Shown here: piece after piece, positions 1 to 64,000 of the stretch
Layout of the letters: every line of letters starts with the position of its first letter
Numbering within the stretch: the first letter of the stretch is position 1
Assembly: GCA_000934665.2 (NCBI GenBank)
Contig: KZ538012.1
Coordinates: forward strand, 62,001-126,000
Direction of reading: 5' to 3'
DNA from: Catajapyx aquilonaris
Lineage: Eukaryota
Length of the DNA: 64,000 nt
Program-made: the position numbers and the translations under genes
Notes under the pieces: model-generated
What the model saw: the letters and a program-made list of their open reading frames with translations, nothing else
Database searches by the model: none
What the model was told of the DNA's origin: nothing

Positions 1-27
1 ACCCTTCACCTTGTTACAATGCTGGTA

Positions 28-291
28 CAGTGTTGGACATTAATCGTGACATACTGCTAGCGACATTTTCTGATGCGGCAGAAGTGCAAATCGAAGTGAT
101 AGAGTGTGAGCCGTGCGAGTAAGAAGAGGTAGGCCTTGAGTGACGTCACGTGCTGGGGGGCAATGGAGAAAAGGCTTGTCCCCCAGCCAGTGACGTCACC
201 CAACGACTACCATTTCTTACTCGCACGACTCGCACTTCGATTTGTACGTCTTCCGCATAAGAAAATGTCGCTAGCAATATGTCCAGTACTG
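28..291. mobile_element. Tc1/mariner-type MITE, family A copy 1
   Basis: TA|CAGTGTTGGACA...TGTCCAGTACTG|TA with long imperfect arms; second copy near 28.9 kb. Confidence 0.8.
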
Positions 292-2071
292 TACAGAAGT
301 TGTATAGCGTCAAGATTGTCCGAAACTTAGGTGGTAATTATCGAGACTGCTACCATAATTAATCATACAGAAAATATATGGCGTGGTTACTGATACCATG
401 CATTTTTGAATATTCGGAAACCATTTCCGTTTCCGAGTTTTATTCCTTTCTATGAACTTTCTCTAACCAAACTAATGATCACGTGTTAATGGAATGATCA
501 CCACCACTGATTTCTCCACCAATATCTGAATATCAAATGCGATTCTGCTGAACTAGAGACAATATGTATACACACAGTTGATACTGTAAGAACAATCTGC
601 GCCACCACAGAAAGTTTGCGTGAGGAACATGTGCAAAAAATCTCAGGCTGCTAAGGGATCCAGCACTTTGGACACGCACTTTACAGGGCGGGCCACCCCA
701 TCCCCACCACTTCAACCACCCAGCACAGCACGATACGAAACGTCCACACTATAATTCCTCGCTCGATGCCGATTTTCTTCCCGGAAAACACCTTTATTTT
801 CTCTAGGATGACAGGATCTGCATTATATTCAGGTTCTGACCTTTCATGAAACCAGTTTCAGGGACACGTCTCCAAAGAAATGTTCGGTTGGTAAGTGCTT
901 TGTAAAGAGTATAGGTATTGTCGGCTCGTATTTGCTCGTACGTGACAGGTTTATCGGTCCAAGAAAATATACTTTTATACGAAGAATGGTAAAAATCAAT
1001 GTTATGCATCCCAAAGGGACCATCTCTTTGTATGTGACGTTACAGTTATTTTTCAGTCTAGACCTTATGCTGTACAATATTGGGTACTAGATGCAAGTAA
1101 TGTTTTAGAAAATAATGTAACATTTTATGTAGGAAACAGAAAAATGGAGGAAGAATGGTACATCTCACAGGAGACGGGAGGCACTTCCTCTTACGTTATA
1201 CGCTCAACCTGGCACTGTTTTCTCTAGAGTCCAGACGAATCCGGCCTTCCAAGTCAGAAGTTCTCACTTGGCCTATAGTAAAGCTACCCCAGTCGTTTAA
1301 AGTCTCAGAAACAGATTCGGAATAATACAGAAGAAGAAGTGTTCTCTGATTTATGTTCCTGTGCAAATGTAAGACAAAATTCTCCTAGTTGGTGTTGGAT
1401 ATTTTGGCTACATTAGGGAAATAATAGCTTCTTCATTTTTGTTTTGTTGCCCATGTGAATAATTGAGAATATCCTGTTGTGGTACCTAGATTCCATCCAT
1501 GGGTTTAAAAATCTTGGTATGGGATGATATTTCATAGAACATCAATTCGATAATCTATAGGTGACCTGTGTTTTTATTCGGAATATGGAAATCCTTTATT
1601 TTCGACATCCAATTGGTTTCTGTATTTATTGCTGGCTTTGTAGCATTCGTGTAGTCACATGAATCTCTACCCTAGTGCAAAATCCTTGAAATGGTCCCAC
1701 TATGTCATTGATATATTGCAGTGTCCTTTGTGACGGATCAACCGGAAGATTATAAGATTTAGGCAGTAAAATAAATTGCACAGCACAAGAGTTCCTATAC
1801 CCCTATCGCTGTGGCCATATAAGCCAGTCTTATATCAATCCGAACTGATCGTTTTGAAGGCTGACATAAGAGATCAGAAAATATTGCATTTCAACATCGC
1901 TTTATAATAATATTAGCTAGCTCTTCTCCTTTCATCCCTCCATCTCTCCGATACTAACTGGTTTCGTATTATGCGTTTTATATAACTGAAGCTGCATCTG
2001 CATATGGCACAAAAATGAGGTTATTGGGTCCTTGACTCAATCTTGGATCATCTTATACCTTATACCTTATA

Positions 2072-2110
2072 CGAAAAATCCATCCTATAAGGTATAGGAT
2101 GGATTTTTCG
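2072..2110. repeat. Perfect 18-bp hairpin with 3-nt loop
   Basis: CGAAAAATCCATCCTATA-agg-TATAGGATGGATTTTTCG, preceded by CTTATAC repeats. Confidence 0.9.
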
Positions 2111-3388
2111 CATCGTATATAGGGACGAGTTTGGATAGGCTTTTGATAGAGATTTCCTTGCTTTTCATATGATTCTTCCTCCTACACAAAAATCCCAGTA
2201 CGAGTAACATAAACCTTATGGCAACAGAGAAGGTTGAAAGCAAAACAAATATCCAAATGATGAATGTGATCAATACCTTCTCAGTTTATAATCAGCATTA
2301 TCATTAGAATCTAGACGTGTATAGGGTTGCACTGAGAAGATGAATATTTGAAAGAGGAAAAGAGCTCTCATTTTCCACTCAAACTCGATTGCCTCATCTT
2401 GCTTAGGATGGAAGGTCAAAGAGTAAAGAAACTCGATATCAAAAGGGATTCGGTGTTTGTGTAGGCGTCCGTATTATAGGCAACCCGATAAAACTAGGTA
2501 GATTAGGGAGCAAATGGAGACTGTATTTCCGTTTCCATTAAACGATGAGTTTAAGCTTTTGAGTCTCCATCTTGGTGGGGGGGGGGGGAGGTGAGTGGAG
2601 GGGNACTTGATCGAAGCAATCCCGTGCGTCGCCGCATTTTCTGTACGATCCGCTTTCGCTCAATTAGAGTAAAGTATGCTCGTGGGCTAATGGGCCAAAC
2701 GATCCATCCTGGCCCGTTTCGTCATTTGCTCAAGTCGAGGATGCTGCCAGATAATGAGACTCAATCATCTGCTGCCGCCTATATAGCCCTTGCGCGCTCT
2801 CCTGCGCCATTTCGCATCTTGGCGCGCTCATTTGCCCCCTACATCCATTTCCATTCCTCGCGTGTCCCTTAGAATGGGAACGAACGGGCTATCCAGAAAA
2901 ACGAAGTACAACCTTCAAACTTTATACACTAGCCTTCTTTCTAAGTGCAATTTAAGTGTAGATGCGAGTGAAGGAGCTCGTTTTGTGTAAACGAGACATG
3001 ATTCCACGAAGGAGGCTAATGAGCTGAGGTGGACAAAAAATATATACAGCTCTTTGAAATATTGCCAGTTTAGCTGGATAAGCACAAGAGTTTTCTGTGT
3101 ACTACTCTATAGCTATGAGGAAATGTCAGGCAATGAAAGTTACTATATTACTAGCACCAGCGTAACCCTATAACTGTCTTGGGTGTCCAGCAGCGGATAC
3201 AGGATGTAGTGAAAATAAAGCAAGTCGATGCAGAACCAAAAAGCGAGGTGGTCACATTAGATGCTGATGACAGACATTCCTAGAGCGTTGTCAGACGCAG
3301 ATAATGTAGAAAATTATTGTTACCTGTTACCTCGCCGTATAAGTTGGTCCCAAATACCGCAACTATCCTATGATTGTGCTGCTGTTGC

Positions 3389-3545
3389 CAAGGGGTTAAC
3401 CACTCGACTGTAAAGTGTACACTGGAGCACCAAATTCAAGCAGTAGCCTACCAAGGAGTACCAAAGAGTAAGGTACCTAAGGAGTACCAGGGAGTACCAC
3501 TGCAAGGTGTACACCGGAGTACCGAAGGTAGTGGTTAACCCCTTG
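3389..3545. mobile_element. MITE with 16-bp TIRs and 8-bp TSD (hAT- or P-like)
   Basis: GCTGTTGC|CAAGGGGTTAACCACT...AGTGGTTAACCCCTTG|GCTGTTGC; internal GGAGTACC repeats. Confidence 0.88.
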
Positions 3546-6500
3546 GCTGTTGCTATATAAGCGCAAATGAGATTTTGATCACGTATGTATTACAAATGTA
3601 TTACATAAACTTGGACGGATGTGTTGACTGTATACATATTATTACCACAAGTTTGTAGAGTACAGTACACCAGCACTAAGGCATATACGGTGCAGAGTTA
3701 TACTGTAACTGCAGCATTTAGCAAAGGGCAAATCGCATTTTACGAGCCAGCCAACTGCATTAGGTTTTAACGAAGCGTTTTATGAACATCGGATTTTGCC
3801 ACTTGCTTGCAACATAGTTTGCTGCACACTGAGTAGTGCACATCATATTCATGCAAATACGCAGTTGTGTTTTTATCAGAATCAGCACCGACTGAAGTAC
3901 ATATTTTGAAACCCTGATACAAATTTAAATAAATTGTTGGATTAGTGGAGCCCTACATAATGATAAACTGCCAGTTATTATACCATAGGGAGGGCATTGG
4001 GTGAAATGGAGCAATTCCGTACACTAACTTGTTTTTTTTTTGTTATAAATGAACTTTCAGTAGTCATTGCCGGACAAGTATTGGCTTTTTCTTTTCCAGG
4101 GAAAAATCCGTACATCCCCGTAGTTTACAGCCAATGGTAGGTAGCAGCATTAATGGTAAAAAGTACAACAGCCACATATTATCTGCTACCATAATCGCAT
4201 ATCCTTGCACAACCAAAGGCGTTTCACACGCAGTTAAACTCGAGATAATTTGAAATCTTCTCTCTCCATGCTTCCTCTCTCAGGGGGTAATAAATTGAAA
4301 CCATATTGTATACCTTTCTTACGGCGTTTATGGCAGGAAGATCTGAGGCAACATGTCGTGCCAACCTGACTGCTGGCGGCCATTTTAAAACAGAAATTCA
4401 CTTAGGCCGTGTACAAAATAGCTCCATCCTACATGATATAGCCTACTGTATCAATTGTCAGTAAAATTGAGCGCATGGTTTAACCAATATACTGCATATA
4501 AATAACATCAATTCGAGAAGTATTATGTTCACTTTCATTTAAAGTTGTAAAGTATATATTTCACATTTTCCACAACTTTTTAAAGCATTTTTTAAAGTTT
4601 AAATATAATATATGCAGAATATAAAGCTGTTGGAGGCTGCAGCACAAATCGACTTCAGTTAAGTGAAACGGTAGACGTCCTAACATGGCAAGGACTAATG
4701 GCAGGGAGGGAGAGTTGAGTCGATAGCATATCAGGAGGTCGTCGCGACGACGGCCTTATTCATCTGTCACTAGTTACCGACGTGACGGTCCACGATGTCC
4801 TCAACCTACTTTTCTCCAAACTTCCTTTGCTAGATTTTACAGTACCGGCACTTCCTCTCTAAATTAATCACACTCACATTATGCCCCGAATAAAAGGCAG
4901 TGGAGTAAGCCTTGAAGCTCTATAGTCTAAGAAGTGTCCCTTTCGTACTGTTATTTACAACTACCGGTGCACATTGTTGTGACATTTTAAATATTCATGA
5001 GGTAAAATCATCGACATTATTTTTAGGCATTCTTTTTATAGGTTTCACAAAAGTGGACAACATACAGTAATAGCTGGATTTAAAATAATAATGCAGTACA
5101 TCTAGCTTCACTTTCTAGTTTAATTGTTGCTGTTAATATTTGGCCTTAATAACTTGATCAACTTGCAAATATTCGGTTGTTATAAGTCACAAGCTGTGAC
5201 TTTTGTGATAACAGTGCCTTCAAAATCCAAAAAAGTATTTCACATCAGTCCCGGAGGAACAACACTTTGCTCTACGACGTACGTGACATGAAAGGGATAA
5301 TCTGGGCCTAGTGAGAGTCGAAATTCAAATAAGTCCTGCTCAATACAAGCTATACACCAAATCCTGCCACAGCTGAGACAGACCTACGTGCATTTCACAT
5401 AACGTTCTTTTTTTTTTTGGTTATCGGCTAATCATTGTTGTGTTCTTTACATATCAGAATTGAGTTCACATTCATATCGTTGACACCTTTTCCTTCAGCC
5501 AGACTAGAATATGCTATTTTGAACACCACGGAGCAGTGCTAACATGAGAATAAAAGGAAGCAAAATCCCAGGCAAATGCAGTCCAAAACTTTGAACTCTT
5601 CGCAATCAATTGGGATATTGCTGGGCAAAGGAAAACTGACGTGCCAGAGAACTTTTTGTGTTCAAGCCTCAAGTCAATATTATCGGACTTGTGTGGAGAC
5701 CTGGCTTACGGGGGGGGCTTTTCGTAAACAGCAGTTTGTGGCCTAACTTTCGACTTTGTCATGTCCCGCCCAACAAACATCTTTATTTGGCGGAGATTCC
5801 GGTGGTTTATCTTGCTTGTCGTACTAGCTGATTTCTTGTCAGTGAAGTGCCATAGGTGACACACAGTGGCTCGTTATGCATGTCGTTAAATATGATGAAA
5901 GCTTTAAAAGGCCGTTCACGATGTGTGCTACTTTAAAACTCTTATCCTTAATACTACTTATATAAGGTCCTGTTGTGCTTCTGAAGGTAAATTAATTACT
6001 ACATATTTATCCTCGTTATTACTTGTTTACAACAATAATTTGTCTACTCAACATAGTGTACAGTACGTATATGCCTGTCTCAAAACCAAATTTCATATAA
6101 TGTAAATGCTGCGTATATACGTATCGGTAAAAATCTCTTGGATGCTCGTATAGAGTCTCTCCTGTTGCCTCCCCTTCAAGTGTAGCATTGATTTTTCATA
6201 CACCGCTGGAAAGCCTTGTGTAATGGGCTTTCCAATGGTATATATGATACCACGCCAAAAGTGAAGGTGAGTTCACAGGAGCGAGCGTCCGGCAAAATTT
6301 CTACCTACCAGAATGTGAACTCAAAGACTGTATACTATACAAAAATATAGGAATACATTTTTAAAAAGTTACGACAATAAATGATGGCTTCAAATATACA
6401 AAACGTACAAAACAATGTTAGTTGTGGATGTGGTAATATGCAACAAAATCAAAAAGTGCAGTGTGTCCAGTAAACAATTTTGCACCCTCTAAAATCACAT

Positions 6501-9500
6501 TTTGCAAATTTAGTTTCGTTTTCCTGCTGGCTTCTCCTCTCAAATATTTAATAAGTACATTTTGAAACGTTGCAGTGCCTCTAACGGGCAACGAGGCTAG
6601 CGAACCTGTAATCTATTTATCCCCAGCGACATTTACTTTGTCGTCAAGCACGTAAACAGGACTGTTTGTAAACCTGGCTGTAATTGAAATTGAAAAGAAG
6701 TAAGAGGTGGCCGTGAGCAGAGGTTGAGAGAAAATGTTGACAGTCCTGAGCTTAGAAGCTATAGTCACCAGGGAATTCTTGGGTAAATTGACTGGCTGTT
6801 TCCCCGCATGGCAGCAGCACCGGCAGCAATAACATCACGTGCCTTTAATCTGCCTCTGGAATGTTGAACCAGCGACTGGAGAATTCCAGTGTCCTCTGCT
6901 TGCATGCCGTCAGCCCTTCAAAACTTCTCTCGAGGGATAAAATTTCCAGCTTATTCCCGGTTTTTGTTTTAGTCCGACGCCAAGGCTTTGTCACATGGGA
7001 AAAACATCCTGACTTTTCAGACCACCAAGTTCTGCGCTTGTTGTTTGGAATGTGTTTTTAGCACTGTATGCCATTTGTTGTTTAAAATAGGTTACATTTT
7101 AATGACTGAATTTTAAAGCTATTTAGTTGTTAGATAATATACAATACTTGCAGAATATGTTGCACGACCTTGCCGGATCAGGAGTGTATGAATAATGAGA
7201 TTCGTGACTAGAAGTTTGACATTAAATTACAGGGGTAGACCCTGTTTTACAGCCCCACATCCTAACTTTTGTCCTAAACCTCCTGCGGTATGGTTTCAAA
7301 ATAGCATTTCTTTTGTACTGCCCAGTACCCACCGATCTGATTGGTGGAGCCCACTCTCTGCTCCCACCAATCAGGGTGTCTGGTGTAGAGTGGATGGGGG
7401 AGAGCTCGCCTAATCCCATTTTTGAGAAGTTATGCTGACAACGTTTCAAAATGACCTTAAAAATGAAAAAAATGTGAAATTTCGTTTGAAAATAAACTTA
7501 ATGTCGAACCTATTATAATTCGGCCGTGAATGATTTCACTTGCATGGCTTTATACAGGTGCTCTTAAATTTTCTGTTGAAAGTTCCTGATCAGTGTGCGA
7601 TCTAGATGTGTAACACTGGGAGGGTGAAGGCACCAATCAGGACTGTTCATTACCCAACGGAACGACTGTTTTCTCGGCGTTAATATAAATTTAAATTAAG
7701 CCTCTTGTTTGTCACAGAGGCAAGTCGTTAAGCACCAGTTTGTAGGAGGCAAAATTTAAGCCAGTCGACGGGAGATCAACTCCAAATCCGAGTTTATGTC
7801 CGACTAACCCTTTCTGTCGGTCACTGTGCATCATCATGAGGGACAAGTTAGTTTTCCCAGCCAAACGTTGGCAATGGCGACCTCGACCGCATCTCGTTTC
7901 GACTATTTCAATGGGCTTGTCGGGATGTAACCTGCCAGATAAGCCAGCCGTTGATCATGGAAGTTTTAATTCCCGCTATAGCCTGTAGTGTCAGCCAGGC
8001 TTGATTCACGTGCACTCAACGACGATTTGTTCATTATAAAAATTTGCACTCACAACCCGCATGGTAGTTATTATCTTTAAATTGAGTAATACCATACAGG
8101 ATGTACTGCCACTGTACAGTTGGCTACATACATAGCAGTTATATTACTGAAGTGCCCGTAGTGTGGCTATTGATTTTTCTAACTAAAGTTCTTATGTTTG
8201 AGCAGTTATTTTGGAACATGTACTTTAGGTTTGAAAATAATACATGCTAATATTAGGATGAATGGAGAAGTACCATTTTAAATAATTCAGGAGAGTCCAC
8301 ACTGCGAAACACTGACTTCATCAGGTGCCATAGTGGGTCACAATGGGCAATTCTAAATGTACTGAGCTGTGAAATTCATTGCAATTCAGGTCTCCGATTT
8401 AACCTTATCATAGCAGCTACTGTTGGTAGAAACCTCTAAACTAAATTGCTGCTCCCAAAAAAAACTGTTTAATTAATGAGCAGCTTACAGTTAGTTCGAA
8501 AAATCGCAAAGGACTACCGGACAACGCAATCTGTTAATTCGTACATATTATTAGAAGAGGAGAAGAGGGATACGTTTTTACTAACGTTTTAATGCGAGAT
8601 TAAATCAGAACATTTAAGGGCAGACTGTATGGAAAGTAATTAAATACGTCAGAATTTATTTGTATATAACAAACATTCTGAAAGACTCACATTTTTGAGT
8701 TATGAGCTACTCTCATGCGAACTCAAACAGAATAAACACAACACATTTTCCTCACATTCCCACACAATGTCCACCGCTCCTTTCTTCCATACCCCATTGG
8801 TCCATTCAATACGAGAAATGACCAGAGAAGTCTAATCATGTCTCGAACCGAATCACGGACTCCTTTCTTTAATCCCCGCCAACTCGAGTGCTGTACTCCA
8901 TGAACCTCGTCCGCCTTTGTCGAGGCTCTCTCGCCCCAGGGTCGTTCCAAATGCTCCCACACCTCTTTGTTCTTTTAGGGCTGGTCCTCCGAAAATTGAC
9001 GCGGTAAAGTTGAAATATAAAGATGGCGTTCAGATGGATTATGAATTATTATTATTTTAAATAAATGGTTATTATACATTCGCCTGCATCTAGCAGTTGT
9101 GATATTAATAATAATCGGGTCTGGTTATTATGAGCCGAGCCAGTATATGTTGTGCCATCCCATCACTAGAGGGCTGGAGTGGCGCATGCGCGCGGAACTA
9201 GGTGGAGCTAGGGGCGTATGCTCTTTGTATGATTCAGTTGTGTTGTGGCCGGGAAGCAGGCCAGTATAATAAACGGTTGCTTTGTACCCGTTGTATTAAT
9301 GGACCACAACCACAACCCAGAGTGACCATGCGCTAATATGAGGTCAACTCTCACAATGTCCCTTTAGAGTAGGTCTATTGCAGGTATTTTACACTACTGT
9401 AAGTAAGCGCAGCGCACAGTTCTACATTAAAGTGGCTCATTTTCATATGAAGCCGAGTTGTACTGTACTGTACGAATGCAAATGAAGGACAGACTATGAC

Positions 9501-10608
9501 AGAACTGTGAGAATGAACCACAGCTTGGCCTCCTGAAACCGGTATGGTCTTTGATGAATCCGCTTTGCTTTTAGAGATTATACCGAGCGTGATGCAATAT
9601 AGAGCCATTTGATAGGATGCACACGTTCCACCTGGCCAATCATCAGAGCAGCTACATTTTTGCGAATTTGAAAAAGAAAAAAAATACTACTCTTTGATGA
9701 TTTTTTGTTGCATCCGAGCCAGCGCACATGGGCCACCACGGCCATGATACTCAGACTCACGTTCCCAGCAAATACCACAAGTTAACTAACACTGAAGTGC
9801 TCTCTGCTGCAATGTTTTCTGGACTGAAAATTGTGTAGCCAGCGCCCTTGTCGCACCAGCATACTTCCGAGTGCCTCGTTCATGTAAATTGAAGTTATGC
9901 CTCGCACCAAATGGCCCTGAAGGCACCAAATTGTTGTGTATTAGCTGGTCTCGGCCGACTACCAATGAACACCACATTCTAGGTTCAGAATATTACAATT
10001 TTATGGTGGTTCATGTGAGGGCTTACTTGGGCAGCAACATATTAATTATGTACCTGAATAACATGTATGGCGCAAGCGCAAGTGTGGAAGGATATGAATG
10101 GGTTTTTGTGGGGATATTCACTAACGTAGTGCCTCTCAACATCAGAAAATAATAACTCATTCTAAATTTATTATCAGATAATCTGGTTTGTTCTTTGGAC
10201 TTTTCTCATATCGGTAAGCTTGGGAGTGGAAAATGGCCATTTCAAAAATTGTTCACGTCTTTCAAAATTATACATTTCCTTGCTATATTGCAAAGAAAAA
10301 TGAGGATCACGTCCTATCACCTGCGGTGAGGAATTCGAACGTTTGCTGATGAGTTTTGCTTGATGACAAAAGCAAACAAATCCAGATCGCGTCCCGAGCG
10401 TGACGCACAAGGATCGCAATGTGATGGGACTACTGAGCTGCAGGCTCGTGCAGGGTACTAAGCAGGGATTATTTAAGGAATGTCAATATTGGAAGAGGTT
10501 GTTGATTAGGGGTTTTATATTTTATCCAGCAAAAAGAATTGTAGAGGTGCATTTTTTTAGGTGTACGCATTGTATTTTTCAGGAATACTTTACATTATAC
10601 AGTGTGTA

Positions 10609-10753
10609 CAGTCCGTTAAACCAAGGAGTGATCTGACGTCACATTCGGTCCGCCTCCTACCATGTCCTCGATTCGCTCAGCAAGTACACTTCTGCGCATG
10701 CCCAGAAAACACGGCTGGTGTGACGTCAGATCGTTCTTTGGTTTAAAGGACTG
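10609..10753. mobile_element. Tc1/mariner-type MITE with about 35-bp imperfect TIRs
   Basis: TA|CAGTCCGTTAAACCAAGGAGTGATCTGACGTCACA...TGTGACGTCAGATCGTTCTTTGGTTTAAAGGACTG. Confidence 0.75.
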
Positions 10754-13069
10754 CAGCTTGTATAATACTTCTCGGACATACTGTCCGTAACAAATTGGAG
10801 GCAGTAAGTGAAGATAGTAGCCTACTTTTCACTCCCACGTACACTATATTTATACGATTACGTTATTTGATTAATAAATTATTTACTTGCCATTTGATTA
10901 GGATTACTGTAGGCCTTACTCTTGGAATCGATTAGTTTAATGACAGTTGCGTGCGTTGCGGCTCCGAATGCACGTATCATTATTCGCACAGTAGCCAATT
11001 TTCCGGAAGTTTTCTATTCTGATGATTTTTTTTATGGCTGCTTGTCACTGATGTGCCGATGTCATCCGCATGTCACGTTTTCCGATATGATGTGACTGAA
11101 ACCAGCAGTGCCGTGACCTAGCCCGTAATAAGCGCTTAGAAGTTCACGTTATTATTTGGAAAGATGAACATTCTTGCTTTTTTTCAAATTTTAATATGGT
11201 AATATTAGTTACTTAATTTTGACATTATTTTAGTACACTGTTCTCTCTGTGAAAAAAAGTTTTGGCAAAGGTACACTCGCGCTCTACAACCATCAGCAAG
11301 GGGGTGTACTGTACTTCATACATACTGGTACTGTAGACCTGTATACTGTATACGTGTGAATGCATTGCACACTGTTAGCTAAATGTAGCCTATACTATTT
11401 AGTGGAATTAACCATTCTAACTCAGCGTGCAGCGGCTTCTTTTTATTATTTATCTTGTTAATAGAGTGAAGTCAGTAAATAAAGCGAGCCACTGCCAAAC
11501 GACTATGTTTTCAATGAACTAAACCTAACAAGGCAGCAGAAAGTGAATTGTAAACAAGTATTTCATCATAGGAAAAGTTTGTTTCTACTATAGTAGGGTG
11601 TCCTGTGATCACAAACTTATTCCCTGGAAAATAGCACCTTCCACACGTTTCACTCTTGCACGTAAGAGGCACCCGGTGCCTTTAGTTTGCTCTACCAAGC
11701 TCGAATCGGCTCAGATGTTGCTCCGGGGAGGGGGAGTTTGCTGGTGAATTTTATTCCAGTCTAATTTTGTTTGCTAACGACGGCGTTAGACTCAGCGACG
11801 GACTTTCTTAAACTAAAAGTTACCCTGCTACACTTTTTTTTGATGAAGTTCTCCAGTATGGATTCAAATGTAGGCTACTTATTGTAGCACAGCAAGGCGA
11901 AAGAAACATAACTAACAGTTATATACTGTACTCTCAGTACACTTTGGCCACACATCCTGGTGCTATACAATACAACCACATATCTTGCGATATACGATAC
12001 TTAACATCTTATCATTTAAAATGCAGCAATTTTTATTCGGAGAAGATCCTGCCTTGCAGTTCAGTAACTGTTGACTTGATTTCTGTATATCCGGTACTTT
12101 TTTTTGAGGAGGTTGAAATGCAGTGCTAGGAGAAGCAGGCCTGACCTCTTCCTTTCAGAATAATTCATGGGCTCTTGTCCAAAAAGGAAGAGCCCGCTGC
12201 TGCTTATCGAGCGACTGTCTAAAGTCTGTGGAGGTCGTTGCCTTTTTCTGCAATACATGCGACTTCAGCATGCCTCGCCATGTCCATTAGGTTTATGGGA
12301 AGGCCTGCATTGTCTCTGGTCATGAGTGTATATGGTGTAGTCCCCGCTGATGTTTTCTCGGGTCCTAGGTCATTAGTTATATTTGGAACTCAACATGATT
12401 AAGGTGGTGCTTTCTCTTATCTAGGGATAGGATAGCAATTCATATTATACCCTGTTTCTATCTTCATGCTATAGACCATTTGTTGTGACTAGCAAAAAAT
12501 TGGTAATAAGGTTCTGACTTCTGATAAATGGTCAGAAATATCAGTTCCCAGACTCCGACGCCTACTTGGCCATGTCAGTTGCCAGGTCGGCAGAAAACAC
12601 TCCGTGGTGTTGCCGCCTCGAGAGCATCTTCCAATATTTTACCAGACTACGTCAGATTGTTGAAATTAAGGTCCATGTACATCATAATGGATTTTGGAAC
12701 ACAGATCAGGATTAACATCGAGTTGAGGGGGGGGGGGGGGGTTAACCCCCTAATTGTATACCCTACATAACGAGTTCAATCCCGTGTCGTGAGGTCGAGT
12801 TGGATTCGCAGTTGGGGTGCAGGGTTGACTCTGCCAGCCCATTATGACTGTGAGGATTACTGATCCCCCTGTACTGTACATGTCATATGTTCGTGCGTAA
12901 TGTTACTTCGAAGTACATCACATTATTTCGACGACTTATGTAGACAATAAAATTTCCACGTGTATACTCATGTAATTCAAGTACAGTTCTAAAGTATACA
13001 CACACATTTTAACATCCAATACAATACCGGCATACTTCAGGGGAGGTTTTCATGTTTTATTGGGCCTAA

Positions 13070-13205
13070 CCCTGTAATGCCCCTTGGGTCATATCTGGCA
13101 CACCATTTAGTGCAATTTGGCACTTACAGGAAATATAAAAATTTCAAAAATTTCAAAAATTGCACTAAACCATGTGCCAGATATGACCCAGTGGGCATTA
13201 CAGGG
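13070..13205. mobile_element. piggyBac-like MITE
   Basis: CCCTGTAATGCCC...GGGCATTACAGGG termini, about 45-bp arms, degenerate TTAA flanks. Confidence 0.7.
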
Positions 13206-16200
13206 TTTAAATAATTATGTTTATTCAGCAACTACAGGCTATGTACATATAATATGGACGGTTTCTTAACTAGGCCAATCAGTGTTAAAAATAAAAGTTT
13301 AAAGTCTTGTGCGGTGCTCATAATGGTTTGGCAAATACGGATGTTTGACCTGAGTCCTCTCCTAGATCGATCTTGTTGGGGCATGGAGTCACACACTCTC
13401 TCTTCCAGAAACTGGCTTGCTAGCAAACACCAAATAATTTATATACCGTATACTTTTTATACCACAACGCAATAATGACATACCTCCAGTGATTGTAATT
13501 ATTGCATATTGCAGACTAGTTAGACTATCATTGCACATGCCTATTGTTTCTGCTTTGCCTCAGTTGTTAACTGTCGGCTGAACGGTGCTCATAATTGTCA
13601 AAAAGTCTGTGAATCATAATTTTAATGAACGTTACGGTAGCAGTATACTGCATAACGGGTAACTATTATTGCGGACATTTTTTTTGTGTAAGTTACATAC
13701 TGTGTTACTATACCTGCGACCAATACTTCCGTCTAAGTGCCTCACGTGTGGCAAATGAGGAATGTGTGCCGCAGGATACACGAAAGCACCATTGACCGAA
13801 ATATTTGGGCTACATTCCACACTGTAGATTTAAATGTAATCCATGGGCCCTTACATATATACTGTATATGTTTTCTGTTTGTAAGAAACATGGCTAAAAA
13901 GCGACTTGCAGTACCAGAGGCTGAAATGTCATTCGCCTGGAGGAAAGGCGGCGTCGATTTTTTATGTGTTTTTTTTTGTATGCGGCTTGACTACAGTTCC
14001 CGAATTTGAGTTGAGAGTTGTTTCTTTGGACAATATCCAAGTAGAATACGTGTTACAATGTTGAGATGACATCCAGAAAGGGTCTCCCAATGATATTGCA
14101 TCAGTTAAATGGCTTCATTCACAGCCATGTATTTAACTCAGTTTGTTATGTCATGATTTCATAATAGAGCTGAGAATTGGTATCGTTAACTGGCGAAGCA
14201 CACACATATCATGACTGAATGATTGAAATTTTTTATAGTACAAAATAAACATGGGCTCTACTGCAGTATAATAGTGGTCAAATATTGTATAAACATGAAA
14301 CGTTCTGATCAAACTGAATTCGCTCAATTAATCCAAATACGCCCCTAGCATACAAAGGTGATGCAAGAATGGCTTGTGTTGACCTCTTTTAAACTTGGGC
14401 TTGTTAGCATAAGCATAAAATACACTCCGGAGTACTAATGGGGATTTGTGTAACATATAACATTTGCTGCGGAACGACTTAAGGGAATTAAGGTTTTGCT
14501 TGAAGAAGCTTATTATAAAAGAAAATATTTATGTGCAATCCAAAATTTACGACCTTTAGCAAGCCTATAACGTAACTTTTGCAACATTCAAACTGCGGTA
14601 AAAGTCTTTGTACTGAAGTAACCTACATTGTGTAGCACTGTACTGGCTTCTTTATTTTAAAAACATTGCATGCCATTCTATAAGGTTTGGAATGTTGTTT
14701 TCAAAATGACTGTTGAAATTTGTTCCTGGAATGTGTTGACGAATTTATAATTCTTGCGAAATACAACCATAATTTTGGCAAATGAGGTTAGCAATCAACT
14801 CACTACTTTAGATGTGTTTCATACTACTTTACTAACTGGTTCACTCTCCCCGACAAATTAAATGCAGAGGTCACCAAGGACAATTAATATTTCAGTGCAA
14901 TATTAGAGCTAGCTTAAAACACCAGATTATTTTATTCTTTTTCGTCCTTTGGCAGACATAAGAGTGCAAATCTGCCCGGGCATGATGTCAGTAGATAAGC
15001 TAAAATGACTTGACCAGGCGAATATGAAGTGCTGGTGATGGGAAATAGGACCAGAAATTTCCCTCTTGACTGTGGCCTGTTGGCTTAGCCACTAGACTAA
15101 CGTGCTCCCTATTAATTTTAATTAGAAGAGTCATTCTAGTCGCAAAGGTTGTCATTTGATAGTGACGCTGACTTTAAAACATGATATTAAGAATTTGTAT
15201 CGCGTCAGCTTTTTCAACCTTGTTGGTTTTATGTTGGATTGAGTATGCTTAAATTCATGTTGTAAAAAAAACTTGCTTTCTGTGTCACTGTACCTGATTA
15301 TACTGTAGCTTTTAAAACTAACCTCGGAAATAATTAGTTAAACCAATATTTTTATTACGAACTACAGCACGCGATTTCCCTCATTTGTGATTGATGTATT
15401 AAAAGCATGATGTTCTGACCATTCATAGAGGCGCGATCTGGGCAAGTTAGCAAAGTTAGGCTTATGTTGTTACTATACTGATGTCTCCAATTAACGTGGA
15501 ATTTAGTTTCTATTAAAATATATTCTCAAAGGTAACTTATTATGTACTAAAAGTTTGATTTCTCCCACCTTTTTGGGTTATTTTTGTTCGCATTTCTCAT
15601 ACTCCTATAAGTGCGGTTTTTGACATTATATTTTAAGTGGTGCAAGTCGGGCAAAAGGGAAGGGAGTTTTTGTTCACCCTATAGGCTATATCTGATGTAA
15701 TATCTAAGGTTCTGTACACTACCGCTACGCTATAGGAAACTTACAAAAGAAGCTATGGTGGGTATTTTGGTCTCGGACTGTGAAACTCGATTCATTAAAG
15801 AGACACTGCTGTATATTGAAGATTGGACTTTAAGATTCAAGCACATAAAATATAGATTTCGGGGATTTAATGTTGTTTTTAAAAGGGTCAACTTAAGCTC
15901 TGAGGTCAAAGTCGTCTGGAAAGCATCATCAGTTTGTTGGTTACACAATGAGTGGATTTGCATAAAAATATTGTGGCTACGGCCATTTTTTGGTGTGGTT
16001 CTCTGCCTAAGATAAAAAGTTTACACGTAATTCCTTGAATGTACTGTATGCTTGTGAGACTTTCTGACAAGAATGGATAGTTATTATTCTAAGAAATATT
16101 TGGTGCATAAGCATTCAAGTATGCATCCTGTTTTCTTAAAAATAAATCGATTCACGGTATTGTATGAAATCCTTCCAAGTATATACGACAACTCCAGCGT

Positions 16201-18095
16201 TTTTATATCTTATCCATATTTTCTATAAACCGCAGAGTTACACAATGAAAGAGCCGTCGCACTTTTAACAGGCACATCAGTCAATAGAGAGAACATAACT
16301 AATATCAGTGGAAAACTTATTATCTTACTGTACATTTTGTGGAAAAGCAGGCAAGATCAGTATAGCCTAATTTTGACTGTACTCAACAGAATATTTCAAT
16401 TGTTTCTTACTGATTTATTTTGTTTTGCCAGTGTTTATAATGCATGTCTATAGCATTATCTTCTCCTGTGACTTGTTATGTGTAGTGAAATTATCATGAA
16501 CTTTAATCCGCCAGTGTCTAGTTCAGACAGCTCATTTTACAACCCACATGTCAACCTCTCAGTTTAATACAGCCTAATAAGGAAAACTTTTTGCTCTAAT
16601 GCTCTACTAAATAATGGTGTGCCCCACTGCGTAAAAGAACCATGCTAAACATGAAATTGGCAATTTATTCATTTTGAAGACATGCTTAATGTTCATGAAA
16701 TATACTTTGAAAGTGCACTTTAGTGTGCTCTAATGTTAGCCTTCAGGATAAAATATATGCGTTCAAACAAGCCGTTACGGAAAGTCAAACACACTCAAGC
16801 TATACTATGAAGTTCTGCCAACTTTGTACAGTACCATACGCAAAATGGCCTTACACATTGACTGTATCATATAAATACTTGATTACTTGAGCTGGTATAT
16901 AAAATCAACATTTTTTGAGTGAAGAAAACAGAGTCGATATTCGCTAGTGGTGGGAACGACTGCTGCTCGACCTTTGAAAACACCTATATTCAGGGTCACA
17001 CGTGAACTGCTTATTTGGATCGATGGTCTCTGCCCACCTTCCTCTGCACTAGGTACATATCGTACTTGCAGCCAGAAAATTCTCTCGACTAAAGTCCCTC
17101 GTGTGCCTTCCCATGCAGGCTGATGCACACATTCATTGCATGACTAGATGTCTGAGTCCCAATCTCAGGAACAGTTTTTCCCTTCTCCTGTGGGTCCCCT
17201 GTACATACTCTGCGGGCCTTCGCCAACTGCTTACTCTTTTATGTGCTGGGAGATAAATGGGAATAATAAAAGGCTGGCAAGCCGATAAGGCCTCTCACCT
17301 CCACCAAACCGCCCAGATAAGATCAGCTCCCAGAAGTTTTGTGGAGCTATGTATCGATCAGGGGACCTATCTCGAAAAGGTGAAGCAGGTCAAGATGAGG
17401 TGCCACCGCCTTACAACTTATACTTTCCTCCTACTGATTAGCAGACTAATTAATTTGATCTAAGGGTCAGATTTTTTTTCGGTCCAACTACTGCAATTTA
17501 AAGTTTGCAGACTTGCTTTGTACTAGGGATGAAGTGAGAGCATAACAGGATCATTCGTATGCAGCGTATGATGTGCAAATGTTCACACGTGCATGTAACT
17601 ACGGCAATTTCCCAACTTGTATTATCTCGTTGTTTGGACTAAATAGGACCCGAGGAGGTTAATAATTTACCGAGATATAGTTCAACTTTATTCACCTCCA
17701 CACTTACAACACGTTGCTTGGAGGGATATCTCGGCAGGGTGCAAGATTGCGCCAGACGTAAGTGACCTTTCGAAATTCTAGGAGCAAATAACCCGAGTTA
17801 ATTTTAAATTCTTCAATGTCAATATATTGGATATATTTTCATATCGGGAGACCGAATGTGGCAGGGATAGGGGCACGCTGTACCAACCTACCCCAGCTAC
17901 TTTCCTTCCTGGCGGATACACACCTATACTCCCGATTTGAAAATATATCCAATTGATCCAATTGATCCTATTTAGGCGGCGGATACACACCTATATACAC
18001 TTCAGCGGATCCACGCCTATCTTTCAGCAGATATAAACAAGAGGTAAAAGTGCGGGGTTTCCCGATATGAAAGTGTAGCCTATCAATAATGATGC

Positions 18096-18096
<1 letters not shown>

Positions 18097-18170
<74 letters not shown>

Positions 18171-18189
18171 CGTCATCATCATCATCATC
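18097..18189. repeat. (ATT)n then (CAT)n microsatellite
   Basis: Read directly. Confidence 0.97.
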
Positions 18190-19114
18190 AATATTTTGCC
18201 AGATTTTGTGAAGTTGAGCAACAAGTTTCTTGCCGGAAAATATATTATTGGGAATAGGCTATAGCGCAGGGGTGGGCCCATCTGGTGAAGTGGAAAATGC
18301 GTAGGAATGAAAGTCAATTCCGAGCCAATTGTCAAACTCTGGAAGTTAATTCGAGTGCACTGTGTCAAGACAGATGGGGGATCTTTGATCCCTCTTGCGG
18401 AGTCATCTGTTCATTCTATTTTCTTAGAACTCCAACAGAAAAGGGACGGCTATTAGCAGCCAAGATCCGATAGTCGTGCTGACAAGCTAGGGCCAATTTC
18501 CCGCAATTTTGTCCCACTCTTCAGCTTCCCTTTGGCCTCCAATTGATGCATCACCTTTCCATTGGCCCGCGATCAACTAAATGGACCTCATCCCTCCAGG
18601 GACCTATTTGAAACTCCCAGCAAGTGGAACCTTTCGTGTGTTTCTATCGCTACATATAGACTCCTTTTGCTATACTACTACTCGTAAAACAAATTAATGT
18701 AATGTTCCGAAATGATCTCCTAGAGTGCTTTCTCACTTTGAGTGTCACTCTCATGTGTCGAATCTAACGTTATTGACTTGAGGGGGGGGGGGGGGGNGGG
18801 GATGTCTTGTGATGGCCAATATGGCTGCTTGTCTTGCGGGTTAGCTGTACTTTTAGGCGCTTCAGTTTCTCTTCTGGGTTTCATGCGGATTTTCCCAACG
18901 TTAAAAGGTTACTGGAGAGGATGTTGAAGGGCATGCATTGATTTCCCATTATCCGTCAGCTTGGCGTGCTGAAGTGGGGGGAGGTGAGAAGAGGGATTTT
19001 TTTTCTGGGTGGAGGGAGGTGGGGAGGAAAATGAAAACTGGAGGAGAAATGTTGAGGGTAAAGATTGACAGAGAGGATTATGCTCCTTTCACACATTTTT
19101 AATAACAGTTCTGT

Positions 19115-19157
19115 CAGTGACGTAGCGTTCGGGGGGNGGGGGTTGGCTACGTCACTG
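19115..19157. mobile_element. Minimal hAT-like MITE (interior probably collapsed)
   Basis: AGTTCTGT|CAGTGACGTAGC...GCTACGTCACTG|AGTTCTGT; the internal G-run contains an N. Confidence 0.8.
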
Positions 19158-20628
19158 AGTTCTGTCCTGGTAATGTAAAAAAAAAAAGTGCTCCATGGGG
19201 CTGTGACAGTCTACTAGAACACTAATACCAATTGTTGATATTGTGACAAACATATAGTTATTAATTGGTTAAATGAGGAAGAATTTATCGTTGCTTTGTT
19301 TGTTGTTGCATGCATGGTTGAATGGGTTAGAGGCGTCGGTACATTTTAATTCTGTTTGTAGCCAAGGCAGCCTTGATAGTTATTAAGAGTAACAAACATG
19401 ATTGCAGCCGTTGTGGCGTTAATTATTCCCATGTAAATGCGGAGACGACAGACACATTTGCATATACAACGAGATGGTGTTAAATTTGCTTTTGCATGGC
19501 GTCAGAAGAAAGGGGTATAGAGGTTGGTGGCCATCGATTGCCCTTGGTACTCCTCTCCCCTTCACAGAAATGTAACTCTTCCTTTGACCCCTTTTCCCAA
19601 TAGAACCTTCAAACTTTTAGTGACTTCCAAAATCTAGCCATTATGACGGTAGTTCATGTACGACTCTGGGGATTTGACATTTGCAGTGGGACAAGATCGA
19701 AAATTGACTGTCTGGATAAATTACTGCCGCGTCTTCAAATCGCGATGGGATTCCCCTGGAATCCTCTTTTGGTCATCTGGTCAACTGACGGAATCTTCAT
19801 CGACATAAGAAGGCAAGGAGGGAGGAAAGGAAAAGAGGATTGTTTGCCATGTTTCTTCCTTGCTTCCGTCCTTCTTCCTTGGGATAGTGCAAAGATCTGG
19901 AGGGCCGCGCAAGCGTACTTACCGATGCCAATTGATTACATGTCGCCGGAGACGAATGGAGGGCCCCAAATAGCTCTGGAAGGCAGCCAGGACGCCCTCT
20001 CAACCCCCTTTCTATTTTGCCCCTAAGCAGCTAATCCTTTCTTCGACAACAATGCCCCGGTCTCTGACAAGCGCTCCTATCCGAATTTTACTCCGCCTGA
20101 AAAATTACTCTCCGGTAGCTTTGCAGGCACTTCCTCAAAATATTTTCTTCTTTTTATTAATTTTTTATATATAGTAGATGCCTGGTCTTCATGTTGAAAA
20201 AGCCTGTAAGACGCGCATTGTCATACTGTCTTCCTGCCTCAGGAAGTCCTCAGCAGCCGACCGGAAAAGCACTTCTTGCGACTAGAAATTATTTCTTTAT
20301 GATGGCTGATGCATCTTTTCAGCTCAGAGAGCGGGACTTTTTTTTTTTTTAGGTCTGTGATTTGCGCCTCACAACCTGAGTATACAGTATATATGAGTCT
20401 AGTTGAAAAATGAGCTTTTGCTCATTTTTGAAATTGACTTCTAAGATGCCAGCGTGGGCTGTCACCAGGCACAGTATGAAGGATTACAAGGGATTGAGCC
20501 AAATACGTTCGCTTAGCCCTCTGGACTAATCTATTCGGTATACAGTGCACAATGATGGTAAAACATTTGCATGGCATTTTGTTACTAGGCCATTTTCAGA
20601 ACTATGGTTACTCTATCCGCGTGGACTA

Positions 20629-20815
20629 CACTCTTAACCATTTACCTTCTCTAGAGAGGGTAAAAAAGAGGCCCCTTTTTTACCTTCTATTTTCTAAGGT
20701 AATACATGCAAAATTTACCTTAGAATCAATTTACCCAAGAATATTTACCCTACAATGTAAGGTAAAAAATGGCCACTTTCTTACCCTCTCTAGAGAAGGT
20801 AAATGGTTAAGAGTG
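20629..20815. mobile_element. MITE with near-perfect long TIRs and TA flanks
   Basis: TA|CACTCTTAACCATTTACCTTCTCTAGAGAGGGTAA...TTACCCTCTCTAGAGAAGGTAAATGGTTAAGAGTG|TA; internal TTTACC repeats. Confidence 0.88.
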
Positions 20816-23055
20816 TATGGTCGCATCTCATTTTGTTTGTCTTCTGTGATGAGGAGTGAGGCAGTGGTACGTGGGCTTCAATTATTTTGGTAGTAGGTCA
20901 CTTATTAATAGTATTTTTAAAAATTGTTATTGTTTTTCTGTTTGGGAATTCACTACAGGAAGGCTAACAGTGGCTATAAACTGAGCTTGCTTCGCTTCTG
21001 GGTGCTTAGAAACTTTGGCGAGGCTATAAGGGTAAATGGAGACGAATGTATAGAACGATTCAGTGAACGCACGCCAAATTGTTAAATACACTGTGACTGT
21101 CACAGCTTATGGAATTTAGTTGTTTGAATAGAGTTACAGCTACCAGTAGGCCATGTTTCATATAATCATTTTCCGTAAGTATTCCGTTGCTTTCTGGCTT
21201 ATTCAATACCAACCTATAGCATAACCATAAGAATTAGAGCAACTTAGATTCGTTGCATAGGCCTTAGTTCGTCTCCACGTCATGGAGGCCTTTTGACTCT
21301 CGAGCCTAAAAAGCACATCTCAGGTAAGCTATACTTTTGCATATATACAATGTTGCATTATGAAAATGTGATATAAAATATATTTTTTCATTTGAGAATC
21401 CGTGAGCCTTTGTTTTGGAATACTTTGCTAAAAATCAACAAGATGCAAGCCTGTTCCAAAATGAGGTTCCTATGTTTAAAAAACAAGTGAAGTAATATAT
21501 TGCTAGTGTTCTTTTTGCAACTGAAGTACCGTATTAAGTGTACACTCAAATAATTCTTACTACATAATATACAGCACAGTAAAGAAACGTGTATACTTAG
21601 TAGTGTATACCATTCTTTTCTTCCCCCAGGGGACCTACAGGACGTGTGTATAAGCAACATTTCTGCCGATACTAATGTCAGATTAATTATGAAACACATG
21701 GTATACCGCAGGAGTCACTTGCTTCCAAGCACATACTGGCATTGGTTTTTAGTTTACACAGTTTGATGGTGAAGCACTCTAATGAGTTATCAGGTTTTTT
21801 GGTGACCTAAACTAGTAGATGGTCGAATTTGCAAAACGCGGTGTGGGGGCGGCGTAGGTATCAGCGGGGAATATCTCGGTGGGAATCCAACTGTGGCCAA
21901 CCAAAATAACCCAAGGGCGGGTCTTGTGAACCCGCCAATTGCGTCGGCCAGTCCTGGTCAAAGTGCGGAATTCACGTAATCATCTGGTTCCGGTTTGTCA
22001 ACTAGAAAGTTTGGACTCGTGATGAGTGGTTCCACTGAATTGTTTGTGTATGCGAAAGTGCAGGTCACGAGAGCGGAATTTCCTGTGCTCCGGCATAGAT
22101 TCCGAGAGCAATGAAATATTATTTGGGTGGAGGCAAGCACAGAGTGTTTATTTCCATGAAGGGGTGGACCATATACCAATTATTATCGTTACACTACTCG
22201 AAACAAGTAGACCAACATTTGTATGATTTTTTGAGGCTGTATACAGCGACCTAATTTACGAAAGTTTCTGTATCAATATCATTTACTATATTGGGTACTT
22301 AAGTCAAAACTAGTCAAAACCTTCACTTTGCTAGAGTGCTGATGGTTGTACAGTTTAATATTGCACGGTGATGCCTATATTTTTAAATGAAAAAGGCAAG
22401 GTCGCCGAAAGGGATACATACCTCCCAGGATATTTCATATTTTGTGCTTGAAGAACATTATCTCGGTAACGAGGTGGAAAGGATCAAATGACCCCTTACA
22501 TCAAGTGCTCCTCTGGTGCCAAGGAGTCCATCCTAGATGTTTGACCTTTATGAAACTCACTGCAGGACATTAAAATGTGTCTTGGTAAAATTCATGTACC
22601 ATGGCCAAGCATTTCGAACAAAATTAGAAGTTCACGAGGGGTCATCAGAATTGTTCAGGCTGAACCATTCTGATGACCCTCATGAGCTTCCTTTTCACCT
22701 CTTTTATCTGCAACACAAACTTGCTGAATTAATATGCACACAGATATTGACAGGCAGCTCCTGGGTTCGTGCTATGGGTCCAGATAGTTACGCTGTTGAC
22801 GTGTAGTCAGTCATAGAGATCCTCTCACTGGAATTACCTGTCCACAACTGTTATGCCTTCGTTACATTCAGGTGTTTTGTTTCCATATTCTACGAAAGAC
22901 TTGAGACGGTACGAAGCTTGCTGTTCCCTTAGGCTGGGTTGCTATGTGGTGGGGAGCTGATAGTGCCAGGAATGCGCTCTAGGGTTACCAGATTAGCGTT
23001 CCTTTCTTGATGTCTGTTTGTATCCGTGCTTTCACTGCCAACATTCCGTGAAGAG

Positions 23056-23399
23056 GGAGGCATGGTGGTCTAGTGGCTACGCCGCTGGCCAGCCAAGCGG
23101 GAGGCCGGGGTTCAAATCCCGTCCCCGTCACCTCTGCTTGGCCGGGTCTTTTTCCGCTTTTCACCCGACATGCCGGAGCAGAATTGCACTCCCTTCTCTG
23201 CTCGGGGCCAGGAGAAAAGGTCTGGTGTTTAAGAGGGTCTGCAATGACTAGAAACTACATGAGAGCGCCCTCCCTTGGGAAGCTACCCTTCCCCATACGC
23301 CCGTGGACCAGGGCGTTGCGACGAAAAAAAAACTGTATGTAAAAATTGCAAAATAAATAAAGGTCCGTGCAATACCTCGAATGAGGTCCGCACTACCCA

Positions 23400-23456
<57 letters not shown>
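23056..23456 (+). mobile_element. Full-length tRNA-derived SINE with (TTA)n tail
   Basis: A box TGGTCTAGTGG, B box GGTTCAAATCC, 16-bp TSD AACATTCCGTGAAGAG at 23040-23055 and 23457-23472. Confidence 0.92.
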
Positions 23457-23459
<3 letters not shown>

Positions 23460-23624
23460 ATTCCGTGAAGAGAGGGTGAGATATTAAGTGTAGAGACAAA
23501 TTATTCTAGTCATTAAGGAGGTGTTCCACGACGGAGGGCATCGTGGCGCGTTGTTAGGCATTTTAAAAAAGATTATAGTTTATTACTAATATAATGGCAT
23601 GTACACTTATTAGTGAAACATAAG

Positions 23625-24060
<436 letters not shown>

Positions 24061-25141
24061 ACCAGTAAAATGTATCTATATTTTTGTGACTTTCTAAAAA
24101 CTCCCATCTTCTTAATGGAGAGCCCGCAATATTGATATGACGTAGGAAGGACAATTTTTTGCTATTTTTAGTGTAAACCGTTCGGTTTTTGCCAAGGATG
24201 TCTCTGAGTCGTCTGATTGTAGTTATTCTACTCATTAGCAGGAATTTATTTATTATATGGGATATTATACTGGCGATTGTCAGTAGCGTAGCCGCAAGAG
24301 CATTTAAAGCTTCTATCCACTTTATTTGGTATGCTATTACTGTTATTTGCATTCCCAAGATTATACGGGGTGATTTATTATGCATGAAATGCAACCCACA
24401 CGCATATTTGGCTGTAAATCGTGAGTGGGTGGACAAAATGTGATAATACTGAATGCACACATTCCTTATTACATATACTTAACAAGCTAATGACACGTCG
24501 TGTGCTGAAAGTGATAGCATTGCTTTGACAAGTTCATCTGGATGTCGTTGATCGCAGACGCCGAAATCATAAAAACTGCTGTCACTGTCTGACCTCAGTC
24601 GTTAAGTTTTCTTTCAACGAATCAATCCCTCCATGGTTTGTTGCGCAAAACTGTTTTGTTCATGACGTTGACCCCCTAAAGAATAAAAAGGTGAGGGGTT
24701 ATAATCAATCTACCATGGTATGAACATTGATTATTGGAAATTACTCGATCCTCTAAGAAACTTATCGCCCTCAGTTTAGTTGGGACCTTTACGTCAATTC
24801 CCTGTTGCATGGTAAATACCTAGGGTAAATACGGCAAGAAGATTACCCTGAGCGATGCACCAATGACAGGCGACCACTAAAACCTTCCACTTGACGTGTA
24901 GACGAGGTAAATAACGCACGACTAGCATAACATGATCTACTGAAAAAATAATTCAATCCAATTTTTGTCGACATGGATTCCAGTCAAATAATTATATGGG
25001 TTTCATTTTATATGAATCACCCTGTATCTCATCATTTACATTTCACATAGTTACAAGTGCCTGATCCCGATTGATTTAATATTATCATGTTGGTATGAAT
25101 ATAGTCGACAGTGCTGTCATATTCTCACGTAATGATGGGGG

Positions 25142-25153
25142 NNNNNNNNNNNN
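25142..25153. other. Assembly gap
   Basis: N run next to a G-run. Confidence 0.99.
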
Positions 25154-28100
25154 GGAGCGTAAGTTACGACATGCAATTTCATGATTTATAACTGTGAATG
25201 TACAGCGATAATCTCTGACCTACATTGAGATATCTTGCAATATGGAACGGTTGACACTAATTTGTTAGTAAGCTAATGGTCATGACGGTGATAGTATCTA
25301 CCAAGAGAGTTGCTATCGAATAATGTGGAATTATTGCTGCATGATTTTACCTATATAGGTTCTTGAAAACATTTTTCTTGACTCTTAAGATGGTGATATA
25401 TTAGACTCACAAGTTATAGTCATCCTATACCTGTACTAGCAGTGTTTTAACATATGATATGAATGTTAACGTGAGTGGTCAATAATTCCGCCTGTAAATG
25501 AAGTTAATTATGTGACCCTGCAATTTAGTGAACCAAAAGCCGCATGAAAAACAAAAATGAGATCACATGTTATGGGGATTAGTGAAGTGGGTTGGCCTAG
25601 ATGAATAATTAATATCGGTATGGCTGACTACATCGGTAGGAGGAACGAGATGGGCTCATTTGGGAATAACCAGGAGCCCAAACCAATCGGAAATAATGTC
25701 GCTGGTGAAGCCCCCAACTGAGTTGATTTTATTTCCCAGGCATGGGCAGGTGTAGTACAGTGTATACCGTGAAGCGCGTAAATTCGGATTTCCTCATGGG
25801 AGACTTGCTTTATGGGGACACCTCAGAGAGCACGTGCTCCTCTTTCTTCCAGGAGATTGCCCGGATTTCATTCTGGAGGGCATAAAGCGCTGCCTACATG
25901 GCTTTCTCATTGGCTGTTGGCTTTCCTTCCGAGCGGAAAATGCCAGCAAATGTTGCTTCGAAGGAACCTTGATCTTTTTCGCCTGAAAATTTTCGTCAAG
26001 TCTTTGCCTGCCTGCCTGCCTGCCTTCACGTGCCAACTGCCGCAACCGACTGGATTCCCTTTTGCTCTTGACGGAAATTTATTGCAGGATTTGCCCTCAA
26101 ATTCGTAAACTTTTATTGCGAATCTTTGTAAGAAATCTTTTATGGTTACTGCGTACTTCTTCAGCATCTAGCGTTACAGTGGTCTAAATTGCAGGGCGTC
26201 GTAAAGGCCTGCTCTTTGAATTAACACGATATGAGTTATTTATTGCTGACCTCAATATGCAGTGTGTTAATAGCACCTCCACCCCCTTGTAGATATTTTT
26301 GCCAGAATTTGTCACATTGACATTTTTGTGTCATGCAATTTTCTTATAAGGAAGTTCCTCCTAGGCGGCAGACGTCCCCGTAAGGCTACAGAGACGCATG
26401 GGTTTCTTTCTGTATCCTTAGGATAAACGTGTCACTTCCCGTACCTCGTCAAGGTCGTCGACAAGTTGAAAAGTGCTCTCAGGCAGGCTTTACAACTCCA
26501 GAAGCCAGATCAGATGGAAAATATCGGAAAAACGACATTCACTCCTGAAATAAGCCACATACCATGTCCGTCAGCAATTCACTCAGACTGACAAAGTAGC
26601 TAGATAAGGAGAGGCTTCTGCTTTCGATTTGCATTCCCTTCTTCAAGGGTTCCTTCCAGCTATTCCTATTTCAACTATAGCATTTTCATGCAATATTTCA
26701 GGTCATTTGGGAACCGCGTTCTAATCACTGGTAGTGCACTGTGTGTTATTTCGAAATTACACCTGCTGTGGTCGATACCCACAGGCGACGTACTATGATT
26801 TTCATTACTCTCAGAACGTTGCTATTAGTACAATCTCTTAATACACATTGCGTGAGCTGTACGTGGAAAAAAATGACACTATACGAAAGTCTTATAGTAA
26901 AAAGGGGGTGTCTAAAATTCGATTAATCATTAGGTCGTTAGGTAATGGAAATCATCAGTGTATAGTACCTGACAACAGGTGTGGAAGCTCTTCAAATATC
27001 TATATATTGATGAAATCGGTCATTTGTCAAGAGTAAAAGCGTCGACGCCTCCCGTGAACCATAAGTTGAACCTTTGGGCTTAGGGCCAATGGGAACAATA
27101 TATTAGAAAGGCAAGAAATATTCAAGCTCCATATAAAAATAAAACGAGGCTGTTAATCCCCGTCGGGAATTATTGTTACTTCGATTTGCGTGCTACGCCT
27201 TTTGTAGAGGGGGGGTCTCATTACTTTGTGTAGGTGACAAGGGGAAGCACGCTACCTCACTGGCCTTGGTTCAATCCCAAGAAAGGCTAAGGTCGACTCA
27301 GTTTATTTTGAGGGCGTGTAAAGATGAAGAAAACATTTTTGTCCACCCTGATTAATATTGAGTAAGTGATTGCTTCTAGTCTATATTCCCACGTGGCATT
27401 TAGGTAACTCACAAAAGCTCTTCGATTCCATATGTCCCACTCACTCACCCGCCAAATTCTAGAAGAGAAAATGTGGTGACGTCAGTGACGCCTTTCCTCT
27501 TTCCACGGATGACCTAATCCTGGATCCGGGAGGCTGAGCATTCAGTGAGCAATCTCATCTCCCGGAGTCTCAGCTGACACGCCCTTTTATTGCCTGCTGG
27601 GATGGAGAGGGAAGAAGGAAGGGTTGGGTGGGTGGGATGGGAAGGATTCGCTATTTTTTTGGTAGAAAAACCTTTAAAAAAAAGATGGTTAGCTTGGAAC
27701 AGTTTTTGGTGCCTCAAGGGTCAAGGTCTGATGTTTTTCACCTGACATTTTGCAGGCCCCATTTTCCCTTAATGGAATATGTGTTTGCGAAATCTCTTAG
27801 TGCCATTTACAGAGTTCCGGTGCCATGGGGACGTGCATTTTTTGGAATGAGTCTCTTGCATCGGCTGACGGGGCATGTGGATCCTCCACACACAAAAAAA
27901 CAGTCAACCAGTTTTCCTGGCAGTTTCTTGTTTAAACACACTGCTGGAAATGGAATACCTCGTAAGCCACAAAATGCACATTTTAGCAAGGAATGTCATT
28001 ACATGCTAAAATATTACATGACATTGCAAGTAATTTTGATCCTTAAACAAGGACTGTATCGGAAAGCAATGTTTGCACAATTTTTTGTCATTTTCACAAC

Positions 28101-28857
28101 CCGTACGTTAAGAAAAGAAGCTTTACACCGAGAAAAGCACTACTTTTAATTCCTTTATCTGAGGTCTGACAGGGCATGAAATATTCAGGCTCATTTTGCA
28201 AGGAACTGAGCCCAGAAAGATTGCACCCGGACATAATAAATACGCTCAGTCTTCCATTAATTAAGCTGCAGGGTAGCGGAAATCTCACGTTACAAAAGGA
28301 GTGGCTGGGGTTTCTTCGCCTCCCTGTTGTTGCAGCAGAGTTTGCCTCTAGGAGATAAAGGCGTTTGGATGCGAGCGAGGCAATCTGACGGTTGAAATGG
28401 GACTTGTTTTGGGGGGGGGGGGGGNGGAGATAGAGGGGAATCGGAGAGGAACTCTCCAGGGCGGCTTTTGTTTGGCCTGGACCCAACTTGGGGCCTATAA
28501 GACCCACTTGTCTGGATCACAAGAGGTGGATGGAGAGAGCTCTTTTTTTTTTTTAAGTGGATGGTGCTGGATGACTGTTCTAGTTGACTGTTCCGGATGG
28601 ACTGAATCACTGGGTCGCTTCCGTTTTATTCATTGTCGATTTCCTCTATTCCTGCCTATGACAATTATTGGGCTTCTATTCATGGCTGGGTCTCGACTAA
28701 TCGTCTCTTTTGAGTAACCTGTACTAGTGCAATTGCATGGATTGTGATGGTTGAAGTGTCTGTGGTGTGTAGCATTTTCTCTGCAGCATAAAGATGGCAA
28801 TTGACTATACCCACGAAGACAATCCACTAAGCATCTGGCATTTAAAAAAATCTTCAT

Positions 28858-29110
28858 TGTCATACTGCTAGCGACATTTTCCGATGCGGCAGATGTGCAA
28901 ATCGAAGTGATAGAGTGCGAGCCGTGCGAGTAAGAAATGGGTGACGTCACTGGCTGGGGACAAACCTTTCTCCATTTCCCCCAAGCCGGTGACGTCACTC
29001 AAGGCCTACCTCTTCTTACTCGCACGGCTCACACTCTCTCACTTCAATTTGCACTTCTGCCGCTTCAGAAAATGTCGTAAGCAGTATGACGCGATTAATG
29101 TCCAACACTG
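28858..29110. mobile_element. MITE family A copy 2, inverted relative to copy 1, one terminus truncated
   Basis: Reverse complement of 28-280; ends TGTCCAACACTG|TA. Confidence 0.8.
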
Positions 29111-32100
29111 TACTGATGGTGTTTCGTCTATTGGTTATTTTCTCTACGAGATATTGCTGACGACTTACAAAATTCCAGTTATACCGGTATATGGTTATAA
29201 TTATGCTATGCATTCGGAATGAGAGAAATTACAAGTGCAAGCTTTAATGAACATTGTCGTGTGGCATCGGGATGATTAATCTGCAATAATAATGCCTCTT
29301 ATTATCCTTTATAAGGATGAGAGTGCTTACATTTAGGGGGGGGGGGGTTTCCTCATACTAAATCGCCTGCTGTTATAGTGCGTCGTACGTATGGACGTGA
29401 CAAGCGGAATGGACAACTAGATTGACGTGTTTGCGTTGTTTACGGTCGAGAATAAAATTCGATCAATATCGGACCTGGAATGCCTGGCAGTAAAACAATG
29501 TCCGCGTAATATTTATTTGCTAATAACAATTTTATTAATCGATTATTTATGTGAAAGATATTATAATTTTCCCACATGCAACATTTCAAATCACGGGTCA
29601 CTTCATCTGTACAGGAGACGATGCGTATAAGCTTTTGCAAAATATTACCAAGTACATCTTATGCAATGAGATGTCTGAAATCAATCACATTGGATCGAAA
29701 TGTCGCATAATATTTATCATTTATAAGTAGAGAGGTCCCAATAGAGTCGTAACAAAGGCCTGCGTGACAGATATTTGGCACTTTGTATATCAAAGTGTAT
29801 TCATGTGGGTATTTCTTTCATCCACGTGAAGTATATTGCGCATTGTTTTATTAGCACAATATTTTACTGTGCAGTACCGGTATATCATACATTACATTCC
29901 GATAGTACTCTCCAATGACATGTTTATAATACCAAAATAATTTTTGTTAGTTTGAAATATGCCTAATTTGTATCGTATACTGTAGTAATGCAAACGTGAC
30001 TATATCCTATGACCTCTCATATACGCGAACATTGAAACGCACCAAATTATTTATCCCGTTTCATTACGATAATCATATTACAACACTTAATAGCACTTCG
30101 ACCCCAAAAGACGTACTGAAATAACCCTCTACAACCCTGCAACCATTTTACAGTCTTAACACCACAAAAGGCTTACCCCAACATTTCCCTCATTTTTGCA
30201 TGATTTGCTCTGGAATTACCAAGTCTGAAAGCAACCTACTGTTCATGATTAAATTAGGATCAGGATTAAAGTACCCCCCATTCCCCCCAATCCTCTTTTC
30301 TTTTTCCCCCCAAAGGCTAACCCCCTCCAGCCCCCTCCATTATTATCCTCGTCCATTCCGACCGCCTCCTTTCTACCAGTCGTCAAGTCTCGATTAATAA
30401 GATGAGGGCTTAAATTTCATTAGCTACTAGCACAAGGGTACAGGGCAAGTCTGAAACCTAATAATGCAGACTGTAGCCCCTTTTAATCCTGATTAATGCC
30501 GTGCTATAAAAATGTTGTAAAATGGCCAATTGGAGCCAATGGGACACCTACGTTTCCTTTTTAAAAAAAACATCGTCGTTTCTCCTGCTGGTTTGGCGAA
30601 TGACGTCAATAACGACTTGGTGGGGATCGAGAGAATTCTGCTCTCGTCCGAAGCCAGCAACAACCTTGGGGAATTGCCGCAGAATAGTAATGGCCATTGA
30701 CTTCTTCCGACCCACTTAGCTCGGGTCTTCCACATGAGAAGATATGTCGCTGTTCGGATTACTTGCGAATTTTAACCGTGTTGCTTCCTGGAAGAGACCA
30801 GCTTGCCGTGGAATTGTTTTATAATTGTCAGGAAATTTATACAATATGGTCGTGTCGTGATTGCTACACTTAACTGTTATTCGTGGATGATATGGCGTCG
30901 TTTTTTTTTTTTTTTGTGTCGACGGTAAAAGTAAGGAGTTCAAATTAAAACATTTTGGCACCGGATTCCTTGCATACAGAAGGCTCAAGGTCTGATTCAA
31001 TTTCATTTCCCATAAGGTTTTCTCCATAACACTTTTTTTTTTGGATATTGGACCATTCCAAGGCCAAGATTGTGCCTGTCGTCACCTGATGACTTTATTT
31101 TCGACTAACTTTGTTGGCATTCGCAGTGTACGTGGTCTGAGCTGAAAGTGTTAAATCTCACATGAATGGTATGAGAAAAGTTTTTGTGAAGTTAATACCA
31201 ATCCTGTGTGGGCGTCATTTATACATAAATTTTTATATCATCAGTGTAATAGATGCAAAGAAGTAGTATGCTGCTATTTGAAAGTTTCAATATAGTTTTT
31301 CCGTAATTTTATTCAAAAAGTAATAAATTATAATTCCTATTAATTTTCTGTAAAATGTAACTAAAATAACAGCAAGAATTTATAGTGCAGTGTGATCTTA
31401 ATGGTATTGCAATTTCCCCTACTACCAGACCACAAAAAAATATTGATTATTTGACTCGCCCCTTGCATTAAAGGTATATGCCTTACCCTACTTAATGCGG
31501 TTCCGCAAACTTTTAATTTGGCTAAAAGTTTTGGCATCTCTTTTTAAAAAATGACCATAATTTTATGTTTCAAAATGCTTTTCAAATAATTAATGCTCAT
31601 CAGGCATACCAAAAAAACATTAAACTGTCGGATTGTATGCAGGATGCCCTTTGTCAAATGCTGTACGCTTGAATATTTTAAATTACAGTCCGAGAAGGTT
31701 GACATGATTCCTATGTAAAATTTTACTTGCGTAACTCATGCACGACTGAAACCTTTCATCACCTCCCAGGTACTGTACCATCAGAAAACATGTACTTTTC
31801 TCATGCACTATGCAGTTACAGAGCAGTCCCCCCCCCCCCCAGAAAAAAAACTAGCAGCACTGAAAACCACTGTCCTGAACCTCAGTAAATGGAAGTTCAT
31901 TTAACTGAGGCTGTGAACACAGTTATAAATATTACGTTAGTATAAATTAGATGTCGTGATAATGCAATTTTGATGTCGAGAGTCGGAATATGTAAATGAC
32001 TCTCGCTTAGTTTAACTTTCAGTAGAAAGTGACAGAATGGAAGCTGATTAAGAAACAGCGTTCAGTTCAAAAACTGAATTGTACCAGTTTAAAAATGCAA

Positions 32101-32233
32101 GCAAGTCTTCCGCATTCGTGTCAGCTGAAAAACAACGGTCCGACTGAATATGGATCCGCTGGTTGAACTCTCGTCACTTGACGAAGCGGCACCGCAATGG
32201 TTTAGATCCAGCACCGGTTTGGTATCGGTAATA

Positions 32234-32712
32234 CAGTGAAACCTCGATTCATCGTTTTTGTCGAGATCCCTGACAAAAAACGACGGATACGGGAAAACGA
32301 TATAAAGATGTTCTGGTAGGCTATATATTTTCGACATCATACAACGTACCCTAATGTTATTTTCCAATTGTCAAGTCCAACCTGCATTGCCTTTTAAAAA
32401 ATAAAGTCCTTAATATTCATTTGTTTAGTATTCTTTCTTTTCAAGCTTAACGAGTATAAGATATTCATTGTGTCTTATTGCGTGTGTTTTTCCGGTGACG
32501 TCACGATAAACGTATTGAAAACGATCAATCCGGGATTCACTATATTCGGGTTAATAATTCTAAGCAATAGATGCTGGAAAACGATAAAATAACAGAGGAA
32601 CGATCGATGAGATTGTAATTTCTATTTTTAGAAGTTATTTTTGGACCCTAGAAATTGAACGATGAATCAGGGAAAACGACACATCCAGAAACGATAGATC
32701 GAGGTTTCACTT
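32234..32712. mobile_element. pogo/Tigger-like MITE, possibly compound
   Basis: TA|CAGTGAAACCTCGAT...ATCGAGGTTTCACT; extra right-end-like motif near 32540; repeated AAACGAT. Confidence 0.65.
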
Positions 32713-32947
32713 TAATGCAATTCGGGACATGTATCGGTCGGAAAACCGCGGCGCATAATATTCGAGACCCGTGATATCGTCAGGAGATAATGAAAGCAGA
32801 GGTGCAAATATGTGTGTGGTAATGGGCGTAAGCGGTGTTAAGCCGTGCTCCATGTGCGGGAAACATGCGAGAATGATTTATCTGCCTAGGCCATGAAAGC
32901 AATCATCTTTCGGTCGTAATTAACCCGTGTGACTAGCGCTTTACTGT

Positions 32948-32961
32948 NNNNNNNNNNNNNN
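32948..32961. other. Assembly gap
   Basis: N run next to a C-run. Confidence 0.99.
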
Positions 32962-35900
32962 CCCCCCCCCCCAGTGGACGTCACTATCAATTGCCTACGT
33001 TCCCTATTTGCTATGCTGCTGTACTACCATGTTGAAATGGAGGTCATAGGTTAGGACACTCATTCTGCCTCAATCCATTTTCTAACCTGGATTATTCTCG
33101 ACCTGCTGGCTGTAATTAGTCAGGGGGTTTAGATGTCAGAAAACATGCCCAACTAATCTCTAGCGGCCATAATTAACTTTGGAAGAAAATCATCCTACTG
33201 GCTATTTGCGGTTGTGGCGCATATAACACAGCTCTAAGGAAGGTGTTTTGCGACAGGAAAATTATATGAGGGAGGTGAGCGCAATCCCTTGGTAATGGCC
33301 GAATGAAATGACCACGTTACCTAGATGGGCCCTAATTTTACTCTTTTATGTTTAAAAATAAAACATGGAGTATTGGAATATACCTAAGAGTCTATTTTTG
33401 CTGTCAAGGACTGAGGTCTCACTGGAAATGGGCACTACAGCACGCAGTCGTTTATCCTGATTGTTCTGGGCAACCCTGCATGTCACTCATGGCTCAGATG
33501 TCTAACTTGTAGGATATACTTTTTGTCTCTGAATATAAGACGTAAATATTGTCAATCGATCAATGTTAGACTGTCTACAACATATTCATAATTTTACTGG
33601 ACCTAGTTGTATGCACTAACCTGTGTGTACCACCCTGTGTTTTCCATAATTAACTAAAAGCGCAGATAATTTTCACTAGGGTCGTCACTAGGGTCGTTAT
33701 GCAGATAATTTATTTATTTTATCATATCACGTGTTTATATTAAACATCCGATTTTTTACAACACTGCTCTACTTCTCTCCACATTATCGGATGTAAATTT
33801 GCTCTATACTCACCCGCACCAAACACACTCATGCGCCTGTACAGTACATGATTTTGCACTAATTATGCAGTGTAGGTCCTTAAAATGTGCGTCATCAATT
33901 TAAACTAAATTAATACAGCTACACACTGTTGGCTCCAGCACCAACACCCTGCATACTGTACTCCCCATTATTTTAAAAAAAAAACATATTTTCATTTGAA
34001 AGAACTTGGAAAGAAGAAGCCTCAGGCAGTCAGGTGCATGATGCATTGTCGCACAACCTAAATAACACACTATTGCCACGAACAATTTCAAAAAACCATA
34101 CCAAGCCCGCACATCATGAATAGTCTCGTGCAAGAAAACGCGCTCGTATTGGGGTTAACATGTAGAAAAATCCATTTGGGTTAAAATGGCAGCCATAGAC
34201 TTCGTGACAAGGAGAAACAGTCTGCGTGCACACGTAAGTTAGAAATGCCCTGTTTTTTTTATATGTATAGGCTACACTTCTTCTCTCCATCTCAGACGAG
34301 CAGCTTTTGCAGGACGCAAGAGGGTGAATGTCACACGCAGCCAGAGCATGGCCTCACAAAATATTTATCATTAGTAGTTGATTGGGGGCAGAGGTGCACT
34401 GTAATAACATGCAGCAATGTGATAGGCTTAGATGGAGAGAGTAAGCTGTATTCAGCAGCACCCGGGGCTTGGAGGCGATGCTTCTCTTCCATTACTGGTT
34501 CTAAGCCTCTTTTAATGGGACAGACGTGTATGTGGTCGACGCACACTGTCCCCAACATTGGCCTAGGCTCTTCAAATACTACACCAGAGAGAATTTACAC
34601 TTGATAGAGGAGGGAACAACTTTTTAGAAAATAAAATAGATGTTCTGAGATATTACTTTAGGGATGTCCATGACCTAGGTTCCAGTACACGTGTCCAGGA
34701 AGGAAGAGAATGTGCATGAAAAGTCTTTTTGTCAAAAGACATTGCGTGATATTTCGCATGCATTTATTACGTCATGGTGGTTTATATATGTTGGAGAAAG
34801 CTGCTGGGATGACAACTGCGTAACGATGTTATCGTGGATCATGCAAGGTTGAGAGAGATATGGGTCTATAGTATAAAGGCCACAAACAAATCCAAGAGGG
34901 CTCATAAGATATTTAGTGGTAGCCTTTTCGGGTCTTTTGAAGGTCGAGGATCGATTTGGGGCTTGTCTTTTCATCAGATTTTGGGAGGTATCAAGCTCGA
35001 GTGGGTTGGACCAAATTGTTTTTGTTAAAAAAATATATAGTAATCGATTTTCGCTTTGAATTAGCTATTCTTGTGAGATTTTCTATAAGAATTCATGTGA
35101 ATTACAAATCTATTGATTACATAAGAATGACTGACATCAATCGAAAGGAAAGTAAGCAATCCAATTTCAATGACTTACGTATCACTTGAGTCCTCTAATC
35201 CCGGGATGTCAGGTGTAATAAGGCCCACAAAATACATTCCTGTCATTACAATTAATTTAACAAGTAAGACAAAAATCGCTATAGTTTGCTGTAAGTTTGC
35301 GCAAAATACTGCACAAGACCGAATAGAAAGATATGTTGTATACTATCATAATGGGCTTCAGGGTGAAAGTCATCACTATTGCAGAACGTGCTTGTTTGTT
35401 TTGTAAAATAATACCGCATTATATATGGTTTAGGCACAAAAAGGCACTGTAAGTCATCCTGACATGAAACAAGGGGTTTGTGGTTTTATGCTTTGTTGAT
35501 ATGGCGTGTCATTTTTCACTATAATGAAGTGTACTGTAGTATAGCACAATGGATCTCAGTAATTCGGAATATTTGTTGTCATTTTAATGCTTTGTGGGCC
35601 TACCTATATTACAGTACAGTAAGCTGCATTGCCATTTTATGACCATTTCCAAGTGGTCTGTATAGCCTATTGAATGAACAGATGTTGAAAGACTATCATA
35701 ATACTGTAGGCCTTGTAGATACCCTAAGCTGTTCATGCAAGGTGGCGTAAAAGGTGCGATAAAATGACCTGAGGGTATTTTCATCTTGAAAAATAAGACA
35801 CCCAAGTCCGAGGGGAAGTGTGTGTCTTTTGCACCATCCTATAACTGGTGTTACTCTGCCTAAGTTAAAGGTCCCAGCAGCGGGGATCGGGAAAAGTTGA

Positions 35901-36958
35901 TAAATTAATCCCCCTAGGCGATATAAACAAAGTCGGATGCATGCGAAAAAGCTAAAAGAAGGCCCAAACTTCTAGTGCCTATAGCAGGGACTGGAGTTTG
36001 CAATCAAGGATATCTAATCCATCAACTCTTCCCCATGTAACCCTCTTTCGGATTGTCAACCTAGACAGAGAAACACCTTGTAGGCCGTGAGCTCTGAATT
36101 TACATTCGAATATACAGGGTGTTCCGAGTTCGTGGGTCGTTTTTAGTTATAATAAGTTTTGCTCAAAGCTGTTTTTTTGTAGCTTGTTGCATACGTAGCT
36201 TTCGTTACTTACACCGTACACCGTACATGTACTTCTGATTTTTTCTTACGTCAGTAAAAGATCTATCACGTCGCGAAGTCCCAGGGAACTAACACAAAAG
36301 TATGTCGTTAGGTAACCCGTATATTGTACTTCGTTGTATAACTCTGATATAACCATTCCCTGTACATCTTATTGCCCTGACACAATCTGCTCTAGGGGTC
36401 ATAGCAGAACGAATTTCATGCATTATTATTCATACATTATTGCCTCTTTTTATTGCTTTACCTTCATCGGATTCCAACAAAGGCTACACGAAGGTTATCT
36501 GAATAAGCTCCTAAAAAAAGCATTGCAGAGTCAACTTGTATGCTTTTACCGTACATGTTGACACTACTGGTTGTGAGTTTTAGCAGCTTATTCGGATTAC
36601 TTGGGATGATATGGTCGGTTGTTAGAAAACCCTGTTCATATTAGCTTCTCAGAATCGCGTTGCCCTGCACTTAATGTTTGCAATACATTTCAGCTGCTAC
36701 TATACGTACATGCACTGTATGTGAAACATCAATAGCGACTTGATGTCAATATTTTTGTTAAATAGAGTACTTTGAAATTGACCAAATAAAAGTATTTATC
36801 AGCAGACAAACAGGATGATGGATAAATATTATTAGTGAAAATACTGTATTTGTCATGATTTTGAGAGAGTTGAAGTGTTGTACTAGAAAATGGCTTGCTG
36901 CATGTTGGAGGAATGTATTTGTTGCTGTGTTGACTATGAATCGATATTGTCTTTTCAG

Positions 36959-37059
36959 CGGACAGCAGCTTCCTCTTGGCCAACGCCCAGATCGTGGACT
37001 ACCCCATCGTGTACTGCAACGAGACTTTCTGCAAAATCTCCGGTTACAACCGAGCTGAG
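36959..37059 (+). CDS. eag: eag coding exon (probably exon 2), start of PAS: (P)[33 protein letters not shown]
   Basis: Acceptor cttttcag, donor GAG|gtcagt; translation matches Eag PAS. Confidence 0.96.
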
Positions 37060-40000
37060 GTCAGTCACATCACGCCTCCTCCAGACTGTATATACTGTAT
37101 CTAAGCTTTTGGACATGGCTCGGGCCAGCCTTATTGATATTGTTTCTAGACGTGATAGCTGTCTAAAAGCGTCGCGAGTGCTACTTTCCAAAGCAATATG
37201 AGTTCATAGCCCGCTATGGCTTTCGAGTGGCTTCGAACCACCAGAGAGTTATGTATCGTATACTTTTTTATGTTCTTGTCACCAGAGTCAGGGTGGCCTG
37301 AGGTAAGCTGTTACGTAATAGTCCAAGAGTTATATTCTTGTGGAATGTGTTACTATAATAAGGGTTAGAAAACTTCAACTAAGATATTACAGACAATTCA
37401 TTGTGATTGTAGGAGTCCATTGTAACAGTATAACTGCATACTGCAGTGTCATCGAGTATTTCTGTCGCAGCCGCATGGTGTACTGCCGCATTTCGCGGAA
37501 GTGCTGTAATGCCTCATGGTTACACCAGGTGGCCTAGACTTTCGGAGCACTTTGTCAGGTGCAGATTGCCTTACTGCACTTGATGCAATACATTTGTAAA
37601 ACGGCTGTATGGTTTGGGTTGTGTAACTGCTGCAGGTGGGGGCTATTAATCGGCAGGATAGTTTCTGCAAAGGTTAGCTTACAGCACACAACCAGCAAGC
37701 AATATGCCAATAATAATCATTATTAATCGGGTACAAACTGGACGGTGTTATGCAATAATGGATCAACCCACAAAAATATCACAATTTAGTTAAGCCCAGG
37801 GAACATACACCCAAAGGATAGTACTTCATTCAGTTAAAATCAAGGTGGCGAAATCTGCATACTTCTGCCACAAATGACCGAAAAGTTAACTCACAAATGG
37901 TGTGCATGGACGGTGTTATGCAATAATTTGTCAACCCACAAAAATGTCAAAAAAGAGCTAAGCCCAGGAACATATACTTGTACCTAAAGGATCCTACTTC
38001 ATTCAGTTAAAATTAAGATGGCGAAATCTGCATACTTCTGCCATAAATGACCGAAATTGTTCTCATGTGGGTTGACTCATTATTGCATATCACCGTTCAA
38101 CTAATATACTCTTCAGAACTACGTATATACTCTTCAAACAACCACGGTGGTATCGCCCAGGCCGGTACGTTGCATCGGTTACGATATCCAGTGAAAAAAT
38201 GCGTGTATAGGCTTGTGTTGGTCGTAGCTGTATGGCTTTGGGTTTGTGACATTGCGCGAGTGCACGTTAAAGATCCCCAGAGTGGCCAAATTTCCAGGAG
38301 GAGGACCACCCCCTGGCGTCGGTGTTTAGCCTTAGCAGCAGAAATAGGCCGACGTTAAGCCCCACTGATAAGTATGGCTTTGGGTTGACCGCACCTAGTA
38401 CTGCCCGTCTTGTGGCCCTGCCAGGCACGGTACGTCGCATTGCGTGATGATTTTAGTTAATTGCGAGCATTTGCGAGCTGGGCGCTTATGGTGGATTGTA
38501 TATCCGCAACATTACTGTCCGTCTTGTGGCGACGCAGGCCAACGAACGTTTTTGTGGCTTTGCCATCAGTACCAAATCAGGAATTAATTCTACAATCCCC
38601 ACACCAGACCGCCAAGTAAAACCCGTGAAAATCCCCAATGTGCGGAACCCACGGAAATTATTTTGTAGATCGTACGGTAACCCGCCGGTAAAGTAGAGTT
38701 AAACCCATGTATTTACGTAGTCATAGTAAAGGCATTAACATCAGCCCAGCATAAGTCACAGACTCACAGTTAACCCCTTCGGCCCCAGATCGGCCCGAAC
38801 CACACAGTTTTTGGCGTACGCGTACTCCGAAGATACGGACAAGATATTTTGCAAATAATAACAGCTATACTTACGAGATCTGGGAAAACCCTATGAATGT
38901 GTCTGGAACCATTTTACTCGTCTAGAAGTCCCTAAATTAATTCCCAAAAAAGGGCTATAATAACTAGAAATTGGACTACAGCCGCCCAACTTTTAGGCTG
39001 ATTTTATTATGAAATGCGTGAAAATATGCGGAATAACAACCTTGAGAACCATGCCAGACGAATTTGCTGAAATCGTCGTACTTTGCGAGAAATAAATTAA
39101 TATTTATTTGCGGCTTTCTAGCACTTAGGAAAATTCCTAAATGAGTATGAGATGAATTTTCTGAAATCGTCGTACTTCATGAGAAACAAATAAATTTGGG
39201 AGTTTTCCGAAGTTTTCCGAAGTTTTCCGAAGTGCCAGAAAGCCGCAAATAAGCATTAGTAATTTATTTCTCGCAAAGGATGATGATTTCAGCAAATTCC
39301 TCTGGCATGGTTCTCAAGGTTGTTATTCCGCATATTTTCACGTATTTCATAATCAAATCAGCCTAAAAGTTGGGCGGCAGTAGTCAAATTTCGAGTTATT
39401 ATAGCCCTTTTTTGGAAATTAATTTAGGGACTTCTAGACGAGTAAAATGGTTCCAGACACATTCATAGGGTTTTTCCAGATCTCGTAAGTATAGCTATTA
39501 TTATTTGCAAAATATCTTGTCCGTATCTTCGGAGTACGCGTAAGCCAAAAACTGTGTGGTTCGGGCCGATCTGGGGCCGAAGGGGTTAAGCATAAGAACA
39601 GTTTGCACCGTGAGCCATCCCGAAGCCCAACTCCCCCTTTTAAACTTTTTCTCGGCATCGAAAAAGGTCTTTTCGAACGGCTCTGTCCGTCCGTCTGTTT
39701 GTGGACAGTTATCAGGGCCTAAACCGCATGAGATAGCGACAAACGGTTTACGGATTCGGATTAATCGTAACCAAAATAGGTCTGATGGCCAACTTCCGGT
39801 TTTCCGGGTTCACTATATCCGCCAAGGTCAAATCTGCAGGCAAGTAACTTGGCTTGACTTGGCAACGGGAAATGTGACTGACAACAATCAATGTCATTCA
39901 TCGTGTCGTATCGGGTTTGTCAAGGTCATTTCCCGCTGCCTGATGAGAAAAAAGTCTACTCGAATCCCGCTCGCATGATTTGCCTAATCTTGTTTCCCCA

Positions 40001-43000
40001 CCTTTTCCTGAACTGCATGCGTGGATCAATCTTCAACCATAATTATACACTATACCAGGGTGTTCCAAATTCCTCAGTCATTTTTATAACTGATATCATC
40101 GGATAGCAGTTATTTTTTGTAGCTTATTGTTAGCCAGGCCGCTCTCTTTAAACTTCTATTTAATGTAGCTTATTGTTGTGCCCCGATGTGGGTTCCCCAT
40201 CGAATAAAACAGTTGCTATAGAATGTGGCACCTACAGGGGCACAACAAGCTACAAAAATAACTGTTATCGGGCGATATCAATTATAATAAAACGACCAAT
40301 GAATTTGGAACACCCAGCTGTATACTCAAGGAAATGTCATGTATTACCCAAGGACAAATATGTCCCGTCCGTTACTGATACTTTGTCCCGTCCGTTACCT
40401 ACATTAATTTTTATTCTACCAATCACATAGCAACAACTTAATTTTGGAAAGACCCTATTTTGTTGATATTTTATTTTTATTCTTATTTTTTTAGTTTACC
40501 CCGTGATGACCCTTACGGGTGCTATAGGGGGCTGGCATACCACCATCAGTTTTCTGTATATATTTTCACTTCATTCACCGGGGCAAGGAAACAGGGACAA
40601 TGGGAAAGTATAGGGATTTTTGGGGAGGGAACATGGGTGCAAGGTGCAATGTCGTAGCTATGGGTCATGTTCTGTTCCCCAGGAGGTTAGGTTGCCAGAC
40701 ACCTCCTTGGTGCAGGTCAGAGACCCTCCTGACGCAGGTGAAAGGAGAGTTTCCCCACAATAATTTGAGTTTAGTACAGTATTACGCTTTACGAGTACTT
40801 AAAACATTTTTTTTCAAAATATCTAGCCGATCCTATTATTATGCATGATAGCCCAGTATGAGATATTTTATACATGAAATCACGTAAACACACAGGGATA
40901 TAGAAATTCAAAATTGTGTTGTTTAAAGCGAGTCACATTCCAGGCATGCCATCCCGTTTTAGATTTTGGGCGCCGATTTTGTAGTCCACAGCGGACGACT
41001 ATTACCATAATACTGTATGTGCGGCAAATAACTCATTAGCCTGAAATACGGCCGAATTTCATGGGCCGTTAATAGCTCGCTTTGTATGGAAAGCAATCGA
41101 TGGGGGTGTTTAATCCGGTCTCTTTTAAATCCTCCTGAATCTCGTTGGGACCAAATTTGCAATCGCTTGAGCCCGTACCACACTAATCCATCCTGCTACC
41201 CACATGCAAAAAATGTGGTTACTTCTCTGGTCATGTCGGTCACTATTTTGTATGTTGTCAAAACCAAGGGGCAACTGAGTTAGAGGTTTTTTTTGTGTGT
41301 GTGTGTGGATGCTCGACCCATTCTGGTAGAAGTTTGCACTCACGAGAGTTTGCAAAATATTCTGTAGACTCTTCTGAACCAATCAGAATTTATTGTTGTG
41401 TTCAGGACAAGTTGGTGAAATTTTTATGTGGCTATGTTATTCGATATTATTTTATAAGAGGAAATATGTCTTGTAAATAAAATCGATTGGCATTGCTGAA
41501 TTGTGTGAGAGTTAATATCGTTGTAATAGTATCCCGGCGGTGCGGTTGGATGGGATTTATTGAATCATACTACGTATTACAGGGTGGTTTATAACTGATT
41601 TGCGTAATTCACCGCCAACTGTTCCCGGAGGGCACTTAATGCTCCAAAATGTCAAGTGACATAATATCCGTGCCTCCGTTATCGATATAGGTGTCGATGT
41701 CGCTACAGGCCTTACTCATATAGTGCCAAGTACTAAGTCGACGGAAATTGGTGCCGTGTTATAAAATCAAGACGATAGGAACTAACTAGGGAACGATCAA
41801 GGTCGGTCGCCTCCTATTTTGTTGAAACTCGCTTGAGGGGTCACTCATGTGCGAAAGATACAGTGGTGAAATTCCTAAATGCCACTATCCAGCCGTTTCC
41901 GAGATATGAGCGACAAAACAATCCGAATTTTGGCCGCGCGTACAGGTGTGTCGGGCGGGAAGGGACAAAGGCCAACTCGCGGTCAAAATTCGGATGTTTC
42001 TGTCGCTCATATCTCGGAAACGGATGGATAGTGGCATTTAGGAATTTCACCACTGTATCTTTCGCACATGAGTGACCCCTCAAGCGAGTTTCAACAAAAT
42101 CGGAGGCGACCAAGGTTGGTCGTTCCCTTGTAAGTGCAACTAACTACAAGTGTGCGATATTATATTCATATCATTTTCGTCTCTAGTACCATGGCACCAA
42201 TTTCAGTGTAGTTCACGCTAGGATGCTTAAGGCTTTGTAGTCAATAATGCATCTGACTAGGCCATATTCAGTCACTCTACATGTTTGATAAGGATACACG
42301 CGGACCTTCCGGATCTTCTGTTGAATTTATGCAAGAAGTGGCAGCGAGTATCGAATACTGAGGTTGTGTAAATAATGTTTCCAGCTAGCTTTGAAATCTT
42401 GAGGTCTATAGTAGCGTAGTGGATAAACTCAACTGTACACTTGGCCTTTCTGTGTTGGACAGGTGATGCAGAAGTCATGCCGGTGCAGCTTCATGTGTGG
42501 GGAATTGACCGACAGAGAGACAATAGCCAGGATGGACGAGTGTCTCGACAACCACTTGCAGGAGCAATTCGAGATACTCCTCTACAAGAAAAACAGTAAG
42601 TTCTAATTATGGACAAGCATACCCTGAGATTTTCACGAATTAATTTAATTTTGACAGAAACTCCACTATGGCTACTGCTTCAAGTAGCCCCTATCAAAAA
42701 CGAGCGCGACCTGGTGGTGCTGTTCCTGCTGACCTTCCGGGACATCACAGCGCTCAAGCAGCCCATAGAGGCCGACGACAACAAAGGTATAGGTGGAGGT
42801 GTGTATAGGTGTCGTGGGCCGCTGCTGCGTGCGCATCCATTATTGTTACATGATTGTATTCGGCTGCTGCTCTCCTTGGCTGATGCCCTTTGGCTTCTAT
42901 TTGTGGCTCATTGGGACGACGCATTTGCTGCACTTATCACTTATTCACTCATCCGATACGGAGCTGGGAAGAAGTTCTGAAACATGGAAGCGAAGGAATT

Positions 43001-46000
43001 TACGTACCAGCAGGATTAGAGTTACTGCCAAGTTTGACTCTTACAGTTAGCGTTTCAGGCGATGTGAGACCAAAATTCACTCTTACAGACAATATTTATG
43101 CCCTTGGAGATGTAGATGCCCTGTGCCTTGTTCCATTGTTTAATCCTTTATACCTTTCCCTTAGCAGAATCTTCTGCATAATTTATGCTGTTCAGTAAGA
43201 TCCACCTTGTTTCGCAACAAAGTTTCAGCTAGGATATATTGTGGAGGTTATTATTGCAATGCACATATCATATTTGATCGAAATATTTTGTTGACTTATC
43301 AGTACCGGTACAGTACCTTTGGCGATTCCTTTACGGAACGTACTGTACATATGAGTGTGTTTTTTGTATGAAATGTACTGCAATATACATGATCAGTTTT
43401 AACAAATTTGAGACACAGTCAGAGATTCCGAGATATTGAAAATCATCAGCCATGTCCGTCCAGGCCATACCGTTACAATTACCACGTTGAATCCGTACTT
43501 GCCATTGTGACGGTACGGACCCGGTGCCTCACACCACCGGACAATATATAGGCCTATTGCAATTTTCGCTTTTTATCCAATCATGTGTATTTGCATGCTT
43601 TGGCTTCTTTGAGGACATATTTTGTAATCTTCACCATATGTCATTCTAATATGTCAATTTACCGTATGTCGAAGATAGTGAGTGTTTCAGAATGAATTTC
43701 CGTACAAATTTTATTAAAAACAGGTTATATTCGCATTTAATTGAAAGAAAATAAGCTAAATGAAGTGCATCAAAGCGTCGTAATTGTCCTTCGGTCTTTG
43801 CAGTAGTTTGTAGTGTATGAAATATAAGCTGCAGTCATAAAGAATTTGTGGGCTTGTAGTGAATATTATAATATGCAGTAATAACGCATATGAAACTGAA
43901 TCGAAAAAACTACATATGAACAGTAGTTTCCTATGCCTGTTGCAAACCAAAGCAAAGACCGATATGTTTGATCAAGTGTGTAGACCATTGCGATTTGTGT
44001 CGTGACGTCCTTAGAATTTGTCCAGAATATGTCAGCTTCACGAGTGACCCGAGATTGTGTGACATATTTTGCTGTTGCTGCTCATACTACTGATTCTAGC
44101 TGCTGCTGTTGCTGCTGCTGGCGTGGACGTCCTAAAGTTTTTGGCCACTGTTTGTGGGTCGTTTGGCTCGTGTGGCATGAACATTCTTTTGTGGGTTTTT
44201 GCCTAGGTTTTTTTGTGCTGCTGTTTTTGTGTTTTACGAGGGTAACACTCACCCTCTCATGGGGCATGGAGAGGTAACGGATTAAATAAATAAAAAATAA
44301 TAAAAAACAAAATAATAAGAATAATAATAGGGAAAGGAATTTGCTACTCAAAGGGTGGGAACTAACAACGCTCATGTATCCTGATAGATTTCTTCGTAGG
44401 TTTAAGCAAATTCGCCAAGCTGGCCCGATCGGTGACCAGGAGTCGATCGGTGCTGGTGTCGCAATTTTCTTCGCATCTTCCTGCCGTCAAGGAGACGTCC
44501 AAGCAGTCCAACTTAGGCCATGTGAGTATCCTCTTTATTGTAATCCTAGTGTATTATCAGCATACAAGTCCCAAAAAGAAAGTTTTGAAAGAATCGAATT
44601 GGTTACATGCTAGTGAATACAGAAAATGAATGTCTTCCTGGCTTATGAAATCTTCATCATCATAATCATTCATGGTGTTTTCCTAAAAATATTTGGGGTT
44701 GCTAGCGGATAACGAGGAGGTCCTCGCTACCATATTTCGTATGACTAAAATGGACTTGACCAAGTGATACAGAAGTGCTAAATTATGCTAAAACTATACA
44801 CCGGACATTGCATACCGAGTTGCATACTGTATGCAGAAGCCCAACTAAACTTTGGCCAAATATATTCAATAACATGGCATTATATTCAAAGTATACACTG
44901 ATCTATCATTCATGTCACTGTGACACATAAACATAGTACCGTACGTAGTGTTTCAGTATTAGAGTTCTAAAGGGTCTTTTCATGATTATCGGCAGGTTTA
45001 TAACGTCACGTATAGCGTTATTTGAAAGCAGACTCCCTCAATTGATGCCCAGATTCTAACAATATACCTCTATCGGCTACTATGTATGGTTTCAACTCCA
45101 GGGGGCTTTAATTAATACATAAATGTGTGTCTAAAAAGGTAATTTTGCAACCTTGATCTCTTTGCAAGAGACGCGTGGCCCAGTTTTTTTTGGGTGCTAA
45201 AAGGGGTTCGTGATTTGGGGTATGGCGATGTCGTGACTCATGCATCCCACATTATGCTCGCCACTAATTTTACAGTGAGTTTTTTTTTCTTGTCCCCTTT
45301 TGCGAGCTAGCCACTGGACAAACCAAATCGTTTGAATAACGTTGTGCTCAAAGTACACAGGTACTTTGTGATTAGTAAACTGAGGGTGACAGTTAAAACG
45401 GTTTCTTGTGGAGACACACCTCTATCAAATCATTAATTTACCTTTTGTTGACTGCAAATGGGGTTCCATTGGGGCCCTTTATTACGAAACGCTGTTCCTG
45501 CTATTGTTAACTGGTACAAATGTTGTTATAATGGACTTGAAACAGTTTGAAAGAGGTTTTTGCCTTCAAGTATCTATGGGGCTCAAATTGTTTTGGCCAC
45601 TTTATTCTGGTCTTGAAGCAACCCTTCGCACAGGCCCCACGTTGAGCAGGTGTGTGTGTGTTCTTGTCTTCAATAAGGTCTGGGGACGGAAACAGGTGTG
45701 TTACTGTAACTCTGGGGACGTTGACCCAATTGTGGGGACATTTTCGGTCCCCACAGCTTGACCCACGAGAATATCACCGTTACAGTGGGGACATGTCCCC
45801 ACAATTTCGTTTTGCAGGGTTTCACAAAAGTCAATTTCTCTCAGCCTAGGTTACGTAGGGTAGGGTAGGTTAGGTTAGGTTAGGTTAGGTTAGGTTACAC
45901 TCGCTACGAAAAGTTCAGTTTCCACGTCCCCACACCTTAGTGAAGACAGGTCTATGTGTGTGTGAGTGGGAAGGGTTGCTTCAAGACCAGGATAAAGTGA

Positions 46001-49000
46001 CCAAAACAATTATTTTGAGCTCCATAGTACAACAGAATACTAACAATGCTGCTGAGTTTTTCATGGCGAATGATAGCAACTGCAGGTTGTTGAGCTATCA
46101 ACATAGGTCTGCATTGGTCCATAAGGACATCGTTCTGAATCCCTGTAAAATTGTTGGAAAAATGTGGAAAACTGGAAACGGCTCGTTCTCCAACAGCCTT
46201 GGGATTCAATTGACCTATTGGCTGAAAAGGGTGAATATTTCAAAATGGGCCAGCACAATGGACGTATTCTATAGTTTTTCACACGATACTTGCATTGAAC
46301 CACACATTTTTAATAGCTTACATTTAGTCCCATGGAGGGACATTGAGATACCTCAATATTGCTTAAATTTTTTGCTCAATTGCACTGGGGAAGTATTGAC
46401 AATTGGCACCTAGCCACTGACACCAGAGCCAAACGGTGTAACTGGTGTTCTTTTGCCAAAACTACCCAGTGACGTATAGCTAGTTTTTAAAATGTTATTT
46501 TAATTTTTTTTAAAGAAGGGGAGTTGGCGATTGTGAGATGGAAAAGTTGGTGGGCAAACCTTACTCTCTCCTCCCTCTTTCGCTACTAATTTTTCACCTC
46601 TCAACATTCGGCCCTCCTATATAATCAATATTGGGGTTGGGAGTTAGCCCCTACTCCCACCCCGCTTGGATGCGTCACTGGCTCTACCTATAGGCCAAAA
46701 AGGAAGGAATTTTAAAATTCCCAAGGTTCCGGAACCACACGGACCCGACAGTATACAAACTTCCTACAGGACTTCTTGCTGAAACTGATGCAAGGTGTTG
46801 AAAAAAAAAATTGTACACTGGGAAAGTTCAGGTTGAGTGGGTTCCGAGAGACGTAATAAAACATGATTTTATAGTAGATAAAATGCAAAGTTTTAAAGAT
46901 ATTTTACTGATAACAGTACATATTTCTATAGTTTGAGGGATCAAAAACAGACATGTCCACTTTTGTTTGGGAAACGCCATGAAGATGATGATGATGATAA
47001 TGACGTTTGGAATACATACACGCCTAGATGATTTTGTGTTAGGAAGCGAAGGTCAACACTTGCCTTTACCAGGCAATCATTCCTGCATATAAAACCAACA
47101 TTGGCTTGACATTTGAATTAATCGTCATACATGTCCATTGCAGAATTTAGAATCCCCTGTGGTCATGCACATTAAAAAAAATGCGCATCCCAGTATGCCC
47201 GTCTGTTTGAATAGTACTGATGTGTATGTGTAGGTGATGAGCCTGAGTGCAGATGTGACGCCCCAGTACCGGCAAGAAGCCCCGAAGACACCCCCGCACA
47301 TCCTGTTGCACTACTGTGCCTTCAAGGCGATTTGGGACTGGGTGATCCTCTGCCTGACCTTTTACACGGCCGTTATGGTGCCGTACAATGTGGCCTTCAA
47401 GAACAAGACGTCGGAGGACGTGAGCCTGCTGGTAGTGGACTCTATCGTGGACGTCATCTTCTTCATCGACATTGTTCTCAACTTCCACACCACCTTCGTG
47501 GGCCCAGGAGGGGAGGTGGTGTCCGACCCAAAAGTCATCCGCATGAACTATCTCAAATCCTGGTTCGTCATTGATCTTTTGTCCTGCCTGCCTTATGACG
47601 TCTTCAATGCCTTCGACCACGACGAAGATGTAAGTAATTGTTCCACTGCCGACTATGAGGAGAATGTAAGTAAAATCCCTCACCATCCTACCTCTTCTTG
47701 TCTCCTTATTCTCTTCTGTTCCTACACTTCCTTTCGCTCTCTCTAATTCTTTTCCGCCTTTGCCAACACCATTACCCTGGTTTTACCATCTTGTTCCCCC
47801 GAAACGTGCCATCTCTGATCTGCGCTTGAGGCCACACTATCGATTTATAGGCAACGGCATTTTGGTCGGAAACGCGCCAAATGAACTATCCGACGATATG
47901 CAGTAGAATGATGCTGACTCAATTTGTCTCTAAAAGGGATAATTATCCGGGTGAAATTTGAGTCTCTAAATGGAATTTTTGGAATTGGCTGTGTTGCTAT
48001 GAGGTTCAAATGCTCGTTAATATTGTTCTGATAGAGCTTGCAGTGTTATGGCGCAGGAATGTAAGCGATTCGGGTCAGATGGGGTGTTTTTATACCATTC
48101 CACATGCATATAACAACCGAGTTGGCCCATTCCATTGTGGTTAGTAGTGGCAAAGGATTTGGATACATTTTATTTTGATTCTGCTGGACCTGCTGCTCTG
48201 GGCCACTTCTCTCTCTCTCTCTCTTGTAGTCCTGAAGTAGTTCTATCTGCATGGCGCTATTGGCAGCTCATGGCTGTGATCGTTGCATTTTCAAAAACTA
48301 GGTCATCGGCTCTGTGTGTAGAAGAGGAGGCTTCTACAGTACAGACCTATGTATATATGTAAAATCCGTCAATTGAGGTGAGATTGTGCCAGCGCATTTT
48401 TTGGACAACAGTGCGCCCTACCGTGATTTTACTCGTCACCGGATCTGAGTATTCTAAGATCATGATCTTAGAATACTCAGATCCGGTCACTCCCACCCAC
48501 CCCCGCGTTTTGCAGGGGGTGTTCACTTGAGAGCGCCATTAGACATTTCAGAGCACTTCACTGGTACGGTATGTGGCGCCCCTACCGGACTACGCTGAAC
48601 TCTACAGGTACAAAAGGGAAGGGTTACATTGGGGGACCCATCATGGTCGCCGGCGGCCATGTTGGGCCCGCATGTAGCTCTTCCCTTTCGTACCTATAAA
48701 GTTCAGCGTAGTCCGGTAGGGTCGCCACATACCAGTGCTCTGAAATGTCCCATGGCGCTCTCACCTCTCAGGTGAGCACCCCCTGCAAAACGCCCCGGCA
48801 GGCGATAAGATCATAATGTAGTATAAGTATCCGGGGGCAGTTGCCAACCTTAACCACCCCTCAATGTATAAGTAAAACGTGCATAAATTCGCTTGCTACC
48901 AGTTGTTGTTCAAAAATGCGCTGGCACAATCTCACCCCAATTGACGGTATTTTAGAACTGTACAGAAAATTACAATCAGTGATTCTAGAAAATTATTTAT

Positions 49001-52000
49001 TAAAATTGGGAATATTTGTCTTGTTGTTGATGATGCAGTACCGGCACCTCATGCGTGTGCTATAGCATACTGCTCTTTGTTGGAGAGCATCAAATTAATG
49101 ATGGAATTTAATTTCTGAATTGAATTCACTTCAGGCTGTGGCTAATTTGGCAAATGAAGCGTTCTTTGTAATTGAATCCACAGTTATTATCGTGCACTAT
49201 TCATCGATGCAATATAGTTCCTACAAAAGATGTAACAAATATTTGTTATTTGCCAACCCCCATATAGGCCTGACTGCAATTTTTGTTCAATACACTGGTA
49301 CAGATATCAATATTTCCTGAACCTCCAGCGCCCAGTACTACACCCTCTTAATAAATTTGGGCACCCCATAAAATGCAGTAAATCCGTTTTTACCACATTT
49401 TCAAGGACAGGTACGGTGTATCCAGTCCAAGTATTTGCTCTTGGGTGAAACCGAACGAGATCGTAGACTTGGAAGGTTGAGCTAAATAATTCACTTGAGA
49501 CCCCCTGACCTAGTTTTAAAATTCTATGTGCGCAACAGATTCTTATAAATGCCACCTATAAATTGGCGGTATATGACCCGCTGACATAGTGCATATCTGA
49601 TATCGGAGTGGTATAAATGGAGCTTGCAGAAGGATTATAGACTTTGCAGGGTCGTTGTAAGGGCCATACAGTAGGTGGCCTGCTTATCAAAGGATGGATT
49701 TTGTGGCATGGCGTTGAGATTCTGTCGAGCTTATCTGGGAAAGAGGAACCCATTTGACATGGTCTTCATGGGCGGATACTCTCTGGGGGTTCCATGGGCC
49801 ATTGAAAATCATCTCGAGGCTTCGCAGTGAGAGGCGGATGCGGATTACGTCAATGATACTGCTTGTGCTGATCAAAAGAGCAGTGGAAAACTGGCTGGGG
49901 GGGGGGNGGGGGGGATGGAAAAATAGAAGAGAATGAACAGTTTTCGCTGTTGGTTTGCTCTGGGGATTACAAATACTGCAGCAAATTAGACTTCTAGTTG
50001 CGAATCCAATTGCGTGGACCTGCCTACAGTACTGAACAATTTGGCGGAATTCCTCGCAGGACCTGGAGTTGTTTTTTTTTGACTCAGTGAGCTACATAAA
50101 ATGAATTTTTTTGAACTTCTTTGCTGAGCACCATTATGACTTTAATTAAAACGGAATTACATCAAAAATACGGCCCACAAAGGAATGAATGGCTACACAG
50201 TATACCGTATATTACAGTAATATTTATCGTGCCAGTTGAGAGTTGTAACTTTACATTGTCAGTGAAATATAAACACAATATATTTATTGTAGAATGGCAC
50301 CTCATCATGAAATTATCGCAGAGACTAACTCCAATAAGTTCGTCGGAACATTATGAAATATCCTGAATTCTCAATTTTCATCGCTCTAAAATAGACATAT
50401 TTACAGCCTTCTTAAACCATGTCCCAAAAATTGTTTTACCTTTCAAGACAACTCACAGCCTGAGAAACACGACAATTTTCATGATGGAATTCGAGACGCG
50501 CGCGCGACATTTTCCACGACGATAAGGTCTGACTGAGGAGAGCGTGCTTTGCAGCAAAACTTGATGTCAAGGTGACGACGTGAGCAGCTTGTCGATGGGA
50601 GTAAAGTCTTGTATGTACCTTACCAGTGGTTTAACTCCATTCAAACTCGTGCCAGGTCACAGACTAAATCTCTTAAACAAATCACTGCATTAGCCTGGTC
50701 GTGACTGTGGAAAGAATAGGCTCTAAAATACCCGAACATTTTCTTCCACATCATCATATCGTTTAGAAACATTTTGAATTTTAAAAAAACAATAATGTGG
50801 AGTTATGGCACTTTAATTTTTAAATAAGGATGTGGTGTACCGCCACCCTGGCATCATTATGCAACCGGTTTCCGCCAGTCATATTTCTAATCTCATGAGG
50901 CAGTTTTTACTTGTACACTACCTGTCAAGTTAGAACCGTACGTAAATAGGTGACATATTTTTGGGCCAGATATTGATCACGTCATTTATGTCGCTTATCC
51001 CAAAACCTCCACCAATATATAATAAGCTTTTCCTTGGACACCACAACCCGGGCCCTCCTTACACGATCAATAACGATTACGACGATAAACTTTTTATAAT
51101 ACTGTTTACCAACCAGCATCCCAAGGGTCACATGAAATGGAACTGCGCTAATGAACTTTTTAGAGAAACAATTTAAATGCATACTAGAAATCTGTGTATT
51201 TGGGAGCACCACAATATGCTAACTCTAATCACGGAATATTGAACTCCTCTTTCGTGACGTCATTCAGAGAAGCGCCCCCCCCCCCCCCCTTCTTGCTGAA
51301 TGGCTGCAGCTAAGCTTATTTGTGTGCAAAATTATTATCAGGCAGTAATGCAGATCCAGATGGCTAGGCTTGTTGCTCTGTTGGCATGTGACAGGGTAGA
51401 TGATTATTATTTGTAGCCTGATGACATCAGAGCACATTTCGTTTAACTTACACTGCGTCAAACTGGATGCAAAATCGTGTTTAATTTCACGTAACTATAA
51501 GCGACGTGGACAACAAACCGAAAATGCAGCGGAGTTGGAATAATAGTGCTTGAAAATTGACGCTGTGTGGATCAATGAGCATATGGCGTTTTGTATTGGG
51601 AGCCTTTGGAATGAAGAGAGTAGCCTACAGCAGGGATGGGTTGCCTGGTGGTGGGAAAGCAGAATAGCCCTGGAATTAGAAGAGCTTTGTCCTCCGAGCA
51701 TGAATAGAACCAGCCTAATTGATCCTGGCCCCTGCTACCGGTATTTTGTTTGAAGAAATTTAGTGGACTCTCTTGTATGGAAGAACGCAAGATGATTACA
51801 TTCTGCAGTCTCATTTCAAAGAGTGTAACTGGACCGTCCTACCATTTTGAGCTGTACAGTGAACTTATGAATAGTAAATTCAAAAGTTTTTAGATCTGAC
51901 CTTTGCCCCTTTCAAAAGATGTTCTTGCGTGGAATTTTCGACCCATGAGTCCACTCGCGTGGAACACCCATCCGCTCCCCTACCCTCCATTTTTTTTTTC

Positions 52001-55000
52001 CGTGCTCAACCTTTGCCCCGCCCAAATGTTAAATCTTGCCCTCACTTCAAGTTTGCATGATTACGTCAAAATAGCGTGCAATGTTTAAAATGACCTCGCT
52101 TTGCACTCACCTCAACGATTATCGATGACCAGTCGAATTGACTGATGTATTAAATATTATCACGAAGCATCATTAAGGGTGTTTCGTACAGGGATTTCCC
52201 CGGTGCAGGTACTAAAGGGCGGGGTGGTCATATTACTTTGGGCGAATCGCTCGACATGCTTGCACCACCAGTAATTAACTAACAAGAGAGAGTAAGTGGG
52301 ACATCATCACACGTTTCAGACAGGTATTTTTCAGCTTGGGAATGTTCAATCCTAAGCATTCTTGCACCTTCTGTCCTTTCTTAAACTAGTGCTATGCCCG
52401 ATTGCATTACGATATGTCTCTTCTTCACTTTTCGACTCTTTTTATTCTACGAGTAGCCTGCAACAACCTCAATATCTTCTTGTGTTTGTATAAGAAATTA
52501 ACATCCCGCACGTAGATGACGTTGTATTATGTGTACATACCGTACTGTACATACATAGACTGGGATAGCAGTTCCCAGGACACCCGTAGATTAGTCGGTA
52601 ATGAACAAGCACATTTTTGGTAAATAGTGAAAATGATGTCCTCCAGTAATTACGACTGACCCTGCGGCTCCTCGCTGTTTCAGGGCATCGGAAGTCTCTT
52701 TAGTGCTCTGAAAGTGGTACGGCTTCTGCGATTAGGCCGAGTCGTGCGGAAATTGGACCGATACCTAGAGTATGGCGCTGCCATGCTCATTCTTCTCTTG
52801 TGCTTCTACATGCTTGTCGCTCATTGGCTCGCCTGTATCTGGTAAGAATTGCATCGTTGTGCATAGTTTTCGGAGAGAAACACAAAATAATTATTTTTCT
52901 GGGCAGGTATTCCATTGGCAAGACGGATGCAGACAACGGTCTTCAATATAGCTGGTTATGGAAGCTAGCCAATGTGACGCAAATGCCTTACTCCTACATG
53001 ACGTCTGAACACAACACCACAGAGCTCATAAATGGCCCACTGCGGAAAACTATGTATGTTACGGCGCTGTACTACACCATGACGTGCATGACAAGTGTTG
53101 GGTTTGGCAACGTCGCTGCCGAATCAGACAACGAAAAAATTTTCACCATTTGCATGATGATCATAGCAGGTACTAAATCGAGTTCATTGATTTTCTCTTA
53201 CCACTGCAGTGATATATCGTGTGCTCTATGAAAATATTGCCCTATTTCAGCGCTGTTGTACGCCACCATCTTCGGCCACGTGACGACCATTATCCAGCAG
53301 ATGACTTCAGCCACGGCCAAGTATCATGACATGCTCAACAACGTTCGCGAGTTCATGAAACTACACGAAGTGCCCAAAGCGCTCTCGGAGCGGGTCATGG
53401 ACTACGTAGTGTCCACGTGGGCCATGACCAGGGGCATTGACACGCACAAGGCAGTACTATTCTTTCTCATATATAAGATGTATTGTCAGTCTCTACACAA
53501 CACTGTATATAGTGTGTAGGAACTGAGTGTCAACAACACATCTTCACACATGCTTCCGATCTTATAGATACAAGAACACTCAGTGACATGACCATAATGG
53601 CATACATAAATGTCGTTTATCTCTCTTTCTCTTTCTCTACTTCCCTATTATGTACATACTGTTGCTCTTTCATCAATACTACTTGATGTTTTGTGTCGCA
53701 TGTGTGTGAAGTTTGTTGTCGAGAAGTTGGCTCGAACATCAATAAGAAAAAAAAGAGAATCTTGTAGAATTGAAGGGAAATATATTAATTGATAATCTCG
53801 GCGGTTGGCAGGTGCTGAACTACTGCCCGAAAGACATGAAGGCAGACATCTGTGTACACTTGAATCGAAAAGTGTTCAACGAGCACCCAGCCTTCCGACT
53901 CGCTTCCGACGGCTGCCTCCGAGCTCTGGCCATGCACTTCACCATGAGCCACTCTGCTCCTGGTGACCTCCTCTATCACACAGGGGAGAGCATCGACAGC
54001 CTTTGTTTCATCGTCACAGGATCTCTCGAGGTCATACAAGACGATGAAGTGGTTGCCATTCTGGGTTAGTGACCATTCTTCAGTGCTATATTTTGCTACT
54101 GGTCAGTTTCCAGTACACTTTAACATGTTTTAGGCAAGGGTGATGTATTTGGTGATGCCTTCTGGAAAGAACCTGCGGCAGGTCAGTCGGCGGCCAACGT
54201 CAGAGCTTTGACCTATTGCGACTTGCATGGAATCAAGAGAGATAAACTATTGGAAGTGTTAGATTTTTATCAAGCATTTGCCAACTCTTTTGCTCGGAAT
54301 CTAATCCTGACTTACAACCTAAGGCATCGGGTGAGTTTCATAATATTGTCTCGCCAGTTGCAGGAGTGAATATCCATGGTCCTTGTTTCTCCTGCAGCTA
54401 ATATTTCGTAAAGTGGCCGATGTCAGACGTGAGAAAGAACTGGCAGAGCGTCGTAAGAACGACCCTCAACTAGATCAGAATCAGGACCAGTTGGTCCGTA
54501 AGATCTTTTCTCGTTTCCGAAAAAGTACAGGCAGCAGCGAGAGAACCAGTCCAGCAGCCAGCCTGAGCGACTCGCCTACAGGGGCACCTCCTGGTTCGGC
54601 TTCCACTCCAGGAGGTGGTGGCCATTTGGACGTGGAGAGAGGCGATGGAGAAGGCGAGTCCGCCCCATCATCCGCTCCTGTAGCTTCAGCTGCTACCACA
54701 GCTGCCATCAAACCCAGACTCAGCTCTGTCTCAGAGGCTCGGGCACCTGCCAGAGGGAAATGGGGAGCACTTCTATCTGGAGGAGGTGGTGGAGGAGGAG
54801 GAGGTGGAGGGGGAGGAGGAGGCGGCGGGGGCGCCTCTTCGACATCCACTGCTTCGTCCCCTGCTTCCAATGGGAACAAAGTCTTTCCCAAAGCGCCCCG
54901 TTTGGGAGCTGCTCGTCAGCCACAAGAGTCCATAGCAGAAGGTGTAGAAACAGGACACAGCCCAGGGACAGTCAGCCCCGCACCGGTCATACCTGCATTG

Positions 55001-55644
55001 CCTCCTGCCACCAGCACTGCCAATGTCGCCACCACATCCACGTTGGCGGCGGCAGCGGCTGCCATGAGCAGTGAGGTTCAGCAGCAGCTGGTGTCCGGGC
55101 TGGCTGATCTGCGGGTGGATGTCCGACTGGAGGTGCAACGGTTGAGCCAGCGAGTGGGGCACTTGGAGGACATGTTGGCGGAGGTACTTTCCAGGTTGCC
55201 TCCTGCACCCACCAGTGCTTCCAGTACGCACACGGCCACATCTTCCACCGGAGCCACCAAATCTGGTAGTGGGGGCAACAACCCAGCTTCCGATTCTCAA
55301 TCGCCATCACCGTCTCCAAGGTAAGTGTAGTTCTCTACATGATGTGGTATTGGACAACTAGAACATTGATTGTTGTTTTCAGCGGAGGCGAAAGTAAAGA
55401 AAGGGCACGGAGAAGAGGATCTGACAGTGAGGAAGGTGGTGGTGGTGGTGCAGTTATAGGCGGGAGGGGTGAAAGGAGGAGAAGGAAACCATTTGGTGGT
55501 CCTACAGGAGGTCGGGGAGGTTCGGGAGGAGGTTCCAGGCCCTCTCCCACGGACTCCATGGTCCAGCACATGTTAGAAGAAGAGATTGAGGAGCAGCGAG
55601 TTGGAGACGAGTCTGCTCAGCAGCGCTCCAAAGAGTTCCTGTGA
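36959..55644 (+). CDS. eag: Ether-a-go-go voltage-gated K+ channel (Kv10/KCNH1-like), 5'-partial; join(36959..37059,42463..42595,42658..42786,44400..44521,47234..47629,52684..52841,52907..53169,53251..53450,53812..54064,54134..54330,54398..55320,55383..55644)
   Basis: Manual splicing gives one continuous frame with compatible phases. The translation closely matches Drosophila Eag as I recall it: PAS, S1-S6, SVGFGN filter, [13 protein letters not shown], coiled coil. Confidence 0.97.
37739..38099. mobile_element. MITE (37907-38099) preceded by a tandem copy of its 5' about 150 bp
   Basis: TGGACGGTGTTATGCAATAAT..TCAACCCACA at 37739 and 37907; inverse at about 38066-38099. Confidence 0.75.
38258..38365 (+). 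mobile_element. SINE remnant with Deu/Nin-domain-like core
   Basis: GTGCACGTTAAAGATCCCC...AAATTTCC...GACGTTAAGCCCCA resembles, from memory, Deu/Nin-type and tick Ruka SINEs. Confidence 0.45.
38774..39585. mobile_element. piggyBac-type fold-back element, about 360-bp inverted arms
   Basis: TTAA|CCCCTTCGGCCCCAGATCGG...CCGATCTGGGGCCGAAGGGG|TTAA; arms differ only by scattered mismatches. Confidence 0.93.
39646..39812 (+). mobile_element. DINE-1/HINE-like (Helentron-derived) remnant
   Basis: T-rich start, CTGTCCGTCCGTCTGT microsatellite, terminal short stem-loop. Confidence 0.4.
40056..40320. mobile_element. Tc1/mariner-type MITE; related half-copy at 36115-36190
   Basis: CAGGGTGTTCCAAATTC...GAATTTGGAACACCC with about 80-bp imperfect arms. 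Confidence 0.7.
41785..42131. mobile_element. Fold-back MITE, about 150-bp arms, nested in an older inverted repeat (41702-42241)
   Basis: Arms are near-perfect reverse complements, hence the mirror ORFs 41833/41841; outer pair GAAATTGGTGCC/GGCACCAATTTC. Confidence 0.88.
42463..42595 (+). CDS. eag: eag exon, [47 protein letters not shown]
   Basis: Acceptor ggacag, donor A|gtaagt; phase 0 in, phase 1 out. Confidence 0.95.
42658..42786 (+). CDS. eag: eag exon, PAC part of PAS: (K)[42 protein letters not shown]
   Basis: Follows a 62-nt intron ending ttgacag. The 3' end is ambiguous, with same-phase donors after 42786, 42792 and 42798. Confidence 0.92.
44400..44521 (+). CDS. eag: eag exon with N-terminal calmodulin-binding region: (G)[40 protein letters not shown]
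   Basis: Acceptor ttcgtag (alternative in-frame start at 44388), donor CAT|gtgagt. Confidence 0.93.
45663..45950. mobile_element. TIR element containing (TTAGG)n, flanked by TG repeats
   Basis: CTTGTCTTCAATAAGGTCTGGGGACG vs CGTCCCCACACCTTAGTGAAGACAGG; TAGGT array at about 45847-45897. Confidence 0.65.
46467..46680. mobile_element. hAT-like MITE with termini like 19115-19157
   Basis: CAGTGACGTA...TGCGTCACTG; degenerate TSD ending ctacc. Confidence 0.55.
47234..47629 (+). CDS. eag: eag exon, S1-S3: [27 protein letters not shown]...[14 protein letters not shown]
   Basis: Acceptor tgtgtag, donor GAT|gtaagt; lies in ORF 47234..47746. Confidence 0.97.
48362..48953. mobile_element. Compound fold-back element: outer TIRs, 50-bp perfect palindrome, inner 290-bp hairpin
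   Basis: Outer CCGTCAATTGAGGTGAGATTGTGCCAGCGCATTTTT and its inverse; palindrome 48438-48487; inner inverted repeat 48505-48793. Confidence 0.85.
52684..52841 (+). CDS. eag: eag exon, S4-S5: [52 protein letters not shown](W)
   Basis: Acceptor tttcag, donor TG|gtaaga; periodic basic residues of S4. Confidence 0.97.
52907..53169 (+). CDS. eag: eag exon, turret, pore helix, GFG filter (53100-53108), start of S6
   Basis: Acceptor gggcag, donor G|gtacta; [15 protein letters not shown]-glycosylation sequons NVT and NTT. Confidence 0.97.
53251..53450 (+). CDS. eag: eag exon, S6 and C-linker: (A)[17 protein letters not shown]...[11 protein letters not shown]
   Basis: Acceptor tttcag. The donor is either GC at 53451 or GT at 53454. 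Confidence 0.94.
53812..54064 (+). CDS. eag: eag exon, C-linker/[27 protein letters not shown]...DDEVVAIL
   Basis: Acceptor tggcag, donor G|gttagt; lies in ORF 53770..54069. Confidence 0.97.
54134..54330 (+). CDS. eag: eag exon, CNBHD with intrinsic ligand YNL (54313-54321): (G)[12 protein letters not shown]...[11 protein letters not shown]
   Basis: Acceptor ttttag, donor CGG|gtgagt. Confidence 0.96.
54398..55320 (+). CDS. eag: eag exon, C-terminal CaM-binding motifs, poly-Gly, tetramerising coiled coil
   Basis: Acceptor ctgcag, donor AG|gtaagt; [43 protein letters not shown]. Confidence 0.94.
54779..54832 (+). repeat. GGN repeat encoding about 18 Gly
   Basis: Read directly in the eag frame. 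Confidence 0.95.
55383..55644 (+). CDS. eag: eag last coding exon ending ...QQRSKEFL*
   Basis: Follows a 62-nt intron ending ttttcag; phase-compatible; double stop TGA TAA. Confidence 0.85.
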
Positions 55645-58132
55645 TAAGTCCTCCCGCCTGTCCGCCATTTCTGCTCCACATTAATTCTCTTCCACTCTTA
55701 TTAGTCCATCTGTCTGACAACTTCCTGCCAATTTCTCTACTCGCACTTTTCATACTTCCAAATTCTCTTTTCAGAGCCTTACTCCTATTAGATTGGTTTC
55801 GAAATTCATGCTCTGTTTTGCATTATATTATGTGGTTGAGACTATGCTTTCATGGCGTCACTATACAGTAGTGATTCCGGAATATAATCGGAACAAGGTT
55901 CTTCTCTGTTCTCCTGAAGCTGGAGCTTTACCCTTGAATCTATGCAACATTTTTCAAGCCCTTGTACGAATAATTTATTGTACCTAGTCGACAGATGGAC
56001 AATAGTGAACGCGCCATAATCAGGAAGGAAATGTAGAGAGCAAGTCCTCTGGATTCCGATGCAAGGGAATAGAGGCTGGCGGCGGCGGGGGGTTCAAAAT
56101 TCCAGAAGAACACGTTCAGTGCGTGGTGTAACTGCACCTAGTGCAGAGTGCAAGCAAGGATGGAGGGCCCCCAGAAACTTGACTCCCCATCCTCCTTTCT
56201 TTTTTTCTCCCCTTTCAAAAAGAATCCTTATGCAAGGATGCCTCTCCATCCTCCTCTTGAACTGAGTGCAAAAGGTAGCTATAAAACACTTTCCACAACG
56301 AACTAATAAGCGCCTCTTCTTCTGCTGGGCGCTTTTTGGGGAATTGTGCGTGTGTGTGTGGGATTGCGGGGAAGAAGATGATATACATAAGGACTAAGCC
56401 AATACTCACTCTTTTCGTGAAAACAACGTGCTGCTGATGTGATGAAGGTAAAACAAATCTCATACCAACTTAAGAATTGGCTTCAAGGAAGAACAAAATA
56501 CAGATGTAGTGCGTCACTAATCCAGAGCTTAGTATGTTGTTGGACACTAGCCTAGTGGAATCGTGCTGCAACATTGATTATTACAGGGAACAACGATTAC
56601 GAGTCATCCATTCTGTATTTATTTCACGCTGAAACTAGCGTGAAAATGTCCCAGTTTGTGTACCGAGTAACAACGAATCTGAGCGGACGAGAACAATCAT
56701 TATTGCGGCAAGGTTCCACTCTAGACATACTAACTAAGCGCTAACTAAGGCAAACCAATCAAGCATACTATGTTACGTTCGCTCAACCTCCAATCTCTCA
56801 CACAGAGAACCTTCCCCAAAAGAGTATCCTTTCGCTGAGCGTCTAAGCAATAATATAACCAAGAGTTTTTGTCTATAATTCTCTCACCACTCTCCTCTCG
56901 CCACTATTTTTACACATCAGCGTACATCAACAATCAGCAGTAGAGTAGCAATAGTATACAAGTGAAACTCTCTTTGAACACGAGTTTTTATCATAGTTAC
57001 TGTACTGTCCTGCCTATCCCCTTCATTTTGTGTTCCTTGCTCCCTTTCTGACCCTTTCTCACTCACTTGTTCTTGTTTTTTGGACCTACACGGTCCAAAA
57101 CCGTGCAAAATATTTGTTAACATTTTTTGTACGATAGGAACCGAGTAGCCTTTCAAAGCCTTCCCACCACACCGTGGACCTGTTTTGGCCTTTCTGACCT
57201 ACAGATCTCCCTGTCCCTCCCTTTGTAAAGAAATCAAATACAGTTAAAAAGTTTTTGACTTGCTTATGGCCAACTGCTTCATTCACCCTTGACCCATCCA
57301 AACGCGGCTCGGGATACGTTCCAATCAATAGCTATTTGTTACCGATATCAAATCATACGCAACTCATTTAGGGCGTTTACCATTATTGCTCGACAATTAT
57401 TTCATTTGCGCATGAATTATGCAATAACTGGCATTGTATTCTGTTGTCCAAACAATAGCCGGAAAACAATCCTAGAATCGGTAGAAACTACGTCAGGTAG
57501 TATAGGTTTTGTGCGAAAAGCGAGATCAATTATTGTCGCAGAATATTGATTCTATCCACAAATTAGTCCTGTAACGAATGCAATCGTCGTTAAGGTTGCA
57601 AAAATAATGGACTCTTTGTTGTTTTTGCCAATGCCGGATGTAGCGTTTTCATTGTTCCAAATTTGTGTTTCAATTATTGCGTTCAATAGAGGGTGTTGCA
57701 CTGCCCAAGTCCACAATTTAAGAGTGAGTGTGGGAGGAGAAATTGTGGATTGTTTTCTTCAGCAACCAGTTTAAAACGAATCAACCCATTGGACTTCACC
57801 TGTCGTATTTGTTGCTCCTCTTTAAAGTGGATGTTGGAGTAAGCAATCCATAATTTCCTCGCCATACTCCCTCTTGAAGTGGGGAGTTCACCGCCCTGTA
57901 TAGACCTACAGTAAAATAAGAGCAGTGATGATACTGTAGGTGATTTACCTCAAGTTGTCTTTTAGCCATCTACGTAATCACAATATTTTTAGTTTTTAAT
58001 TTAGATTTGAAAAAAGTTACTTCCGAAACTCACGTGACGCCAAAGAGCATAAGCGATTTTATGGACGTATGAGAATAATTTGCGAAAAATTCCGAACTTG
58101 CGTCACTTCTACAATTTCCGGATTTTGAAGGA

Positions 58133-58138
58133 AATAAA
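58133..58138 (+). promoter_or_regulatory. Candidate polyadenylation signal
   Basis: First AATAAA I found after the stop, which would imply a 3' UTR of about 2.5 kb; no transcript support. Confidence 0.25.
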
Positions 58139-60829
58139 ATTAATGATTTTAAAGTCTTTTCAGATAAGGTAACGGAAATGCAGGGTGTTTCAACAACGTA
58201 GCTGTTTTGATAACCAATTAGACAATAGTAGCAAACAATTATTATGTTAAACATAATGAAGAGACCGACCATATCCATTTGAACTTAAGTGATTTCACTG
58301 ACATAGTCATTGCATATTCCCGCGAGTATTTTTTCCGAAACGTTCTGTTGTATAAACGAAACTGAAGAGTAAGTGTCTGATTATGTGCATGATTAACATG
58401 ACATAATTTTATTGGGGACTTTCCATTTCCATTAGATCGGACGCAACCGGACCTTAGTTGATACCAGTATAGTATCTCAATCATACATTTTAAAGTGGTC
58501 TATTTTTGGTCTTTGCAGTTATTCCATCTGATATCTCTGCTATTTTTAAAATATCCTTGTCGAATCTACTCGTAGAAACACCATGCCCCGCCCAGTGCAT
58601 TTCCTGCAAATGAGGAGCCATTTTTTTTGTCATAAAAGAGAAATATTATTAACATAATAGCAGTAGAGTACACAGGGTGTTCCTACAGATACGCACTTCC
58701 TCTCGGACACTACTTACGCCAAAACAAAATTACCCCGGTTATTCTTGGCAATTACGATTTATTACAGGCATGCTGACAATGTGACTTTGGATTGGCCCTA
58801 TTCTGTGGGCATCCTGCACGACAGGCGACCCACCAACCAGCCATGCTGCATGGGTTGCCTGACTCGCAGGATGACCCACATTACCAGTATTATCAAAGCT
58901 ACTCTAAATTTAACATTAAAATTGACATTTAAAATTATCTGTGCAATTAAGTCGAACTTACCAAAATTAACTATTATAATGTTGTCTTGTCGTGTTTCAA
59001 GAAGCCTAAATCCGAGAGGAAGTGCGAACCTTAGCGACATACTGTATAGTGCAATTTAGGGACTGACTCTCGATGGAATCCGTGTCATGAATTCCTGCGC
59101 ACTTCACAGGGAATAACGACAATGGGTGAGATTTTTGTGCTTCTGCCAAGTCTCTGCTGGCAGCGTGTGTGTGCTAATGAGAATTCTCCCATGGATGAGC
59201 ATTTTCACGTGTGACCGTGGGTTTTAGAGTTGTTGACAGTTGATTGTTTCATTACAGTTTGTGCTGCTAACTTTAGCATAAGGACAAAAAAAACACGAGC
59301 TATTTCTGCAATACTTTTCCCCTACTCTCAACAGTCATGTATAAAGGGTTCACTCCGTTAAAAACAGGAACACAACTGCACATACTCTTCACAGATTAAT
59401 GCGAGAAATGTTACATTCTAGTGTTCTAGGCTCTACGTTCTCATGTCATTGTAAATATTATAAAATTTTGTAGTTATTGGAGTGGACTGTTGCAAAATCC
59501 CATAATATCTTGTTTAAAGCTACAAATAATTTCAAAACACATTGATGCAAAAAATTAAGAAGACAGGGTTGATATTGGAAGATTTAAAAAGGATTCTAGA
59601 TCATGAAATTGCATAACAAACTGATGCGCTTGATGAGACATCCTACCATTGAAAATACTATAAAACTGGACCACTAGTATATCTGTTTGCAAGTCATTGG
59701 ATCCGGAGAATGAACCTACGGTATTTTTTTCTAGCGTAACTGGATGTCAAATGAGAATTGCAATAGAGAGGTAATATCCATTGAATTGATTTCCTATAAC
59801 GCAGGTCACCACAACAACAGAATCAAGAGTCACCTTGCTAAAAATCAAATTATCACTCTCTACGAAAAGCCCCTTCCTTTTTTAAAGAGACACTGGCTAC
59901 AGTAAACAGGGTGACACAAAAGAACTTTGGTTCCTTCCTATATACTTAGTTGTTTTATTTGGGCAATTTATCTCTTCATTAGGAAGCATTCAATTCGTCA
60001 TACATCTGAATATTAGAGAATTATAGAGTCTGCTACTTATTCAACGATGGGTCGCCTGACGCTCAAATATTGGCTCACTTTGTGAAAAAAAACACGTCCA
60101 AAGGGTGAGAAAATCGTTCCCGATAAGAAATAACAATTCCGTCATACTTTACGCATGCAGTTTTTGATTTGTTTGATTGATATTTTCAATTGACATATTA
60201 TGTTACTATCCATAGGATATGACGTAAAAGGCTATAGTTTGTGATACTCTATAGTGCAGTAGCTTTGCAACTGTTTTTTTCTGGTACCATTACTGCCACA
60301 TCTGAGGAAGTAAGTCTTACAGAGCAGAAAATTTTCGACGCACTATATGTGAGCAATATAGGCGCAATAAATGACTCCTGCAAACGTAAAGTGATTATTG
60401 GAAAAATAACACTGAACATGAATATAGTAAAAGTCAAAAATATTTGGCCACTGAGCTCGCATATGCCTGCTTTCCACATGATTCCGCGTCAAAAATGAGA
60501 AAATTGCCATGTCTCATCAATTTGCAAATCTATTCGGCAACTTTCCATTTTCAACCGAGTTTAAGCATATGTCAAACAGGCTTAGCGCTTATTTATTGTT
60601 ACGATGGCAGGGAACTTGAGCGATAACAAATGTTAACAATTTTTTAAGAGCATGTTAGACAATCAACTAATTATTGTGCTACTTCATCTATACTGGACAT
60701 GGTTGTAGATATTCCTCCTTTGTTGCCTGAACTTGTTGGAGTCGTAGGCCAGTCTTTGATACATCCTGGAACAGAGTCTGGATTCTCCTGATAGTCCAAC
60801 AACAGCGCTCAACCACTTGGCCATCTTGG

Positions 60830-61130
60830 ACGCCCAGTTTCCTTTCCTGCGACCAGAAAGTAACAGTTTCAGGTTTTCACCCCGTTTTCATTCATTACCA
60901 TAACACACGCTGTAATTACCAGTCAAAAAACAGGCGATGTTTTCTCCCTTGGGCGATTTGGAAGCAGATGGACTTGTGGAATGTGATCTGAGGTTCAAGC
61001 TCCTGTAGTTGTTTCCAGGCCCTCTCCAGCTCCAGCTCCAGCTCCAGAAATGCAAGATGTTCATCCCTCAAGTGTCGCCGATTCCTCCTTATGTAACCCC
61101 CTTGTGATAATCAAGACTAGGTGTAAGTAC
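60830..61130 (-). mobile_element. Possible decayed Ty3/Gypsy integrase C-terminal fragment
   Basis: Minus strand reads LIITRGYIRRNRRHL, with an SGR-like motif downstream. Confidence 0.3.
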
Positions 61131-61949
61131 TCAGGTCCCAATTTGGGTAGAAAAAGTGGCAGTTCCGGTCTGCCCTCGGAGAAAGAGAGTGAAAGTAGGC
61201 CAAGAAAATGCGTGTAAAAAACGGGGAAATCTTCCAAGACATGATTTGAAAACGGTACTGGTTAACATGAAGTTCAAACTCACTTTCATCTGTTTCCTGA
61301 TTTATGAGTGACAAAATTCTTGGGTGTCTCGAAAGTAAACGACCAGTAGGTTCGATGAACTCGAAAATGACATTCCAACAATGCTCAGTAATTCAGGTGT
61401 ACTTACAAGGATTAAGGGTGAGCCCCAAGAAAATCTTCTTCCAGATTGTGACTATCTTGGTAAGCGAGGTGAGTATGGTGAAGCTAAGAGCCAATGGTAT
61501 CCTGGACTCCACCTGAATAAGATGTACCGAGAGCAAGAGCAGGAGCATCAGCAGCCAAGCAACCGCACCTATCCTCATGCCTCTCCATCTGGACACTACC
61601 CACCAACTATCTAATGTCTCCAGCCAGATTCTCCACTTACAGGTCTCCCCTGACACACTTTTCGCGCTAACTTCATTCGCCGCACTCTTCCAAGAAATCA
61701 CGTTAACATCAAAATTATAGGGGGGGGGGGGGGNCCGATTCTAGCCAAAAAATTGATGCAAATGGTTTGTGCAAATTAATTGCTATGACTCAGGTCTTAA
61801 CGTTAATGTACGTTCTACTATTCAATTTACTCGTTTGGTCCAGCCAATGCATACATTGAACATAAAAGTGGTAGGAAATACATATGGATGTTCTATGAAA
61901 GCTGATTAATCATCATCATCAAGCTGATTAATCACAAATCCAGTTGATT

Positions 61950-62238
61950 CAACCGAAGCAGGTTGGTGTAGTGGTTAAGGAGTCCGACTGCTAATCGGGA
62001 GGTCCTGGGTTCGATTCCCGACCGTGGTTTTCTGTGGTTTCCCCTGGTCCCCCCAGGATAATTCCGGGGTCGCTTCCGTATAATAGGCGCTTCCTTCTTC
62101 CCTATCCTTGGCCCCATCCATATGTGAAAGTTTCAGAAAAAATTGAATGGAAAAATGGTGGTATTCCACCCCCCCCCCCCCTAATGGAGCGCCGATTCTC
62201 CCAATGGGGTAAAATTAAATAAATAAATAAAATAAAAT
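61950..62238 (+). mobile_element. Full-length tRNA-derived SINE (second family) with A-rich tail
   Basis: A box TGGTGTAGTGG, B box GGTTCGATTCC, anticodon-like arm with GCT, 14-bp TSD AAATCCAGTTGATT at 61936-61949 and 62239-62252. Confidence 0.9.
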
Positions 62239-64000
62239 AAATCCAGTTGATTGAAGAGGATAATGAGAGACTTGAAATTCTTGATATTGATTTTCTAACA
62301 TGTGGACGAAATTCTCAGAACGGACCACAAGCATAGGACTGTTCCTTCGTTATTTCTTGGTATCACAAGAAGTCAATAGCAAATTCGTAAAATTGTTTCA
62401 CATCAAACCAAAATAATTGTTTTATGAATTTATGAAATATTTTATTTCCCGACATGATAACAAAAATGATTGGTCAGGGTATTGTGACTAGATGAGTTAT
62501 GATTCTTATTTGCCAAATATTGCACGTGACGAGTTTCATTTGAGCTTGAGCGGTGATAGAAGATCAAGCACTTGCCGACCTCCAAGAGGACAGTTAGGGT
62601 AAAAATTGTGACATCCTGTCCCTTCGACCCCTGCAACCAGCTGACCCATGTGAGCAGCAAAATGATATCTCGAGGTCACTTCCGCCACTGTTCCAATGCT
62701 GGTATCCCTATACAGGAAGAAAAATCGAAGGCCAAATTAGACCAGAGATGGCGCACAGGAGCACGTGAGAAAAGATGTCGGAGGTCACATGCCACAAAAG
62801 AAAGTGGAGGGACACCCAGTTGGGGCGTTTCCCGTTACAATTTTCTTTCATGGTCTCACCAACTGTTTACCTGAGAAGCTTGAGGAGACTCTTTTCAGCG
62901 TTGCTCAGGCTAGACGATGTGACTGCGTGTAACTCACAGATTAGCTTCGGCAGACACGATGTCTTCAGGATCTGCATCACATGGGCGCGAAACTCGTTTC
63001 CTGGTGGGAAAAAAATATATATATCCGGAAGCTATGAGGAAGCATCCTGTTATTGCTAGCATTCATTATTAATGCAACGCTGGCAACTGCTTGAATGGGA
63101 AAGTGGCACAGGCGTGTGCGTCATTAACCTACATATCTCTTTCTCGAGTGAAAGTCGGTTCTGCACTCTGACACAACGATTTACGAGACTGTACAAGTAG
63201 CGATGACCGATACGATCAGCTGTATTGTTCACTCTAGTAAATTCTCCCATAAATATTCTTCGATCGAGCCATTTTTATTAGATGTTGAAACAGCAATGTC
63301 TCATCAACTATTTGTTTTCTTGATGAATATAATGCAATGCCCTTGGATATATTGTTTCGTTTTAATTTTTTTTCAAATGTCGCATTGTAGTGTACGTGCC
63401 TGGTATTACAGTACAAGGAACTTTGCAATCGCATTGTGAATTGTCTCGTCGTTAGGGTCAGCTGCATCCTCACTTTCGGATTCCCAGATGGTCATTAAGT
63501 TATCGAAAACAATCGTTTTACGAGTCATATCGAGGATATGTTACACCAAGGACAAGAGTCCCAGGAAAATTCACTGATACGATGGTGACAAGGACATGTG
63601 TTTGACTTGAGGGTTATTATAGTCTAAGAATACGGTATACTGTTGAAAAGTAGTGGTTCTTCCACTTTTTCCTCCCTATTGATGTCGCAAAAAAAATGTG
63701 GAAGAACAGCTTCCTGTCAATGACATAACAAGTTCATTGTAACTATCAGCATCATCTCACGTCGCCCATATTCCACCCCGTCATTATGCAAATATGCGAA
63801 ACATTTTGTCCCCAACTGATAGCAAATTTTCAGGATGTTGCCATTTTTATAAGCCTGAGATATTTTTTTTTACATACGAGGTATCAGTGCTGTGAGGTAA
63901 GGGGAATACATTTGTACAGTATAAAGAAGTGTGAAAAATATACTGCATTATTTAATTAACCTCTTTAGTGACTAGATCCTGCAGAAAATATTACTTTCTA

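Follow-up and report, generated by a model that had tools for sequence, protein, structure and literature searches.

Paired in-frame splice donors in the eag gene of Catajapyx aquilonaris: a probable arthropod member of the S3-S4 linker splice-switch class

In Eag channels the linker between S3 and S4 sets the speed of opening and the effect of extracellular divalent cations, and to our knowledge a splice switch in this linker has so far been studied in mammals only. Frings et al. 1998 (PMC2217119) report that in bovine EAG1/EAG2 a 27-residue insert slows activation and raises Mg2+ sensitivity, and that the mammalian insert arises when a second donor within the S1-S3 exon is used, at a phase-0 intron; Ramos Gomes et al. 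2015 (PMC4683259) describe the two mammalian variants as 'very similar to each other' in their properties. A sea-lion KCNH1 isoform (P0265) carries the 27-residue insert, which begins with VS at the same junction as the insert described below (P0265; read-through ORFs P0256, P0257, P0324). P0265 and PMC2217119 bear out the mammalian parallel drawn in a preliminary description of the present locus, which had pointed to KCNH1 splice forms differing by a 27-residue S3-S4 insert and to an effect of this linker on activation kinetics and Mg2+ modulation. The Eag1 and Eag2 chains matched in the PDB are all short-linker forms.

The stretch of DNA analysed here (the window; 64,000 nucleotides of contig KZ538012.1, positions 62,001 to 126,000) carries on its forward strand an eag (Kv10/KCNH1-type) K+ channel gene. 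With the Neocloeon eag isoform X3 (P0004) as query, tblastn matches follow one another in order from 36961 to 55198, with conserved exons 67-97% identical, and they are colinear with eag proteins over the full length, from the PAS region through S1-S6 and the pore to the cyclic-nucleotide-binding homology domain. An upstream exon (44396..44548), placed by tblastn and by the match of its ten-residue end to a relative's transcript contig, precedes the core exon, which runs from before S1 through S3 (47234..47629; 132 codons, phase 0 at both ends, ending in DHDED) and is placed by tblastn and PDB alignment. The next exon (52684..52843), covering S4 and the S4-S5 region through S5, opens with GGC after an acceptor ending in tttcag, and is supported by tblastn and a relative's contig. 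The best named protein matches to the core exon are all eag; the rat/human Eag2/Eag1 chains of the PDB align with it up to the end of S3, with E values of 3e-68 to 1e-66, and hERG matches at about 3e-32. Over 47234-47665, P0004 is 94.5% identical to the window. In eag-type channels acidic residues of S2 and S3 bind extracellular divalent cations; the translated exon has acidic S2 (13-residue) and S3 (12-residue) stretches that align to Eag1 at the level of whole stretches and may include the cation sites treated in PMC2229486 and PMC2860588. The intron shared by both predicted isoforms, about 5 kb long, lies between the distal donor described below and the S4-exon acceptor (47674..52683, + strand) and contains a foldback element at 48361-48952. 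A scan of 47000-53000 against Rfam matched no family.

The S1-S3 exon was seen to end in two GT donors that share a frame and are separated by open reading frame. The proximal exon end, GAC CAC GAC GAA GAT, closes at 47629 and is followed by GTAAGTAA (47630..47637, + strand; 7 of 9 consensus donor positions), a 5' splice site that would give the short S3-S4 linker and that encodes V-S-N when read through. A look-alike exon end, GAC TAT GAG GAG AAT, closes at 47665 and is again followed by GTAAGTAA (47666..47673, + strand; 8 of 9 consensus positions), in frame with the first. Between 47560 and 47800 these two are the only GT sites that match at least 7 of the 9 consensus positions. Read-through translation passes from DHDED through 12 extension residues, encoded by the 36 nt of 47630..47665 (+ strand), into VSKIP without a stop, the first stop lying 27 codons beyond 47629; direct reading and translation thus confirm the stop-free pair of in-frame donors 36 nt apart from which the preliminary description set out. 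The extension contains a single Cys and three acidic residues, ends in Asn, and conforms to the module as we define it, namely a VS start, exactly one Cys, an acidic C-terminal part ending in N, D or K, and an in-frame GTNAGY (read as V-S). The full GTAAGTAA occurs four times on the two strands of the window (2.49 expected), and among its 35 GTAAGT sites (both strands) no two neighbours other than the donor pair lie within 60 nt of each other; for any given GTAAGT, the chance that another falls this close is roughly 0.016, or 0.0055 if the frame must agree as well. None of the inverted repeats listed for the region involves 47600-47700, and the idea that long-range complementarity between donor and intron acts as a docking or selector device was accordingly rejected.

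Homologous inserts are found at the identical site in mayflies, damselflies, stick insects, cockroaches and termites, planthoppers, a louse, crustaceans and myriapods, and share a pattern that begins with VS, contains one Cys and closes with an acidic tail ending mostly in N. The short type is carried by Cloeon, Neocloeon, Ischnura, Hetaerina, the ostracod Cyprideis, the lobster Homarus, the amphipod Hyalella, the centipede Strigamia and the millipede Chamberlinius, while inserts of a long type (24-36 residues overall, 27-36 in the named proteins) are found in Timema, Zootermopsis, Blattella, Lycorma, Nilaparvata and Polyplax. The mayfly insert (Cloeon, Neocloeon) has 13 residues, of which 9 are identical to the window across one codon gap. 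At the protein level, which bears on the alignment of the intron start proposed in the preliminary description, a second in-frame donor recurs in the read-through ORFs: genomic ORFs of other species again read VS directly after the insert, after which similarity collapses, and in lineages that lack the module the read-through looks random beyond the first VS.

To put a number on this conservation we used 14 hand-picked read-through ORFs with the module, from which that of the window was dropped for want of downstream sequence, leaving 13 ORFs and 78 pairs. In this set, which was picked for showing the module and so carries an ascertainment bias, mean pairwise identity is 0.44 in the extension and 0.19 in an equally long stretch past the second donor (extension higher in 68 pairs, lower in 2, equal in 8), and acidic content is 0.22 against 0.07. 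All 14 of the hand-picked short-type extensions have one Cys, partly by selection, as an earlier insert filter required it; the VS start, single Cys, acidic tail and second donor occur together in 14 of 14 of these ORFs as well as in the named proteins. Between the Cys and the donor lie anywhere from 4 to about 17 residues, and the length changes are all of whole codons. Judged from these alignments, the 36-nt extension is conserved as coding sequence in many arthropods, and the donor pair is an old shared module, orthologous in mandibulates (insects outside the Holometabola, crustaceans and myriapods), rather than a new duplication. Of the insert features noted in the preliminary description, the acidic residues and the Cys hold up; the N-C-S sequon is present but is no conserved key feature, being confined by reading to the window and the mayfly type among the 14 short-type extensions, and N-glycosylation as the point of the insert was rejected on this ground. 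The insert is absent from every holometabolan and chelicerate representative examined. The short form, in which a DHEDD-type end leads straight into GIGSLFS, is the commonest among the homologues, and it is what many of the listed representatives of hemimetabolous insects and crustaceans show.

In six arthropod species both isoforms stand side by side in RefSeq (with/without insert: Cloeon 8/5, Neocloeon 5/5, Ischnura 6/4, Hetaerina 5/4, Nilaparvata 5/7, Lycorma 2/1), where the isoforms of relatives are automated predictions (RefSeq/Gnomon or ab initio). Given these paired annotations and the conservation of the extension as coding sequence, it is very probable that the distal donor works as a real alternative 5' splice site and so makes the S3-S4 linker longer. 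The alternative lengthening of this loop claimed in the preliminary description is thereby supported, while its claim of novelty by duplication is not. Cryptotermes has the insert in none of its five isoforms, which, with the many short forms listed, suggests that use of the distal donor may be low or restricted to certain tissues.

RNA was found in three runs (0.05-0.07 of sampled words), all of them from relatives less than 95% alike and giving no splice joints to the window. A contig of a relative about 92% identical (X1 record 1) matches 47234-47673 ungapped with 36 differences in 440 positions, of which 31 fall at 47275-47578, so that at most five lie within 47579-47673; immediately after 47673 follow 176 letters unlike the window. 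On the 5' side of 47234 the same contig reads as the last ten residues of the upstream exon (by reading), and a contig joined in this way represents spliced RNA. Over both donors it retains the intron of about 5 kb and thus displays neither junction. Within that intron the relatives' reads cover a single island of 109 nt (52059-52167), which is also present in a relative's RNA contig. A further contig of the relative (X1 record 3) covers 52684-52844 and continues, spliced, into the exon after it; we dropped the thought that its end at 52684 marks a graph branch from alternative upstream junctions, as a contig end proves nothing.

We consider it quite probable that the window holds an arthropod eag in which two in-frame phase-0 donors compete, an orthologue of the mandibulate alternative-donor module that lengthens the S3-S4 linker. 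Splicing of the proximal site (47629/47630) to the acceptor at 52684 would give a short linker, and splicing of the distal site (47665/47666) to the same acceptor would add 12 residues to this extracellular loop, with the residues next to S4 predicted to remain acidic in both isoforms. By analogy with the mammalian insert, whose sequence is unrelated, the longer and more acidic linker would probably slow activation and shift the sensitivity to extracellular divalent cations. We infer that the distal donor is used, and its use regulated, in Catajapyx aquilonaris itself. It could instead be an inherited relic, unused or a source of noise in this species, with all functional channels of the short-linker kind, as seems to hold in the Holometabola, and the apparent loss of the module elsewhere (Cryptotermes; all listed Holometabola) fits such a course. 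However, the frame here is open and the module has kept its Cys, its acidic tail and a perfect GTAAGTAA, the insert differs from that of mayflies by a clean one-codon indel, the relative of about 92% identity keeps the stretch as far as 47673 and diverges straight after it, and in lineages without the module the read-through beyond the first VS looks random, all of which makes a relic quite improbable. Still less credit is due to a regulatory decoy, in which the tandem donors would control splicing (for instance by recruiting U1 or delaying removal of the 5-kb intron) and the peptide would be irrelevant. Two equally strong donors do lie close together, and in the relative's contig this intron is still present after removal of the upstream one; but exactly one Cys at varying distance, an acidic tail and length changes in whole codons bespeak constraint on the peptide, and in six species the annotated proteins include the long form.

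A different origin was put forward in the preliminary description, which saw in the two exon ends a duplication that had produced a new gating switch convergent with that of mammalian KCNH1. What speaks for a recent, lineage-specific tandem duplication of the last codons and donor is a direct repeat (47614-47637 against 47650-47673, spacing 36) with 19 of 24 nt identical, the identical 8-nt donor in both copies, and the singularity of this close GTAAGT pair in the window. Yet the likeness covers only 16+8 of the 36 nt, namely the last 16 exonic nt (11 identical) and the donor; similarity over the whole period, which would mark a tandem duplication, is lacking, the first 20 nt being unlike by reading. 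GAN codons for acidic residues, together with consensus donors, would alone give much of the identity, and many chance two-copy families listed for this intron are about as long and as similar, so that the direct repeat taken by itself says little in favour of duplication. Above all, an insert with its own distal donor can be aligned in mayflies, damselflies, crustaceans and myriapods and must long predate the lineage of the window; a recent duplication is thus not borne out, and we hold it to be most improbable. A duplication of the S1-S3 exon end and donor in a mandibulate or older ancestor, of which the distal end would still bear the resemblance, concerns the origin of the arrangement and is compatible with the orthologous splice module. 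In many lineages the distal end indeed mimics the proximal ...F-D-H-D-E-D at the protein level, and by hand count an F or Y stands four residues ahead of the donor, with acidic or amide residues after it, in 19 of 36 distinct inserts (all 15 of the long type and 4 of the 21 of the short type, among these the D-Y-E-E-N of the window). The remaining 17 inserts lack the aromatic residue, however, and the same pattern would be expected if the residues flanking S4 had to be acidic in both isoforms and if donor use were favoured by purine-rich (GAR) exon ends. We regard this ancient duplication as unlikely, though less so than the readings above that compete with the orthologous module.

Convergence with mammals is likewise not established: in both groups an alternative donor acts, by one mechanism, at an identical phase-0 intron, so that common ancestry of the arrangement is as tenable as convergence, though the insert peptides cannot be aligned. 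Position and phase of the intron agree, the mammalian protein passing from ...ENVDE to GISSLFS and that of the window from ...DHDED to GIGSLFS. It is possible, if doubtful, that Eag-type channels of the Bilateria inherited the S3-S4 alternative donor from their common ancestor as a regulated short/long switch at one phase-0 intron that predates the arthropod-vertebrate split, with the arthropod long form keeping a lone Cys by an acidic cluster and with loss in the Holometabola. Were this so, the loss in that group, Drosophila included, would explain why the switch has escaped physiological study. On this reading the lone extracellular Cys beside the acidic cluster would suggest a redox, metal or disulfide-partner site; a disulfide with the S3 Cys (LLSCLPYD) seems unlikely on reasoning alone, as the latter lies deeper than the cation-binding Asp.

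For the genome itself the result amounts to routine annotation, an alternative isoform such as this known gene may be expected to have, and more generally it indicates that a donor which looks duplicated can be an old, selected arrangement. The predicted isoforms offer a natural pair for probing how Eag gating responds to the length and charge of the linker and to a single extracellular thiol. Drosophila eag, the founding member and the customary experimental model, has the same channel, S3 end and S4 start, dipteran proteins reading D-R-D-E-D directly before GIGSLFS, but differs in that no insert isoform is among the listed dipteran or holometabolan proteins. The module thus seems absent from Drosophila and other Holometabola, which may be why we found no paper on an arthropod eag S3-S4 splice variant in the open-access literature searched.

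Among the closest counterparts are the eag genes of mayflies and damselflies (Cloeon dipterum, Neocloeon triangulifer, Ischnura elegans, Hetaerina americana; RefSeq predictions), whose orthologous exon is 94-95% identical over 144 residues and whose 13-residue insert lies at the identical site, has one Cys, starts with VSNCST in the mayflies and is listed both present and absent. The insert of the window is one codon shorter, and E-E replaces D-D, giving D-Y-E-E-N where theirs end in D-Y-D-D-N or D-Y-D-E-N. The long-type inserts of Polyneoptera and Paraneoptera share the site, VS start, single Cys, acidic tail and in-frame second donor, but are two to three times longer, end in F-D-E-N or F-G-Q-D, and place the Cys after an Asp in mid-insert, whereas in the window type it stands at position 4. 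With the mammalian KCNH1 a/b pair the window shares the family, the junction between an acidic S3 end and G-I-[GS]-S-L-F-S, the phase-0 intron with an alternative donor, the VS start that comes from reading through the proximal donor, and the extracellular position of the insert in the voltage sensor. The mammalian insert differs in its 27 residues against 12, its unalignable peptide, the lack of a Cys and an end that is not markedly acidic, and the gating data (slower activation, greater Mg2+ sensitivity) belong to the mammalian pair. The window would thus add the same kind of switch in a non-model arthropod, a member of an already known splice-switch class, and comparison places it in a module that is widely conserved among mandibulates and in which the Cys and the acidic tail are strictly kept.

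The plus strand of the window carries an eag (Kv10/KCNH1-type) potassium channel gene, to which a mayfly protein (P0004, Neocloeon eag X3) gave ordered tblastn matches from 36961 to at least 55198. Its S1-S3 exon (47234-47629), 132 codons long and in phase 0 at each end, runs from before S1 through the end of S3 and matches the PDB chains of rat/human Eag1 and Eag2 at E values of 1e-66 to 3e-68. The exon ends GAC CAC GAC GAA GAT and is followed at 47630 by GTAAGTAA, the proximal donor; 36 bases beyond, GAC TAT GAG GAG AAT is followed at 47666 by a second GTAAGTAA, the distal donor. On translation, the frame is open throughout the extension between them (47630-47665), which encodes 12 residues, and the S4 exon begins at 52684 on the same strand, preceded by an acceptor ending tttcag. 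The preliminary description of these paired donors is exact: both GTAAGTAA sites, the 36-base spacing and the open frame were all found. Among GT sites in 47560-47800, only the two donors agree with the consensus at seven or more of nine positions (proximal 7/9, distal 8/9). The 64-kb window contains GTAAGTAA four times on both strands, and the donor pair is the sole pair lying within 60 nt of each other among its 35 GTAAGT sites; the chance that any given GTAAGT has a second one no more than 60 nt away is about 0.016, and 0.0055 in frame.

The arrangement is also found in RNA of a relative. Three RNA runs containing 5-7% of the sampled words, placed on 47150-52950 at 85% likeness, yielded no joints. 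In one run (X1), however, record 1 is a 1247-nt contig in which the 30 letters ahead of 47234 encode the last ten residues of the upstream exon, and it is therefore spliced RNA of the relative. It aligns with 47234-47673 gaplessly with 36 differences in 440, the relative's exon being about 8% different from the window's; 31 of the differences are listed in 47275-47578, leaving at most five in 47579-47673, and the 176 letters past 47673 are unlike the window. The extension and second donor are thus kept in the relative, with likeness stopping just past the second GTAAGTAA. Since the intron is still present in the contig, neither donor's junction is displayed.

We searched a protein collection with the exon and extension, requesting longer proteins, and read the S3-S4 junction in all matches. 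Named eag proteins of many groups carry inserts at exactly the junction of the window. A short type of 10-13 residues, beginning VS[NSTK]C, is found in mayflies (Cloeon, Neocloeon), damselflies (Ischnura, Hetaerina), the ostracod Cyprideis, the lobster Homarus, the centipede Strigamia and the millipede Chamberlinius, and a long type of 27-36 residues in Timema, Zootermopsis, Blattella, Lycorma, Nilaparvata and Polyplax. The insert of the window and that of a mayfly are identical at 9 of 13 residues with one whole-codon gap (tblastn). A further search with the last 42 residues alone returned many unnamed short ORFs, which are genomic exons running into the intron. Some have random-looking sequence past the first V-S; in others the module follows DHDED and leads to V-S again, a second in-frame GTNAGY donor past which similarity stops. 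Fourteen short-type read-through ORFs were hand-picked for having the module, so that the following figures describe the module and are no unbiased test. Exactly one cysteine occurs in the extension in 14/14. Leaving out the window's own ORF, of which too little downstream is translated, gives 13 ORFs and 78 pairs, with a mean identity of 0.44 in the extension versus 0.19 in the equal-length stretch past the second donor (the extension scores above that stretch in 68 pairs, below it in 2 and the same in 8); the acidic fraction is 0.22 versus 0.07.

These comparisons bear directly on how the second donor arose. The preliminary description attributed it to an exon-end duplication in this lineage, and a direct repeat is indeed alignable at the two exon ends (19/24 identical; exonic part 11/16). 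This repeat is poor support for a duplication, since only 24 nt align, 8 of them donor, and many chance two-copy repeats of like quality lie within the same 5-kb stretch. Conserved inserts at the same junction in many arthropods contradict a lineage-specific origin. Judged by sequence, the second donor is most likely an orthologous alternative donor, still a candidate in Catajapyx aquilonaris.

Insert-bearing and insert-free eag isoforms are both present in six RefSeq-annotated species. Sorting the isoforms in 90%-identity clusters at the S3-S4 junction gave, among these automated models, 8 with and 5 without the insert in Cloeon, 5 and 5 in Neocloeon, 6 and 4 in Ischnura, 5 and 4 in Hetaerina, 5 and 7 in Nilaparvata (two Laodelphax fragments in the cluster lack the region), 2 and 1 in Lycorma, and 0 and 5 in Cryptotermes. 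A third search, in which full-length proteins were scored over the S3-S4 region of a long mayfly isoform, placed all insert-bearing proteins at the top. The short junction was found in 77 of 80 new representatives, among them ants, bees, beetles, flies, spiders, a scorpion and horseshoe crabs; the other three are a protein without recognisable motif, a midge model keeping a short intron and a tick protein (P0425). The module is thus documented across Mandibulata outside Holometabola. No holometabolan or chelicerate protein in the set showed it, which is suggestive of loss or absence in these groups and hinges on existing annotation. In eag of scorpion, spider and horseshoe crab (P0427-P0429, P0235), ...DHDDDQ or ...DHEEDQ adjoins GIGSLFS. 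The tick model (Hyalomma asiaticum) has a different 12-residue insert with one cysteine and a start other than VS, which may be an independent or diverged form of the same switch. In P0436 (Clunio marinus), P0146, P0178 and P0184, a short intron at the junction is translated in frame into GIGSLFS; they resemble cases of intron retention or faulty annotation, not the conserved module.

The 5-kb intron has other features. A 109-nt island (52059-52167, starting some 625 nt and ending some 520 nt before the S4 exon) is single-copy in the window and has no Rfam match. A 539-nt X1 contig of the relative, with unlike flanks, preserves it at about 90% (7 letters differ, 4 gaps); the island could be an element conserved within the intron, or else a small exon or RNA missing from the annotation. 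A foldback, MITE-like element at 48361-48952 is made up of nested inverted repeats (I1-I5) whose arms of 28-67 nt are 88-96% complementary. A poly-G run with an internal N (49897-49913) lies 1.36 kb upstream of a poly-C run (51275-51289), and the 32 N in the window indicate assembly gaps or uncertain bases in the intron.

Near-equal donors would compete, and donor choice would set the length of the S3-S4 linker. Hand counts over 36 distinct inserts show the putative distal exon end resembling the proximal one in character: F-[D/G]-[D/E/Q]-[D/N] closes every one of the 15 long-type inserts, 4 of 21 short-type inserts, the window's included, end Y-acidic-acidic-N, and an aromatic residue stands four positions ahead of the donor in 19/36. 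Because of this resemblance, acidic residues would lie immediately before S4 in both isoforms. Purine-rich exon sequence favours donor use, and the two exon ends may be alike partly for this reason. The long form would have the original DHDED shifted twelve residues off and would gain three negative charges and one thiol, the strictly single conserved cysteine having no evident extracellular partner. By analogy with bEAG1 and bEAG2, the bovine KCNH1 splice pair, it would be expected to activate more slowly and to differ in divalent-cation sensitivity.

No description of an arthropod eag S3-S4 splice variant was found in the open-access literature searched, and the Eag variants given by Ramos Gomes et al. 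2015 are solely the two mammalian ones and Drosophila Eag80 (PMC4683259). Automated annotations already contain the arthropod long and short isoforms. The wider pattern, a module found throughout mandibulates that keeps its cysteine and was apparently lost in Holometabola, may be worth a brief note from channel physiologists.

An exhaustive representative search retrieved a KCNH1 long form (sea-lion isoform P0265) and genomic read-through ORFs (P0256, P0257, P0324). The mammalian insert of 27 residues lies between ...ENVDE and GISSLFS and, like the arthropod insert, begins V-S, but the two are not alignable and the mammalian one lacks cysteine. Read-through past an upstream-exon donor (window 44549 onward) also gives V-S (...SNLGH then VSILF); V-S past a phase-0 exon end therefore reflects a consensus donor and alone is no evidence of homology. 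Read-through ORFs with other S3 ends (e.g. ...QHVDD, ...QDVDE), unnamed and presumably from non-arthropod invertebrates, likewise go on with V-S; if so, a phase-0 intron here with a GTNAGY donor would be general. The mammalian and arthropod switches may be homologous or may have two origins at one intron, and the convergence with mammalian KCNH1 proposed in the preliminary description is possible but unproven. A further linker-length variant in the family is found in Micropterus KCNH5-like proteins (P0266, P0418-P0420, P0422), where an insert of about 30 residues, with a start other than VS, replaces the G-I at the start of S4 in 5/5 cluster members covering the region. For the mammalian switch, Frings et al. 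1998 report that an 81-nt insertion adds the 27 residues, that the fast-activating fraction at 0 mV is 0.12 in bEAG2 versus 0.39 in bEAG1, and that sensitivity to extracellular Mg2+ is greater in bEAG2 (PMC2217119).
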